Part shown: positions 1-64,000 of the stretch, piece by piece | How the letters are laid out: every line of letters begins with the position of its first letter | Numbering within the stretch: the first letter of the stretch is position 1 | Origin: an uncultured Gammaproteobacteria bacterium | GTDB lineage: Bacteria; Patescibacteriota; Patescibacteriia; CAZGFX01 | DNA length: 64,000 nucleotides | Assembly (NCBI GenBank): GCA_964524845.1 | Contig: CAZGFX010000001.1 | Coordinates: forward strand, 163,281 to 227,280 | Reading direction: 5' to 3' | Translations under genes and position numbers: made by a program | Notes under the pieces: model-generated | What the model saw: the letters and a program-made list of their open reading frames with translations, nothing else | Database searches by the model: none | What the model was told of the DNA's origin: nothing

Positions 1-10088: not shown

Positions 10089-10979
10089 TTAACGCTTCAA
10101 AATACTTGATATTCTTCTCAAATCTCCTGGAGTCGAATATGTTATAGAAACACTTCCTTTTCCGTTCTTGTCATTAATAACTACTTTTGTTCCAAGTGAT
10201 CGTGAAAACTCCTTTTCCAAAAGAACGAGGTCTGCTCGCTTAATATTAAGTATTGATACCGAGGATTTTGCATCATGTTTTTTTATAACCTTCTCAGTAT
10301 CACGGACCGTCATTCCGGCCGCAAGTATTTGTTTGTATAATTGAATTCGTTCTATATCATTTCCTATTGCGAGAATGAGTTTTGCATGAGCAAATGTCAG
10401 ACGTCCTTCTGCAAGAGCCTTCTGAATCTCTCCTGGTAGCTCGAGAACGCGAAGTGTGTTCGCTACGGTCGAACGTTTCTTTCCAAGACGTTTCGCCGCT
10501 TCGTCTTGTGTAAGACCGAATTCATCAATCAATTGTTTATAACTTTGAGCAAGTTCTATAATATTAAGATCCTGACGTTGTATATTTTCAATGAGTGCGA
10601 GTTCCAACTTCTCCATCTCTTCCGCTCGTTTGAGAATCACCGGCACCGTTTCAAGTCCGGCTTCACGAGCGGCGCGTAGACGACGCTCACCTGATATGAG
10701 CTGTACTTTATCCGAATGAGGATCTTTTGAAACAACTAACGGCTGAATAATTCCGTGCTGTTTGATTGATTCTACAAGACCCGATAATTCCTCTTGATCA
10801 AAATTGCGGCGCGGCTGATATGGATTAACATCAATATTATCAACTGGGATATATAAAATGTTTTGTTCGTTCTTTTTTCCTGTTGGAAGAATAATCCGAT
10901 CTATCTGTGTTTCGGCTGTTTTTATTCTGTGCGGGATAAGAGATCCTAGTCCTTTTCCAAGCGGAGATTTGTTATTCAT
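10089..10979 (-). CDS. parB: Chromosome partitioning protein ParB
   Basis: ParB box LISGERRLRAAREAGLETVPVIL; HTH; directly downstream of parA. Confidence 0.9.
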   Translation of the reverse strand: MNNKSPLGKGLGSLIPHRIKTAETQIDRIILPTGKKNEQNILYIPVDNIDVNPYQPRRNFDQEELSGLVESIKQHGIIQPLVVSKDPHSDKVQLISGERRLRAAREAGLETVPVILKRAEEMEKLELALIENIQRQDLNIIELAQSYKQLIDEFGLTQDEAAKRLGKKRSTVANTLRVLELPGEIQKALAEGRLTFAHAKLILAIGNDIERIQLYKQILAAGMTVRDTEKVIKKHDAKSSVSILNIKRADLVLLEKEFSRSLGTKVVINDKNGKGSVSITYSTPGDLRRISSILKR

Positions 10980-10990
10980 ATATATAAATT

Positions 10991-11770
10991 TTATGTTTCG
11001 TTTTTTTCCATTGCGATTATTTCTTTTGCAAGCGCCTCATACGCAGCCGCGCCGCGAGACGAAGCATCATAAAGTGAGATCGGCTTCCCAAAAGAAGGCG
11101 CTTCAGCGAGTTTCACGTTACGCGGAACCACTGATGAAAAAATTCTATCAGGAAAATGATTTTTTAGCTCTTCAAACACAGCCTCCGAAAGTTTGTTTCG
11201 CCCGTCGTACATAGTAAGTACAGCGCCCAGAATACCTACTTTTGGTTGAAGATGCTTTTGAACTAGATATATCGTATGAAGTAATTGTCCTAGTCCTTCA
11301 AGCGCATAATATTCACATTGAACAGGTACTAGAATTTCTCTAGCCGCAACAATTCCATTAATTGTTAGAAGTCCTAGTGTCGGCGGACAATCAATAATAA
11401 TATAATCATAAAAACTCTCTATTTCTTTCAAACAATCCTCTAGACGAAATTCTCTTCGGGCCTCTTCAACAAGTTCAATATTCGCTCCAGCGAGATTCGG
11501 AGTACTTGGAGCAAGATGTAATCCATCAATTGTTGTAAGTTTCAACACATCTCTCATCTTCACACCACCGTTAGTAGTCATGACTTCATACATACCCTCG
11601 CCGACCGAAGCATGATCAATACCAAATCCCGAGCTCGCGTTTGCTTGTGGATCAAGATCAACTACCAACACTTTCTTTCCAAGTGTCGCTAGATATGCGG
11701 ACACATTAATTGCGGTCGTGGTCTTCCCGACCCCGCCTTTTTGATTTACAATAGCTATTGTTCTAGGCAT
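10991..11770 (-). CDS. parA: Chromosome partitioning ATPase ParA/Soj
   Basis: Deviant Walker A KGGVGKTTTAINVSAYLA; 259 aa. Confidence 0.9.
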   Translation of the reverse strand: MPRTIAIVNQKGGVGKTTTAINVSAYLATLGKKVLVVDLDPQANASSGFGIDHASVGEGMYEVMTTNGGVKMRDVLKLTTIDGLHLAPSTPNLAGANIELVEEARREFRLEDCLKEIESFYDYIIIDCPPTLGLLTINGIVAAREILVPVQCEYYALEGLGQLLHTIYLVQKHLQPKVGILGAVLTMYDGRNKLSEAVFEELKNHFPDRIFSSVVPRNVKLAEAPSFGKPISLYDASSRGAAAYEALAKEIIAMEKNET

Positions 11771-11943
11771 GATAGAACTTTAAAAGTATTATGTGGCCTT
11801 ATCTTACTAAAAAATCATAATTTATTCAACGACGGAAACACCATTTCAAGGCGTGATTAACACATATAAAAAGAGTTGATTTAATTGGCTAACATAGTAT
11901 ACTTTCTATCGTTAGAAATGAATGCTTTTATTAATTTATACAT

Positions 11944-12321
11944 GCCCGGATGGCGGAACTGGTATGCCTGATCTAGTTTATCCCGTTCGCGGGACTTTGC
12001 GGGATACCAGGCAGGCATTCTGCAATCAGATGCGGCCTCCGCCGCAATCTAACATTTGGCCCTCGTTTGCTTCGCGCACTCGGGATGCAGTAGGCCTGAT
12101 CCCGCTTTGCGGGATACCTGGCAGGCATTCTGCAAGAGGATCCCGCCACCGCGGGAATCTAACATTTGGCCCTCGTTTGCTTCGCGCACTCGGGATGCAG
12201 TAGGCCTGATCCCGCTTTGCGGGATACCTGGCAGGCATTCTGCAAGAGGATCCCGCCACCGCGGGAATCTAACATTTGGCCCTCGTTTGCTTCGCGCACT
12301 CGGGATGCAGTAGACGCGCAG
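11944..12321 (+). repeat. Partial copy of the tRNA-Leu 5' end (21 nt) fused to 3 tandem ~110-bp GC-rich units (REP-like hairpins ATCCCGC-ttt-GCGGGAT and TCCCGC-cacc-GCGGGA)
   Basis: 11944-11964 (gcccggatggcggaactggta) is identical to nt 1-21 of the tRNA-Leu gene at 12365. It is followed by one degenerate and two identical 110-bp units (12095-12204, 12205-12314). The last unit ends in gtagacgcgcag, which matches the tRNA D-loop region. GC content is far above the genome background. Confidence 0.8.
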
Positions 12322-12364
12322 AATAAAAAGAAGTACATTATTAGAAAGAGTTTATATTTTACAT

Positions 12365-12452
12365 GCCCGGATGGCGGAACTGGTAGACGCGCAGGACTCA
12401 AAATCCTGTTCTAGATAATAGAGTGAGAGTTCGATTCTCTCTCCGGGCACCA
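12365..12452 (+). tRNA. tRNA-Leu (anticodon CAA), long variable arm
   Basis: GCCCGGA acceptor pairs with TCCGGGC; anticodon stem CAGGA/TCCTG, loop CTCAAAA; long variable arm; T-arm GAGTTCGATTCTC; CCA encoded. Confidence 0.9.
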
Positions 12453-12594
12453 GCCTTCGCTCTGCGAGCTACGGCTGGCGCAGCCAGTCGTAAAGCGAGC
12501 AGCTAAGAGAAGTGCTAGTCCTTCCGAAGTTCCGCGAAGTGGAACGAAGGAGGACACAATTCTTTTTTTGTACAACAAAACATTTCTCACACAT

Positions 12595-12670
12595 GGCTAG
12601 GTAGCTCAGTTGGTAGAGCACAGGACTCATAAGCCTGCGGTCGCGAGTTCAAGCCTCGCCCTAGCCACCA
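12595..12670 (+). tRNA. tRNA-Met (anticodon CAU; elongator Met or Ile-lysidine type cannot be distinguished)
   Basis: GGCTAGG..CCTAGCC acceptor, D-arm GCTCAGTTGGTAGAGC, anticodon loop CTCATAA, T-arm GAGTTCAAGCCTC, CCA encoded. Confidence 0.85.
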
Positions 12671-12672
12671 AT

Positions 12673-12706
12673 TAAAAAACACCCTTTGCAGGATGTTTTT
12701 TTATTT
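12673..12706. terminator. Bidirectional Rho-independent terminator-like hairpin flanked by A-run and T-run
   Basis: aaaaaacaccctttgcaggatgttttttt, between tRNA-Met (+) and the 3' end of the convergent binding-protein gene (-). Confidence 0.4.
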
Positions 12707-12725
12707 TCAAAAAATTTTTCTTATA

Positions 12726-13877
12726 TCACTCAGAATTATCTTCTTCCCAGGCGCCATTTCTGAATCTAATTACATTAAGCGTTCTTTTCGAATTTCCTTT
12801 TTCATTAAATTTCAATGATCCGGAAATACCGTTGTAATTGGTTTTCAATAACTGATTAGCAATACATTGTGAGTCTCTTATTTTTCCTTCTTTCTTACAC
12901 GCAGAAATTGCATCAGTCAAAACATATATATCGTCATACATATATGCCACATCAGCCGCTGGCTTTCGTCCATATTTCGCTTGATATTTCAGAGAAAAAT
13001 CTTTTTGTTCTTGGTTGAAACCAGTTTCTGTAACCCAGTGCCAAACACTTACTGATTTATTTTCTTCAAAAAGCGCTTTCGTATCATCGGTATTTGCAAC
13101 AGGAAGAAACGGAGCAATCCAATGTAATATCGGGGTATTTATCATTCCCATTTCTTTTACTTGTTTCATTAGAATATGCTCGTGTCTCCATGCACATACT
13201 ACAATTGCCTCGGATTTCATTTCTTTTATCTTTAATAATGGCGTCTTGAGATCCGTGCTTGTTGAATTGTATGTTTCTTTACCAACAAGAGTCACTCCAT
13301 TTCCTTTTATACCATCCATAAACCCTTGTTCATATTGTAAGCACTGATCACTTACTTCAGATAGAAAAGCAATGTTTTTATACCCTTTTTTTATTACAGT
13401 TTCAGCCACTAATGATCCGCTGTCTCCTGCATCGAAATAATCTCTAAAAAACAAAGGGTTGCTTTCTGCAATATCACGAACGGTTGATGCATAAAACATT
13501 ACTTTATTATTATCTGCAACTATTGTTTTAACCGCATTTGTAATGTTTGTAAAAGCTGAAATAATAATATCAGCTTTATCAACAGTAAGCATTTTCGAAA
13601 CTGTGCTAGCAGCTTGTTTCGGTTCGCCAGCATTATCTTCTGTTACAAGTTTAATAGGCGTTCCATCAATTCCTCCTTTTGCATTTATTTCTTCAACTGC
13701 CATACTCATTCCATGAAATTCCGCCTCACCTATATATGCCAAATTACCAGATAAGGCCAATGTCGCTCCTATAACAATTGGTTTTTCGGTTTCGTTGTTT
13801 TTTGTATCCTTAAAAAACACATATCCTACAACAATTACTATAATAATACCTAGAACAATAACAATTTTTTTATTCAT
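12726..13877 (-). CDS. Membrane-anchored ABC-type branched-chain amino acid (Leu/Ile/Val-type) substrate-binding protein; orphan, with no permease or ATPase nearby
   Basis: N-terminal TM helix, then a type I periplasmic-binding-protein fold (IGATLALSGNLAYIGEAEFHGMSMAVEEINAKGGIDGTPIKLVTEDNAG). Confidence 0.75.
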   Translation of the reverse strand: MNKKIVIVLGIIIVIVVGYVFFKDTKNNETEKPIVIGATLALSGNLAYIGEAEFHGMSMAVEEINAKGGIDGTPIKLVTEDNAGEPKQAASTVSKMLTVDKADIIISAFTNITNAVKTIVADNNKVMFYASTVRDIAESNPLFFRDYFDAGDSGSLVAETVIKKGYKNIAFLSEVSDQCLQYEQGFMDGIKGNGVTLVGKETYNSTSTDLKTPLLKIKEMKSEAIVVCAWRHEHILMKQVKEMGMINTPILHWIAPFLPVANTDDTKALFEENKSVSVWHWVTETGFNQEQKDFSLKYQAKYGRKPAADVAYMYDDIYVLTDAISACKKEGKIRDSQCIANQLLKTNYNGISGSLKFNEKGNSKRTLNVIRFRNGAWEEDNSE

Positions 13878-14112
13878 AACTATTTATAAATGTATAATAT
13901 TTATAGTATACGCTCTTTTCCACAAAAAATATATTTTATCCCCTAGTATCAAAACGAAAAAACATATATAATTTCGAAGCCCTGATAACAATTAGGGATC
14001 AATTCTTTTGTGTGGTAGTCTCAAACATCTACCCACCGGCACCGCTTAGCGGTGGTGCCGTATACAAACAAATTTTTAGGAAACGAACGACTTATTTTAC
14101 AATTAAGGTTTT

Positions 14113-15543
14113 TTAATAAATCATTTCCCCATCCGCATATTTAACCAACTCCTCCTCTGATGTTGTTATTACCTTTTTCCAATCAAAACGACGATTTGTA
14201 AATGCCTGGGCACTCGCAATTGCATGTTTAATTCCTCCGTCTATATAATAAACCGAAGATCTTCCTTTGGTTTTTACAAGAGATCCATTTGGTAACTCCG
14301 CTGGATATATAGTGAGTCCTTCTGTATATACGTCTAATGATTCTGGAGGAAGAGTCACAATATCATACCAATCATATCCGAGAGAAAGAAAGGCTCGTTC
14401 AGATACAAAGGGTCTCTTCATACCATTTTCTATTCTATATACAGTTGGTGTATAAAATCCTTTCACAATTGTTCCGTTTTTTTGTTTCTGGGTAAGAGGA
14501 GTGTAATCTGAAGAAACGGAGTATTTGCTAAATTCAAGTTCCCCTACAGTATCTGCTGTTTTTTCGTATTCACGAGCTGAGTTTTGATCGGCAACTATAC
14601 GAGCAACACCATCTTCGATGCGATACACCGAAGACTGGTCTTCTTTCACAATTATAGAGCCTGTTGGACGCTCTATGAAATCTCCATCGAGAATTTGAAG
14701 TGTTTTTTTCATAAAATTATCATCTCGAGTACGCTCCGGATATAAAAGTTCCTGACCATTAATAGTGAAATATAGTTCGTGTGCTCCTGATTTTGAAAAA
14801 TACCCATCATATATGAAATCAATATATTCACTTCCTTCTAGAGGGTTTGAAAGTGTCGGAAGCGAGCGCGAAAATGTAGGAGACGCGGAAGTCTCTATAA
14901 ACGATGGAAAATATTTATCAATAAACATGAATGGAGTAGAAAAAGGCATTGGAGCCCCATCGTTACGTACACGAACTATAAGTTTAATCGGTTCATATGA
15001 ATGTACATTTGCAATTGGTTTCGTAAATATATCATCAATTGCCAAATCTACTTTTGCTCCAAAAGATAAATTTGGAACACCAACAGGAACGAAGTGCGTA
15101 AATTTGTTATTCTCTTTATTTCTCTCATAAACCTGTGTCGTCGGATCAAATGTAAAAGTCACGAAATGATATCCTTTTTCTGCAAAAACACCCTCTACAA
15201 TAATATCAAAATAAGCTCCTGTACGAAGCGGAGTGTTCTGATCAATACGCAAAAAAGTACCTAGACGAGGAGTTCCTATCATTTCAAAACCATCGGCCTC
15301 AACCGATACATTGTCTATTCCTCTACCTGAATATAAATATCCTCCATTGTTCACAATACGATATGCGATGATTGTTTTTTCTCCTGGTACTGGAGCAAGT
15401 GGTGTTAATGTCACTTGAGACACTACAAAATCAGGATCCGCATCCACGGCTCGCGCAATCTGTATCTGCATCGCAAATGCAAATGCAAGAAAAAATGTAA
15501 GATAAATAATTTTATGTATATTCATATCGTACTTTCTTACCAC
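14113..15543 (-). CDS. Secreted protein with an N-terminal CARDB-like domain and three C-terminal ~70-aa repeats
   Basis: Signal peptide; CARDB-like segment (DPDFVVSQVTLTPLAPVPGEKTIIAYRIVNNGG); repeated motif SSVYRIEDGVARIV / PTVYRIENGMKRPF / SSVYYIDGGIKHAI. Confidence 0.6.
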   Translation of the reverse strand: MVRKYDMNIHKIIYLTFFLAFAFAMQIQIARAVDADPDFVVSQVTLTPLAPVPGEKTIIAYRIVNNGGYLYSGRGIDNVSVEADGFEMIGTPRLGTFLRIDQNTPLRTGAYFDIIVEGVFAEKGYHFVTFTFDPTTQVYERNKENNKFTHFVPVGVPNLSFGAKVDLAIDDIFTKPIANVHSYEPIKLIVRVRNDGAPMPFSTPFMFIDKYFPSFIETSASPTFSRSLPTLSNPLEGSEYIDFIYDGYFSKSGAHELYFTINGQELLYPERTRDDNFMKKTLQILDGDFIERPTGSIIVKEDQSSVYRIEDGVARIVADQNSAREYEKTADTVGELEFSKYSVSSDYTPLTQKQKNGTIVKGFYTPTVYRIENGMKRPFVSERAFLSLGYDWYDIVTLPPESLDVYTEGLTIYPAELPNGSLVKTKGRSSVYYIDGGIKHAIASAQAFTNRRFDWKKVITTSEEELVKYADGEMIY

Positions 15544-15761
15544 ATTCTATTAAAAAAGTCAATGTGTGACCTGTATAAAAAGACATGAAAACATCGCTTT
15601 TCCCCTGTTTTAAGCCAAAAACTACCTGTGTATTTATATGTATGAAAAAACTTATAAATCCTTTTTATGTGTACCAACAACAAAAAACCGAAGAGCTCGG
15701 CGTGGTATATAATATAATATAATAAAATAAAACAAGTTCGCAAAGCGTGTATATATAGATT

Positions 15762-16580
15762 CTACTTTTTTTTAGAAATCATTACTTTCATAGGCCAATT
15801 TAAAGAATACAAGCCGGTTTTCTCTTCTATTCCTAGAATTTCTTCTGCACCTTTAAGACACTCTTGAGGCGTTGTTTTGGTCATTGCATGAATTTTATAC
15901 AAGAATGTTCCAATCTCATCTTTGTTTTTAAATTTCCACTTAATATCAAGGTAATATATTTTTGGCTTTTCTAAATTTGATAAAAAACAAAGGCTTTCTG
16001 CAAATTCATCTGTCCAAAAGGCGACTTCGTGTCCTGTCACACAAAATTTTGCGACCTTGTCATCAAAGTGTTTTGCCAGTTTTGATCCATGCCAAACATC
16101 AACAATAACTAATCTTCCGTTCTTTTTTAGTATTCTTGCAAAATTTTGGAAAGACTTTGTTTTATTAAAACAATGATGCATCGCACCAAAAGACCAAATA
16201 GCATCAACGACTTCTTTTTCTAATGTTAGAACATCTGCACCCTCTTCAACTAATTTTACGTTTTTCTTTTGTAACTTTTTAACCTCTTCTAATTGTTCAC
16301 TCGATGGATCTGATACGATAAGTTTTTTTACCATATTAGATAAGGTTTCTGAAAAAAAACCACTTCCGGCTCCAATCTCTAGAACAATTTCGTCCTCTTT
16401 TGGCGCAAGATATTTTTTCATAACCTCAATATCTTCATCTCTTGCGTGAGGAAATTCTCTTAAACACTCTTTATATAAGCTAGCTCTAATACCACTAAAT
16501 TCTGCCATAATATTTCGATAATCCCTAAGTTTTATAAAAACATTACTGCCCCTGTGGAGTAAGTGAACACCCTTGCTCAA
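15762..16580 (-). CDS. Class I SAM-dependent methyltransferase
   Basis: Motif I VLEIGAGSGFFSE; 272 aa. Confidence 0.7.
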   Translation of the reverse strand: MSKGVHLLHRGSNVFIKLRDYRNIMAEFSGIRASLYKECLREFPHARDEDIEVMKKYLAPKEDEIVLEIGAGSGFFSETLSNMVKKLIVSDPSSEQLEEVKKLQKKNVKLVEEGADVLTLEKEVVDAIWSFGAMHHCFNKTKSFQNFARILKKNGRLVIVDVWHGSKLAKHFDDKVAKFCVTGHEVAFWTDEFAESLCFLSNLEKPKIYYLDIKWKFKNKDEIGTFLYKIHAMTKTTPQECLKGAEEILGIEEKTGLYSLNWPMKVMISKKK

Positions 16581-17037
16581 AACCCTTCTCTGTAATTTTA
16601 TAAAGTCCCGGAACAGGAAGCTCTGAATCTTTTATGCCTTTTTCCAAATAAAAACACACTTCATACTTATCCTTGTCAGGAGAAATACCAAATGAATAAT
16701 TACATGATTTTGCAACACCATTATAACAAACCTGTGTTCCTGACGGATCGTTGTATGCACCAAGTTGGATAAATTGTGAAACCTCCTGATCATCACACGC
16801 GGATAGGGCTGCACCGGCAACACATGCTCCTGCCTGACTCTTCAGTGCATACGTGCCTTTCGTATTAAAAAACATTGAGAATCCAGCTCGCACTTCGCGC
16901 ATGTGTGCGATGCGCACGACATCTCGTGTTGTTGTGCGCGACATGGTTGAAGTAAGAACGACCACAGAGATACAAATACCGACGAATATTATAACGCCCG
17001 CCAGTACATAAAGTTTTTTCTTTAAAGAATCATCCAT
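16543..17037 (-). CDS. Membrane-anchored Cys-rich hypothetical protein (single N-terminal TM, 6 Cys in the ectodomain)
   Basis: ORF with a TM helix (LYVLAGVIIFVGICISVVVL); sits in the pilM neighbourhood. Confidence 0.5.
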   Translation of the reverse strand: MDDSLKKKLYVLAGVIIFVGICISVVVLTSTMSRTTTRDVVRIAHMREVRAGFSMFFNTKGTYALKSQAGACVAGAALSACDDQEVSQFIQLGAYNDPSGTQVCYNGVAKSCNYSFGISPDKDKYEVCFYLEKGIKDSELPVPGLYKITEKGFEQGCSLTPQGQ

Positions 17038-17050
17038 AAATGAATTATTA

Positions 17051-17416
17051 TTATAAAAATTTTTTAGCCATAGTTATTACTTCAGCAGGAAGAAAGTGTT
17101 GCTTGATAACATATTCACACGCTCCTTCATCAAGACATTCGCTGATAACATTTCTGTCTGTCATATCAGTATAGATAATTACCGGTATCTTCTTTGGTCG
17201 TGCGCATCGCGCGATCTCAATTCCATCAATCTGCCCTGGTATGTGTTCTGTCAAAATCAATGAAATTCCTTCTTCGTCAATTGTTCGAAGTGCTTTTTCT
17301 GTATCGTGAACGTGTTTTATATCTACTAATTCTTCGGAAAAATATTCTCTATATATATCAGGAAGAATCGGGTCATTATCAACGATCAAAACTGTTTTTG
17401 TTGTTTCTCCTGACAT
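17051..17416 (-). CDS. Stand-alone response-regulator receiver (CheY-like) domain protein
   Basis: KTVLIVDNDPILPDIYREYF .. acidic pocket and conserved Lys; 121 aa. Confidence 0.75.
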   Translation of the reverse strand: MSGETTKTVLIVDNDPILPDIYREYFSEELVDIKHVHDTEKALRTIDEEGISLILTEHIPGQIDGIEIARCARPKKIPVIIYTDMTDRNVISECLDEGACEYVIKQHFLPAEVITMAKKFL

Positions 17417-17419
17417 AAA

Positions 17420-18484
17420 TCATTCCTTTATTTGGCGCAGCGCCAATCCAATAGGTACAGCAAGTGTCGGACCAAGCTCCAAAAGAAGGTTTTGGAGTTC
17501 CGCGTCATATCGAATAAAAGCCCACGGATTACCAATAAAACAAGGCAGATCGAAAAATTGAGAAAGCACCGATGGCAAGTATGGAACAAACGCTGTTCCA
17601 CCGGTCAAAATAATCTTCTCGATAAATATTCCACGTTTATTTCTATATAGATCAAATATATATTTAATCTCATTAAAAAACGGACCTAATGCCTGCATAA
17701 ACGGTTCAGGCATTTCTTTCATCTTTTCAAAAGTATTGGTCGAGAGACACAAGTCAACTTTGTATTGTTCGGCAATATCCTGTTCGACTCCCAGTGTGCG
17801 TGCGATAAGATCAGTGATTCGTTTGCCTCCAAAATTAATACTTCGAGTAAATATTGGTATACCACCATCAACAACAATAATATCAGTCGAATTATTTCCA
17901 AGATCAACTATAATAGAAGGTGTTTTCTCATTACCCATCAGACTCCTGACAAGAGCAAACGGCTCTGATTCAAGAGCTATCAGCTTTAAACCAATTTTTT
18001 CGAATATACGTGCGTAGCGAGCAATAAGTTTTTTCGGTGCGGCAGTCACAAGTATTTTCAAGTCCTGTTTCGATACTGTTTTTTTATCAGTTATCGGATT
18101 TGAAACAAGTTTCCAATCAACGGTCACATCTTCAATCGGAAGCGGAATCAGTTTCGCTATCTCTGTTTTAATAGCTCGCTCAATATCTTTTTCCTCCATC
18201 AGCGGAATGGATATAAGAGAATTAAATACCGCAAACGTTGGAAGCGCCGCAACACATTCTTTTGTTTTTACGTTCGATTTTATAATAAGTTTTTTTATTA
18301 TTTCCACAATCTCGTCTTGTTTTTTCGGATCATTGTTTCGAATAACATCAGCATCAACCACGGCCGTCCCATATGTTGATAAACTTGGGCGACGTTTTTC
18401 AATAGCAAGCTCGACAAGCGCAATGCTTGACGAACCAATTGTTAGACCAAGATATGTCTGTTCTTTTGAAGAGAAAAAACCCAT
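17420..18484 (-). CDS. pilM: Type IV pilus assembly ATPase-fold protein PilM
   Basis: Actin-like ATPase fold; N-terminus LGLTIGSSSIALVEL matches the PilM signature. Confidence 0.85.
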   Translation of the reverse strand: MGFFSSKEQTYLGLTIGSSSIALVELAIEKRRPSLSTYGTAVVDADVIRNNDPKKQDEIVEIIKKLIIKSNVKTKECVAALPTFAVFNSLISIPLMEEKDIERAIKTEIAKLIPLPIEDVTVDWKLVSNPITDKKTVSKQDLKILVTAAPKKLIARYARIFEKIGLKLIALESEPFALVRSLMGNEKTPSIIVDLGNNSTDIIVVDGGIPIFTRSINFGGKRITDLIARTLGVEQDIAEQYKVDLCLSTNTFEKMKEMPEPFMQALGPFFNEIKYIFDLYRNKRGIFIEKIILTGGTAFVPYLPSVLSQFFDLPCFIGNPWAFIRYDAELQNLLLELGPTLAVPIGLALRQIKE

Positions 18485-18643
18485 ATATTAAGCGCTTTTA
18501 TTATATCACATACTTTTTTCTTTTACTTCATAATTATCCTGTTTATACCCACATCATTTGTTTTGTACATTAAAAGTACGAAAAATAACGAGAGTTAATA
18601 TAGGTATGGACAAATCTTATTTTCTGTGCTATATTCGAAGTAT

Positions 18644-21190
18644 ATGAGTAATATATTTTCAAAGTTTACAAAACATTATAAGAAAATTCTTGAATCAAGC
18701 GAAAAAATAGCCGAGGAACTTGGGCACGATAAAATTCTCCCTGTTCATCTCCTATATACACTTTCAATTGAAACAGGGGCTGTTGGTTTTGATATTCTTC
18801 ACAAACTTGGTCTCACATCAGACAAAATCAGACAATTTATACCTGAATCATATACGAAGACTCCGCGAACAACTTCTCCACAAATATCAAAAGAAGTGAA
18901 AGATATTATTGTTTATTCCGTTAAGGTCGCTTTTGAATATGAACACAAGTATGTTGGAACAGAGCACCTTCTTGCAGCAATACTTAATTTTAATGATGAC
19001 ACTATCAAAAATATTCTCAATACATTCTCAATCACTACTGAAAACATCAAAAATCAAATTGATCAACTCCTTGCAAGCACTTCAAAATTCAATTATATAA
19101 TAGATCAAGAAGACACTCCTCATGCATTAAGCAAAGAAAGGGATGCGCGAAATTCATCCTCTCAAGGAATTTTTGGTGCGGGAGGTATACCAGGAATCGG
19201 AGGAATACCAAAAGAAGAAATGTTGGAACTTTTCGCAAACGATCTCACAGATGCCGAACTCCAAGAAACAATCGATCCTGTCGTTGGTAGAGAGTTTGAG
19301 ATCGAAAGATTAATTCAAATCCTTTCTCGACGAACAAAAAACAATCCTGTTCTTATTGGCGAACCGGGAGTTGGCAAAACCGCCATCATTGAAGGACTCG
19401 CGAAGAAAATACTCGCAGGAGATGTACCGTCCGTTCTTATTGGTAAAAAAATATATGCCCTCGATTTAGGGCTTATGATTGCAGGAACAACATATAGAGG
19501 AGAATTTGAAAACAGACTCAAACAATTCATCGAGGAGATAAAAAATCAGGGAAATGTAATTCTTTTCATTGATGAGCTTCATACAATAGTCGGAACAGGG
19601 TCGACATCTGGATCTCTTGATGTAGCAAACATGCTCAAACCCGAACTTGCACGTGGCGATGTTCGTATTATAGGAGCAACTACGCCAGCAGAATACAAAA
19701 AACACATTGAAGACGATCGAGCCTTGGAACGACGCTTCCAAACTATTTTTATTGATGAACCAAACACCTCTGCTACAATCACAATACTTAAAGGAATAAA
19801 AAACAATTACGAAAAATACCATCGTGTCGCTATCACCGACTCCGCGATCGAAGCGGCGGTACATCTTAGTGCCAGATATATCACAAACAACCAGCTTCCG
19901 GACAAGGCAATTGATTTAATAGATGAAGCGGCGGCGAAAATCAAAATAAAAAGCGGAGCTACAACAGTGTTTTCAAAAATTCAACGACTTGAAAAACAAC
20001 TTGATGATCTAGAGGCCGAGAAAGAAGCTTTAATTCTAAATAACGATTTTAACTCAGCGCTTTCCGTAAAACAAAAAGAGCACGATGTACGAATCAAGCT
20101 TGCTTCATTATATAAACAACACGAATCGGAAAAAGAGAAAATGATCGGTAAAATAACCGAACAAGATATTGCCGAAATTATCTCGTGCATGTTTAAAATT
20201 CCACTCGAAGAAATTACATCTACATCTTCTACAAATATCGCACTACTTTCAAAAAACTTAAAAGAATGTATTATCGGACAGGAAGAAGCTATTGATGAGA
20301 TTGTTCATACTATCAAACGAGCAAAAGCCGGTATAAACAATCCTCACAAACCACTCGCATCGTTCGTGTTCCTAGGTCCTTCAGGAGTTGGAAAAACTGC
20401 AACGGCAAAAGCAATTGCACGACAGATTTTCAATGACGAAAAAGCACTTATCCAAATAAACATGACCGATTTCTCTGAGGGTTTCACCGTATCGAAGCTT
20501 GTCGGTTCCCCTGCCGGATATGTCGGATACAAAGAGTCCGCCCTGCTTACCGATTCTGTAAGGAAAAAACCATATTCTGTTGTATTATTTGATGAGATCG
20601 AAAAAGCTCATCCGGACGTTTTTAATATACTTCTTCCTATCCTAGAAGAAGGAGAAATTACAGACGCCACAGGAAGAACTGTTAATTTCAGAAATACGAT
20701 TATTATAATGACATCTAATATCGGATCAGATGATTTCAATAGATATCAGCGAGAAGTCGGTTTCTCTGTCAAAGTTTCCGACACACCAAAAACTCCATTA
20801 TCGCGTGATTTTGAAACGTTACAAAATAATGCATTAAAAGAGCTTAGAGACAGATTTCGACCAGAATTTTTAAATCGAATAGACCAAATTATAGTTTATC
20901 ACCCACTCAATACAAATTCTCTAAAGAAAATTATAAAGAAAGAGCTTGGTGATCTGAAAAACCGTATCCTAAAACAAAAAATAGAGCTTTCATATGACAA
21001 TTCTGTCATTTCTCATATTTTTGAACACACCGACCTCACCCATGAAGGTGCACGAAACGTCGGAAAGACAATAGATCGCGAAATTACCACATTAATCGCG
21101 GATCGTATCTTGCAATCAGCTCTAAAACCGGAAAAAATGATTATAACAACTGATAAAAAAACAAATCTCATACGCGTCACCTCTGGATAA
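18644..21190 (+). CDS. clpC: AAA+ Clp ATPase, ClpC-type (Clp_N, two AAA modules, medium-length M-domain, VGF ClpP-docking tripeptide)
   Basis: Walker A GEPGVGKTAI and GPSGVGKT, Clp_N repeats, coiled-coil QRLEKQLDDLEAEKEAL, VGF loop (EVGFSV). The ATG at 18644 is preferred over the GTG at 18626. Confidence 0.85.
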   Translation: MSNIFSKFTKHYKKILESSEKIAEELGHDKILPVHLLYTLSIETGAVGFDILHKLGLTSDKIRQFIPESYTKTPRTTSPQISKEVKDIIVYSVKVAFEYEHKYVGTEHLLAAILNFNDDTIKNILNTFSITTENIKNQIDQLLASTSKFNYIIDQEDTPHALSKERDARNSSSQGIFGAGGIPGIGGIPKEEMLELFANDLTDAELQETIDPVVGREFEIERLIQILSRRTKNNPVLIGEPGVGKTAIIEGLAKKILAGDVPSVLIGKKIYALDLGLMIAGTTYRGEFENRLKQFIEEIKNQGNVILFIDELHTIVGTGSTSGSLDVANMLKPELARGDVRIIGATTPAEYKKHIEDDRALERRFQTIFIDEPNTSATITILKGIKNNYEKYHRVAITDSAIEAAVHLSARYITNNQLPDKAIDLIDEAAAKIKIKSGATTVFSKIQRLEKQLDDLEAEKEALILNNDFNSALSVKQKEHDVRIKLASLYKQHESEKEKMIGKITEQDIAEIISCMFKIPLEEITSTSSTNIALLSKNLKECIIGQEEAIDEIVHTIKRAKAGINNPHKPLASFVFLGPSGVGKTATAKAIARQIFNDEKALIQINMTDFSEGFTVSKLVGSPAGYVGYKESALLTDSVRKKPYSVVLFDEIEKAHPDVFNILLPILEEGEITDATGRTVNFRNTIIIMTSNIGSDDFNRYQREVGFSVKVSDTPKTPLSRDFETLQNNALKELRDRFRPEFLNRIDQIIVYHPLNTNSLKKIIKKELGDLKNRILKQKIELSYDNSVISHIFEHTDLTHEGARNVGKTIDREITTLIADRILQSALKPEKMIITTDKKTNLIRVTSG

Positions 21191-21298
21191 ACACTACGCG
21201 CGCAAAAAAACAACCCAGAACGACACCTCATAAACATGTTATGATATAAAAATCATAAACATAGCAGGTGTCGTGTTTTTTTATAACAAATAAACAAT

Positions 21299-22000
21299 AT
21301 GATTATCTCTTTCATAAAAAATTTTTGTAAAAACATTTCTTTATATATAGCTCCGCGACGATGTGTTTTGTGTAGGCGCGAAATCGAATCATCATCGCTC
21401 TGTGAAATGTGTTTATCGTCTCTGGCTCTCGCGCCGCGCGGCTCGACACATGGTATTGTGCACAAAAACAATATAGATGATTTTGTCATTGGTACGCCAT
21501 TTTCAACAAATGGCATACAAGAATTAGTTCATGCTATAAAATATGAATCTCGTGAAGATTGTGTTCCATATATTGCGGAAATACTTCTGCGCGAGCTCGC
21601 GCGGCGCGTGAATCTTTTATCAAAAAAACAAGAAGTAGTACTGGTTCCACTTCCTCTTCATCCCAGAAGACTTCGCGAACGTGGATTCAATCAAGCTGAA
21701 CTTATAGCAAAATACATATCCGAAAAAACACATGTTCGATATAGGACGGATATTGTAACAAGAAAAAAATATACTACTCCGCAAGCTTCTTTAAATGGTG
21801 TTGAGCGTTCATCAAATATATCAGGAGCATTCTCTGTATGCGCCACGGTGGCTGACGAACTGTTTTTCAAATCAAAAATAACATTTATTATTGTTGATGA
21901 TGTTATTACAACCGGTGCAACCGCAAACGAGTTAGCAGGAACTATCAAATCAATATACAAAAACGCCACAGTGGTTTGTGCCACCGTGGCGCATGAATAG
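21299..22000 (+). CDS. comFC: ComF-family protein (ComFC; zinc finger + phosphoribosyltransferase domain)
   Basis: CVLCRRE..CEMC zinc finger; PRTase motif FIIVDDVITTGATANE. Confidence 0.8.
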   Translation: MIISFIKNFCKNISLYIAPRRCVLCRREIESSSLCEMCLSSLALAPRGSTHGIVHKNNIDDFVIGTPFSTNGIQELVHAIKYESREDCVPYIAEILLRELARRVNLLSKKQEVVLVPLPLHPRRLRERGFNQAELIAKYISEKTHVRYRTDIVTRKKYTTPQASLNGVERSSNISGAFSVCATVADELFFKSKITFIIVDDVITTGATANELAGTIKSIYKNATVVCATVAHE

Positions 22001-22003
22001 TTT

Positions 22004-22558
22004 TTATATTTTAAAAATCCTTGAAAATGCTTCTGAAAAAGGAATATCGTCTTTTTCCTTATCTTCTTTCACAATGTCAATTAAAAAAGCTCTAATAGAT
22101 ACGGGATCCATGTCTTCAAGTCCTAGCCTAAGTCTTGAACGAAAACCATAAAAATCAACATATAAATCCTTTACATATGGTGGTTCATAAATAATATAAA
22201 ATGATTTCATCGTCGAATACGGAATCAGTTTTTCATTGTAATATAAGCCCTCATCTGTAAAAATAACCGAGATCACGTCCGGTCCTTTCTTATGACCAAG
22301 AAAAATCGCAGCGGCACCGAGTACAACAATAATTGCGAATAAAAAATTCTCATCAATAAACGCATAAACCAAAAGAAGTATTGTAATAAAAGAAGCAATA
22401 ACATACCACCACACCCCTCTGTCGTGATAATGAAATTCATCTGTAAGCCACGCAAAAAACACTTCTGTTTTTGTTTTTTTCAATATATCCTCTAGACGTT
22501 CTTCTGCGTTTTGTATTCGTTCTTCGCGATCTTTCTCGCGTTGTTCTTTATTAAACAT
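22004..22558 (-). CDS. Hypothetical membrane protein (2 TM)
   Basis: 184-aa ORF with a charged N-terminus and two hydrophobic helices. Confidence 0.5.
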   Translation of the reverse strand: MFNKEQREKDREERIQNAEERLEDILKKTKTEVFFAWLTDEFHYHDRGVWWYVIASFITILLLVYAFIDENFLFAIIVVLGAAAIFLGHKKGPDVISVIFTDEGLYYNEKLIPYSTMKSFYIIYEPPYVKDLYVDFYGFRSRLRLGLEDMDPVSIRAFLIDIVKEDKEKDDIPFSEAFSRIFKI

Positions 22559-22645
22559 AGGGTGATTATTATTAATGCTATATATAGTATACCAAAAAAC
22601 AGTGTAATAGCATAGATATTGGTTTGGAGGAAAATAACAAATAAA

Positions 22646-23245
22646 TTAGGAAATATCGTCAAATCTTTTCATTATTTCAGACTGTTTTTCTGATGAAATA
22701 ATGTATCTTTCCATATTTGGCATTCTCTGTCTTGTTACCTCATACATACACAGGGCCGCCGTGACAGAAAGATTTAGGCTCTGAATCATTCCTCTCATAG
22801 GGATGAAGATTGTTCTATCACAAAGCGAACGAGCCGTATCAGAAAGACCAGCGTGCTCGTTTCCAAAAACAAGAGCTATGGAATTATTATCAAAACGCGC
22901 CGAAAAAATATTTTCCGCGCTTTCATCAAGCGCGGTACCGATGATCGTATACCCGTTCTTTTTTAAATCATTAAAACATTCTTTTGTCGTAGCATACTCA
23001 TGAAAATTGAGCCACTTGTTCGCAGTTGCTGAACTTGCAGCGCCTTTTTTCTTAGGATTAAATCGATCTGTTTCCTCAAAAATAAAATAGACATCATCAA
23101 TTCCGAATGCGTCACACGATCTGCACACTGCTTGAGCATTATGCGGATCAGAAATATTTTCTATTACAACCACAATTCCTTTTTGTCTTTTGGATACAAC
23201 TTGTTCGTACTTTTTCTTTCTTTCCGATGTAATCATATTTTTCAA
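22646..23245 (-). CDS. SpoU/TrmH-family RNA 2'-O-methyltransferase
   Basis: SPOUT motifs (LVFGNEHAGLS, IPMRGMIQSLNLSVTAAL). Confidence 0.8.
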   Translation of the reverse strand: MKNMITSERKKKYEQVVSKRQKGIVVVIENISDPHNAQAVCRSCDAFGIDDVYFIFEETDRFNPKKKGAASSATANKWLNFHEYATTKECFNDLKKNGYTIIGTALDESAENIFSARFDNNSIALVFGNEHAGLSDTARSLCDRTIFIPMRGMIQSLNLSVTAALCMYEVTRQRMPNMERYIISSEKQSEIMKRFDDIS

Positions 23246-24027
23246 AGAAGCTTACTTGTTCGAACATTTATTCTATCTTCTGTTTCTTTCGCAGATTTGC
23301 GATACGCACAATAATCACAAGATTGGGATGATTCAGGAATTATTGAGCTTGTCAGACATTTTTTTATATCAAAAATTGTCGGTTCAATCCACGCATCATT
23401 CCCTATGTGTGGTAAAACAACTATGTCAAACTCGAGCTTTCCATCAAATGCTTTTGCGTCTGTATTTCCGTTACAATAAACGAAATATCCTTTTTCAGCG
23501 ACCGTGTATCCATTTCTACGAAGAAGCCATTGATAAAACTCCATCTGTCTTTTATATCCTATTTGCCATGGTGCGTCTATCGATAACTCCTCTTCTTTTG
23601 AGGTTGCCTTATAATCGACTACAATTAACTCTCCTTCTGGAGTAATCCATATATCATCCGGAGCTCCCGTCAAAAGAAAGTTCGTTTCTTTATGAAAATA
23701 CTCTACACCTCCCTTAAGCGCATCTCTCCACTTATTCATGTCCTTGTGCGCGAATGGCACGGCATCAATTCCATATGTTTGCATTAGAGGATGAGCGGTA
23801 TTATCAGCCCTGTGAATATCAAATTCTTTTTTAAGAAGAGTATCAACAGCTGAATTAAGATTAAAAGGAAAGCTCGGTGGACGATCAATTCCGCACCTGC
23901 GATCTAGATAAAAACACCGCTGACAATTCATAAAAAGTTCTATCCGAAACCTGCTCAACTTATACGGTTCAGATGATTCGGGATTAAATACATTTCTAGT
24001 TCGTTTCGGATTATAATATGTTGACAT
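23242..24027 (-). CDS. PD-(D/E)XK nuclease-superfamily protein with Cys clusters (Cas4/AddB-like Fe-S nuclease fold?), no cas neighbours
   Basis: Motif IVVDYKATS (D-x-K); N-terminal CQRCFYLDRRC and C-terminal SCDYCAY cysteines. Confidence 0.55.
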   Translation of the reverse strand: MSTYYNPKRTRNVFNPESSEPYKLSRFRIELFMNCQRCFYLDRRCGIDRPPSFPFNLNSAVDTLLKKEFDIHRADNTAHPLMQTYGIDAVPFAHKDMNKWRDALKGGVEYFHKETNFLLTGAPDDIWITPEGELIVVDYKATSKEEELSIDAPWQIGYKRQMEFYQWLLRRNGYTVAEKGYFVYCNGNTDAKAFDGKLEFDIVVLPHIGNDAWIEPTIFDIKKCLTSSIIPESSQSCDYCAYRKSAKETEDRINVRTSKLL

Positions 24028-24057
24028 AAAAATTCTTCTGGTATCGCCCGTTAATAA

Positions 24058-25023
24058 TTACACGCGACTTTTAAACCATTCGATTGTTTTTTTGAGCCCT
24101 GTTTCAAAATCAACGATTGGTTTATATCCTAAAATTTTTTTTGCCTTCGATATATCAGCATGTGAATGACTTATGTCCCCTGAACGTGAGGGACGATTCT
24201 CGAGATCAAGTGGTTGATCGGTGTATGTTTCTATTAATTTCTTAATTTTGATGAGATCGACTCGATCTCCGCATGATATATTAAAAACATCTCCTCCAAA
24301 CCGATTCGGATAAAGCATGGCTAGCTCAAGTGCGTGAATAACATTATCAACATAACAAAAGTCTCTCGATTGAGATCCATCGCCTTCCAAAAAAGGTTTT
24401 TTTTCATTTTTAATATACATGTTTTCAAGCCACGCAGAAAGAACGGTCGCATATGAGGAATCGCCATACTGCCCTGGACCGAATACATTAAAAAAACGAA
24501 AACATACCGTATCAATATCAAATAAAGAGCTGAATATTTTACAAAAAGTCTCTGCGGCATGTTTGTGTAAGCCATATGGTGTTTGTGGACTTGGAGAATG
24601 CGTATGTTCTGCGACAGGAAGAACTTCCGTATTACCATACACGGCAGCCGACGAAGAAAACAAAAAACGTTTCACTCCATGATCACGTGCCTTTTCTAAA
24701 ACATTGACTGTTCCAAAAACATTAACATGCGTTGTATGCGCAGGATGTTCTACGCTGTATGATACTTGCGGAAGCGCCGCCAAGTGTATAACATACTCTG
24801 GTTTATGCACACGAAAAATAGCCTCAAGATAATCGTCGTCACATATAGACCCTTCGTAAAATACAATGTCTTGATCACACCTGTCCCTTTTTCCAGTAGA
24901 GAAATCATCTATACCAATAATTGTCGTTTTTGGAAAACGATTTTTTAAATACGCCACAAGATTACTACCGATAAAACCGGCGCATCCGGTAACTAAAATT
25001 GTCTTAGGATCTGTCATAAACAC
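24058..25023 (-). CDS. NAD-dependent nucleotide-sugar epimerase/dehydratase (extended SDR)
   Basis: ILVTGCAGFIGSNLVAYL Rossmann motif; YxxxK catalytic region; 321 aa. Confidence 0.85.
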   Translation of the reverse strand: MFMTDPKTILVTGCAGFIGSNLVAYLKNRFPKTTIIGIDDFSTGKRDRCDQDIVFYEGSICDDDYLEAIFRVHKPEYVIHLAALPQVSYSVEHPAHTTHVNVFGTVNVLEKARDHGVKRFLFSSSAAVYGNTEVLPVAEHTHSPSPQTPYGLHKHAAETFCKIFSSLFDIDTVCFRFFNVFGPGQYGDSSYATVLSAWLENMYIKNEKKPFLEGDGSQSRDFCYVDNVIHALELAMLYPNRFGGDVFNISCGDRVDLIKIKKLIETYTDQPLDLENRPSRSGDISHSHADISKAKKILGYKPIVDFETGLKKTIEWFKSRV

Positions 25024-25105
25024 CTTATTATAAGCACACTACACGAAAGTAAACAAGTAATAATCAGTGCTTTTTATTAAATAATGCTTTATTTATCACA
25101 GTTAA

Positions 25106-25546
25106 TCACCTCCAGAAAAAATACCACGAAATAATTGCCACAATAACTCCAACAACATATCCAAATGGAATAATTTTCTTTCCTTTTATCTTTATCCAGG
25201 GATAATAATCCGAGAAATCACTCCAAAACTCCTTAAAACGTACGACGGGATTTACGCAATACCAACCAAAATCCTCAACAATTAACCCAATTGCATACGC
25301 CGAAACAAGAATACCGAAAAGTCTCGCATCCCATCCATAAATAACCAATGGCAATGATAGAAGTAATGGGAACATTATGAAGAAAAGGAAAAAATGATAT
25401 CCTGAAAGAACAAATCTTTTGCCAATGCGCAAACTCCATCCCAACTTCTCTTTGTTCCACGCATTTCTACCTTCAACATACGCCTCCCAAAAAGAAGTGG
25501 CGAACATCGCTAGACACACCCACAAAATAATTAAAAATGTATGCAT
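25106..25546 (-). CDS. Hypothetical integral membrane protein (4 TM)
   Basis: ORF with hydrophobic helices, W/F-rich. Confidence 0.5.
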   Translation of the reverse strand: MHTFLIILWVCLAMFATSFWEAYVEGRNAWNKEKLGWSLRIGKRFVLSGYHFFLFFIMFPLLLSLPLVIYGWDARLFGILVSAYAIGLIVEDFGWYCVNPVVRFKEFWSDFSDYYPWIKIKGKKIIPFGYVVGVIVAIISWYFFWR

Positions 25547-25558
25547 AAAAAATTAATA

Positions 25559-26119
25559 TTATATCTTCCTGCTGTCGTAAGCCCAGTGTAACAATGCTTG
25601 TCTCTGACGTCTATGACAATCCCATTCCATCGGATGACAGTTGTTTTTAATTTGAGATATGTGTCGCCTCATTGCTCTCCACCTCTTGATCTGTCTCGCA
25701 TCTTCTTTAGGAATCCTGCGCCCCATATAATATCTGCAATACCACTGAAACCAACCCCTAGGATCCTCATGGTGTATCCATCCTTTTTTTCTCCACACAG
25801 AAAGAGGTTGACTTGCGTTAACTCCAAAAAAATTAAGTTTCGGATCATGTTTTTCGTGACACAATTTGGCCTTCGAAAACCAGGTTTTTGGAAATTCTTT
25901 CTTGCAATCAGTCATATACTTCCCTCCGAAAACTCCTAAAACAAGCATTTCTTGTGGAGTTAGGTCTGGATCAAAATCATCAGCGAAGTTTTTACCGACA
26001 GGCTCGATACATGTGTACTTATAATTTTTTTGCATTATATCATTAACGACAACAACTCGTGGTTTGACACGTGACATATTATTTTTTCTTTTTATTATAT
26101 TCTCCAAACACCTCAACAA
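25559..26119 (-). CDS. Conserved hypothetical protein (W/R-rich; no function assigned)
   Basis: 186-aa ORF with motifs GWIHHEDPRGWFQWYCRYYMGRR; no recognisable catalytic signature. Confidence 0.5.
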   Translation of the reverse strand: MLRCLENIIKRKNNMSRVKPRVVVVNDIMQKNYKYTCIEPVGKNFADDFDPDLTPQEMLVLGVFGGKYMTDCKKEFPKTWFSKAKLCHEKHDPKLNFFGVNASQPLSVWRKKGWIHHEDPRGWFQWYCRYYMGRRIPKEDARQIKRWRAMRRHISQIKNNCHPMEWDCHRRQRQALLHWAYDSRKI

Positions 26120-26444
26120 ATTTTTTAAGGTGTGGATGCTCCTTTTCTTCCGGACCCCACCTTACACAACTGATTTCGTCTTCTGTTAAAGACTCTCCGA
26201 ACAGTTGTTCCAATAAATTAATAGAAGTACCACCAAAAGACCGAACACGTTCATAATCATCCCAATTAATTGAAGCTTCCGATCCATCATCTAGGAAGCG
26301 TATTAGTCTCGGACCGAAAGATTGTGCCCACCTACCATCTATTTTTATGATATCAAGCGCATTTGGGTGAGGTGTTTCAGTAAATATATCTTTGTTTTCT
26401 ATACCCATAAAATATTTAATGTTTTTTAAAACACTATAAAACAC
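26079..26444 (-). CDS. Hypothetical protein
   Basis: 121-aa ORF that overlaps the upstream gene by 40 nt; the real start may be the internal MGIENK. Confidence 0.4.
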   Translation of the reverse strand: MFYSVLKNIKYFMGIENKDIFTETPHPNALDIIKIDGRWAQSFGPRLIRFLDDGSEASINWDDYERVRSFGGTSINLLEQLFGESLTEDEISCVRWGPEEKEHPHLKKFVEVFGEYNKKKK

Positions 26445-26468
26445 TAACTACAAAACACTACCAAAACA

Positions 26469-27056
26469 CTACTTTGTCGCGAGCGCATGCACGCGCGCGA
26501 GCATGCGCTCGCGATCCTGATCCGTCTTTTTTCTCATCACATCAAACAGTGTAAACGATTTTATTTTAATTCCACAGAAAGAAAGTGTTTTTTTGAAAAT
26601 CTTTTTAAAAGGGCTGCCGATTAAAAAATAATAAAACGCTGGACCATCACACGTCATAAATATACGAGCTGTTTTCCCCTTAAGAAGTCCAATTAGACGT
26701 CCGTTCTGGCTATATTTAAATGCGAAACCACTTGAAAAATTTATATCAAAAAAATTTTTCATTACAGAAGGAACGTTCATCCACCACATAGGACAAACGA
26801 AGACAAGTTCATCAGCATCAGTAATTTTCTTCTGCAATATTTGTTTAACCGAATCATTTGGCAATTCACGAGCATTTTCAAACTTCAAAAAATCCTGCTT
26901 ATATTCATTCGAGTAAAGATCTACTATTTCAAAATTACCTCCTTTTTCTCTTACTCCGCTTGAGTATTTTTCAGCAATCAGGTGTGTAAAACCTTTTGAA
27001 GAAGGGTGTGCTGTAATAATCAGTGTTTTCATAATTGTAATAATTAACATCTTCAT
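26469..27056 (-). CDS. Flavodoxin-like fold NAD(P)H-dependent FMN oxidoreductase family protein
   Basis: MKTLIITAHPSSKGFTHLIAEKY N-terminus is typical of the NAD(P)H dehydrogenase (quinone)/FMN reductase family. Confidence 0.6.
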   Translation of the reverse strand: MKMLIITIMKTLIITAHPSSKGFTHLIAEKYSSGVREKGGNFEIVDLYSNEYKQDFLKFENARELPNDSVKQILQKKITDADELVFVCPMWWMNVPSVMKNFFDINFSSGFAFKYSQNGRLIGLLKGKTARIFMTCDGPAFYYFLIGSPFKKIFKKTLSFCGIKIKSFTLFDVMRKKTDQDRERMLARVHALATK

Positions 27057-27139
27057 TGTATCAAATCACAGTAATATACAAAAACCCGCCTCAGTCCTTG
27101 ATTTTACATCGTTTTTCATATATTCTATCAATGTTTTTC

Positions 27140-27359
27140 ATGGAGAGGTGGCCCTGATACGTTCTAGCTAGCGCCAGAACTACAGGACAAAACCTTTCTA
27201 AAAAGTTTCTACTAGGAATTATTTGTTCTTTATAATATTATTTCATCATATGGAGAGGTGGCCCTGATACGTTCTAGCTAGCGCTAGAACTACAGGGCAA
27301 AACCTTTCTAAAAAGTTTCTACTAGGAATTATTTGTTCTTTATAATATTATTTCATCAT
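27140..27359 (+). repeat. Two tandem 110-bp units, each beginning with the first 12 nt of tRNA-Ser (ggagaggtggcc) followed by a palindromic GC-rich block and an AT-rich TATAAT-containing segment
   Basis: Units at 27140-27249 and 27250-27359 differ at 2 positions. The third iteration is the genuine tRNA-Ser, so the repeat unit runs from tRNA nt 13 of one copy to nt 12 of the next. Confidence 0.8.
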
Positions 27360-27361
27360 AT

Positions 27362-27452
27362 GGAGAGGTGGCCGAGTTGGCTGAAGGCACCACATTGCTA
27401 ACGTGGCAGGGAGTAAAATCCCTCGGAGGTTCGAATCCTCTCCTCTCCGCCA
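27362..27452 (+). tRNA. tRNA-Ser (anticodon GCU), long variable arm
   Basis: GGAGAGG acceptor, anticodon loop TTGCTAA, long variable arm CAGGGAGTAAAATCCCTC, T-arm GGAGGTTCGAATCCTCT, CCA encoded. Confidence 0.9.
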
Positions 27453-27552
27453 TAGATTTGACAGGCTCGCCGTAGGTGAGGCTATCAAATCTATTGATAG
27501 GATAGAGAGGATGAGAAGTTTATGCCCGGAGTCACGAAGTGACGAACGGGTA

Positions 27553-27576
27553 AATCCTCTCCTCTCCGCCATAGAT
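27553..27576 (+). repeat. 24-nt direct duplicate of the tRNA-Ser 3' end (aatcctctcctctccgccatagat), ~100 bp downstream of the gene
   Basis: Exact match to 27434-27457, which covers the T-loop 3' half, acceptor 3' strand and CCA plus 4 nt. The intervening 100 bp contains two hairpins (agatttga..tcaaatct; gtcacgaagtgac). Confidence 0.75.
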
Positions 27577-27774
27577 ATTTATTATCGGAGTTGTCCTATA
27601 TACATAGGTATGTAGTGCGACATAGATACATAAATAATGGAAAACAAAAATACACGAGTAGTTCGTGTTTTTTTAAACAAAAATAATATTACTTTTAAAC
27701 AGTTTTTTATATAAAACAATAGCAAAATATTAAAAGTCTGATTTTTGTGATATTATGGTCTTAATCTATTACAT

Positions 27775-28203
27775 ATGACGAACGAGCAAAAACATACCGA
27801 GGTCGTTGTTGGTGTGTGCATATACAATGAACACGAAGAAGTTTTTCTTGCGCGATGCCCGAAATGGGAAAATAAATGGAATGTTCCAGGCGGACATCTT
27901 GAGTACGGAGAAAAAATAGAAGAGTGTGTAAGGCGCGAGACAAAAGAAGAGACAAATCTTGATGTAACGGATATTAGAATCGTTGATGTTCAAGAGTCTG
28001 TGTTTTCAAAAGAATATAAAAAAGGAGAACAGCATATGATTTTAATCGGATGCTGTTGTAAGAAAACGAGCGACGAAATTATTCTCAACGAAGAATTAGA
28101 AGAATACAAATGGATCGAGCCAAAAAAAGCATTAGAAACGCTTGATATGCCATCAAACGCGAAACAACTCATCAGAAATTTTATTAAATTTATTGCAAAA
28201 TAA
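27775..28203 (+). CDS. NUDIX hydrolase
   Basis: Nudix box GGHLEYGEKIEECVRRETKEETNL. Confidence 0.85.
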   Translation: MTNEQKHTEVVVGVCIYNEHEEVFLARCPKWENKWNVPGGHLEYGEKIEECVRRETKEETNLDVTDIRIVDVQESVFSKEYKKGEQHMILIGCCCKKTSDEIILNEELEEYKWIEPKKALETLDMPSNAKQLIRNFIKFIAK

Positions 28204-28322
28204 AAAAACACCAATTATTAACACAACAAAAAACCACTAAAACAACTTGCTTTTTCGGCTTAAAGAGTGTAGACTTCGCACAATGCTAATAAAACACAAC
28301 TTAATCAAATATATTATTTTAT

Positions 28323-28883
28323 ATGGGAAATTTTCAAGGAGGGGGCAGTAGAAGGGGAGGTTTTGGTGGTGGCAGACCAAGTTTTCAAAAAAAGAGCTGG
28401 GGAAATGATAGAGGGGGTGGAGACAGAGGAGATAAAACTCTATTTAGAGCTACATGTAGCGACTGTGGACAGTCTTGTGAAGTTCCTTTTCGTCCAACAG
28501 GTGAGAAACCAGTATATTGCTCTAATTGTTTTAGCAGTAAGAGAGGCGGTGGTGATCGAGGATCGCGCCAAGATTTTGGTAGCCGCGGACCAAAAAGAGA
28601 ATATAATGACAGACCAGCACCACGTGCTGATTTCGCACAAGCACCCGCACATGATGATGTTAAAAAGCAGTTAGGAGAAATTCGTATTAAACTTGATCGT
28701 CTTATCGGTGCGATAGAAAAATTAACAGGAACAAAAACAGAAACACGAGCCGAAACAAAGACTGAAGCAAAGAAAGATGTGCCCGTTGAAAAAAACACTC
28801 CTGTGGTTGTTTTAAAAGAAAAAACAAAAAAAGCATCTGTTAAGTCTGTCACTAAGAAAAAGACGGCGGCAAAAAAGAAATAA
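28323..28883 (+). CDS. RGG/RG-rich zinc-ribbon protein with Lys-rich C-terminal tail (putative nucleic-acid-binding)
   Basis: N-terminus GGGSRRGGFGGGRP..RGGGDRG; C4 ribbon CSDCGQSC..x17..CSNCF; second RG block; KKKTAAKKK tail. Confidence 0.7.
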   Translation: MGNFQGGGSRRGGFGGGRPSFQKKSWGNDRGGGDRGDKTLFRATCSDCGQSCEVPFRPTGEKPVYCSNCFSSKRGGGDRGSRQDFGSRGPKREYNDRPAPRADFAQAPAHDDVKKQLGEIRIKLDRLIGAIEKLTGTKTETRAETKTEAKKDVPVEKNTPVVVLKEKTKKASVKSVTKKKTAAKKK

Positions 28884-28898
28884 TAATCGTCTTTTATA

Positions 28899-28926
28899 GT
28901 AAAAACCCTCGTGTGAGGGTTTTTGT
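28899..28926 (+). terminator. Rho-independent terminator (AAACCCTC-gtgt-GAGGGTTT followed by T-run)
   Basis: Perfect stem followed by TTTGTTTTTT immediately after the RGG protein stop. Confidence 0.6.
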
Positions 28927-29026
28927 TTTTTGGTAAATATTTCAATTATGATAAAGCTTTCCCGATTTTTTTCGAATATCCAATATATTTCGACAAACAC
29001 TATTTTTTGCGATAAACTATAATTAT

Positions 29027-30250
29027 ATGAATAAAAACAAGCAACCAATCGGCCCAGATTTTTCAGGCTTGGGCATCGCACCAAACCTAATGAATATTGT
29101 GGCCCAATTAAATTACAAAATTCCCACTCCGATTCAACGTCAAGCAATTCCAATCGCTTTGCAAGGCAAGGATCTCGTTGGAATAGCACAAACCGGAACA
29201 GGCAAAACCTTGGCTTTTGGTATTCCGTTGATTCAACTCCTTCATCAAACAAATACCGATGGTGGTTTGATCGTTGTACCTACTCGTGAATTAGCACTTC
29301 AGGTCGATGAAACATTACGTAAAGTTGGTTCAAAACTCGGATTAAAAACTGTTGTGCTTATCGGCGGCACTCCTATACGTCCACAAATTCAAGCTCTCAA
29401 TCGTAATCCGCATGTTATCATCGCCACCCCAGGAAGACTCAATGATCATCTTGAACAAAGAACTGTTGGCCTAAAACATATTAAAATGGTCGTTTTAGAT
29501 GAGGCGGATCGTATGCTCGATATGGGTTTTGCTCCGCAAATTAAGAAAATTTTTCAAGCATTACCAGCCGAAAGACAAACAATGCTTTTCTCCGCCACAC
29601 TTGCACCTGAAATCATGAAGATGGCGACCAGTTTTTTAAAACTACCGATTCGCATTGAAATTGCGCCAACCGGATCAATAGCCGAACATCTCACTCAGGA
29701 AATATTTATTATTCATAAAGATGATAAAGTGAGGTTAGTGGAAAAACTTTTACAACAATATGTGGGTGCGACTCTTATTTTTACAAGAACGAAATACGGC
29801 GCAAAAAAACTAACCCGAGCAATCATGGATATGGGCCATAAAGCAGTAGAAATTCATTCCAATCGCTCTCTCTCTCAACGCAGAGATGCTATGGCTGGTT
29901 TTAAATCTGGCAAGTATCGTGTTTTAATAGCTACTGATATAGCTTCTCGCGGTATTGATGTTACCGGAATCGAGTTGGTTATCAATTTTGACTTGCCTAC
30001 CAATACCGAGGATTATGTTCATCGAATAGGTCGCACCGCCAGAGCTGGAATTACAGGTCATGCCATATCCTTGGCGACTCGCGAACAACGCAAAGAATTG
30101 CGCGATATTGAACGCCTGATCAGAAAAACACTTCCGATTTCTCCGATACCTGAACTACCACCAAAACGACAACATAAGTTTGTACCGGAAGACAGACCAA
30201 ATCAGCGCTCATTCCATCCTCAGGGTCGAGGTCGCGGAAGAAGAAGATAG
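29027..30250 (+). CDS. DEAD-box ATP-dependent RNA helicase with C-terminal RGRGRRR tail
   Basis: Motifs AQTGTGKT, DEAD (VLDEADRML), SAT, HRIGRTARAG. Confidence 0.9.
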   Translation: MNKNKQPIGPDFSGLGIAPNLMNIVAQLNYKIPTPIQRQAIPIALQGKDLVGIAQTGTGKTLAFGIPLIQLLHQTNTDGGLIVVPTRELALQVDETLRKVGSKLGLKTVVLIGGTPIRPQIQALNRNPHVIIATPGRLNDHLEQRTVGLKHIKMVVLDEADRMLDMGFAPQIKKIFQALPAERQTMLFSATLAPEIMKMATSFLKLPIRIEIAPTGSIAEHLTQEIFIIHKDDKVRLVEKLLQQYVGATLIFTRTKYGAKKLTRAIMDMGHKAVEIHSNRSLSQRRDAMAGFKSGKYRVLIATDIASRGIDVTGIELVINFDLPTNTEDYVHRIGRTARAGITGHAISLATREQRKELRDIERLIRKTLPISPIPELPPKRQHKFVPEDRPNQRSFHPQGRGRGRRR

Positions 30251-30274
30251 ATATAATTAAAATATGAACGCAAT

Positions 30275-30625
30275 ATGTATTCAAAAATACTTGTTTTAGT
30301 CTTAATCTTTGTTGGTGAGGCATTGGCGATTTATGCGGAAATGATTGGAGCGCGAACCCACCATATTGCCTCACAACCACTTTTACAAATATTTTTAAAA
30401 ATGTTTTTATTAAGCACTATAGCAGGTGGTTTTTTAATTGCAGGATATATTTTTGGCTTTAAAGCATTCAAAAACATTTGGATTGTAAGCGCCGTTTCGA
30501 TAACTTCAATTCTAATAATCGAACCCATTCTTGCTTGGACCATATTTCAGCAAACACCAACAACAGGGGCTATAATCGGATTCGTTTTGGGAACTGTTGG
30601 AATCCTTTTTTCTATCTTTTTATAA
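30275..30625 (+). CDS. Small integral membrane protein (4 TM)
   Basis: 116-aa hydrophobic ORF immediately upstream of the lycopene-cyclase-domain gene. Confidence 0.5.
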   Translation: MYSKILVLVLIFVGEALAIYAEMIGARTHHIASQPLLQIFLKMFLLSTIAGGFLIAGYIFGFKAFKNIWIVSAVSITSILIIEPILAWTIFQQTPTTGAIIGFVLGTVGILFSIFL

Positions 30626-30637
30626 ATTAGTCCATTT

Positions 30638-30949
30638 ATGTTTGAATATCTTATAGTTTTGATTATATTATTGTTAGTGACAATAATACTTGAAAAAACC
30701 CAACATATTAATCTTTATTTTAATCGAAAAGAGAGACTCGAGGTTGTTGGATTGTTTTTTATTATCGGTGTATTGTGGGATACTTTTGCAATTTGGAGAG
30801 GTCACTGGTTTTTCCCTCCGGATAGAAATATCGGAATTACCATAGGCCTGATGCCTTTAGAAGAATACTTATTTATGCTTATACTTCCCTATTTTATTAT
30901 TACAATATATAAATTAATCGATTCGAGGTTTAAAAAAAATATTAAGTAA
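30638..30949 (+). CDS. Lycopene cyclase domain (CrtYcd-like) membrane protein
   Basis: Characteristic PxEE motif (GLMPLEEYLFMLILPY) in a ~100-aa 3-TM protein. Confidence 0.5.
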   Translation: MFEYLIVLIILLLVTIILEKTQHINLYFNRKERLEVVGLFFIIGVLWDTFAIWRGHWFFPPDRNIGITIGLMPLEEYLFMLILPYFIITIYKLIDSRFKKNIK

Positions 30950-31022
30950 AATTTATTTATAACTCAAAATAAAAAAACACCGGCTCGTAGCAGGTGTTTT
31001 TTTGTTTCTTTATTTATTTTTG

Positions 31023-31760
31023 TTACTTCTTTACAAAGCCCTCAAGTGCTTTTAGAATTTCCATAGGTACCATATAAACAACCGTGTTCGACTGGTCAGA
31101 CGACATATCATTAATGGATTGTAGTGTGCGAAGATGAAGTGCTCCTGGAGACTGCGCAAGTATCGTAGCCGCTTTAGACATGTTTTGCGCGGCTGCTAAC
31201 TCACCTTCCGAAGTGATTATGACAGCTCTCTTTTCGCGTTCAGCCTCAGCTTGTTTACCAATGGTTCTCTCCATATCAGCCGGTAAACTGACATCTTTGA
31301 GTTCAACATTTTGGACTTTGAGACCCCAAGCGTCGGTTTCTTTATCAACTATCTCTCTTATACGATCGGCAATCTTGTCTCGGCTTCCAAGTAATTCATC
31401 AAGTGTCACTTCTCCTACAATATTACGCATTGTCGTCTGAGCATATTGAGATATAGCATATCTGAAATCTTCTACTTCAATAATTGCTTTTTCAGCATTG
31501 TTCACCTTGTAATATATCACGGCGTTAACTTTCACAACCACGTTATCTCTTGTAATAGCGTTTTGATCCGGAACATCCACCGCTTTTACACGAATATCAA
31601 CCTTTTGATATGTTTGAACAATAGGTAAAACAACTCTCCATCCTGGCTCCATAATTGATGTAAACTTACCAAAAGTAAATCTTACCCCTCGTTGATACTG
31701 ATTAATCTGACGGATACTTATTAATACAAGAATTATGATAATAATTATAAAATAATACAT
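31023..31760 (-). CDS. SPFH/band-7 (stomatin/prohibitin-like) membrane protein
   Basis: N-terminal TM helix, then an SPFH domain (INQYQRGVRFTFGKF ...) with a coiled-coil region. Confidence 0.85.
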   Translation of the reverse strand: MYYFIIIIIILVLISIRQINQYQRGVRFTFGKFTSIMEPGWRVVLPIVQTYQKVDIRVKAVDVPDQNAITRDNVVVKVNAVIYYKVNNAEKAIIEVEDFRYAISQYAQTTMRNIVGEVTLDELLGSRDKIADRIREIVDKETDAWGLKVQNVELKDVSLPADMERTIGKQAEAEREKRAVIITSEGELAAAQNMSKAATILAQSPGALHLRTLQSINDMSSDQSNTVVYMVPMEILKALEGFVKK

Positions 31761-31901
31761 ATAAAAATTATTAAATTAATACTGCGTTCAAAGTATACTC
31801 TACTTGTTAATTTAGTAAACAATTGTTTTGAATTAAAATAAAAATGAAAAACGCCTCATTTTTTTGAAGCGTTTTATTTGTATTTATCAAATAATGAACA
31901 A

Positions 31902-32531
31902 TTAATCTGTTTCACCGATCTGGTCAGATTTTATCGTACCAGACTCAATAAGTGCCTTATAATGATCCGGGCGTGTATTTTTTATATACACATGCACTTT
32001 TCCAAGAACGGAAACCAAATCTATGCCACGTGATTTTGCAAAATCAATAATTTCCTGAAGTGCGCCCTCAATATCGCTTTCGCTTTTTACCATGCGTTCT
32101 ATTTCCGCAACTGAATATGTGTAATCTGTGCCTGAGTACGTCACATGATCGATGTCTATCAAAAATAATCCGTTGCGATACTTGGTGCGTGTTGTCGTGC
32201 ACTCACAAAATACAGAGAAGCCGGCCTGCACGAGAACATTATTGAATTCACTTTTGCTTGATAATTTAAGAAACTCTCGTATGTGTTTCTCTTCTTTTAT
32301 TTCTTCGTAGCGATCAGCGAACTTATCCTTATTTTGACTTAAGGATACTTTTAATTCCCACGCCCCCGCCCTGTTCCGAAGCCACAAATCATTGATTGTA
32401 AGTGAAAAATTGTCAGTGTCATAATACGAATCCATAAATGTTTTTGTGTTTATCAACTCCGCACCTTCAATAAGACGATTTTCAACGCCTTCGCTGAGAA
32501 CGAATTTCTTTTCGACTTCGATGTCTTGCAT
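31902..32531 (-). CDS. CYTH-domain (triphosphate tunnel metalloenzyme; CyaB/ThTPase-like) protein
   Basis: N-terminal EVEKKFVL (ExExK) signature, 209 aa. Confidence 0.65.
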   Translation of the reverse strand: MQDIEVEKKFVLSEGVENRLIEGAELINTKTFMDSYYDTDNFSLTINDLWLRNRAGAWELKVSLSQNKDKFADRYEEIKEEKHIREFLKLSSKSEFNNVLVQAGFSVFCECTTTRTKYRNGLFLIDIDHVTYSGTDYTYSVAEIERMVKSESDIEGALQEIIDFAKSRGIDLVSVLGKVHVYIKNTRPDHYKALIESGTIKSDQIGETD

Positions 32532-32692
32532 TTTTTCTCCTTCGTTTTTTAATTTTAGTTATTGTTTATTAATTATTTTTCTAAACATATTTTTCATCTC
32601 ATTTAATCATAATCCATTAAATATGTCAAATCCACATACATGATGGTAAAAAAGTGTTATAATTAGTATATCTTAATAAAGATTTTATTTAT

Positions 32693-34909
32693 ATGAAAAA
32701 GATTCACATAATATCTATAATTGTTGGTGTAGCGACAATCGCTGTAATTGCCGGAGCGATTGTTTTCTTTACACGAAACGTAGTGGCATTAACATTCGGA
32801 TCAGGGACTGATTATGCCACCGGAGTCGGACCACGAACTATAGCGATTGCCGATTTTGATGAGGACGGAAAAAATGATTTTGCTGTACCTATGTATACTG
32901 ATAATACAGTAGAAATATATCTTAACCAAGGTGTCGGAATATTCGGTGCGGCCACGACAGTTCTTGCGACAACAGGCAGAGGCGCTCAACCACTTATTCA
33001 CGATGATTTTAATAATGATGGGCACGTTGATCTTGCCGTAGGAAATCGAGACGATGCAACGATTGATATTTTCCTTGGAAATGGGGATGGTACGTTTGCA
33101 ATCTCAAGCACAGAATCAGTCGGGGATGATCCACTAGATCTAGCCACAGGAGATTTTGATAGTGATGGAAATAAAGATTTGGTAAGTGTTGACCTAAGTG
33201 GTCAGACAATCAGTGTTCTTATCGGACGAGGAGATGGAACATTCGGTGGAGCGGCCACATATGCAACAGGTAGTTACCCAACAAGCATAAAAACAGCGGA
33301 TTTCGACGGAGATCGAGTACTTGATATTGTTGTATCTGACTCGTGTGCCGGATGTTTTGTTCCATACAGCGCTGGAGGAATTTCCGTATTTATTGGACGA
33401 GGAGACGGAACATTTGGGGCCGCTACAGCATATGCGACAGCAAGAGGAGCCGTTGATATAACTATGGGAGATTTCAATAACGATGGAAATCAGGATATTG
33501 TAGCGGCAATACGCAATAACAATGTTGTTCAAACACTTCTTGGAAGAGGAGATGGTAGTTTCAGCAGTCTTGGAACATATTCTTCTGGCGGAACACAACC
33601 AATGGTAATAGAAGGAAAAGACATAAATGAAGATGGAATACTCGATATCACCGTTGGTAATGGATCTGGAAATATAATTGGATCTATGACTGGAATTGGA
33701 GACGGATCATTTGATGTTCCAAGAGCACGTAATATAGGAGCATACCCGACGGATATCAAATTTTCTGATTTTGATGGGAGCGGAAAAGACGATATGATTA
33801 TAAGCAAACACACATCAGATATAGTCACAATCTATTTTGAGAGCACGGCTCCAACGATAACAAATTTAAGTCCTTCAAGTGCATCAGCCGGATCTGGAGA
33901 AAGAATTATTACTGTAACCGGAGCTGGATTTTTATCAAACTCTACTGTTCGTGCGGACGGAAGCAATATTCCAACAACATATATAAATGCCACCACACTA
34001 AACGGAACCCTAAGTTCAACACTTACACAATCTGAAAAAACAATGGATATTACAGTATATAATCCGACTGCTCAATCAGAATCATCTGAATTACAATTCT
34101 CTGTAACATCTGCTTCTGGAACAAGCGGCGGAGGTGGAGGCGGCGGAGGAACATTATCAATTTCTCTTATGCCACCAACCATGCCAGCGGAAGGATTTGA
34201 TTTATTATTAAATGACGGAGCACTAACAACAACAGACAGTAAAGTAAGTGTAAAATTCATTTATACATCTCCTGAGCAGGTCGAACCAATAGCAAAACAA
34301 TATGCGATTTCAAATTCTCCTGAATTTCCAAATAGCAATCTCATACCTCTTGATGGTGTGCCGACAGATGGTTTAGTATGGAATATTTGTGATGAAGGAT
34401 CAGAATGTTTAGGTGGAGATTATACCGTCTATGTCAAATATTATACGGAATGGGGTAAAACATCTGATGTAATATCAAAAACAATCACCTATTCACCTTT
34501 GACCAACACAACATTACCTACCACAACACCAACAATTGTTCCGACTCTTGAAAAGCCAGTACTTCCGACTACCACGGTACTTCCAACTCCTCCGGCACCA
34601 ACAACTCCAAAAGTTTCAGAAATACAGAAATCAAAAATCACCTTTGCATCAGATTTACGTTTTGGTATGTGGGGAGATGATGTAAAGAAACTACAAACCA
34701 CCCTTAATTCACTTGGTTTTACAGTTGCAGAAAAAGGAGCTGGTTCTTCAGGAAAAGAAACAAATTATTTCGGATATGCGACGCTTGCTGCTGTCAAAAA
34801 ATTTCAAACCGCATATGCAAATGACATTTTAACTCCAAATGGCATTTCTAAAGCAACAGGAAACTTTGGAACAAACACAAGAAACAAAATGAACGAACTA
34901 TTAAAATAA
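32693..34909 (+). CDS. Surface protein: signal/TM anchor, 7-blade FG-GAP beta-propeller, Ig-like region, Gly8 stretch, Pro/Thr linker, C-terminal peptidoglycan-binding domain
   Basis: Seven DxDxDG-type motifs (DFDEDGKNDFAV, DFNNDGHVDLAVGN, GDFDSDGNKDLV, ADFDGDRVLDIVV, GDFNNDGNQDIVA, DINEDGILDITVGN, SDFDGSGKDDMII); GGGGGGGG; PTTTPTIVPTLEKPVLPTTTVLPTPPAPTTP linker; PG_binding_1-like tail (LRFGMWGDDVKKLQTTLNSLGF..AVKKFQTAY). Confidence 0.8.
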   Translation: MKKIHIISIIVGVATIAVIAGAIVFFTRNVVALTFGSGTDYATGVGPRTIAIADFDEDGKNDFAVPMYTDNTVEIYLNQGVGIFGAATTVLATTGRGAQPLIHDDFNNDGHVDLAVGNRDDATIDIFLGNGDGTFAISSTESVGDDPLDLATGDFDSDGNKDLVSVDLSGQTISVLIGRGDGTFGGAATYATGSYPTSIKTADFDGDRVLDIVVSDSCAGCFVPYSAGGISVFIGRGDGTFGAATAYATARGAVDITMGDFNNDGNQDIVAAIRNNNVVQTLLGRGDGSFSSLGTYSSGGTQPMVIEGKDINEDGILDITVGNGSGNIIGSMTGIGDGSFDVPRARNIGAYPTDIKFSDFDGSGKDDMIISKHTSDIVTIYFESTAPTITNLSPSSASAGSGERIITVTGAGFLSNSTVRADGSNIPTTYINATTLNGTLSSTLTQSEKTMDITVYNPTAQSESSELQFSVTSASGTSGGGGGGGGTLSISLMPPTMPAEGFDLLLNDGALTTTDSKVSVKFIYTSPEQVEPIAKQYAISNSPEFPNSNLIPLDGVPTDGLVWNICDEGSECLGGDYTVYVKYYTEWGKTSDVISKTITYSPLTNTTLPTTTPTIVPTLEKPVLPTTTVLPTPPAPTTPKVSEIQKSKITFASDLRFGMWGDDVKKLQTTLNSLGFTVAEKGAGSSGKETNYFGYATLAAVKKFQTAYANDILTPNGISKATGNFGTNTRNKMNELLK

Positions 34910-34937
34910 GTTATTTTGATACGGTTTTTGTGTAAAA

Positions 34938-34968
34938 GTAAAAAGCTCTTATAAAAAGAGCTTTTTAT
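34938..34968 (+). terminator. Rho-independent terminator (AAAAAGCTCTT-ataa-AAGAGCTTTTT)
   Basis: 11-bp stem followed by a T-run after the FG-GAP protein stop. Confidence 0.6.
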
Positions 34969-35015
34969 TAATATATAAAGGTGTATAATCGTGATATAAA
35001 CTATTATATAATCAT

Positions 35016-35462
35016 ATGTCAGAAGAAAAAAAGAAAGTTGGCGCAGGGTTTGGAGTTATGATGATGAAAGATGGAAAAGTCTTATTAGGAAAAAGACACG
35101 AGGATCCAGAAAAAGCTGATAGCGAACTAAGTGGAGAAGGAACGTGGACCATGCCTGGTGGAAAAATAGAATTTGGCGAATCATTTGAAGAAGGGGCCAT
35201 GCGCGAAGTACGAGAAGAAACAGGAATAACGCTGAAAGACGTCTCTGTTATATGTGTTAACAACGACATGACGGATAAGGCTCATTTTGTAACTATTGGT
35301 TTGTTCTCAGAAAATTTTTCAGGAGAACCACGAGTTATGGAACCAGATGAGATCACAGAATGGGGATGGTTTAATATTGATGAATTACCTGCCCGTGTGT
35401 TTTTTCCAAGCGCAAAAGTTTTGGAAAATTATAAACAGAAAAGGTTTTATATCTCCAAATAA
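35016..35462 (+). CDS. NUDIX hydrolase
   Basis: Nudix box GGKIEFGESFEEGAMREVREETGI. Confidence 0.8.
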   Translation: MSEEKKKVGAGFGVMMMKDGKVLLGKRHEDPEKADSELSGEGTWTMPGGKIEFGESFEEGAMREVREETGITLKDVSVICVNNDMTDKAHFVTIGLFSENFSGEPRVMEPDEITEWGWFNIDELPARVFFPSAKVLENYKQKRFYISK

Positions 35463-35484
35463 TTCCGTTATTTTAAATTTATAT

Positions 35485-35958
35485 ATGAAATCAATTATTA
35501 TATATTACTCATTAACCGGAAACACTAGACTTATCGCGGAAACAATCGCTAATGAAACCAGAGGAGATATTATGGAATTGAAAACAAAAGAAGAAAAAAT
35601 ACAACCAACTGGTTTCATGAAATACGTATGGGGAGGAAGACAGGTCATATTCAGAAAAAAACCAGAGCTTCTGCCACTAAATAAAGACATTTCAACATAT
35701 GACATGATTTTTATAGGAACCCCGGTATGGGCTTTTACATATACTCCTGCATTAAGGACTTTTTTTGATATGATAAATATTCGTGATAAAAAAATTATAT
35801 TATTTTGCACTCATGAAGGAGGTAAAAGAAACACTCTTCAAGATATGCGCGAAAAATTAAAAGGAAACACAATTGTCAAAGAGATTGATTTTTTTAATGT
35901 TGCTAAAAATAAAACAGAAAACATAGAAAAAGCAAAACAACTAGCTAGAGAATTTTAA
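35485..35958 (+). CDS. Flavodoxin
   Basis: MKSIIIYYSLTGNTRLIAE (T/SxTGxT FMN phosphate loop). The tracked ORF start at 35296 overlaps the Nudix gene and is rejected in favour of the ATG at 35485. Confidence 0.75.
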   Translation: MKSIIIYYSLTGNTRLIAETIANETRGDIMELKTKEEKIQPTGFMKYVWGGRQVIFRKKPELLPLNKDISTYDMIFIGTPVWAFTYTPALRTFFDMINIRDKKIILFCTHEGGKRNTLQDMREKLKGNTIVKEIDFFNVAKNKTENIEKAKQLAREF

Positions 35959-36018
35959 ATAAAAAACCGAATCTAAAAACCTTCCAGATAATTCCTATAA
36001 ATAAAAACAAAAGAATTC

Positions 36019-37005
36019 TTATCCTTTTATGAAGGAATAAACTAAATATGCTATATAAAATAAGATGAAAATAGCACCGTGGTGTCGTTCAAGAAAATAT
36101 TTTTTTCCTGAAAGTATACATATAAACAATAAAACAGTTGCTATAACCCCAATTAAAATATCAAAATTTACACCTGAAATCGGTGATAACGAATGAATAC
36201 ATGCGCTGATACCAAGTACATACAGTAAATTAAATAGATTCGATCCTATGATGTTTCCTATTGCTATGCCGCTTGATCCGCGAAAAATAGCTGTAATTGA
36301 AGCGGCGAGCTCGGGAAGAGACGTTCCTATTGCCACCACAGAAAGCGCTATTGCTCGCTCTGATATACCAATTTCCCTAGCCAAGTGCACAGCTCCATCA
36401 ACAACCCAGTTTCCTCCTATTCCAAGCATGCATAAACCAATAACAATAAAAAACAGTGCTTGCCACGATGTTTTTTCAGTATGTTTCAAAACAGCGGCGT
36501 GTTTTTCGTGAAAATTTCTTTTTGCAATAACTATCGTGTAGTAGATAAACAACGCAAAGAAAGCAAGCAGTATCAATCCGTCATACTGAGTCAATTCAGA
36601 TCGCGCGCCACCGTCGAAAAGCGCATCATTGGATAATACAAATAATATTCCGTATGACAGAATAAGAAACGGAAGCTCTCTCCAGACGGTGGCGCGCACC
36701 ATGGCAATCGGATAAGAAATAGACGCAATACCTCCTATAAGCAAAATATTTGCGATGTTTGATCCTAAGATATTTCCAAAAACAATACCCTCCTCTCCTC
36801 TAATAGATGCCAAAATATTTACAATAAGTTCCGGAGCGCTTGTTCCAATTGCAACAATCGTTAATCCAACAACAAATTCGGACAATCCGTGACGACGCGC
36901 TATTGAAACAGATCCATCAACAAGCCATCGAGCTCCATACAATAAAAACAAAAATCCAAGTACAAAACTTATATATATAAAAAATGATGAGTTTAATAAA
37001 TCCAT
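36019..37005 (-). CDS. Ca2+/Na+ (CaCA-family, YrbG-like) cation antiporter
   Basis: Two alpha-repeats (GTSAPEL, GTSLPELAASI), ~10 TM, 328 aa. Confidence 0.85.
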   Translation of the reverse strand: MDLLNSSFFIYISFVLGFLFLLYGARWLVDGSVSIARRHGLSEFVVGLTIVAIGTSAPELIVNILASIRGEEGIVFGNILGSNIANILLIGGIASISYPIAMVRATVWRELPFLILSYGILFVLSNDALFDGGARSELTQYDGLILLAFFALFIYYTIVIAKRNFHEKHAAVLKHTEKTSWQALFFIVIGLCMLGIGGNWVVDGAVHLAREIGISERAIALSVVAIGTSLPELAASITAIFRGSSGIAIGNIIGSNLFNLLYVLGISACIHSLSPISGVNFDILIGVIATVLLFICILSGKKYFLERHHGAIFILFYIAYLVYSFIKG

Positions 37006-37042
37006 ACAATAATAAGTATTGGCCGTTATTGCAATATTAACA

Positions 37043-37861
37043 CTATCTTATACACCTTGTTGTTACTCTTCCTTCCTGAATAATATGACCAATCTCGTTT
37101 CCATAAACACCACAACGTCCTTTTATACCGTGACACTGAAGAATTACGCATCCATTAAGAATTGTGGCGCATCCGAAATACCCCAGATCTTCAGATGTTG
37201 TATTACAATTAAATTCACAGTCAGTATCTGAAATACACTCTTTTCCAAAATCAACTGGCACATATTTGCAATCAACCAATACCCACCCGCCTTGGGAATA
37301 ACGATATTTTCCTGTCTGACCGTTCGGACAGTTTGGGTCTTGATTATATGACTGTTGAATTGGTTTATAATTTTCAGGATTTTCTTTTTTTGAAAATTCT
37401 TTTTGATATTTGAAATCAAAAACATTTCTTTCCTGAGGAAGAAGTTGATTTAATGAAAAAGAAAGATTTTTCTCATTTACATTCATCTCGTATTTTTGTT
37501 GATTGGACTCGTACGAAATAATATTATCATTTCTTTTAATCGGGCCTAATACTGAGAATCCGGCAACATGAACGAAGACATCTTTCGCAAAAACAGATGC
37601 CGGAATACGCACAATACCAAACTGATCCGATACACCATTAAATAAAATTGAATATTCACACGTTCCAAGATCTTTATTATCGCATGTATATGTGTTTGTA
37701 ATGATAATAGCTCTATTTGGAACAATATCGCTTGCAATTGTATTAAGTAATACAAAAGAATACTCACCTTGTTCGCTTATTGAAGAATTAAAACATCCCG
37801 TAAGTAAAGTACTTGTGAGAAAAAGAATAAGTAAATATATTCGCACAGGATATAATTTCAT
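37043..37861 (-). CDS. Putative lipoprotein, Cys-rich C-terminal domain
   Basis: Signal peptide with lipobox-like LLTGC; 13 Cys in the C-terminal third. Confidence 0.55.
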   Translation of the reverse strand: MKLYPVRIYLLILFLTSTLLTGCFNSSISEQGEYSFVLLNTIASDIVPNRAIIITNTYTCDNKDLGTCEYSILFNGVSDQFGIVRIPASVFAKDVFVHVAGFSVLGPIKRNDNIISYESNQQKYEMNVNEKNLSFSLNQLLPQERNVFDFKYQKEFSKKENPENYKPIQQSYNQDPNCPNGQTGKYRYSQGGWVLVDCKYVPVDFGKECISDTDCEFNCNTTSEDLGYFGCATILNGCVILQCHGIKGRCGVYGNEIGHIIQEGRVTTRCIR

Positions 37862-37998
37862 GAAACTATCGATTTCTACTCTATCATAGCACGAATTCGC
37901 CGTTCAATCGAGGGTATTTTTTCAAATAAATATTATCGTAAAACAACATATATAATTGACAAAAAAACACAAATGCGTGTATAATGCGTTTTGTTCGT

Positions 37999-38075
<77 letters not shown>

Positions 38076-38268
38076 TTCTTCGCTCGTTAGAGTGAAATTA
38101 CGAACGATATAACTATAAGAATTTATTCTACAAAGCATTTTTGCTTTGTTTTTTTGTGCTAAATTAAGCCTTTTTATATATTATTCAACCATACTATTGA
38201 CTTTTCTGTAAGTGTATGATATTATCATACGATTAAAACAAAACCAAAATAAAATAAGGAGAATTGAA

Positions 38269-38982
38269 ATGAAAAAAGTTCATGCTCAAAAAACAGAAGA
38301 TGAACCGGATGTTAAAAAACTTTTTCCTTTCGTGTTTTTTCTTGAAAAAACAACGCCTGTTCTGGGAAAAAAATCGACCCCTGGCACTGAAACACACGCG
38401 ACAGCAACAAAACACGAAGGAGTTCCAGATTGGAAAGAGGAAGAAGACAGTTATTTAAATTTTATCAAAAAAAATACCACGCAGTTTGTTCCAATCGAAG
38501 AATGTGGTGATTCACCAGAACAAACAGTTCTGGAAAAAATAGACAAGCTTTTCTTTCTTCGGAGTCTCGCATATTCGTCAACAAAAAATCATGAGGCAAA
38601 AAAAATCATTGAGCACATGATACACGATCTTGCCGAATACGAAGACCTTCTTTCCTTTGTGGATTATATGAAAACGGAAAATATTGGATCGTTTTTAAAA
38701 AATCCTCAACTGGCACAAGAGATAATCTGTATATACAATATTCTTCAAGTGTATGCCATCGAAAACGATTATATTAATACATTTGAGAAAGTGGATCTAA
38801 AAAACGTAATGTATGAATTGAAGAAAGGTTCCACAAAAACCAGTAAGAACAAGCCCGCTCGAAAAAAAACACAAAAAATCAATTGCGGCCACAAAAACCA
38901 ACAACCACAAGAGAAAAGCGGTGTATGGGGAAAGAAAAAAAATAAAAATTATCACCTCGCAAAAAAATCACTTTTATTTTAA
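38269..38982 (+). CDS. Hypothetical protein sharing a PDWxEEEDSY motif with the small gene at 49766..49963
   Basis: Strong RBS AAGGAG 8 nt upstream of the ATG at 38269; VPDWKEEEDSYLNFIKKN motif; Lys-rich tail; terminator hairpin follows at ~38990-39020. Confidence 0.6.
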   Translation: MKKVHAQKTEDEPDVKKLFPFVFFLEKTTPVLGKKSTPGTETHATATKHEGVPDWKEEEDSYLNFIKKNTTQFVPIEECGDSPEQTVLEKIDKLFFLRSLAYSSTKNHEAKKIIEHMIHDLAEYEDLLSFVDYMKTENIGSFLKNPQLAQEIICIYNILQVYAIENDYINTFEKVDLKNVMYELKKGSTKTSKNKPARKKTQKINCGHKNQQPQEKSGVWGKKKNKNYHLAKKSLLF

Positions 38983-39114
38983 ACTAACAAAAAAACCGCT
39001 CTACTCTTTAGAGCGGTTTTCTCGTTAAAAAACGTTTGCAAATCAAATAAGAATAATATAGTATAAAATCAATAAAAAATAATAATTCAAAAAACAAAAA
39101 TAAGAAGGTGCCCA

Positions 39115-39261
39115 ATGAAAAAACAAAGAAAAAAACATTGTAAAAACCAGAAAAAGAAAAAACAAAACAAAAATAGCAAAGTAAAAAACACAGGATCATA
39201 TTTTATTCCTGAAAACACCAACGAAGAACCTTCAAAAAAACCAAAAATGATTTTTAACTAA
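39115..39261 (+). CDS. Possible small Lys-rich basic protein (48 aa)
   Basis: ATG preceded by AAGAAGGTG RBS; sequence MKKQRKKHCKNQKKKKQNKNSKVKN..; below the ORF-track size cut-off; followed by a bidirectional terminator hairpin (CCCCGAGCA-ccat-GCTCGGGG). Confidence 0.3.
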   Translation: MKKQRKKHCKNQKKKKQNKNSKVKNTGSYFIPENTNEEPSKKPKMIFN

Positions 39262-39309
39262 AAAATCGCCCCGAGCACCATGCTCGGGGATTTTATTTAT
39301 CTTATAAAT

Positions 39310-47767: not shown

Positions 47768-48325
47768 TTACTCCGGTTTTTCTTTGGTTTCAGTGCCGGG
47801 TATAATAGGTTCTGATCCATATATAAGGGCATGTGAAGACCAAAAAGAAACAGACTCTTCTTTTTCTTTAGGATCAAGACAACTATACGGTTCTCGTGGA
47901 GCACAATGACCAATAAAAGATGTTTGCAGTATAAAATCTTTTTCTTTTCTACTTAGAATAACAGTTATCGTATCCGTTGGTATTGCCTTTCTATTTTTTA
48001 CAAAACGAGTAAGTCCACGACGGTTTTGTCGTTGTGCAAATACAATTTCATCGGTATCGTTTGTTGGAATACAAACGCTTTCTCCTATTAATTTATCATG
48101 TTTTATTTCTTCTATAATATAATCTCTTCCATTAGAGTATATTTTTTTTAATAGATCAGAAATTATATTTTTCACGTTTTCATGAAGATGACTCCCTTCA
48201 ATAAGATCAAGAACTTTTTCACCTGAGCCCAAAAAACCAATTGTATATTTTGGCGCTTCTTTTAATTCATCTATATGACTCTTTGTTTTTTTTATATCCA
48301 AAGACATAATATTTATAATTAACAA
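47768..48325 (-). CDS. Hypothetical protein
   Basis: 185-aa ORF, first gene of the minus-strand run with the HD, NTase and Wzy-like genes. Confidence 0.45.
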   Translation of the reverse strand: MLIINIMSLDIKKTKSHIDELKEAPKYTIGFLGSGEKVLDLIEGSHLHENVKNIISDLLKKIYSNGRDYIIEEIKHDKLIGESVCIPTNDTDEIVFAQRQNRRGLTRFVKNRKAIPTDTITVILSRKEKDFILQTSFIGHCAPREPYSCLDPKEKEESVSFWSSHALIYGSEPIIPGTETKEKPE

Positions 48326-48394
48326 CTTAATAACTATATTATATAAAAAAATTAAAATCTCTGCTATTTATAAGCAGAGATTTTTTATAATTGT

Positions 48395-48420
48395 GGAGGT
48401 ACCGGGAATCGAACCCGAGT
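48395..48420 (-). other. Orphan tRNA 3' fragment (T-arm + acceptor 3' strand: CGGGTTCGATTCCCGGTACCTCCA), no matching 5' half
   Basis: Reverse complement of 48395-48420 is a canonical T-stem-loop plus acceptor strand. The upstream ~75 nt cannot form the rest of a tRNA. A bidirectional terminator hairpin (TCTCTGCT-atttata-AGCAGAGA) lies at 48354-48386. Confidence 0.6.
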
Positions 48421-48453
48421 TTTGAAAAAAACAACTTATTTCAGTTGTTTTTA

Positions 48454-48485
48454 TAAAAAAATCCCATTGCCTGTTTACAAGCAAT
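48454..48485 (-). terminator. Rho-independent terminator of the repeat-protein gene (CCCATTGC-N10-GCAATGGG followed by U-run on the minus strand)
   Basis: 8-bp perfect stem just past the stop at 48502, followed by ATTTTTTTAT. Confidence 0.55.
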
Positions 48486-48501
48486 GGGTTGTTAGATGTG
48501 T

Positions 48502-49110
48502 CTATACTTTTTTCATCATTCTTTCGAAAACGTTTTTTTCTAATTCGCTTCCTGATGGTGTTTTGTCATAGATATATCTTAATTCATCAAATGTTAATTT
48601 TTCAAAAAAACGTTCTGGCAAATCTTCATAGAAAACAACAGATGCTAATCCTAAGCCAAAGTTTTTTTTAAGCTCATTAAATTTTTCTCTCTTTTCATAA
48701 TCTGATTTATTTATATAAAGTGTATGTTTAAGTTTCATTATATTTTCTAAAGCAAGTCTATTTAAAACAATCCTGGATTTAGATTGATCGTAAACAAATA
48801 ACCACTCGTCAAATGTCTCAGCAAGCTCCGACATTTTTTCTAAAGCCAATTCTTTTAAAGATTTTTTAAATACACAATATTTGTAAATAAATTTCCATTC
48901 ATTAAATGTCTCAGCAAACTCCGACATTTTTTCTAAGGCCAATTCTTTTAAATCCCTTTTAAACCCAGAATATTTGTAAATCAACTTCCATTCACCAAAT
49001 GTTTTCTTAATCTCTGACATTTTCTCTGAAGCTTCTTTTTTCAAATAGCTTCCGGATTGAGATTTGCTATAAATCAAAAACCATTCATCAAAACTTTTTG
49101 TGTTTCCCAT
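48502..49110 (-). CDS. Small tandem-repeat protein (about five ~30-aa FxEWxxIYKYxxFKxxLKELALEKMSExAET repeats)
   Basis: Start trimmed to the ATG of MGNTKSF, which has a GAAGGAT RBS. The tracked TTG start (MVGKK..) lies inside the shared upstream repeat. Confidence 0.6.
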   Translation of the reverse strand: MGNTKSFDEWFLIYSKSQSGSYLKKEASEKMSEIKKTFGEWKLIYKYSGFKRDLKELALEKMSEFAETFNEWKFIYKYCVFKKSLKELALEKMSELAETFDEWLFVYDQSKSRIVLNRLALENIMKLKHTLYINKSDYEKREKFNELKKNFGLGLASVVFYEDLPERFFEKLTFDELRYIYDKTPSGSELEKNVFERMMKKV

Positions 49111-49233
49111 AATTATATCCTTCTTTTCTTTTTTAATTTTTTTTCCAACCAAGAATTGGCTGGTGTTTATTTTTCTTATTCACTCCCCGATCAGTATGAC
49201 CGATCAGGAAGTTGAAAGAAATTTAAAATAAAA
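49111..49233 (-). promoter_or_regulatory. Shared upstream module, copy 1 (direct CCGATCAG repeats, CCAAC..GTTGG palindrome, AT-rich block, RBS)
   Basis: ~85% identical to the modules at 49648-49765 and, in part, 49964-50078. Confidence 0.6.
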
Positions 49234-49647
49234 TTATTTCCAATTCCTTATTTGTCCGTCTGCTGTTTGATAAACAACAATACCTTCATCAGAAACACTT
49301 ATAATCTCTTCTATGTGTTTTTCTTTTGCATAATAACCATTGTTGTTTGTTGAAGATATTTGATATTTTTCGAATGATGTTTCTTTTTTTTGTGGCTCAT
49401 CAGTTCGAAAATCAAAAATAACCAAAGCATTATAATCTTCGCTTCTTCCTTCGCAACTTGCATATGGTGTTACTGAAATACCTTTATAAGTTGTGTACAT
49501 TCTGAGCTTAATAAAAGCCATATACTTTCCGTTTGGCGAAGCAGTAAAGTCGTTAGCAAGCCAAGTATCACAATGTGACACATCGCTTACATACAAAGAT
49601 TTGAAATATTTTAAAATTTCTTCTTTAAAATCTTCTAATGTTAACAT
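49234..49647 (-). CDS. Small hypothetical protein (137 aa)
   Basis: Start trimmed to MLTLEDF (AAAGGAG RBS 7 nt upstream); unrelated in sequence to its neighbours but shares the same 5' module. Confidence 0.55.
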   Translation of the reverse strand: MLTLEDFKEEILKYFKSLYVSDVSHCDTWLANDFTASPNGKYMAFIKLRMYTTYKGISVTPYASCEGRSEDYNALVIFDFRTDEPQKKETSFEKYQISSTNNNGYYAKEKHIEEIISVSDEGIVVYQTADGQIRNWK

Positions 49648-49765
49648 ATATTTTCTCCTTTTTTTCTTATTTAATTTTTTTCCAACCAATAAATAGTTGG
49701 TGTTTATTTTTCTTATTCACTCCCCGATTAGTATGACCGATCAGGAAGTTGAAAGAAAAATTATT
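49648..49765 (-). promoter_or_regulatory. Shared upstream module, copy 2 (contains the palindrome CACCAACTATTTATTGGTTGG)
   Basis: See copy 1. The palindrome CCAAC-N9-GTTGG is the best operator candidate. Confidence 0.6.
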
Positions 49766-49963
49766 CTAACACCAAGAATCCAAAAATATTTCACCAACAT
49801 GTGTGGTTTTATAATTTTGTATAATATTTTTTTCAGAATTCTTGTTTAAAAAAAACACATACGAGTCTTCTTCGTCAGACCAGTCAGGAAGGCCTTCGTT
49901 TTCTATTGATATCGCGTGTTCATTCCTTCCACAAACAGGACCATACCCGTCTTTGTTTTTCAT
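49766..49963 (-). CDS. Small hypothetical protein (65 aa) with an LPDWSDEEDSYVFFLNKN motif
   Basis: Start trimmed to MKNKDGYG (AAAAGGAG RBS); the motif is shared with the protein at 38269..38982. Confidence 0.5.
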   Translation of the reverse strand: MKNKDGYGPVCGRNEHAISIENEGLPDWSDEEDSYVFFLNKNSEKNIIQNYKTTHVGEIFLDSWC

Positions 49964-50078
49964 TTGTTTTCTCCTTTTTTTCTTATTTAATTTTTTTCCA
50001 ACCAATAAATAGCTGGAGTTTATTTTTCTTATAAAGTCCTCAATCGTTTTTAGCGATTGAGGAGTATAAAGTAAATAA
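49964..50078 (-). promoter_or_regulatory. Shared upstream module, copy 3 (partial; it diverges into a different hairpin CCTCAATCG-tttttag-CGATTGAGG)
   Basis: The first ~45 nt are identical to copies 1 and 2. The distal part is replaced by a 9-bp-stem hairpin that probably terminates the upstream gene. Confidence 0.5.
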
Positions 50079-50924
50079 TTATTTTTTTAAAATATTCACT
50101 ACCGCGTTTGCCAAATCACGCGGACTGACCTTCGATTCTGTCGTTGCAGGAGCTTTTCTCGAACCACGGCAGTAAAGAAATCCGGCAGAGTGAGCAAACC
50201 ACTCACTTTCTTCTCCTGCATTTTTGACCACGGCCTGAATATCAGGATGATCCATTCGCAGGTTTTCATCGCTATTTCGAGTAACACCGAGGTTGTTGCC
50301 ATCGACAAAAACGATTACACGAATATTCTTCTCTTCGAACAAGATTCCGTTCGTCGCAAATTCTTTCGAATTTTTGACAATTGCAACCATATTATCAATA
50401 ATCTCGGCTTTCTCAGCATCTTTCCTTGCTCTTTGACGAGCACGACCTGCGATGAGCAAACCGGAGAAGATTTCAGACATTCTTTCAACGACCATGGCGT
50501 CGTTGTTTTTATAAAACGCCTGAAACGCACGCAAAACAGCATTTATGGATGTCGCGCTAAATACTTTTTGCGAACAATCGTCCGCAATCTCAGGAGCGAG
50601 AAACTTTATTGCGTTACCGTAAGCATCTTGCGCGTCTACGAACTTAACCAGGTTTTCAAGTACCATCTGATCATCCGTTGACGCGTATTGTTTTACGATA
50701 CTCACGAAACTGGAATGCACTATACCTGAACCGGTTTTTTCTCCCTTTATTCCTTTTCCTCCTGCACCGATATCAACCGCAATATCATTTTCAGTCATTC
50801 CTGATCCGTCCCAGTTAGCTGGTTTGTGTTCAACCGCTGAATTTTTTTGTCCGGGAACGAACTCTCTTACCGCCCAGACGGACGCAACGGCGTCCAAATC
50901 AACGTTTACATGGGTAAATATCAT
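50079..50924 (-). CDS. Hypothetical protein with a DHH-family motif-I-like N-terminus
   Basis: N-terminus IFTHVNVDLDAVASVW resembles DHH motif I (HxNPDxDAxGS) of NrnA/PPase-type phosphoesterases. The other DHH motifs are not evident, so assignment is weak. Confidence 0.45.
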   Translation of the reverse strand: MIFTHVNVDLDAVASVWAVREFVPGQKNSAVEHKPANWDGSGMTENDIAVDIGAGGKGIKGEKTGSGIVHSSFVSIVKQYASTDDQMVLENLVKFVDAQDAYGNAIKFLAPEIADDCSQKVFSATSINAVLRAFQAFYKNNDAMVVERMSEIFSGLLIAGRARQRARKDAEKAEIIDNMVAIVKNSKEFATNGILFEEKNIRVIVFVDGNNLGVTRNSDENLRMDHPDIQAVVKNAGEESEWFAHSAGFLYCRGSRKAPATTESKVSPRDLANAVVNILKK

Positions 50925-50962
50925 TTTCTTCTCCTTTGTTTTGTTTTAAATATTTTTATTAA

Positions 50963-51118
50963 TTATGATTTATACCCTGTCGACACAATACTCAACTCAT
51001 TAGTTTTCTGACGGCGAAATTTACGGTGCGCCGTCTTTTTGTGCATGGATTTTACCTTTCTTGATGCGTGTTTGCACGCTTTACAATTACAAGATTTATA
51101 CGGATTAAAATTATTCAT
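50963..51118 (-). CDS. Possible small basic Cys-containing protein (51 aa)
   Basis: GGAGATAA RBS 5 nt upstream of the ATG; sequence MNNFNPYKSCNCKACKHASRKVKSMHKKTAHRKFRRQK..; below the ORF-track cut-off. Confidence 0.3.
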   Translation of the reverse strand: MNNFNPYKSCNCKACKHASRKVKSMHKKTAHRKFRRQKTNELSIVSTGYKS

Positions 51119-51320
51119 TCTTATCTCCTTTTTTTATTTTATTTTTCCTTTTTCTTGTCCATCCCTCAAATATTGCTTTTAAGGGATAAGAAGATAAAGG
51201 ACATGACTCTTTTTTTAATCTTCATATCAGTATATCAAGTAGTTTTATTTTGTCAATATTTCATAGCAATCTTGTGTTTAGGTCTATTTTCAGCGATTTT
51301 CTTACTATTTCTATATATAA

Positions 51321-51349
51321 TTGACAAACTTATCCACATGTTATATACT
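51321..51349 (+). promoter_or_regulatory. Near-consensus sigma70 promoter (TTGACA-N17-TATACT) for the TrmB-like regulator gene
   Basis: The tracked ORF begins at the TTG of this -35 box, which is why its first 17 codons are rejected as coding. Confidence 0.5.
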
Positions 51350-51371
51350 TCCTTTATATGAAAGTTCAAAT

Positions 51372-52145
51372 ATGCCAGTAAAAAAACACATTATTACACC
51401 TTCTGTTGAGGAGATTCTTATAAAAATAGGACTCGAAGAAGAGGAGGCTGTTGTATATAACTATCTTTTACAAAACCCGTGGAAAAAAGCGACTGTAATT
51501 GCAGATGATTGTTCTATTAAAAGAGGGTCTATATATAATATTTGCGATAGACTAGAAAAAAAAGGAATTATAATCACAAAACCTGATACCAAGGTAAAAG
51601 AATACAATGTAGCAAACCCGGAGAATCTTTCGTCTCTTATACATAATGAGGAATCTTTATTACAAATAAAAAAAGATTCTCTATCTGTTAATATTTCTTT
51701 GTTACATAATTTGTATAATAAAAACAACGGAGCTCCATACATGCACTATTTTCCTGGTATTAATGGAATTAGAACAGCGTTTGACATAATATTGAAAGAT
51801 AAACCAAAATTAATAAAAGAATGTTACGTATATCTTGATAACTATGATATCACTGATCTGTTTGTTAATTATTATGTTCCGAGAAGACAAAAAACACATA
51901 TAAAAACACTTCTACTTTCATATGAGGATAGCAAAACTGATAAAAAATATGATGAAAAAAACAATATTATTAGAAAAATATTACCAAAAAATAAAATACC
52001 ATTTGAAACATTTATGTTCGTGTATGATGATACGCTTATTCATTTTAATACGAATACTTTTATTGGTGCGACGTATATAAAAAATTCTGCTATTACGAAA
52101 AACATGCATATTCTATTCGATCTAGCTTGGAATTCTGCAAAATAA
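51372..52145 (+). CDS. TrmB-like winged-helix transcriptional regulator
   Basis: N-terminal HTH region (EEAVVYNYLLQNPWKKATVIADDCSIKRGSIYNICDRLEKKGII) typical of the TrmB family; C-terminal effector-like domain. Confidence 0.6.
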   Translation: MPVKKHIITPSVEEILIKIGLEEEEAVVYNYLLQNPWKKATVIADDCSIKRGSIYNICDRLEKKGIIITKPDTKVKEYNVANPENLSSLIHNEESLLQIKKDSLSVNISLLHNLYNKNNGAPYMHYFPGINGIRTAFDIILKDKPKLIKECYVYLDNYDITDLFVNYYVPRRQKTHIKTLLLSYEDSKTDKKYDEKNNIIRKILPKNKIPFETFMFVYDDTLIHFNTNTFIGATYIKNSAITKNMHILFDLAWNSAK

Positions 52146-52262
52146 GAAAAAATTAAATTTTGCTAAAAATTTAAATAATTCAAAGGATAGATCAAAAAAA
52201 ATTTGTACCAAAAAAAACGACTATACTAGCCGTTTTTAAATTGTCAGTTCAAATACTAAATA

Positions 52263-55214
52263 TTATTTCTCTTTTTTATTCCTGCTTTTTTCTTTCTCAA
52301 GAAGTTTTTTCAAGTACTGTCCTGTGTATGAATTTTTTATCTGTGCAATTTCAAATGGCGTGCCGGCACCTATAATTTCTCCGCCCTTGTTTCCTCCCTC
52401 CGGACCCATATCAATCACCCAATCAGAGCATTTTATGACATCGAGGTTATGTTCTATAACCAAAACAGTGTTTCCTTTATCAGCAAGGCGATGCAAAACC
52501 AAAAGCAAACGATTAATATCATCAAAATGAAGACCTGTTGTAGGTTCATCGAGCACGTACAAAGTACTACCTGTTGCGCGACGAGAAAGCTCTGTAGCAA
52601 GCTTAATACGCTGGGCTTCTCCACCGGAAAGAGTTGTCGCTGACTGGCCAAGTTTTATATACCCAAGACCAACGTCGTTTAACGTAACTAGTTTACTATG
52701 TATCGCTGGAACTGAACGGAAAAATTCCATAGCCTCCTCAACGGTCATGTTTAGAATGTTTGATATGTTCTTGCTCTTATAATAAATTTCGAGTGTTTGT
52801 GAGTTATAACGAGCTCCATGACACTCCTCACATTCAACATATACATCGGGAAGAAAGTTCATCTCTATCTTCACCAACCCATCTCCCTGACACGTCTCAC
52901 ATCGCCCGCCTTTTATATTAAAAGAAAAACGTCCAGGGTTATATCCACGCACCTTTGATTCCGGAAGTTCTGCAAAAAGATCACGAATCGGTGTAAATAA
53001 ACCGGTATACGTAGCGGGGTTTGATCTCGGTGTACGACCAATCGGAGATTGATCAATGTCAATAATTTTATCAATATGTTCAAGCCCTGTAATTTCTTTA
53101 TATTTTCCAGGTTCGTCGAGTGCTTGATAAAAATGCTGACGGAGTTTTTTTGATAATATATCAGTTATAAGCGTTGATTTTCCTGAGCCGGAAACTCCTG
53201 TCACACATACAAACTTTCCTAGCGGAAATTCCGCCGTGACATTTCTAAGATTGTGTTCCGTAGCTCCAATAATTTTCAAAAATTTTCCACTTCCATCACG
53301 AAGCTTCTTCGGCATCTCAATACGTTTTTTTCCGGAAAGATACTGTCCTGTTATTGATTTCGTGTTTTTCATTAGTTCCTCCGGAGTACTTGCGGCAATT
53401 ACCACGCCACCATGCTCTCCAGCACCAGGACCAATATCAACAACATAATCAGCTTCTAAAATAGTATCCTCATCATGCTCAACCACCACGACCGAGTTTC
53501 CAATATCACGAAGATTTTTTAGTGTTGCAATTAATTTGGTGTTATCTCTATGATGGAGCCCGATTGAAGGCTCATCCAGAATATAAAGCACTCCAGCAAG
53601 AGATGATCCGATCTGCGTAGCAAGACGAATACGCTGTGCCTCACCTCCTGACAAGGTTGTTGCCGCACGATCAAGCGTTAGATAACCAACTCCTACATTT
53701 TCTAAAAACTGTAGACGATTTATAATCTCTCTTAGTATTTGCTTTGCAATAAAAAGATCTTTTTCCTTCAGAGGAGTTATCATATATGATTGCAATTGTT
53801 CAATTGGGTTTTCGATACTTGGTGTACGAAGTTGTATTTCCACCTGCGAACCTCCATTACCAAGTGCTTTAAAAAACGCACCAAGCTCATCAATCGCGGA
53901 ATTACTTAAAATATCAATGGTTACTCCACCCACCGTCACCGCAAGCGCCGCTGGTTTAAGGCGTTTTCCATGACACGAAGGACATATAAATTCACGCATA
54001 TATTTTTCAATCTCCGTGCGTATATAATCAGAATCAGTGTCGAGATATCTACGCATAAGATTAGGAATTACTCCTTCGAAATTCGCTGCATACTCTCCTG
54101 AAAAACGTTCGCTATCAAACTCAATCTTGTACTGTTTTGTTCCAGTTCCATTAAGAATAATATCAATTTCTTTTTTTGAAAGTTTTGAAACAGGAATTAA
54201 TGTAGAAAAATTATGTGCTTTTGCGACTTCTTCGACTATTTTAAAATAATAACCTTGATTACTTGCAATCCTTGCCCAAGGACGAATCGCTCCTTCTGCA
54301 AGAGAAAGTTTTTTATTAGGAATGACGAGATCCGGATCTATAATCTTCTTTATTCCGAGCCCTGAGCATGTTTCGCATGCTCCGTGCGGACTATTAAATG
54401 AAAACATGCGCGGCTCGAGTGGCGGAAGCGAAATATTGTGTTTGAGACAAGTCAGGTGTTCCGAAAAAAGATAATCCTTATCTTCGTCTTGTACATTAAT
54501 GATTACAAGCCCGTTTCCTAGATCAAGTGCGGTCGCAAGCGAGTCGGAAATACGAGTATTCGTTTCCTTGTCGCCCTCGAGCCGCATACGATCAACAACG
54601 ATCTCGATAGAATGTTTTTTCTGCTTATCCAAATCGAGTTCTTTTGCGTCAGCAACTCTCATAATATCTTTGTCAACTCTTATTCGAATAAATCCGGCTT
54701 TCTCCATTTTCTCAATAATTGCTTTGTGTTCTCCTTTTTTATCTCTTACCATTGGAGCGAGTATTGAGATTTGTGACATTTTTTTGAGTTTCAAAATTTG
54801 CTTGTATATTTGTTCGTGTGTCTGTTTTTCAAGTATCGCATCACATTCAGGACAACGCTGGATACCAACGCGCGCATAAAGCAAACGAAGATAATCGTGT
54901 ATTTCTGTAATTGTACCGACTGTTGAGCGAGGGTTATGAGACGCGGTCTTCTGATCAATTGAAATGGCTGGGCTTAGTCCATCAATCTGATCAACATCCG
55001 GTTTATCCATCAAACCAAGAAATTGTCGAGCATAAGCAGAAAGTGATTCAACATAACGACGTTGTCCTTCAGCATACAGAGTATCGAATGCGAGTGATGA
55101 TTTTCCTGATCCTGAAAGACCTGTAAATACAACCAATTTATTACGAGGAATTTCCAGACTTATGTTTTTTAGATTATGAACACGAGCTCCTTTTATTACT
55201 ATTTTGTCTTGCAT
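52263..55214 (-). CDS. uvrA: Excinuclease ABC subunit A
   Basis: Two ABC modules ([20 protein letters not shown]), zinc fingers ([19 protein letters not shown]), ~984 aa from the [11 protein letters not shown] start. Confidence 0.95.
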
Positions 55215-55250
55215 AATTATGGGTGTAAATAGGGATAAACAATTGCACAC

Positions 55251-55686
55251 AGTTTACGCCATCTATTAACTACGTCAAGAGGCTTGTCTCGAGCGCGAAG
55301 CGCGAGAGACCTCATCAAGCGCGAAGCGCGAGAGACCTTCTCGAGCAAACCTTTTTAATGTCATCTCGACCGAAGGCGCCTGTCCTGACGGATGTCAGGA
55401 AGAGATCCCCAACACAGTATTATGACAAACATGTTTTAAAACATTCGTAATTTGTGTTCTCCTTTCTCGTAATTTCCCTCTCTCGTAATTCGTTCACCCT
55501 GTGAAATAAGATTCAAAACAGGTTGAGATTTTGTTTATAAATTAATCAAAAATAATTGATTAAACATATATAATAGTAAAAATTAATCCGAATCTTAATT
55601 TCAGAATGAAATTATTTCACAGGGTAAATTCGTAATTTGTGTTCTTCCTTCTCGTAATTTTCTCTTTTCGGTACTATACTTTCCAC
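55251..55686. promoter_or_regulatory. Divergent uvrA-uvrC control region with an inverted repeat, a 24-bp direct repeat, a hairpin, and five TCGTAATT(T) boxes in two inverted clusters
   Basis: Direct repeat gcgcgaagcgcgagagacct x2 (55300-55350); hairpin GTCCTGACGgatGTCAGGAAG (55380-55400); TCGTAATT at ~55447, 55469, 55484, 55631, 55653; inverted repeat CACCCTGTGAAAT / ATTTCACAGGGTA (55497 and 55614). Confidence 0.55.
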
Positions 55687-57516
55687 ATGAAATCACTGAC
55701 AAATACAATCAAAAACCTTCCATCAAACGCCGGAATATATGAGTTTTTGGATAAAAAAGGAAAAATTCTCTATATTGGCAAAGCGAAAAACCTGAAGAAC
55801 AGAATCAGATCGTATTTTTCATTTGGGAAAAACAGCGCAATAACGCCAAATAGTGATTTAAATTATCAAAAACAAACAATGATTTCTCGTTGTGAACGTA
55901 TTAATTACACTATAGTAACGGATGAACACGAGGCACTTCTTCTTGAAAACACGCTCATAAAGAAACACCAACCTCCTTTTAATATTGACTTAAAAGACGA
56001 CAAAACATATTTATATGTGAAAATATCGAAAAAAACACCCTTTCCACAAGTTGAAACAACAAGAAACACAACCGATAAGGATGCCGAATATTTTGGACCA
56101 TATACATCGGCAAACGACATAAGATCATTGCTTAAATTAATTAGGTTTGTTTTTCCTTTCAGATCTTGCAAAAGAAATCTTTCAAAACTTCCAAACGGAA
56201 GAGTTTGTCTTCTTTATCACCTTGGTTTGTGTTGTGGTCCGTGTGAAAAAAAACAATCAGAAGAAGAATATACTATATCAATTAATAATATAAAAGAAAT
56301 TTTGCGTGGACATTACGATAATTTTATAGAATCAATCACCCGTGCAATGCACGCCGCGGCACAGAACGAGGATTTTGAAAAAGCAAAAATATTTCGTGAT
56401 CACATCCGCACTATAAATAATACTATACGAAAACAATCCGTAATAAGCTCTCGCAAAGAAAATTTCAATGTTCATTCGGTTGTAGAAAAAGATGAGTTGG
56501 TGGCTTATAACGCCCTTTGTGTACGCGATGGTCGAATTATTGATTCAAAAAACACAGTCATAAAGAACAAAGGAGTAAATGATATGAACGAACTTCTTCG
56601 TCAGAATGTATTTAATTATTACAGAGTATCCTCTGACACTCCTAATTTAATAATAATATCTCATCCGATTAATGTTTTACCAAAAAATATTACATCTCCT
56701 CTTGTGTCACAAAATATCGAGAATATCATTGTGCCAAAACGAGGATATAGAAAACAAATACTTGATATAAGCATCAAAAATGCAACAGAAGCACTTATAA
56801 ATCATCGTCTTTCTGAACTTCCGCGTGAACGCATAGCTTCGCATGGAATTATACAATTACAAAAACTGCTTCATATAGCGCGGCCGCTACGCCGCATCGA
56901 GTGTTTTGATATTTCAAACACACAAGGCACATTAAGTTACGGTTCTATGACTGTTTTTATTGACGGCGCGAGCGAGCGAAAACAGTATAGGTTGTTTAAA
57001 ATAAGAAGTGTCACGAAACCAGATGATTACAAAAGTATCTATGAAGTTATCTCGCGCCGACTGATGCGATTAAGTGAAAACGACAAATCCTTTCCACGTC
57101 CTGATCTTATTGTTATTGATGGCGGAAAAGGACAACTTGGCGCGGCGCTAGCGGCCGCGCGAGATCTTGATATCACTAACATACCATTCATCTCACTTGC
57201 AAAACAAAATGAAGAGATTTTTATTCCAAATCATTCTAAGGCTATCCGCCTTCCTAGAAATGCCCCAGCGCTTCTTCTGCTTCAAAACATACGAGATGAG
57301 GCACATCGATTTGGTATTATGCGACACAGAAAAACAAGGGAGAAAAAAATGACTGTTTCTTCTCTTGATGAAATACCTGGCATAGGCCCAAAAACACGAG
57401 TTATTCTTATTGATTTTTATGGTTCTGTTCAAAAAATAAGAGAGGCTGATATTTCGGAGATTATCCGCTTAATTGGACATAAAAAGGCTAAATTAGTAAA
57501 GAAATATATAAAATAG
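55687..57516 (+). CDS. uvrC: Excinuclease ABC subunit C
   Basis: GIY-YIG (NAGIYEFLDKKGKILYIGKAKNLKNRIRSYF), UvrBC-interaction and Cys cluster, RNase H-like endonuclease and (HhH)2 C-terminus. Confidence 0.9.
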   Translation: MKSLTNTIKNLPSNAGIYEFLDKKGKILYIGKAKNLKNRIRSYFSFGKNSAITPNSDLNYQKQTMISRCERINYTIVTDEHEALLLENTLIKKHQPPFNIDLKDDKTYLYVKISKKTPFPQVETTRNTTDKDAEYFGPYTSANDIRSLLKLIRFVFPFRSCKRNLSKLPNGRVCLLYHLGLCCGPCEKKQSEEEYTISINNIKEILRGHYDNFIESITRAMHAAAQNEDFEKAKIFRDHIRTINNTIRKQSVISSRKENFNVHSVVEKDELVAYNALCVRDGRIIDSKNTVIKNKGVNDMNELLRQNVFNYYRVSSDTPNLIIISHPINVLPKNITSPLVSQNIENIIVPKRGYRKQILDISIKNATEALINHRLSELPRERIASHGIIQLQKLLHIARPLRRIECFDISNTQGTLSYGSMTVFIDGASERKQYRLFKIRSVTKPDDYKSIYEVISRRLMRLSENDKSFPRPDLIVIDGGKGQLGAALAAARDLDITNIPFISLAKQNEEIFIPNHSKAIRLPRNAPALLLLQNIRDEAHRFGIMRHRKTREKKMTVSSLDEIPGIGPKTRVILIDFYGSVQKIREADISEIIRLIGHKKAKLVKKYIK

Positions 57517-57618
57517 TGTCGCTATTAAGCCGTATTCCGTGTCTTGCTTTTTTAATACTTTCGTGGTAATATTTTTTAAAATAAACATAAATAAAAACAA
57601 CATAACAAGGAGTTTGTA

Positions 57619-58878
57619 ATGGAATCCCGAACATCGAAACCTTCTTCGCCACCAGGTCAAAATGGTGTAAATGGAGGACACGCTGGTGTTGACCCCATTT
57701 GTAAACTAATTAATCACACGATGCATTCGTTCAATATAATCGATGCATCCAGAATTTACAGAACATTTCTTGAAACCAATATTCGAACACTCAAAAGAGC
57801 AATGTGCTTACCGGAAAATTATGATATAAAGAACTTTAATGTTCTTATCTATGATCTTCCTCTTACAAAAAATCTACTTGATTGGATTAAACATCTGGAA
57901 CAAATAGGTTTTAATGGTGGTCTTCTTTATATAGATCATCACAAAAATGAATCTGATAAAGAAATGTATGATCAAATACAAGGCTCATCATTTGCTATTA
58001 TCAATACTCGAGAGAACTGGCCAAGCACGTTGTATGGAATTATTGAAAAACAGAAACGAATATCTTCTGAACTTCATCCTTCGCTTCCAACTATTCATTT
58101 CTACGGATCAGATTTCGATGGAATAAATTGCGCGTGTGCCGTTGCTTATAATTTTCAAGAGCCGGAAGATGGTTTTTTTGAATCGGTACATAAGGCTGAT
58201 TCAAATAATCGTTATATTATTTCACGTCCAATTATGGGAGACCCGATAACCGAAAAGGAACTGAAATCATACCTCTCTCCAACAGCACAACTTATAGACG
58301 AGGCTTTGAAAGGAACAGGAAACGGCTTTAAAGATCGCCAGGAAATGATGAAAATGATCATTTCTTTCTATGAACACAGTGATTTGGACGAGAATATGAT
58401 AACTGTGTTCAAATACCGACAACTGCAATATCATAAGAAACGCGAGACAACACTTGATTGTTTCAACTCATTATATTTCAGTTTGGTGTTAGATGAAATG
58501 GAAGGAAAAAATGACGATAAAATAAAAACACTTTTCCTCAAAGAACCGGTTGATTCATCGCTTCTTGGGGCACTGATATCGGCAATCATTCCTGAAACAA
58601 TGGTGATTACATATAGTATTTATCCGCCGAAAATGAATACAGAAGGAGACCTTCTGTACACAAAGGTCCTTTATAAAGGAGCGCTGTTCAAAGGATTCTC
58701 TCTTTTCTTCGTGGAATCAATACGAGATATGATACTTACCAAAGAATTGTTCGGTGTAAAAGAAACATATGGCCTCGAAGGCCGTGTAACACTAACCGTA
58801 TACAACTCAGAAAAAAAACAAGAGGTTTTGGATATAATAAAAAACATAATCCTAGCCTATCAATATCAAAAAAACTAA
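57619..58878 (+). CDS. DHH-family phosphoesterase-like protein
   Basis: AAGGAG RBS; motifs NVLIYDLP and GLLYIDHHKNESD (DHH motif III). Confidence 0.55.
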   Translation: MESRTSKPSSPPGQNGVNGGHAGVDPICKLINHTMHSFNIIDASRIYRTFLETNIRTLKRAMCLPENYDIKNFNVLIYDLPLTKNLLDWIKHLEQIGFNGGLLYIDHHKNESDKEMYDQIQGSSFAIINTRENWPSTLYGIIEKQKRISSELHPSLPTIHFYGSDFDGINCACAVAYNFQEPEDGFFESVHKADSNNRYIISRPIMGDPITEKELKSYLSPTAQLIDEALKGTGNGFKDRQEMMKMIISFYEHSDLDENMITVFKYRQLQYHKKRETTLDCFNSLYFSLVLDEMEGKNDDKIKTLFLKEPVDSSLLGALISAIIPETMVITYSIYPPKMNTEGDLLYTKVLYKGALFKGFSLFFVESIRDMILTKELFGVKETYGLEGRVTLTVYNSEKKQEVLDIIKNIILAYQYQKN

Positions 58879-59090
58879 GGTATTAAATTATAATATAAAG
58901 GAGCATTAAATATGTTCCTTTTTTTATTTTTTCAATAAATACCTTATACATTATTTGAAAAATAATGAATTTTGAATACTTTTTCTATTATTTTACGTTT
59001 ATTTCTATACGAAACTCCAAGTGTTTAAAAGGATTGATTTTTTAATGTTTTTATGATATTCTGCCCCTGTTTATTAATTTTGAATTGTTT

Positions 59091-59312
59091 ATGAACATTC
59101 CGTATATCATCAAAATAGTCGAGATTGTGCTTGCTGTTCTTCTTATGATTATTATTCTCATTCAGCAAAAAGGATCAAATCTAGGTGCCGCATTCGGAGG
59201 CGATACTGAGTTTTATCGAACCAAAAGAGGACCTGAGAAAATACTTCATATTATTACTGTTGTTTTGGGAGCCTTGTTTCTCGCTATTGCCGCTATTAAT
59301 CTCTTTGTTTAA
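59091..59312 (+). CDS. secG: Preprotein translocase subunit SecG
   Basis: Two TM helices separated by the Gly-rich loop QQKGSNLGAAFGG; 73 aa. Confidence 0.7.
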   Translation: MNIPYIIKIVEIVLAVLLMIIILIQQKGSNLGAAFGGDTEFYRTKRGPEKILHIITVVLGALFLAIAAINLFV

Positions 59313-59323
59313 TATACACTTTC

Positions 59324-61147
59324 ATGATAGTGTTTCGTACCATTAGGCGAAGTGTCCTTGGTTTTTTCAAAAATATTCGACGAGCGAAAACTGATTCATA
59401 CAAAATCACTCGTCACGAACTTCATGACACCACCCTGGTTCATCGTCTTCGAGGGCGGTTTTTTCCGTCGTTTGATCAGATTATTTATTTTCATAAAGTA
59501 CTTTCCGTTCCTGAAAAAATAATTATTTCAATAGCAACACTGACACTTCTTGGTTCGATTATTGCTGGAAGTGTTTTGTTTTATAATAATCATACTGTTG
59601 AACTACCTGAAAAAGGAGGTAAGTATATAGAAGGACTTATTGGAAGCGTGAAACATGTCAATCCAGTACTTCTTGGAAATAATGATGTTGATCGAGATAT
59701 TGCGAAACTTGTTTTTTCAGGATTATTCAAAACCGATTCTACCGGCTCAACTGTTCCAGATCTCGCTGAGAGCTATTCTATAAGCGAAGATCAAAAAACA
59801 TATACGATCGTGCTCCGAAAAGATCTAAAATGGGACGACGGAGAAGCGCTCACCATAGATGACATATTGTTTACTATAGACACAATAACAGATCCCGAAC
59901 TGAACAGTCCTTTACGATATCTTTTTTCTGATATTGAGGTTACGAGTATTGATGATTCGACAATACAATTCGTTTTAAAAGAACCCTTCGCTCCATTCCT
60001 TTCAAATCTAACTGTCGGCATCATACCAGAACATGTGTGGGCCGAGATATCTGTCAGTAATTACCAAATAAGTGAATTGAATCAAAAACCTATTGGATGC
60101 GGTATGTATAAATTCAAATTATTTGAAAAAGACAGAAGCGACTTCATTAAATCATATACACTCGTTCGAAATGAATATTATCACGGTCAGTCTCCATATA
60201 TTGATGAAATTACTTTTAAATTTTATCCTTCTTTTGACGCTACGCTCGAAGCAATTCATAATGGCAATGTTGATGCAACCGCATATGTACCAGCACAATA
60301 CACAGGTTCTTTCGAAGGAGACAATTCTGTCGTGCTTCATGAACTTACACTTCCACAATATGCAGCATTATTTATGAATCCTCGTAAAAACAAGGCATTA
60401 CAAGACAAATCAGTAAGACAAGCATTGTCAATCGCACTTAATAAGGAACAAATCTTAAACAAAGCACTTGGAAAAGAAGGAACAATTATTCATGCTCCGA
60501 TTCTGCCAGGTTATCTTGGTTATCACAGTAAGGTAAAACGATATGATTATGATCCAGGATATTCTGAATTTCTTCTTGAACAATCTGGATGGAAAAAAGA
60601 CGGCACTAAACGTATAAACAAAAACAATGAGGAACTTAATATCACCCTCGTTGTTCGAGATCAGGAACCAATGCTTGCGGTTGCTGATATGGTAAAAAAG
60701 TTCTGGGAGGCAATTGGTGTCACGGTCAATCTTCAGACTATTCCTAGAAATAAAATTCAGAGAGAAATTATTAAACCGCGCAATTATGACGCCTTGCTTT
60801 TTGGTCAAATTGTAGGAGCCGATCCGGATCCATACCCTTTTTGGCACTCTTCACAAACCAATGATCCTGGTCTCGCTCTTTCTATTTTTGCAAACAAGGA
60901 TATTGACAGACTTCTCGAAGAAGCTCGATCAACAGGAGATACAACTATTCGATATGGCAAGTATATTGAATTTCAAAATCTTCTGAGTGAACTCGCGTAC
61001 GCCATATTTCTTTATACCCCTTCTTATGTGTATCCCCAGTCTTCAAAGATAAAGGGTTTTTCAATCGAACGCATAAACGAACCCGCTGATCGTTTCAATG
61101 ATATTGAAAAATGGTATATCCACACAAATAAAAAATGGCAATCATAA
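59324..61147 (+). CDS. Membrane-anchored ABC transporter family-5 (peptide/oligopeptide/nickel-type) substrate-binding protein; orphan
   Basis: N-terminal TM anchor, SBP_bac_5-like body (..LRKDLKWDDGEALT..DDI.., ..YDALLFGQ..); no adjacent permease or ATPase. Confidence 0.7.
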   Translation: MIVFRTIRRSVLGFFKNIRRAKTDSYKITRHELHDTTLVHRLRGRFFPSFDQIIYFHKVLSVPEKIIISIATLTLLGSIIAGSVLFYNNHTVELPEKGGKYIEGLIGSVKHVNPVLLGNNDVDRDIAKLVFSGLFKTDSTGSTVPDLAESYSISEDQKTYTIVLRKDLKWDDGEALTIDDILFTIDTITDPELNSPLRYLFSDIEVTSIDDSTIQFVLKEPFAPFLSNLTVGIIPEHVWAEISVSNYQISELNQKPIGCGMYKFKLFEKDRSDFIKSYTLVRNEYYHGQSPYIDEITFKFYPSFDATLEAIHNGNVDATAYVPAQYTGSFEGDNSVVLHELTLPQYAALFMNPRKNKALQDKSVRQALSIALNKEQILNKALGKEGTIIHAPILPGYLGYHSKVKRYDYDPGYSEFLLEQSGWKKDGTKRINKNNEELNITLVVRDQEPMLAVADMVKKFWEAIGVTVNLQTIPRNKIQREIIKPRNYDALLFGQIVGADPDPYPFWHSSQTNDPGLALSIFANKDIDRLLEEARSTGDTTIRYGKYIEFQNLLSELAYAIFLYTPSYVYPQSSKIKGFSIERINEPADRFNDIEKWYIHTNKKWQS

Positions 61148-61458
61148 GCTCTTTTTTATTGATTTATGAAGCTTTTTTTTGTCATACGATAACCGCATCT
61201 ATGGACAGAATTCAGAATTAATGCTATCATTCTTTTGATGTTTTGAGCTCTGTATTGCGAGCACACTCTCACATAATAAATATAACTTTGTAGGGAATTA
61301 TCCATATCCCGTTCTATCTGATGTGGACTTTTCTTTATTAGGTTCTCTTTCTTGCTTATACCAATCATTTCCTCGGAGTCGTCCGATCCAATATGGTGCA
61401 CACTATTTTCAGGAAAGATCTTTTTAAAAAATAATTACAATATATAGAATAAATTAAT

Positions 61459-63510
61459 ATGATGAATAAAACACATCGAAAAACCAGAACTCAAGTATAT
61501 AAACGAGAACATGGTACGGAAGGAGTTGTTCATAAAAAACCAATATCCGATTCCACACAAGAAACAAATCAATTAGTGTCACATGAACGAGATAAGGTTA
61601 ATCGTCCTTTGGCCGGAACAACAAAAAGAATTTCTCTTAAAGAAGTTTCGCGAGACATAAAAAAGAATCGTCCTCATCAATACGAACGACAAGGTGCGAA
61701 AAAATCTCACGATCCGAAACGCCATGGCGGACGATCTTTCAGTAAACCAAACCCGATGATGGACGCTGTGAAAGCACGTTCAAGAGGAGGTAGTCTTTTA
61801 AATTCCCCGATTGCTCCGAGAACACAAGTTAAACATCAGTTTCATAAAGATAAGCTCCGTGTTATTGTCGTCGGCGGAAATGAAGAAGTCGGACGAAACT
61901 GCACGTTTATCGAATACGAGAATGATATTATTGTCATTGATCTTGGTATTCAGTTTGCGGAAGAAAACATGCCAGGAATCGATTATATCATCCCGAACAT
62001 AAGCTATCTTCATGGACGCGAAAAGGACATAAAAGGAGTGATTATTACTCATGGTCATCTTGATCATATAGGAGCTATTCCACATATTATGCCGCGTATA
62101 GGCAATCCACCAATATACGCTACACCACTAACAATGGGACTTATACAAAAAAGGCATGACGATTTCCCGAATATTCCACCTTTGAATGCTCAAATGGTAA
62201 AACGAGGAGGGACAATCAAACTTGGTGTATTCACAATAGAGTTTTTCGGTGTCAGTCATAACATACCTGATGCCATGGGACTTATTATACATACGCCCGT
62301 TGGTATCATAGTCCATACTGGGGATTTTAAAATTGATCTTACACCAGCAGGAGATGTTCCTCCCGATATGGCGCGTATAGAACAACTTGGAAATGAGAAG
62401 GTGCTCGCGCTCATGGCGGATTCAACAAACGCATCAGCCCCGGGACATCAATTTTCAGAAACGCAGATTAAGGGAAACATGGAAGAAATCTTTCAAGGAG
62501 TAATGGGCAGACTTATTATAGGTACGTTCGCTTCAAACATAGGACGTGTTCAGCAAATAATTACACTTGCTGAAAAATATAAGAGAAAAGTTCTCATACA
62601 AGGATATAGTATGAAGACAAACATCGAGGTCGCACACAAGCTCGGTCATATTAAATATGAAAAAAACACTGTTATAAGCGAGCAAGATTTGAAAAAAGTT
62701 CCTGATAACCAGCTTCTCGTTGTTTGTACCGGTGCTCAAGGAGAGGCAAATGCCGTACTCATGCGCGTAGTCAACGAAGAACATAGATTTTTGACTATTC
62801 AACCTGGAGATACTGTCGTATTTTCATCGTCTGTCGTTCCTGGAAATGAGCGCACAGTACAAAACCTTACTGATTCACTATATAGGAAGGGTGCGCGCGT
62901 CATTAATTATAAAATGATGGATATTCATGCTGGAGGACACGCAAAACAAGAAGATTTGAAACTCATGCTAAATATGATCAAACCGAAATACCTTATTCCA
63001 ATAGAAGGAAATCACTCTTTTCTTCATCATCATCGTGAAGCTGCAGTCACTTCTGGCTTCCCTTATGAACGCGTATTCATAGCTGATAACGGACAAGTTA
63101 TCGAATTTGATAAAGGAAACACTGGATATTTAACTCTTGAGAAAGTTCCATCTGACTATGTTTTCGTTGATGGGCTTGGTGTCGGAGATGTTTCAAATAT
63201 CGTACTCAGAGATCGCGAAGCGCTCGCACAAGACGGAATGTTTGTCGTAATTGCTGTCGTACAATCTTCAAACGGCAGACTCGTCGGAAGTCCTGATATT
63301 ATTTCACGTGGATTTATTTATATGAAAGACCAACGTCAACTTATAGAAGAAGCTCGCGACAAGGTTCGTGAAATCATAGGACAAGATGATCCTCGTATGA
63401 AAGCAAACGGAGAATATATCAAAAACAAGATTAGAGATGATATAGGTCTCTTCCTGTATCAACACACATTACGCCGACCAATGATACTCCCTGTAATTAT
63501 TGAGGTTTAA
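61459..63510 (+). CDS. rnj: Ribonuclease J (metallo-beta-lactamase / beta-CASP / RMMBL) with ~120-aa basic N-terminal extension
   Basis: HxHxDH motif VIITHGHLDHIGAIPH; beta-CASP motifs; C-terminal domain. The N-terminal K/R-rich tail is unusual. Confidence 0.9.
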   Translation: MMNKTHRKTRTQVYKREHGTEGVVHKKPISDSTQETNQLVSHERDKVNRPLAGTTKRISLKEVSRDIKKNRPHQYERQGAKKSHDPKRHGGRSFSKPNPMMDAVKARSRGGSLLNSPIAPRTQVKHQFHKDKLRVIVVGGNEEVGRNCTFIEYENDIIVIDLGIQFAEENMPGIDYIIPNISYLHGREKDIKGVIITHGHLDHIGAIPHIMPRIGNPPIYATPLTMGLIQKRHDDFPNIPPLNAQMVKRGGTIKLGVFTIEFFGVSHNIPDAMGLIIHTPVGIIVHTGDFKIDLTPAGDVPPDMARIEQLGNEKVLALMADSTNASAPGHQFSETQIKGNMEEIFQGVMGRLIIGTFASNIGRVQQIITLAEKYKRKVLIQGYSMKTNIEVAHKLGHIKYEKNTVISEQDLKKVPDNQLLVVCTGAQGEANAVLMRVVNEEHRFLTIQPGDTVVFSSSVVPGNERTVQNLTDSLYRKGARVINYKMMDIHAGGHAKQEDLKLMLNMIKPKYLIPIEGNHSFLHHHREAAVTSGFPYERVFIADNGQVIEFDKGNTGYLTLEKVPSDYVFVDGLGVGDVSNIVLRDREALAQDGMFVVIAVVQSSNGRLVGSPDIISRGFIYMKDQRQLIEEARDKVREIIGQDDPRMKANGEYIKNKIRDDIGLFLYQHTLRRPMILPVIIEV

Positions 63511-63529
63511 TCAACCAAAAAAACACCTT

Positions 63530-63565
63530 CAAAAACCTGTTATTGGCTAAAATAACAGGTTTTTT
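63530..63565 (+). terminator. Rho-independent terminator (AACCTGTTATT-ggctaaa-ATAACAGGTT followed by T-run)
   Basis: Long perfect stem immediately after the rnj stop. Confidence 0.6.
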
Positions 63566-63660
63566 GATACCCAAACTAGGACTTGACAAAATCGATAGTA
63601 AAGAGTATTATCAAACGATATAAATAACAAGAAAAACAAACTGAAAAAAGGAGATTGTCA

Positions 63661-64000
63661 TGAATAATTTACATTTAAAATTATTGGTTGAAACAGGAAC
63701 ATTATCCGTCGATCAGATGCTTGAAGCGATCAAGCTTTCCGGGAATGATTCGGACGTTGCTAAGGCGGTTGTAAACCAGATCAAATTGGAAACAATGTCG
63801 CAAACCGAAATGTTTGAAGCGATCAAGCTTTCCGGAAATAGTTGGTATGTCGCTAAGGCGGTTATAAACACCAGAACATTATCCGTCGATCAGATGTTTG
63901 AAGTTATTAAGCTTTCCGGAAATCGTTGGAGTGTCACTCAGGCGGTTGTAAATAAGATCAAATGGGAAACAATGTCGCAAACCGAAATGTTTGAAGCGAT
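63661..64000 (+). CDS. Hypothetical tandem-repeat protein (N-terminal part; runs off the window end)
   Basis: GGAG RBS; four or more ~37-aa repeats (LSVDQMxEAIKLSGNxxxVAKAVVNxIKxETMSQTEMFEAIKLSGN) produced by near-identical DNA repeats (ttgaagcgatcaagctttccgg x4). Confidence 0.6.

Follow-up and report, generated by a model that had tools for sequence, protein, structure and literature searches.

In Escherichia coli, tRNA-Tyr at the tyrT locus is followed by about three 178-bp repeats that each include the final 19 nt of the tRNA, and RtT RNA (RF00391) is released from the primary transcript. tRNA-linked repeats are therefore already known, and the 5'-end, hairpin-bearing form described here, from an uncultivated member of the Patescibacteria (CPR), is a new variant of them. 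In this genome, a truncated upstream copy of the first 30 bases of tRNA-Leu has its D-loop split by three tandem GC-rich hairpin units. As at tyrT, tandem units of ~100-180 bp adjoin a tRNA gene and share its orientation; unequal recombination accounts for them, and they are probably co-transcribed with the gene. Both also carry an exact piece of the tRNA: units at tRNA-Ser and tRNA-Arg hold nt 1-12/13, and nt 1-21 and nt 19-30 flank the Leu array. The trailer of tRNA-Ser, with a copy of the tRNA 3' end 119 nt downstream, is a direct analogue; this single copy alone is of the 3' type, whereas in the arrays at Leu, Ser and Arg the repeats are upstream of the gene and hold the tRNA 5' end. Unlike at tyrT, the GC-rich hairpins here resemble RtT neither in sequence nor by covariance model. 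The Ser trailer scored 20.3 bits against RF00391, for which the gathering score is 45, and the Leu region gave no match to it at E<=10.

Other described repeats share some of these features. REP/BIME elements are likewise GC-rich imperfect palindromes, intergenic and sometimes in tandem clusters, and GTAG stands ahead of the hairpin 1 palindrome in the Leu units (GTAG before GCCTG..CAGGC), a motif that in the Ser and Arg loci is tRNA nt 7-10. Unlike REP/BIME, each sequence type here occupies one locus, the units are direct rather than alternating, the flanks are tRNA-derived and the window (the whole 64-kb stretch of DNA analysed) encodes no RAYT. The att repeats of tRNA-targeting elements resemble the arrays in being exact partial-tRNA direct repeats in the same orientation, with older copies farther away and the intact tRNA kept; tycheposons, similarly, are reportedly islands with rows of partial tRNAs. 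However, the pieces found here come from the 5' rather than the 3' part of the tRNA, are spaced by ~100 bp rather than kilobases and accompany no integrase or cargo. Their identity to the tRNA ends in the D-arm (nt 9, 12, 13 and 21/30), whereas that of three sequences considered below (L174, L167 and L101) ends in the anticodon loop.

Organelle pseudo-tRNA remnants, products of tandem duplication and random loss, are also dead partial copies beside a live gene in a small, AT-rich genome. As in such remnants, the repeat period equals the tRNA length plus a short spacer at tRNA-Ser (110 nt, for a tRNA of 91 nt) and tRNA-Arg (113 nt, for a tRNA of 77 nt); the dead Leu copy minus its insert has a period of 73 nt, below the 88 nt of the tRNA. 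Unlike such remnants, the copies here have no similarity past nt 1-30, sharp junctions, GC-rich hairpins whose structure is conserved, and further amplification. Finally, the GC clusters of yeast mitochondria are short GC-rich palindromes that insert into non-essential sequence of AT-rich DNA; they form dispersed, many-copy families, whereas each sequence here is unique to one locus, and bacterial rather than organellar.

The tRNA-Leu array and its counterparts

The best reading of the upstream Leu copy is of tRNA nt 1-30, comprising the acceptor 5' strand and the D-arm, whose D-loop has been interrupted by the units (Table 1). A first-pass annotation of this DNA had described nt 1-21 as duplicated upstream of the gene and the array as bounded on both sides by tRNA-derived sequence; the copy of nt 1-21 is exact, and nt 19-30 flank the array on its other side. 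The four bases ahead of the fragment, ACAT (from 11940), are common to the real tRNA-Leu gene, and the final four bases of unit 3, GTAG, are also tRNA nt 19-22. The units are arranged head to tail with sizes of 129, 110 and 110 nt, and TRF reports a period of 110 nt at 11995-12313, with 2.9 copies and 95% matches. The annotation's count of three 110-bp units thus stands for units 2 and 3, which are identical, and not for unit 1, which has a surplus of 18-19 nt that includes a CCCG-UUCG-CGGG hairpin. The array is therefore polarized, its two gene-proximal units identical and its distal unit diverged. Both of the related hairpins named for each unit are present. Hairpin 1 of unit 2 is GCCUG/AUCCCGC-UUU-GCGGGAU/CAGGC, and is followed by a CUGCA/UGCAG helix enclosing hairpin 2 (AUCCCGC-CACC-GCGGGAAU) and hairpin 3. 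By eye, the 43-nt spacer ahead of intact tRNA-Leu lines up colinearly with the sequence 5' of the first Leu fragment (TTAGAAA...TACAT), a similarity that is not significant (p=0.21). Beyond tRNA-Leu, tRNA-Met is presumably co-transcribed with it, and the hairpin-forming spacer between the two, first given as 138 bp, is strongly structured and 142 nt long.

The same architecture had been proposed for two other tRNA loci, and it recurs at both (tRNA-Ser, 27140-27373; tRNA-Arg, 43751-44047 on the minus strand). Each Ser module consists of ATGGAGAGGTGGCC (tRNA nt 1-12), a 42-nt GC hairpin and an AT-rich spacer, and the tRNA fragment closes the hairpin by pairing with downstream ACCUUUCU. In the trailer of the same gene, a copy of tRNA nt 73-91 plus TAGAT (27553-27576) makes up the 3' side of a long hairpin. 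Each Arg module consists of a tRNA fragment (nt 1-13 in the proximal one), a hairpin CCCCGCACG..UGCGGGG and an AT-rich spacer, with the hairpin blocks at 43821-43867 and 43933-43979 (minus strand); the 59-nt GC-rich insertion farther upstream breaks the oldest Arg fragment after GTA. An 11-mer occurs at the same offset in the region 5' of the first Arg fragment and in the inner spacers, although the homology is not significant against shuffles.

Table 1 Features of the tRNA-Leu, tRNA-Ser and tRNA-Arg loci (positions in the window)
Feature	Position	Strand	Remarks
Sigma-70-like site TTGATT-16-TATACT, 9/12	11876-11903	+	Consensus match; 40 nt before first Leu fragment
Exact copy of tRNA-Leu nt 1-21	11944-11964	+	Acceptor 5' strand, D-stem 5' strand, most of D-loop
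GC-rich unit 1, 129 nt	11965-12093	+	Diverged copy; extra UUCG hairpin, variant hairpin 2
GC-rich unit 2, 110 nt	12094-12203	+	
GC-rich unit 3, 110 nt	12204-12313	+	Same sequence as unit 2
Copy of tRNA-Leu nt 19-30 (GTAGACGCGCAG)	12310-12321	+	D-loop end, D-stem 3' strand, anticodon-stem start
AT-rich spacer, 43 nt, ahead of intact tRNA-Leu	12322-12364	+	
Intact tRNA-Leu(CAA)	12365-12452	+	ARAGORN, Rfam; CCA encoded
Leu-Met spacer, 142 nt, GC-rich, structured	12453-12594	+	z -4.8
Intact tRNA-Met(CAT)	12595-12670	+	ARAGORN, Rfam; without duplicated fragment
tRNA-Ser modules, two of 110 nt, 98% identical	27140-27359	+	Left junction confirmed
Intact tRNA-Ser(GCT)	27362-27452	+	
tRNA-Ser trailer	27453-27576	+	Two stable hairpins, then tRNA 3' end copy; z -6.1
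Intact tRNA-Arg(GCG)	43687-43763	-	
tRNA-Arg modules, two of ~113 nt	43764-43989	-	
Oldest tRNA-Arg fragment (nt 1-9 at 44039-44047) plus 59-nt GC-rich insertion	43980-44047	-	
Sigma-70-like site TTGACC-17-TATTAT, 10/12	44107-44135	-	Consensus match; upstream of whole Arg array

Tandem repeats of this kind could arise from chimeric or mis-expanded assembly, a concern that the annotation had itself raised. Logan short-read contigs of SRR12133403 matched the window at 100% over three junction sets. Independent contigs reproduced the left Leu junction (upstream sequence, fragment and unit 1), the right Leu junction (unit end, nt 22-30, spacer, tRNA-Leu and tRNA-Met) and the outer Ser junctions base for base, and the junctions are therefore not chimeric. 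Analogous structures are also present in unrelated assemblies. The short-read contigs do break within every array, which is what an artefact would lead one to expect and means that the count of two identical Leu units comes from this assembly alone, but an artefactual origin of the arrays is extremely improbable.

Searches for a mobile or integrative source

Each hairpin sequence proved private to its locus. A 35-mer of the Leu unit, searched through the window with up to three mismatches (<=3), matched the three copies only (12056-12310), with a chance expectation of 0, and the Leu, Ser and Arg loci carry mutually unrelated hairpin sequences. A degenerate pattern covering the Leu unit and the Arg hairpin, checked against the window, had 0 matches in 185,579 species genomes and 0 in JGI metagenomes, collections that evidently do not include the source genome. 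No Y1_Tnp, other transposase, integrase or reverse transcriptase (RT) was found among the ORFs of the window; genes neighbouring the arrays encode ParA, a solute-binding protein, a flavodoxin-like protein, a NUDIX protein, an MVP-like protein and a Wzy-like protein, and the inserted segments measure 75-420 bp and contain no ORF. Other GC-rich perfect hairpins in the intergenic space of the window are ordinary terminators. At both gathering and lenient cut-offs, Rfam searches covering the window, the three loci and five related ones returned tRNAs only, except for the sub-threshold RtT match in the Ser trailer, and the tRNA covariance model found nothing within the arrays.

Several other readings were rejected. 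The GC-rich segments are not recognizable as decayed tRNA bodies, as their local alignment to the cognate tRNA was no better than that of shuffles (all p>0.05). One 16-mer of the Leu unit gave 36 chance matches in IMG/VR, none with extended similarity that would indicate a viral origin. A replication origin, a CRISPR array, a retron, a split tRNA and a ToxI-like system were also considered and discarded, as DnaA boxes, cas genes, an RT and a toxin gene are all absent and every array is followed by an intact tRNA.

The annotation had suggested a REP/BIME-like element, a proposal at odds with units private to one locus and with the lack of a Y1 or other transposase or integrase in 64 kb. A broader version would invoke a small mobile GC-rich palindrome (comparable to REP/RAYT, IS200/IS605-derived PATEs or yeast mitochondrial GC clusters) that inserts at GT[A/G]G plus hairpin contexts such as the tRNA D-arm and survives only in dead partial copies. 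Every Leu unit opens with GTAG and the GCCTG... palindrome and closes in GTAG, so that the site is restored; GTAG/GTGG (tRNA nt 7-10) precedes the Arg and Ser hairpins; the second GC-rich insertion splits the oldest Arg fragment after GTA; and D-loop hairpins occur in partial copies of independent lineages. However, GT[AG]G at nt 7-10 is conserved tRNA sequence (U8, R9, G10), no hairpin sequence is common to two loci, no further copy turned up in the window or in public genome or metagenome collections, and the window lacks a Y1 or other transposase. We consider such an element improbable.

Repeated integration would produce polarized arrays in another way. Elements targeting the 5' part of the tRNA could each supply a new leader and 5' end on integration, pushing the old fragment upstream, and their subsequent erosion would leave tandem remnants of a fragment plus an arm. 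Consistent with such scars, exact direct tRNA repeats bound each module, older copies are distal, and the Arg hairpin adjacent to the fragment is conserved as an att arm would be while the remainder diverges. There is also a precedent in IMG/VR, where the 13.6-kb contig L174 has 40-nt end repeats equal to tRNA-Leu(UAA) nt 1-40 and a tyrosine integrase by one end; L167 contains the 5' half of that tRNA-Leu without the tRNA, and L101 has the 5' half 198 nt upstream of its tRNA. Against this, none of the three loci has a recombinase or foreign gene within or close to it, the modules are only ~75-130 bp, such that three different elements would need to have eroded to equal size, and the Leu units lie inside the fragment rather than after it. 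The breakpoints, moreover, fall in the D-arm (nt 9-30) and not in the anticodon or T loops, which known integrases use according to the sublocation rule that Williams reportedly formulated in 2002. We therefore regard integrative scars as quite unlikely. The old-distal, young-proximal polarity of the arrays in itself fits repeated site-specific insertion equally well.

Enrichment in this genome and similar modules elsewhere

To place the three loci in context, we compared them with control tRNAs. Three of the five tRNAs in the window (Leu, Ser and Arg) have 5' partial copies, compared with 5 of 155 control tRNAs (about 3%; p=8e-4). This genome is thus unusually prone to making or keeping such modules, in line with the lineage-specific process at which the annotation had hinted. 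Partial tRNA copies are also somewhat more common in CPR loci than in others (4/40 versus 3/115, p=0.07).

Similar modules occur sporadically in unrelated bacteria. In three loci (L163, L164 and L165), tRNA-Leu nt 1-19, a hairpin, nt 20-28 and ~38 nt precede the intact tRNA, and three more (L067, L162 and L095) hold related modules. A D-loop hairpin within a 5' partial copy upstream of tRNA-Leu was found in Bacteroidota, in another Patescibacteria genome (Paceibacterota) and in bacteria of 51-55% GC; this recurrence across unrelated bacteria is the part of our results most deserving of follow-up. The difference between L164 and L165 is exactly one 78-nt module, and modules are therefore gained or lost quickly. 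Between L163 and L164/L165, the hairpin stems CCCGCC/GGCGGG plus TAAA are kept, whereas the flanks no longer align. We found no description of such arrays in the literature and no close relatives for synteny, the best non-self TopA match being 58% identical; exact-protein look-ups returned only short Logan contigs from the same sample.

These occurrences raise the possibility that modules of a tRNA 5' fragment plus a stable hairpin make up a hitherto undescribed class that arises repeatedly, in different phyla, from a shared cause, and for which this genome is a hot spot (3/5 tRNAs). They might be a cis-acting element of pre-tRNA leaders or the footprint of a D-arm-specific insertion or repair process, a proposal that we consider unlikely, although not negligibly so. 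As a leader element, a module could lock a copy of the tRNA's own acceptor/D-arm strand in a hairpin and so influence precursor folding, processing or stability.

Hairpin conservation and predicted transcription

The hairpins carry substitutions that preserve their structure. Leu hairpin 2 has two compensatory pairs changed on both sides, as well as one-sided changes that preserve pairing, and the Arg hairpin has 0/47 differences between copies compared with 19/58 in the adjacent spacer (Fisher p=3e-6). Hairpin blocks are about 60% GC in a genome of 36%. Leu units fold modestly better than shuffles (z about -1.9). The Leu-Met spacer folds better in the tRNA-sense orientation (-54.6 versus -43.0 antisense), as does the Ser trailer; in the 5' modules, folding is not biased towards either strand. 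The tRNA fragments tend to pair with their own downstream flank (combined p about 7e-4 over 12 modules, hand-combined from the per-module values); the Leu fragment has no complementarity to its flank (p=0.89). A reading of the hairpins as antisense to the cognate tRNA was rejected, as cognate preference was absent. Selection is not the only possible source of structure-preserving changes, as gene conversion or template-switch correction of quasi-palindromes could produce them instead.

The anatomy is best explained by events at the locus itself. The Leu structure is real, and is probably locally generated rather than a dispersed mobile repeat, and transcribed as a leader. We propose that 11944-12364 is the dead upstream copy left when the beginning of the tRNA-Leu transcription unit underwent a local, partial tandem duplication, in which a short leader and tRNA nt 1-30 (the acceptor 5' strand and the whole D-arm) would have been copied. 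The 349-nt block of three hairpin units in the dead D-loop would then have expanded in situ through unequal exchange or slippage during replication, recently so, given that units 2 and 3 are identical. Of the processes that the annotation had listed, repeated recombination, in the form of local duplication and unequal exchange, fits best. The complete account, from partial duplication of the tRNA-Leu 5' end through amplification in place to transcription as a structured leader, is the one we favour, tentatively and with somewhat less than even confidence. Several observations sit awkwardly with it: it gives no source for the GC-rich sequence, which has no detectable similarity to tRNA bodies, and the junctions between fragment and hairpin are sharp, which simple duplication does not predict. 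The non-significant homology between the inner spacers and the sequence 5' of the first fragment, the modest folding of the Leu units and the lack of complementarity between the Leu fragment and its flank also count against it.

The same duplication could also have left neutral debris, with modules that have no role and persist by drift in the small population of a reduced genome, their palindromes upheld by gene conversion between neighbouring repeats and by template-switch correction of quasi-palindromes. The identity of units 2 and 3, the modest z-scores of the units, the lack of folding strand bias in the 5' modules, the sporadic partial tRNA copies in many bacteria (somewhat more in CPR loci) and the single module gained or lost between close relatives (L164/L165) are all consistent with debris. 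However, unconstrained sequence should drift AT-rich in a genome of 36% GC, and these blocks remain at about 60%; the Arg hairpin is invariant next to a spacer that is 33% diverged; and the CCCGCC/GGCGGG and TAAA stems are kept between L163 and L164/L165 despite unalignable flanks. Purely neutral persistence is thus rather unlikely. If the modules are debris only, they show that, in reduced genomes, small-scale duplication is concentrated at the starts of tRNA genes, and also explain short-read assembly breaks at tRNA genes in such genomes. If instead the hairpins are functional, they would represent a new kind of pre-tRNA leader, one built out of a second copy of the tRNA's 5' strand, and would bear on how precursor folding is controlled in organisms with single-copy tRNA genes.

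The placement of promoter-like sites, identified by consensus matching only, bears on how the arrays might be expressed. The site ahead of the first Leu fragment is the sole one upstream of the Leu/Met unit that meets the scan criteria, and since the hairpin block sits between it and intact tRNA-Leu/tRNA-Met, transcription as a leader is most likely. Under the duplication account, the array would be transcribed as a ~450-nt, highly structured 5' leader and removed by RNase P. Its hairpins may be tolerated, or selected, as an inert and stable leader structure that would sequester the redundant copy of the tRNA 5' strand and protect the precursor at its 5' end; a gene for RNase J is present in the window. 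No qualifying site was found for tRNA-Ser, and a tRNA-Met without an array, at 37999, is preceded at a distance of 13 nt by a perfect TTGACA-18-TATAAT site.

The annotation had also raised decoy transcription units, that is, independent small-RNA genes in which each fragment starts its own short transcript ending in a hairpin. The hairpins are conserved, and a similar AT-rich stretch and the CAT-G context of real genes do precede each fragment. However, qualifying promoter-like sites lie only ahead of the whole Leu and Arg arrays and not of each fragment: none of the inner spacers, considered as promoters, meets the scan criteria, and the Leu units entirely lack an AT-rich promoter region. Together with the absence of T-runs after the hairpins, of any Rfam family and of specific complementarity to the cognate tRNA, this makes separate small-RNA genes very improbable.

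Anatomy of the tRNA-linked arrays

Comparing every tRNA by k-mers against the entire window revealed, upstream of tRNA-Leu, two partial copies of the gene flanking three head-to-tail GC-rich units (see table). The ACAT preceding the first copy is also common to both fragment and gene. These matches bear out the first-pass annotation, which had described a duplicated tRNA start and an array bounded on both sides by tRNA-derived sequence. Its unit length of 110 nt holds for units 2 and 3 but not for unit 1, which is longer, and the Leu-Met spacer, given as 138 nt, measures 142 nt. Tandem Repeats Finder (TRF) reports a period of 110 nt, 2.9 copies and 95% matches; GC content is ~60% across the array region versus 36.5% for the window. 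The most apt description of the upstream copy is tRNA-Leu nt 1-30, comprising the 5' strand of the acceptor stem and the entire D-arm, with a 349-nt insert in its D-loop. An AT-rich spacer of 43 nt separates the array from the intact tRNA-Leu, and the neighbours are a divergent parA on one side and the tRNA-Leu/Met pair on the other.

The same architecture, which had also been proposed for two further tRNA loci, is present at tRNA-Ser and tRNA-Arg. In each Ser module, ATGGAGAGGTGGCC (tRNA nt 1-12) precedes a GC-rich hairpin of 42 nt and an AT-rich spacer; in each Arg module, the hairpin CCCCGCACG..UGCGGGG stands between a tRNA fragment and an AT-rich spacer. The proximal Arg fragment covers nt 1-13, and the distal module opens with an older, third fragment (nt 1-9), parted by a 59-nt GC-rich insertion from the GCT preceding the distal hairpin. 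The three loci share this design with no hairpin sequence in common. Neither tRNA-Met gene in the window has upstream modules or a duplicated 3' end. CAT or ATAT stands before nt 1 in four of the five tRNA genes (12365, 12595, 27362 and 43763 on the minus strand; contexts ACAT/G, ACAT/G, ATAT/G and TCAT/G) and before their upstream fragments, and may constitute a sequence context, specific to this lineage, for processing or for the start of transcription.

A second copy of the tRNA-Ser 3' end (nt 73-91, 19 nt, plus TAGAT) lies 119 nt downstream, beyond two stable hairpins, and supplies the 3' strand of a long hairpin (z -4.4 to -6.1). Two further CPR genomes carry 3' fragments, one at a tRNA-Leu (L139) and one at a tRNA-Cys (L161); in all three cases the fragment follows a hairpin with a C(GAA)G loop and is paired with an upstream complement.

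Assembly error is the least weighty of five rival explanations that we considered, and was rejected. Independent Logan short-read contigs from run SRR12133403, obtained through exact-protein look-ups, are base-for-base equal to the window at the left Leu junction (upstream region, fragment, unit 1), the right Leu junction (unit end, nt 22-30, spacer, tRNA-Leu, spacer, tRNA-Met) and the outer junctions on both sides of the tRNA-Ser array. These contigs end within the repeats, as short reads would, and the number of identical units is the window assembly's count. The window's topoisomerase I has no relative above 58% identity, and its named matches are all Patescibacteria/CPR (Kerfeldbacteria, Buchananbacteria and Parcubacteria).

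Coordinates of features in the window
Feature	Position	Strand	Description
Promoter-like site, Leu	11876-11903		TTGATT-16-TATACT
tRNA-Leu fragment, first part	11944-11964		exact copy of nt 1-21
Unit 1	11965-12093		129 nt; additional 18-19 nt with small CCCG-UUCG-CGGG hairpin
Unit 2	12094-12203		identical to unit 3
Unit 3	12204-12313		identical to unit 2
tRNA-Leu fragment, second part	12310-12321		copy of nt 19-30 (GTAGACGCGCAG)
tRNA-Leu(CAA)	12365-12452		ARAGORN and Rfam
tRNA-Met(CAT)	12595-12670		ARAGORN and Rfam
tRNA-Ser	27362-27452		two upstream 110-nt modules, 98% identical
Ser trailer	27453-27576		two stable hairpins, then the copy of the tRNA-Ser 3' end
Promoter consensus, tRNA-Met at 37999	37956-37985		TTGACA-18-TATAAT
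Terminator-like sequences	40825-40855, 43654-43684		31 nt, 100% identical (ACAAAAAAACAAGGTTATGCCTTGTTTGTTT)
MVP-like ORF	40984-43584	plus	866 aa
tRNA-Arg	43687-43763	minus	two upstream ~113-nt modules
Promoter-like site, Arg	44135-44107		TTGACC-17-TATTAT
Further tandem and dispersed repeats	48790-49068, 49042-50075, 63697-64000		
uvrA/uvrC intergenic region	55272-55417, 55440-55660		imperfect GC-rich hairpin cluster upstream of uvrA

Transcription context and proposed origin

A perfect sigma-70 consensus lies 13 nt upstream of tRNA-Met at 37999, a gene lacking any array, and shows, at the level of sequence, that this CPR genome uses promoters of the consensus type. At Leu and Arg, the only sites meeting the scan criteria lie upstream of the whole arrays, the Arg site directly after the preceding gene's terminator; the scan found none in front of the inner fragments, and none at tRNA-Ser. 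Because promoter-like sites precede whole arrays and not inner fragments, the arrays are, judging by consensus matches, most simply read as parts of long 5' leaders. Independent small RNAs rank fourth among the rivals. For the Leu-Met spacer and for the Ser trailer, the tRNA-sense strand folds clearly better than its complement; folding of the 5' modules showed no strand bias.

We infer that the start of the tRNA-Leu unit underwent a partial, local duplication, which left the segment 11944-12364 as its dead product, and that a hairpin-rich block in the D-loop of the dead copy was amplified in place. The whole segment would probably be transcribed as a structured leader and then removed by RNase P. 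The role we prefer for it is that of a stable, inert structure, which would tie up the redundant 5' strand and shield the 5' end of the precursor. Local duplication accounts neither for the source of the GC-rich sequence nor for its sharp junctions.

Hairpin conservation, enrichment and recurrence

Hairpin 2 changes from AUGCGGC/GCCGCAAU in unit 1 to AUCCCGC/GCGGGAAU in units 2 and 3, with two pairs altered on both sides, along with one-sided changes, and pairing preserved. Between the two Arg modules, a 47-nt hairpin block is identical while 19 of 58 aligned positions differ in the adjoining AT-rich spacer (p=3e-6). The weightiest of the rivals is that the arrays are neutral debris, in which gene conversion or template switching would maintain the hairpins. 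No similarity remains between the GC-rich parts and the bodies of their own tRNAs, which indicates sharp fragment/hairpin junctions rather than gradual decay; nor do these parts show preferential complementarity to the cognate tRNA. In folds, the Ser fragment GGAGAGGU pairs with ACCUUUCU just downstream, as does, in the recurrence locus L162 (see below), the fragment GGAUGGCGG with CCGUCAUCC, and fragments of L067 and L095 (see below) form similar pairings. Against shuffled flanks, fragment-flank complementarity reached p<0.05 in 5 of 12 modules (combined p ~7e-4, calculated by hand from the per-module values); the window's Leu fragment, outside these five, showed none (p=0.89).

To gauge enrichment, we used a control set of 120 loci from many phyla, drawn from a Leu 21-mer scan (one genome per species) and containing 155 tRNAs. 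Copies of tRNA nt 1-9 or longer were counted within 600 nt upstream, excluding other tRNA genes. Such copies accompany three of five tRNAs in the window versus 5 of 155 controls (Fisher p=8e-4). Partial 5' or 3' copies in the control set were somewhat commoner in CPR loci (4/40 versus 3/115; p=0.07).

Third among the rivals is a mobile palindrome that seeks out D-arms. The Leu unit recurs nowhere else in the window with three mismatches allowed, and a degenerate pattern fitting the Leu unit and Arg hairpin gave no matches in the species-genome and JGI metagenome collections, evidently without the source genome. A single 16-mer searched in IMG/VR gave chance matches only. In the window's intergenic DNA, perfect GC-rich hairpins concentrate at tRNA loci, and the remainder resemble ordinary terminators.

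The design is not confined to this genome. Four metagenome contigs matched a gapped pattern in which 75-105 nt separate 12 nt of the Leu 5' end from a second occurrence of that end. In three (L163, L164 and L165; 51-55% GC, tRNA-Leu CAG), tRNA nt 1-19 is followed by the hairpin CCCGCC..UGAGAA..GGCGGG, TAAA, nt 20-28, ~38 nt and the intact tRNA. This arrangement, a 5' partial copy to nt 28 with a hairpin in its D-loop, exactly matches that of the window; the UGAGAA loop is common to all the hairpins of these contigs. The close relatives L164 and L165 differ by a single 78-nt module present in L164 alone (2929-3006), an older unit of tRNA-Leu nt 1-9, hairpin and spacer upstream of tRNA-Leu(CAG); the gain or loss of modules is thus quick. 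Related modules were found in L067 (Bacteroidota; period 114 nt), L162 (34% GC; 93 nt) and L095 (Paceibacterota; 117 nt).

Eroded scars of 5'-targeting integrative elements form the second-ranked rival. Elements with the 5' half of tRNA-Leu are present in IMG/VR. A 13.6-kb viral contig (L174; IMGVR_UViG_3300027373_000056, 1-13643) has 40-nt direct repeats at its ends equal to tRNA-Leu(UAA) nt 1-40, with a tyrosine integrase adjoining one end, which suggests an element replacing the tRNA 5' half rather than the usual 3' half. The same 5' half occurs without a tRNA in L167 (380-420), and in L101 a 5' half lies 198 nt upstream of its own tRNA. Replacement of tRNA 5' halves by integrating elements therefore exists. 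However, such cases have a breakpoint in the anticodon loop and an integrase, neither of which is true of the window; no transposase, integrase or reverse transcriptase was found among the ORFs of the 64 kb.

The closest described system is the E. coli tyrT/RtT tRNA-linked tandem repeat, relative to which the window array is mirrored onto the 5' side and unrelated in hairpin content. Rfam returned only tRNAs, apart from a sub-threshold RtT match over the Ser trailer (20.3 bits; gathering score 45). As candidate classes for the array, RtT, REP/BIME, att scar and plain pseudo-tRNA each failed at least one defining test. The main value of these observations lies in the recurrent design, in which the D-loop of a 5' partial copy contains a hairpin, and in this genome as a hot spot.

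Other features of the window

Further repeats occur within a minus-strand ORF (93 nt, three times), between small ORFs (115-180 nt) and at the end of the window (60-127 nt). In the divergent uvrA/uvrC intergenic region, which has no Rfam match, AGCGCGAAGCGCGAGAGACC is duplicated within the hairpin cluster, and nearby TTCGTAATTTGTGTTCT..CTCGTAATTT is repeated ~180 nt apart. Predicted folding is better on the uvrA-sense strand (-59.6 versus -48.7 kcal/mol), so the cluster may be a structured uvrA leader. A major-vault-protein (MVP) homologue (Pfam MVP_shoulder 95.8 bits, Vault_3 36.8 bits), unusual in a Patescibacteria genome, has identical terminator-like sequences on either side. The same sequences bound its short-read contig, and the ORF may be a recently inserted or duplicated cassette.

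Follow-up and report, generated by a model that had tools for sequence, protein, structure and literature searches.

Copies of Both Ends of a tRNA-Ser Gene Bracket Short Structured Modules in a Bacterial Chromosome

Introduction

Why should a single intact tRNA gene be accompanied, on both of its sides, by exact copies of its own ends? The question is raised by a tRNA-Ser locus in a 64-kb stretch of DNA that was analysed at its full length and is referred to here as the window. At this locus, short non-coding modules lie between exact copies of the tRNA ends, on both sides of the gene. An initial annotation, made from the sequence alone, had read the duplication at the 3' end as the attL/attR scar of a site-specific integration or excision event.

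Short repeats bound to tRNA genes are also known from a different context. The tRNA-linked repeats (TLRs) of Escherichia coli have been known since 1978, and the account given of them in 2021 is confined to enterobacteria (PMC8144298). Strain K-12 carries 22 copies at ten loci, with one to five copies per locus (PMC8144298). Their definition goes back to Egan and Landy (1978) and Rudd (1999), as PMC8144298 summarises it. They are without known function, except for the in-vitro binding of Hfq and CsrA by the three 5S-linked members (PMC8144298), and the literature consulted reports no integrase origin for the TLRs of E. coli.

Results/Discussion

The tRNA-Ser Gene and Its Setting

The window is a piece of housekeeping chromosome encoding, among others, DprA, RelA/SpoT, ParAB, topoisomerase I, ClpB, UvrA, UvrC, and RNase J. 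Its DEAD-box helicase shares 84% identity with the homologue in a Candidatus Magasanikbacteria metagenome-assembled genome (MAG) and, on protein-sequence evidence, the host is a member of the Patescibacteria. The genes flanking the tRNA are ordinary, encoding a flavodoxin-like reductase (minus strand) and a NUDIX hydrolase. The tRNA gene itself is as follows.

27362-27452, plus strand, intact tRNA-Ser(GCT) with encoded CCA (ARAGORN; Rfam RF00005, 50.9 bits)

Region 27100-27700, taken as a whole, folds far beyond shuffled sequence (z = -11.5). The relatives that were compared include no syntenic one, and thus none that displays the locus before or after the events that shaped it: the NUDIX neighbour matches nothing but itself at E <= 1e-20, and the nearest relatives of the DEAD-box helicase (84% and 81% identity, Magasanikbacteria) differ in gene order.

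Collapsed or mis-joined repeats could in principle have arisen during assembly, and short-read contigs do break inside the upstream repeat, but we regard an artefact of this kind, which the initial annotation had named as a possible objection, as exceedingly unlikely. An exact-protein look-up located the NUDIX and reductase proteins also on two Logan contigs of run SRR12133403, all matches of such look-ups coming from the same population. The 3' duplication lies within an independent contig, L001, in which tRNA, 95-bp spacer, and second 24-mer agree with the window at every base. At 27169 and 27344 of the window, where the Logan contigs stop, lie the borders of unique 31-mers if the 5' repeat is real; assembly error is contradicted on this side because a de Bruijn graph with k = 31 must branch at exactly these points given a true repeat, and collapsed copies because the two upstream units differ at two positions.

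Repeats Upstream of the tRNA-Ser Gene

A tandem repeat with a period of 110 nt (2.1 copies, 98% match by TRF) occupies 27140-27373. The initial annotation had described two 110-bp tandem units that each restart the tRNA, and this description is confirmed: the 14-mer ATGGAGAGGTGGCC, consisting of a 2-nt leader and tRNA nucleotides 1-12, is present in three exact copies at 27140, 27250, and 27360, and the 12-mer GGAGAGGTGGCC occurs three times in the 64 kb against an expectation of 0.03. We refer to the copied beginning of the tRNA in each unit as a dead start. The features on this side of the gene are the following.

27098-27126, plus strand, promoter-like pair TTGATT (27098-27103), 17 nt, TATTCT (27121-27126), read from the sequence
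27140-27249, plus strand, 5' unit 1 (TRF, repeat search)
27142-27153, plus strand, dead start of unit 1, tRNA nucleotides 1-12 after the 2-nt leader
about 27141-27200, plus strand, GC-rich hairpin of unit 1 with two mismatches (fold z = -3.5 for the 61-nt hairpin)
27231-27236, plus strand, TATAAT in the AT-rich tail of unit 1
27250-27359, plus strand, 5' unit 2 (TRF, repeat search)
27252-27263, plus strand, dead start of unit 2
about 27251-27310, plus strand, hairpin of unit 2, 58 nt (fold -33.6 kcal/mol, z = -7.0)
27271-27290, plus strand, perfect palindrome GTTCTAGC-TAGC-GCTAGAAC inside the 58-nt hairpin
27341-27346, plus strand, TATAAT in the AT-rich tail of unit 2, 15 nt before the real tRNA

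In each unit the dead start forms the 5' arm of the hairpin, and a perfect TATAAT stands 15 nt ahead of the next start, the TATAAT of both AT-rich segments having already been remarked in the initial annotation. Each unit had also been credited with a palindromic GC block, TTCTAGCTAGCGCTAGAA; this is perfect in unit 2 (27272-27289) and is broken in unit 1 by a C at 27175. That C is one of two differences between the units (27175 C / 27285 T and 27187 A / 27297 G), both of which fall in stems, are mismatched in unit 1, and have their pairing restored by the bases of unit 2 (27285 T, 27297 G). The closing stem of the 5' unit, 9 bp including G-U, forms in 29% of shuffles as well and is not significant alone.

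The TTGATT/TATTCT pair matches 8 of 12 consensus positions and lies 15 nt ahead of the first dead start, with the same spacing between -10-like hexamer and start as is found inside the units; we infer from this layout that it is the putative original promoter. A consensus promoter scan called no plus-strand promoter in the region, and the -35 elements there are weak. The flank ahead of the first dead Ser start and the unit tail are not significantly similar (1126/2000 shuffles), so plain duplication leaves one surplus end copy unaccounted for at this locus. The pattern at the locus, n bodies with n+1 end copies, is unlike that of a simple doubled segment.

A Structured Unit Downstream of the tRNA-Ser Gene

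On the other side of the gene, the 24-mer AATCCTCTCCTCTCCGCCATAGAT is found exactly at 27434-27457 and at 27553-27576, the second copy 119 nt downstream of the first. It is made up of the last 19 nt of the tRNA, from the AAT of the T-loop to the CCA, and a 5-nt trailer, TAGAT. The exact 24-mer had been correctly recognised in the initial annotation; the trailer after CCA is 5 nt rather than the 4 given there, and the spacing 95 bp rather than 100. Its suggestion to look for other copies of the 24-mer, followed up over the 64-kb window, yielded no further match to the 19-nt core at up to 3 mismatches (0 expected). The downstream features are listed below.

27434-27457, plus strand, 3' direct repeat, copy 1 (T-loop AAT, T-stem 3' strand, acceptor 3' strand, G, CCA, TAGAT)
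27453-27493, plus strand, hairpin 1, directly after CCA (inverted repeat, fold, terminator scan)
27453-27571, plus strand, TLR-like unit, 119 nt, hairpin 1 plus long hairpin, ending ...CCGCCA (fold, weak Rfam RtT match)
27500-27570, plus strand, long hairpin with the copied tRNA end as its 3' arm
27553-27576, plus strand, 3' direct repeat, copy 2, exact 24-mer (repeat search; also in independent contig L001)
27576-27637, plus strand, hairpin 3, directly after the second CCA and TAGAT (fold z = -5.0 for 27572-27685)
27652-27675, plus strand, intrinsic terminator, 27652-27668 plus T7, with a 7-bp stem (terminator scan, fold)

Folding of the 95-bp segment bears out the two hairpins that had been placed between the 3' copies. 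Hairpin 1 is no canonical terminator because it has no U-tract, and the one at 27652-27675 is the sole canonical intrinsic terminator of the locus. In the predicted fold, the copied tRNA 3' end is the pairing partner of AGAGAGGAU-GAGAAG, the 5' arm of the long hairpin; fold z-scores are -6.2 for 27453-27580 and -3.9 for 27495-27576. The closing stem of the TLR-like unit (8 bp including G-U) is also formed in 25% of shuffles and is not significant by itself.

A second, degenerate tRNA-Ser at 27504-27571 was considered and rejected: it is recognised by neither ARAGORN nor Rfam, has no 5' half of the T-arm, and is in the wrong register. The 5' arm may be read as an antisense copy of the tRNA 3' end and, equally well, as a sense T-stem 5' strand with a changed T-loop, because the T-arm is palindromic.

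Local alignments of the unit bodies with the rest of the tRNA (variable arm, T-arm) are no better than those of shuffles. The possibility, raised in the initial annotation, that the 3' copy is part of another tRNA-Ser pseudogene is thus at odds with a body that has no significant tRNA similarity.

The unit at 27453-27571 begins at the base after CCA, on the same strand, with no canonical terminator before 27652. TLRs share their last 18-19 bp with the 3' end of the upstream gene, and here 19 nt plus the 5-nt trailer are identical. Position and 3'-end identity together therefore place the window unit within the TLR definition, and the 3' repeat is, judged by its sequence, best filed as a TLR-type unit, in a phylum and behind a tRNA that are new for the class. 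A permissive Rfam scan of 27050-27750 (4227 families) returned the TLR family RtT (RF00391) at 27490-27571 with 20.3 bits and E = 0.25, below the gathering threshold of 45 bits for that family. In this sub-threshold alignment the 5' arm of the model, GgGaaGGAUGAGAA, falls on window sequence AGAGAGGAUGAGAA, and the last bases of the model fall on the copied CCA end; the GGAUGAGAAG motif and the arm are all that the body shares with RtT. The model has no match to the comparable tRNA-Ser units of L004.

Downstream Units in Other Genomes

One genome per GTDB species was scanned for the last 23 nt of the tRNA, which gave at least 120 loci. Orientation was examined among the matches listed for 170 tRNAs with 300 nt on both sides, using the last 16 nt at up to 2 mismatches. 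A 3'-end copy outside any tRNA lies within 300 nt downstream of 13/170 of these tRNAs and upstream of 0/170, and all 13 of the 13 are tRNA-Ser genes. Copies of the first 12 nt occur upstream of one of the same 170 tRNAs and downstream of none. The rule that emerges among the listed loci is that 3'-end copies are found downstream only and 5'-start copies upstream only.

The hosts of 3' units among the matches listed are Christensenellaceae and other Clostridia, a spirochaete, a Patescibacterium (L057), and a deltaproteobacterium (L040), and the units there are single or in arrays of at most three. Each opens, immediately behind the CCA, with a terminator-like hairpin; a structured body follows, and the end copy closes the unit. 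Body types vary, some opening with GGAGAGGATTCGAA and others with GGAyrGAGAAG; GGATGAGAAG is common to the spirochaete unit, E. coli, and the window. One locus, L092, carries an A-B-A' array of unrelated body types, each with its own terminator, and the terminator behind its last copy is a different one.

Among the listed genomes whose tRNA-Ser(GCT) genes are most similar (87-95% identity), L039, L120, and L023 have no copies at either end, so the window repeats are young and lineage-specific, which fits their 98-100% identity. In L033, whose contig stops 36 nt past the tRNA and which is therefore judged on its 5' side alone, that side is without copies.

At three loci (L153, L170, and L183) a GIY-YIG gene lies between the tRNA-Ser and a pseudo-tRNA with a replaced anticodon arm. 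In L153 and L170 an insert of about 60 nt interrupts the T-loop of the pseudo-tRNA ahead of the copied 3' end, as in the layout of a TLR; to go by the sequence, such a pseudo-tRNA may mark a stage on the way from a duplicated tRNA to a TLR.

Dead Starts Upstream of Other tRNA Genes

Two further tRNA genes of the window are preceded by copies of their own beginnings.

43687-43763, minus strand, tRNA-Arg(GCG), preceded by two dead starts
43865-43876 (exact) and 44036-44047 (2 mismatches), minus strand, Arg dead starts
12365-12452, tRNA-Leu(CAA), with its first 21 nt repeated at 11944-11964

At the Arg locus, where the period is 112 nt, a GC-rich hairpin and an AT-rich tail follow each dead start in that order. 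The hairpin is identical over 44-46 nt between units that as wholes match at only 83% (TRF). The order at the Leu locus is the 21-nt copy, 2.9 tandem 110-nt GC-rich units, tRNA nucleotides 22-30, an AT-rich tail, and the real gene. Rfam scans of the Leu and Arg upstream elements returned no match. The three arrays in this one window (Ser, Arg, and Leu) have a common period of 110-112 nt, and in every case GC-rich hairpins follow nucleotides 12-21 of the dead starts.

The design recurs elsewhere. An alphaproteobacterial MAG in GTDB (L035) has two 82-bp units of the same 5' design. Metagenomes were scanned for three tRNA-Ser starts spaced 81-111 nt apart, which returned 73 stretches; many of these are unrelated coding or simple repeats (periods 17, 21, and 99) and were left out, and the 22 stretches ending in an ARAGORN-called tRNA-Ser were used. 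At least 22 metagenomic loci thus have two to four dead tRNA-Ser starts directly before a called tRNA-Ser. They include GGA, TGA, CGA, and GCT isoacceptors in AT-rich and GC-rich hosts. Between 12 and about 45 nt of the tRNA are copied, and what typically comes next is a tetraloop hairpin of great stability (GAAG, GAAA, TTCG, CTTG, or TTTG). Several families have kept the D-arm and the variable arm and have a tetraloop hairpin in place of the anticodon arm, as in the units of L139, L200, and L152; the units of L138, L161, and L197 have also kept the complementary acceptor strand.

The sequence ahead of the first dead start resembles the unit tail in L152 and L201, and a by-eye reading of the raw sequence finds the same of the flanks before the Arg and Leu arrays of the window. 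Also by eye, the units of L196 have compensatory and G-U changes in the hairpin; they support maintenance of the hairpin generally rather than a unit-specific role, because part of the stem is homologous to the terminator of the upstream gene. A literature search found no description of 5' dead-start arrays. The 5' repeats, recurrent in the window and in metagenomes, appear to be an undescribed, mirror-image variant of the TLRs.

Proposed Mechanism and Alternative Origins

The explanation we favour, to which we give somewhat better than an even chance, is that the modules are partial tandem duplications anchored on the tRNA ends, which would be co-transcribed with the gene and cut out by the processing of tRNA ends. 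The 5' units would be partial tandem duplications of promoter and gene start, presumably tolerated because the last copy of the tRNA stays whole. Each unit would add a promoter; transcripts starting at the upstream promoters would carry the hairpins as a leader, the RNase P cut at the true 5' end would remove that leader, and the array could grow or shrink through slippage or unequal crossing-over on the end copies. The 3' unit is probably read through from the tRNA promoter or promoters, since the first canonical terminator is that at 27652-27675. Its copied 3' end would provide the trailer with the same 3'-end maturation signal as the tRNA, and cleavage of the precursor would yield the tRNA along with a CCA-terminated structured RNA of about 120 nt.

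Tandem duplication of the upstream region together with the gene start predicts a flank that resembles the unit tail, as in L152 and L201 and, by eye, at the Arg and Leu loci. The identical hairpins within Arg units of 83% identity are counted as hairpin conservation in support of the same explanation. Counting against it are the sub-threshold RtT score, the closing stems that lack significance alone, the unit bodies dissimilar to the rest of the tRNA, the weak -35 elements, and the surplus end copy at the Ser locus. Against duplication stand the TLR bodies of E. coli, which are homologous at tyrT and rrnB and have locus-specific 3' ends, an arrangement for which insertion accounts more easily than local duplication. 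It is accordingly from E. coli, where the last 18-19 nt of homologous bodies match the local gene, that an argument can be made for tiny non-autonomous insertion modules, each bringing a tRNA end with a terminator (3') or a promoter (5'), restoring the gene, and accumulating as arrays. The A-B-A' array of L092, with its unrelated bodies each carrying a terminator, and the n bodies with n+1 end copies at the Ser locus, where the pre-array flank is unrelated to the unit tail, are in keeping with such insertion. We nevertheless consider it unlikely: A-B-A' arrays are also possible through unequal crossing-over, flanks that match the unit tail at the four loci just named fit duplication, and no candidate enzyme was found. 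The bodies in the window are moreover locus-specific and have no second copy in 64 kb, a sensitive blastn comparison with the window recovering the local copies alone, so that no dispersed MITE/REP-type repeat is present there.

The metagenomic units that keep D-arm and variable arm with a tetraloop hairpin for the anticodon arm (L139, L200, L152), those with both acceptor strands (L197, L138, L161), and the downstream pseudo-tRNAs of L153 and L170, whose T-loop insert of about 60 nt gives the TLR layout, could all be intermediates in the decay of tandem whole-gene duplicates, of which upstream copies kept the 5' end and downstream copies the 3' end; the ends would have been kept because RNase P and 3' processing need nothing else to resolve the precursor. 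The strict orientation rule fits such decay, which we judge quite unlikely for the window, where nothing past the exact end copies resembles a tRNA and where the boundaries are sharp, passing from 100% identity to no similarity.

There remains the attL/attR scar of the initial annotation, left by a tyrosine-integrase element that entered at the block from T-loop to 3' end and was deleted to about 95 bp, with a similar event on the 5' side. The resemblance is genuine: as Williams reportedly noted in 2002, many tRNA att sites have an identity block running from the T-loop to the 3' end and a few bases beyond, and the block in the window, like the direct repeats of tRNA-integrating islands and prophages, starts at the T-loop and extends slightly past the gene. 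A repeat starting at the T-loop AAT does not discriminate between att site and TLR, however, because it is common to both. The [end][body][end] pattern would suit a scar, and the GIY-YIG genes between tRNA-Ser and 3'-end copy in L153, L170, and L183 indicate that genes can be bracketed in this way. In the window, by contrast, the repeats are separated by 95 bp of stable hairpins rather than gene debris or remnants, and the arrangement is mirrored at the 5' end; we know of no habit among integrases of integrating at the 5' end of tRNA genes. The search for an integrase or recombinase that the initial annotation had proposed, carried out on the 47 ORFs of the 64-kb window, found no integrase, recombinase, or transposase domain. 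Viral contigs with the 19-mer contain it within complete tRNA-Ser genes of phage tRNA arrays in 7/7 cases, and no attP-like fragment was found among them. Three tRNAs with dead starts in 64 kb would, finally, call for three independent and fully eroded elements. We consequently hold integration to be improbable and prefer duplication anchored on the tRNA ends.

Wider Significance

The TLR design, discussed in 2021 for enterobacteria only, is found in Patescibacteria, Clostridia, Spirochaetia, and Deltaproteobacteria, and it has a 5' counterpart in arrays of dead starts with stable hairpins, for which we found no description in the literature. It is conceivable, though rather doubtful, that TLRs and their 5' mirror images form one widespread and unrecognised class of small modules anchored on tRNA ends across phyla. 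The members of such a class would be pseudo-tRNA scaffolds or tiny insertion elements occurring on both tRNA ends; the gene would be restored through its terminal bases together with a promoter or terminator, and RNase P and 3' processing would release stable hairpin RNAs. If true, the existence of this class would offer a testable frame for the function and origin of TLRs.

Units that serve as processing punctuation or as tandem promoters would bear on the tuning of tRNA supply in bacteria with small genomes, and units that are insertion modules would represent a new kind of minimal mobile DNA. Because end copies mimic att sites and tRNA fragments, they are misleading for island finders and tRNA annotators.

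Comparison with Known Systems

RtT/rttR (RF00391) of E. coli resembles the window unit in following a tRNA immediately, on the strand of that gene, and in ending with the last 19 nt of that tRNA. The tyrT-tyrV locus of E. coli K-12 has four RtT units scoring 133-137 bits, each ending in AATCCTTCCCCCACCACCA, which is the last 19 nt of tRNA-Tyr taken from the same T-loop AAT, and the long hairpin of these units opens with GGGGAAGGATGAGAAG. The 5' arm is GGGGAAGGAU-GAGAAG in E. coli, where the window has the arm given above, and both arms pair with the copy, so closing a long hairpin. The differences are that RtT/rttR stands behind tRNA-Tyr (tyrT, tyrV) and the window unit behind tRNA-Ser in the phylum Patescibacteria; that the body in the window is about 50 nt shorter and present as one unit, against one plus three; and that the Tpr-like ORF is absent from the window unit.

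The 5S-linked members rrA, rrB, and rrF (between T1 and T2 of rrnA, rrnB, and rrnD) have the same order of elements as the window: stable-RNA gene, hairpin, body, end copy plus about 5 nt, and a second hairpin or terminator. The rrnB TLR lies between terminators T1 and T2 and copies the 5S end together with CAAAT, 5 nt past the mature end, where the window copies TAGAT beyond CCA. Its 3' end belongs to 5S, yet its body has a clear core in common with RtT; we obtained no alignment of this core with the shorter body in the window. In E. coli the upstream gene is that of 5S rRNA, the first hairpin has the U-tract of a real terminator, and the repeats are transcribed by read-through (PMC8144298). 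The RNAs of rrA, rrB, and rrF in E. coli have GGA motifs that bind CsrA and Hfq, and the authors of that work suggest that RNase E is guided by the repeat to the same 3' cut as behind 5S (PMC8144298). The organism of the window encodes RNase J in the window, and no RNase E was seen there.

The layout finally recalls two further systems. Stable-RNA operons can have tandem promoters, such as P1 and P2 of rrn, which are spaced by about 120 bp, and the window may be likened to them in having promoter-like units every ~110 bp before a stable-RNA gene. In plant mitochondria, t-elements are tRNA-end mimics that serve as processing punctuation, and we propose that the end copies of the window could act in a similar way. 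Unlike both, the window repeat takes in a GC-rich hairpin as well as the first 12 nt of the gene.

Tandem Arrays at tRNA Genes

The 64-kb window holds three independent tRNA-anchored tandem arrays (27140-27373, at tRNA-Ser(GCT); 11995-12313; and 43751-43979), and their periods are nearly equal, at 110, 110, and 112 nt, respectively. The second and third arrays involve the following features.

11944-12364, upstream array region of tRNA-Leu(CAA)
12365-12452, tRNA-Leu(CAA)
43687-43763, minus strand, tRNA-Arg(GCG)
43751-44050, minus strand, region upstream of tRNA-Arg(GCG) that holds dead starts (copies of the first bases of a tRNA, without the rest of it, upstream of the intact gene)

Upstream of tRNA-Leu(CAA), a copy of the first 21 nt of the tRNA (11944-11964) is followed downstream by 2.9 GC-rich, structured tandem units of 110 nt (11995-12313), then by nt 22-30 of the tRNA and an AT-rich tail of 43 nt. 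The region resembles a dead gene start whose D-loop is interrupted by an inserted repeat array. Between tRNA-Leu and tRNA-Met, the spacer (12453-12560) is likewise GC-rich, in a genome of 36% GC, and strongly structured (z = -4.7); it is closed by a T-run and has no match in Rfam.

Two dead starts precede tRNA-Arg(GCG), one an exact 12-nt copy (43865-43876) and the other carrying two mismatches (44036-44047). A copy of the GC-rich hairpin CCCCGCACGATTCGCTATCGCTCATCTGCGGGGCGGGTTACCAA follows each dead start, the two copies (43819-43864 and 43933-43976) being identical over 44-46 nt, and in both units, which recur with a period of 112 nt, an AT-rich tail comes after the hairpin.

Other Features of the Window

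26427-26514, short tandem repeats with periods of 10-16 (TAAAACACTA and TCGCGAGAGCATGCAC)
40984-43584, plus strand, 866-aa open reading frame with Major Vault Protein shoulder and repeat domains (PF11978, 2e-27; PF17795)

The short repeats are located between two minus-strand open reading frames, upstream of a reductase gene. Major Vault Protein domains are unusual in a small-genome Patescibacterium.

Comparison Loci

In four metagenome contigs (L153, L170, L183, and L191), a gene for a small GIY-YIG nuclease (approximately 99 aa; Pfam PF01541, E ~1e-15) lies between tRNA-Ser(GCT) and a pseudo-tRNA-Ser that has TCCCGCCnnnGGCGGGA in place of the anticodon arm and, in L153 and L170, a T-loop insert of approximately 60 nt. 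Dead starts also form 5' arrays in all four, and the hairpin there is the one present in their pseudo-tRNA-Ser.

Six IMG/VR viral contigs (L123 and L125-L129) carry large phage arrays of 14-29 tRNAs that include a tRNA with anticodon CTA, called as Pyl by ARAGORN (amber suppressor type); L128 also encodes a tmRNA.

Upstream of tRNA-Ser(CGA) in comparison locus L197, four identical 83-nt units run head to tail (351-683). Every unit contains the two acceptor strands (GGAGAGGTG ... CACCTCTCC) and has GACCA as its last bases. The units are pseudo-tRNAs of the size of a tRNA, on which ARAGORN made no tRNA call. Downstream of the real tRNA is an arm, GGGAGAGATTCGAA, of the type found in tRNA-linked repeats (TLRs), structured units that end in a copy of the tRNA 3' end, as in the E. 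coli RtT type.

One to three TLR-like units follow tRNA-Ser(GGA) in Clostridia/Christensenellaceae genomes (L005, L038, L051, L063, L074, L087, L090, L092, L105, and L115). Their bodies are of two unrelated types, of approximately 122 and 197 nt, which are interleaved in some loci (A-B-A' in L092), and each unit opens with its own intrinsic terminator.

Follow-up and report, generated by a model that had tools for sequence, protein, structure and literature searches.

Three small genes lie in tandem in a 64 kb stretch of Patescibacteria DNA (64,000 nucleotides, the window below), and each follows a copy of the same short module. What does such a module do, and how did it come to stand before three unrelated genes? 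The sequence-only reading had answered with a mobile promoter carrying a palindromic operator. We examined the module as DNA and as RNA, and we found that most features fit a transcribed leader better.

Module copies and the genes behind them

The array and the gene upstream of it are arranged as follows, in the direction of reading.

50079..50924, minus strand: gene of a 281-aa conserved Patescibacteria protein, directly upstream of the array
49964..50078, minus strand: module C (copy of about 115 nt, 50075..49961), the entire gap from the stop of the 281-aa gene to the ATG of gene C; 125 bits with covariance model R1
49766..49963, minus strand: gene C, 65 aa, host-like codon usage
49648..49765, minus strand: module B (copy of about 115 nt, 49759..49645), the entire gap from gene C to gene B; mosaic
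49234..49647, minus strand: gene B, 137 aa, its first ~25 codons resembling those of gene A at the DNA level
49111..49233, minus strand: module A (copy of about 115 nt, 49222..49108), the entire gap from gene B to gene A
48502..49110, minus strand: gene A, 202 aa, with four tandem 31-aa (93-nt) repeats, predicted helical
38383..38484, plus strand: block paralogous to gene C, within the gene 38269..38982, which has its own canonical promoter (~38198) and no module

The stop-to-ATG gaps before the three genes measured 115, 118 and 123 nt and were filled completely by the module, which nhmmer detected in the three copies with E = 1e-28 to 1e-32. The arrangement first described, three tandem small genes each behind a copy of one 5′ module of about 100 bp, was thereby confirmed. 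No further copy at this level was found by nhmmer in the 64 kb, and all module copies found there were confined to one 2.1-kb locus; neither terminal inverted repeats nor target duplications spanning the module were found. The upstream regions had also been called near-identical; the ungapped values were 83% (A-B), 81% (B-C) and 69% (A-C), and the likeness of A and B also entered the coding sequence. Other details of that description applied to part of the copies: an identical ribosome-binding block was shared by B and C but not by A, the direct repeat CCGATCAG x2 was exact in A, degenerate in B and absent from C, and the CCAAC-N9-GTTGG palindrome was exact in B, but A and C read CCAGC.

Module B was a mosaic, with its 5′ half about 97% identical to A and its 3′ 72 nt 94% identical to C. 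At the informative sites A equalled B in columns 17-72, B equalled C in columns 78-124, and A again resembled B in the first 75 nt of the CDS. The likeness of A and B over these ~75 nt amounted to 36/63 matches against a null of 19.2 +/- 3.8, and 0.02% of the null registers reached 36. This is the sequence pattern left when recombination or gene conversion, with end-points that vary, spreads copies and evens out their differences: B is A-like at the 5′ side and C-like at the 3′ side, and the A/B homology enters the CDS. Of the proposed mobile promoter, the discrete shared 5′ cassette with signs of recombination (mosaic copies) therefore stands, but the promoter part gained no support. As a separate observation, gene conversion alone, without selection, could hold the module copies alike.

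Through pairwise comparison we found no significant similarity among the A, B and C proteins, so the three products are unrelated, as had been claimed. Gene C matched only itself among 1.84 billion representatives and gene B only itself among 5.8 billion proteins; gene A had one weak match (26% identity), whose gene context showed nothing related. Sequence searches of Pfam, PHROGs, NCBIfam and PDB gave no match for A, B or C, and the AlphaFold models were poor (mean pLDDT 46.8 for B and 54.8 for A) and unfit for fold searches. One relationship pointed out earlier, a PDWxEEEDSY motif common to C and the protein of 38269..38982, was confirmed by BLASTP (E 4e-11, 17/38 identical in a 38-aa block), and the two genes showed 76% nucleotide identity over 55 nt. 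The G+C content of the array was 0.28-0.30. A foreign origin based on this low value was rejected, since the TrmB-like gene described below has just as little G+C, and A, B and C show host-like codon usage.

A GGAG/AGGA Shine-Dalgarno (SD) sequence was located 7-8 nt before each ATG. We consider this ATG, and not an upstream TTG, the true start, because of the SD spacing, the position of the TTG inside the second hairpin of the module (HP2, below) and the database proteins of 202, 137 and 65 aa. The shared N-terminus obtained by translating from the TTG is accordingly spurious, as already suspected, and when coding starts inside the module were considered, the starts proved to be the ATG at the module end.

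Beyond the window the module was not met with. The 64 kb yielded three copies and one diverged copy (below), but scans with the module core (AAACNCCANCNANTTNTTGGTTGGAAAAA; AAGAAAAATAAAC-N8-14-TTGGTTGGAAA, exact or degenerate) gave 0 matches in GTDB genomes, IMG/VR and JGI metagenomes, collections that do not contain the source genome, so that comparison with other genomes lends the module no support. Among phage and plasmid records, BLAST of the array returned marginal A-rich matches only and no significant phage DNA match. Extra genomic copies, considered on account of Logan contig breaks inside C and A, were dropped, since 31-mers shared among the local copies suffice.

The genes downstream of the 281-aa homologues differed in every relative examined (5), and two of the five had serine recombinases beside a tRNA. 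The closest relatives reached through this neighbour (~63% protein identity) contained no module and no analogous repeats. The other end of the locus is marked by a tRNA-like fragment.

48394..48419, minus strand: orphan tmRNA/tRNA-Ala-type 3′ end, with T-arm and acceptor strand, U70 and discriminator A

A permissive Rfam scan gave a sub-threshold tmRNA match on this fragment, and no intact partner was found in the window. We rejected an att duplicate of a window tRNA, as none matched the fragment within 3 mismatches. The fragment is a probable attachment-site relic. The window further encodes UvrA, UvrC, RNase J, tRNAs and conserved Patescibacteria genes, and relatives of the lineage encode RNase Y.

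Hairpins, linker and ribosome-binding site

On the sense (minus) strand the module is composed, from 5′ to 3′, of a first hairpin (HP1), the A-rich linker AUAAGAAAAAUAAAC, HP2, an unstructured A-rich tract, the GGAG SD and the ATG.

50037..50063, minus strand: HP1 of module C, 10 bp, all Watson-Crick, in the same register as HP1 of A and B
49720..49748, minus strand: HP1 of module B, with one internal mismatch
49183..49211, minus strand: HP1 of module A, 13 bp including 3 G-U
50018..50032 (C), 49702..49716 (B) and 49165..49179 (A), minus strand: linker AUAAGAAAAAUAAAC, an invariant, A-rich, single-stranded 15-mer
49997..50017, minus strand: HP2 of module C, the former "palindrome", CCAGC..GUUGG with G-U
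49682..49700, minus strand: HP2 of module B, the sole exact CCAAC-N9-GTTGG
49145..49163, minus strand: HP2 of module A, 8 bp, CCAGCCAA/UUGGUUGG

For each of the three modules, the predicted fold comprised the same pair of sense-strand hairpins and left the SD unpaired, and the z values of the whole modules ranged from -3.8 to -6.2. The direct repeat CCGATCAG turned out to be the two arms of a hairpin, because CUGAUCGG self-pairs through G-U. Across the three copies 92% of the stem cells paired in register, compared with 21-54% when the partners were slid. The stem changes comprised 2 double-compensatory pairs and 5 one-sided changes of the wobble type. In HP1 of copy C all 7 stem differences were transitions and 10/10 pairs were kept (P ~8e-4 under random substitutions, 0.09 under a transitions-only null), and the non-stem differences of this region were mostly transversions; these covariation statistics rest on three sequences.

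The changes within the palindrome (A to G opposite U, C to U opposite G) broke the DNA symmetry and kept the RNA pairing. They all fell in the arm that tolerates transitions, and the 3′ arm of HP2 was invariant. In five of the six hairpins the sense strand folded far more stably than the antisense strand, with sense/antisense values of -20.6/-8.0 (module A) and -14.9/-6.2 kcal/mol for HP1, and -10/-5.3, -8.2/-5.3 and -10/-2.2 kcal/mol for HP2. The intrinsic-terminator scan called neither HP1 nor HP2, whose tails (AGUGAAUA, ACUUUAUA, AAAAAAAU) had no U-tract directly after the hairpin; HP1 of copy C was followed by a partial U-tract (ACUUUAUA). The modules had no match in Rfam 15, at the gathering threshold or at E <= 5.

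Transcription of the array

51229..51256, minus strand: promoter with extended -10, TTGACA-16-TGaTATACT (11/12), proposed for orf51-281aa-C-B-A
51119..51197, minus strand: leader of orf51, a diverged fourth module-like copy (the R1 match, 51116..51197, takes in the ATG)
50963..51118, minus strand: orf51, 51 aa, basic and Cys-rich, first gene of the proposed operon
48420..48488, minus strand: two consecutive hairpins that end the array (48488..48463 and 48459..48420)

Canonical promoters of the form TTGAC(A/T)-16/17-TG-n-TAT(A/T)(A/C)T were evident in the window at 51256-51229, 51321-51349 and ~38198. Modules A and B contained no usable sigma70-like -35/-10 pair of at least 8/12 in a scan for consensus pairs, though a non-canonical or -10-only promoter may be present in the module; their best score of 7/12 was the lowest among 43 intergenic regions. 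Module C had one weak promoter-like site just before HP1 (TTTAAA-17-TATACT, 9/12), and 35% of random windows score as high. At the other end, 48488..48463 was called by the scan as a canonical intrinsic terminator with U-tract after gene A, and 48459..48420, read directly from the sequence, is an inverted repeat followed by a T run.

With a strong promoter upstream, no internal promoters or terminators found and terminators after gene A, we infer, only from these consensus scans, that A, B and C are co-transcribed with orf51 and the 281-aa gene. The 9/12 site and the partial U-tract at HP1 of copy C mean that the 281-aa gene may instead end its own transcription unit there.

The leader of orf51 matched R1 with 36 bits (E 2.6e-4), against 23 bits or less for all remaining leaders of the window. 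Present in it are the 5′ motif, a hairpin where HP1 would stand and the A-rich/SD tail; the 29-nt block of linker and HP2 is missing. The similarity is modest (nhmmer E 0.97; covariance-model E ~3e-4 with a rough calibration), and part of it comes from the A-richness common to ribosome-binding regions in general. As it lies downstream of the canonical promoter 51256-51229, this fourth copy is a transcribed leader, and the module was probably derived from it, the operon's own diverged leader without HP2.

Competing explanations and possible meaning

We tentatively consider the ~115-nt module a transcribed RNA leader or intercistronic cassette, which recombination spread to positions before the orphan genes that close the orf51-281aa operon, and not a promoter with operator; our confidence in this comes close to an even chance and stays a little below it.

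Regulatory cassettes called PeSLs (promoter-early stem-loops) are found in T4-type phages (Arbiol et al. 2010, PMC2839356; PMC4122927), where they are defined by a strong sigma70-like -35/-10 promoter (PMC2839356; PMC4122927). The modules might be autonomous cassettes of this kind, with HP1 as terminator or attenuator, a promoter off the sigma70 consensus and the SD, so that each orphan gene forms its own transcription unit and recombination between modules inserts, deletes and shuffles orphan genes as in the hyperplastic regions of T4-type phages. We regard this as unlikely. Like PeSLs, the module spans about 100 bp from stop to ATG, with a stable stem-loop, an A/T-rich tract and an SD immediately before ORFans in a variable region (PMC2839356), and its copies recombined at variable points into chimeras, the mosaic being the trace of past recombination between modules. 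The 9/12 site in copy C agrees with it, and so does a weak covariance-model alignment that sets the -35/-10 of the 38269 promoter over the module 5′ end and the HP1 loop. However, the defining promoter was not detectable in A and B and the site in C is at chance level, although this genome shows clear canonical promoters in other places; U-tracts are missing from the hairpins; and the module has two hairpins and an invariant linker instead of one stem-loop. The host context is a CPR bacterial chromosome (UvrA, UvrC, RNase J) and not a T4-type phage, the module-like leader of orf51 lies downstream of its promoter, and with three copies (plus one diverged) we found no evidence of mini-circles or strain-to-strain shuffling and no strain variants with other cassette content.

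A neutral by-product, in which recent local segmental duplications are kept alike by gene conversion and the hairpins are ordinary end-of-gene structures, seems about as unlikely to us. The mosaic and the A/B homology that runs into the CDS are the expected trace of unequal recombination or gene conversion, the module occurs at one locus only in the 64 kb, and the covariation loses significance under the transitions-only null. But the coding sequences are unrelated in sequence and length while the gaps are 69-83% identical, and neutral decay predicts the opposite. The stems also carry only transitions that preserve pairing, against transversions at neighbouring unpaired positions, neither the 15-nt linker nor the HP2 3′ arm varied, and the SD is unpaired in all copies.

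The model proposed at first is now very improbable. In it, CCAAC-N9-GTTGG is an operator within a promoter, and a dimeric regulator, for which the TrmB-like protein encoded 1.3 kb away is a candidate, binds there and governs a small regulon of effector-like genes.

51372..52145, plus strand: TrmB-like regulator gene, divergent, 257 aa as called, with its own promoter at 51321..51349

That such a gene lies nearby was correct (PF01978, E 3e-10), so a regulator of the TrmB family with an HTH is close by, and every copy has the inverted repeat in one constant place with respect to its ATG. But the palindrome is exact in 1/3 copies, with changes that spare RNA pairing and not DNA symmetry, the antisense strand forms a much weaker hairpin, A and B offer no promoter on which an operator could act, the fourth copy is transcribed, and the 64 kb holds no further sites. 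The promoter region of the regulator itself (51119-51371), where the operator of such a factor would usually recur, contains no CCAAC/GTTGG site and carries a different inverted repeat, 51249-51270/51307-51328, which spans both -35 boxes of the divergent promoters; this speaks against the TrmB-like protein as the dimeric regulator of the module. It could still control A, B and C indirectly, through the operon promoter.

Least probable of all, and to us barely credible, is a boundary of mobile DNA (integron attC-like sites, or a MITE/Correia-type miniature element between genes): co-oriented small unrelated genes with imperfect palindromes between them and a variable locus ending in a tRNA-like att relic recall it, but the attC cores (RYYYAAC / GTTRRRY) are unmet in A and C (CCAGC), the palindrome has 19-21 nt against at least ~57 nt in attC, the repeat precedes each gene with none after the last, no integrase was found among ~36 window ORFs scanned, and break-points are variable instead of site-specific, without terminal inverted repeats or target duplications. 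Integron cassette arrays share with the locus an upstream promoter and genes that are often orphans, but their attC sits at the cassette 3′ end and the module on the 5′ side of its gene. The REP/BIME elements of enterobacteria, BOX and RUP of pneumococcus and Correia of Neisseria are scattered through a genome in tens to hundreds of copies, with no fixed relation to the start codon that follows. They resemble the module as intergenic repeats that form RNA hairpins and can be co-transcribed and affect mRNA stability or processing; the module differs in including a ribosome-binding site, in its restriction to one 2.1-kb locus in 64 kb and in having no terminal inverted repeats.

Under the RNA-leader reading that we favour, orf51, the 281-aa gene, C, B and A would be transcribed together from the 51256-51229 promoter to the terminators at 48488-48420, and each module would provide its gene with an independent, strong and structure-free ribosome-binding site. 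A probable role of the two hairpins is to insulate or stabilise single cistrons: after a cut in the A-rich linker, HP1 would cap the new 3′ end of the upstream RNA and HP2 the new 5′ end of the downstream RNA, and candidate nucleases are at hand in RNase J (window) and RNase Y (relatives of the lineage). In B. subtilis the cggR-gapA mRNA is processed by RNase Y. Stem-loops between the genes of the Ruminiclostridium cellulolyticum cip-cel operon serve both to signal cleavage and to stabilise RNA ends (PMC10311766). The present locus is similar in that hairpins between co-oriented genes flank a single-stranded A/U-rich stretch and in the Gram-positive-type RNase set of the lineage. It differs in that the stem-loops of such operons vary from gap to gap, whereas the module is one near-identical repeated cassette.

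The cassettes would thus front lineage-specific orphans at a variable locus that ends in the tmRNA/tRNA-Ala-like 3′ fragment. A further reading, speculative and in our view improbable, is that this is a chromosomal counterpart of PeSL shuffling, in which a recombination-competent leader cassette captures, duplicates and at once expresses lineage-specific coding fragments at the operon tail; a reduced CPR genome would then have in this locus a small "orphan-gene nursery". The captured fragments would be the 31-aa repeats in A, the A-derived first codons in B and the block of the 38269 gene in C.

The case is a small one, with three copies and one diverged copy at a single locus without relatives, and the practical outcome is an annotation corrected from operator/promoter to RNA leader, not a new class of system. 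The compact element of ~70 nt (hairpin, linker, hairpin) is suited to RNA-processing tests in an organism with RNase J/Y. If our reading is true, a streamlined CPR/Patescibacteria genome gains and expresses new lineage-specific genes without giving each its own promoter or regulator: it reuses one RNA leader, with stabilising hairpins and a strong ribosome-binding site, which homologous recombination has spread. The principle of "regulatory cassette plus ORFan", so far from T4-type phages, would then reach the bacterial chromosome and the post-transcriptional level.

Three genes behind copies of one spacer

Three genes follow one another in direct succession, all array features lying on the minus strand:

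49766..49963, minus strand: gene C, 65 aa
49234..49647, minus strand: gene B, 137 aa
48502..49110, minus strand: gene A, 202 aa

The spacers ahead of C, B and A (115, 118 and 123 nt) each consist throughout, from the stop of the preceding gene up to the ATG, of one module copy, with ungapped identities of 83% (A-B), 81% (B-C) and 69% (A-C). A profile of the three copies recovered them at E 1e-28 to 1e-32 and revealed no further copies at comparable level elsewhere in the 64 kb, and proteins A, B and C showed no significant pairwise similarity. The core observation of the sequence-only reading, a near-identical 5' module ahead of three mutually unrelated products, is correct, and the feature is real and neatly structured.

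Some details of that description needed correction. The palindrome CCAAC-N9-GTTGG is exact in copy B, while copies A and C have CCAGC; the direct repeat CCGATCAG x2 is exact in A only and absent from C; and the RBS block, described as identical, is so between B and C and not in the other pairs. On the sense strand the two CCGATCAG units are both arms of one hairpin, because CUGAUCGG self-pairs via G-U. The A/B similarity extends past the ATG, where 36 of the next 63 nt match (19.2 ± 3.8 in other registers), a value attained by only 0.02% of null registers. The N-terminus shared from an upstream TTG had been suspected to be spurious, rightly: this TTG has no SD and falls within the 3' arm of the second module hairpin (HP2). 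GGAG/AGGA stands 7-8 nt 5' of each ATG, and the proteins recorded in the databases are 202, 137 and 65 aa long.

Protein B matched only itself among 5.8 billion proteins and protein C only itself among 1.84 billion representatives; protein A gave a single database match at 26% identity, and Pfam, PHROGs, NCBIfam and PDB searches were negative. Codon usage of the three ORFs is host-like in frame (+0.18 to +0.23 bits per codon) and scores negative in the other frames, and ORFs A and B are much longer than stop-free runs of shuffled sequence; therefore A, B and C are real, lineage-specific genes. Structure predictions were too uncertain to be used. Protein A is composed of four tandem 31-aa units (F-[DGN]-E-W-x2-[IV]-Y...; 48790..49068, minus strand), and the 93-nt DNA period, with units 61-84% identical to the reference copy, suggests that the gene may have grown recently by internal repeat expansion. 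The motif noticed between protein C and the protein of 38269..38982 (plus strand) was confirmed as a common block of 38 aa or ~75 nt at 38383..38484 (plus strand; BLASTP 4e-11; 76% nucleotide identity over 55 nt); the latter gene has no module and adjoins tRNA-Met.

Predicted RNA structure of the module

Every copy takes an identical sense-strand fold (z = -3.8 to -6.2). From 5' to 3' it comprises a first hairpin of 10-16 bp (HP1), the invariant linker AUAAGAAAAAUAAAC, HP2 of 7-8 bp, which corresponds to the palindrome, and an unpaired A-rich tract holding the SD. HP1 of copy C differs in sequence and keeps exactly the register of the other copies. Compared with copy A, its seven stem differences are all transitions and 10 of 10 pairs are kept, with both partners exchanged in two (C-G to U-A and G-C to A-U) and G-U turned into G-C in three more; differences at adjacent unpaired positions are mostly transversions. 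The probability of all these pairs being kept is ~8e-4 for random substitutions and 0.09 for transitions only. Pairing cells reached 92% in register, versus 21-54% with partners slid. In HP2, the substitutions are all in the C/A arm, where transitions yield G-U pairs, and the G/U arm is invariant across copies.

Five of the six hairpins are far more stable on the sense than on the antisense strand (HP1 of A, -20.6 versus -8.0 kcal/mol; HP2 of C, -10.0 versus -2.2 kcal/mol). Strand symmetry would be expected of a DNA palindrome that binds protein. The asymmetric pattern seen here points to RNA structure, and we regard it as evidence that the module is constrained as RNA in the sense transcript.

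Proposed transcription map and a fourth module-like site

The signals around the array, together with the gene opening the proposed operon, are the following:

51256-51229, minus strand: canonical promoter TTGACA-16-TGaTATACT (promoter scan)
51321-51349, plus strand: canonical promoter TTGACA-17-TATACT of the TrmB-like regulator gene (promoter scan)
Ahead of the 38269..38982 gene, plus strand: canonical promoter TTGACT-17-TGaTATTAT (promoter scan)
50963..51118, minus strand: orf51, 51 aa, basic, four Cys (CNCKACKH...), strong SD, structured leader
48488-48463, minus strand: canonical terminator with U-tract, 3' of gene A (scan)
48459-48420, minus strand: second hairpin then T run (read directly from the sequence, not from the scan)

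Canonical promoters stand out readily in this genome. No recognisable promoter or terminator was found inside the repeated leader. Modules A and B contain no -35/-10 pair of at least 8/12 in usable position, and with a best score of 7 they rank at the bottom of 43 intergenic regions. In copy C, TTTAAA-17-TATACT stands immediately 5' of HP1 and scores 9/12, which 35% of random windows likewise reach. No U-tract follows HP1 or HP2, and the module was rejected as a canonical terminator. From this pattern of promoters and terminators, the simplest map would be one unit running from the promoter at 51256-51229 through orf51, the 281-aa gene (50079..50924), C, B and A to the terminators.

orf51, which would open the operon, has no family match. 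When a covariance model of the module was run without filters across the window, copies A, B and C scored 125-135 bits. A fourth site, the orf51 leader (51116..51197), scored 36 bits (E ~3e-4, a rough value), and the best unrelated leader reached 23 bits. In the orf51 leader the UUaUCUU 5' motif is present, as are the UG-A-AAGA junction, the A-rich/SD tail and, in the place of HP1, a hairpin of 10-12 bp; the 29-nt linker and HP2 block is absent. The site lies ~30 nt 3' of the -10 box and is therefore a transcribed leader; this favours the RNA-leader view of the module and suggests that the module may derive from the operon's own leader. HP2 is confined to the internal copies, which would fit a role at internal, processed 5' ends. 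Separately, within 38197..38271 (plus strand) a hairpin overlaps the -10 box of the 38269..38982 gene, and this region aligns weakly with the model (23 bits).

Recombination, mechanism and known systems

Informative sites are sharply mosaic across the modules. In the HP1 segment A equals B (97% over columns 1-59) and C deviates; from HP2 to the ATG B equals C (94%) and A deviates; beyond the ATG A again resembles B (57%). Tandem duplication followed by divergence does not account for unrelated coding regions of 65, 137 and 202 aa behind 69-83% identical spacers; exchange among the modules by recombination or gene conversion, its end-points varying, does. Two Logan contigs of the same strain terminate within modules C and A, for which local repeats alone would be enough.

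The 281-aa protein has 174 homologs (closest ~63-65% identical), and the few with a source name are labelled Patescibacteria/Moranbacteria. Genes downstream of its homolog differ in all five relatives examined, and in two of them serine recombinases lie there next to a tRNA; by this comparison the locus is variable, and the position beside this gene is a recurrent integration spot. In these loci (L003, 8939..10883; L006, 2231..5302) serine-recombinase genes or fragments and small ORFs lie between the homolog (62-63% identical) and a tRNA (Ala or Met) with its 3' end toward the insertions. One further feature marks the array terminus:

48394..48419, minus strand: orphan 26-nt tmRNA/tRNA-Ala-type 3' end (T-arm and acceptor strand, U70, discriminator A)

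It lies immediately past the hairpins closing gene A, scored 22.8 bits with Rfam tmRNA (below threshold) and has no intact tRNA/tmRNA partner in the window. Integration sites usually leave such an orphan tRNA-type 3' end behind, and the fragment is probably a relic attachment site. Just past it, a 185-aa protein (47768..48325, minus strand) matches phrog_23674, a phage family of unknown function (E 5e-19), and nothing in Pfam or NCBIfam.

What the array presents is a repeated sense-strand two-hairpin leader with free SD, in mosaic copies ahead of orphan genes. We tentatively propose, at somewhat less than even chance for the whole, that C, B and A would be co-transcribed with orf51 and the 281-aa gene, that each module would supply strong, independent translation initiation, and that the hairpins would insulate the cistrons or make them more stable. 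Cleavage within the A-rich linker is a plausible route, which would cap one product at its 3' end with HP1 and the other at its 5' end with HP2. The window encodes RNase J (61459..63510, plus strand; beta-CASP and RNase_J_C domains) and two relatives (L007, L015) encode RNase Y, thus the lineage has a Gram-positive-type mRNA decay toolkit. Such putative processing would resemble the selective RNA processing and stabilisation of the cip-cel operon (PMC10311766), and processing or stabilising intergenic stem-loops would be the mechanistic likeness.

In architecture the module comes nearest to the PeSL cassettes of T4-type phages (PMC2839356): these too span ~100 bp between stop codon and ATG, contain a stem-loop and an SD, stand ahead of ORFans and recombine between copies; however, the defining strong sigma70 promoter and the phage context are both missing here. 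The window is bacterial chromosome, as its genes for UvrA, UvrC, RNase J and tRNAs show. Promoter/terminator cassettes of the PeSL kind, their promoter being non-canonical, are unlikely here. The window's 866-aa protein at 40984..43584 (plus strand), with MVP_shoulder (E 2e-27), Vault_3 repeat (4.5e-9) and Band_7/SPFH domains, is by domain content a major-vault-protein-like gene in a Patescibacteria genome.

A neutral relic of duplication and gene conversion would agree with the mosaic copies and has the retained HP1 pairs against it; we consider it rather improbable. The mobile promoter with palindromic operator proposed by the sequence-only reading has the palindrome in its favour, but modules A and B are without a sigma70-like pair and the pairing is of RNA type on the sense strand, which leaves it very improbable. 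The TrmB-like gene (51372..52145) is divergent from the proposed unit, the back-to-back promoters occupying 51229..51349, and a 22-nt inverted repeat (51249-51270/51307-51328), unrelated to the module hairpins, spans both -35 boxes; this repeat is a more plausible operator for the regulator than the module palindrome. An attC- or MITE-type element is most improbable, the repeated stem-loop being its resemblance and an integron attC having been rejected. The module matches no Rfam family, and the class of dispersed REP-like repeats is not assignable from a 64-kb window.

The interpretation is to be changed: on the tentative leading reading, recombination would have spread the module as a cassette that serves as an RNA leader. 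So far as the evidence reaches, the module is confined to one locus of one lineage, and what is new here would be a variant on known element types.
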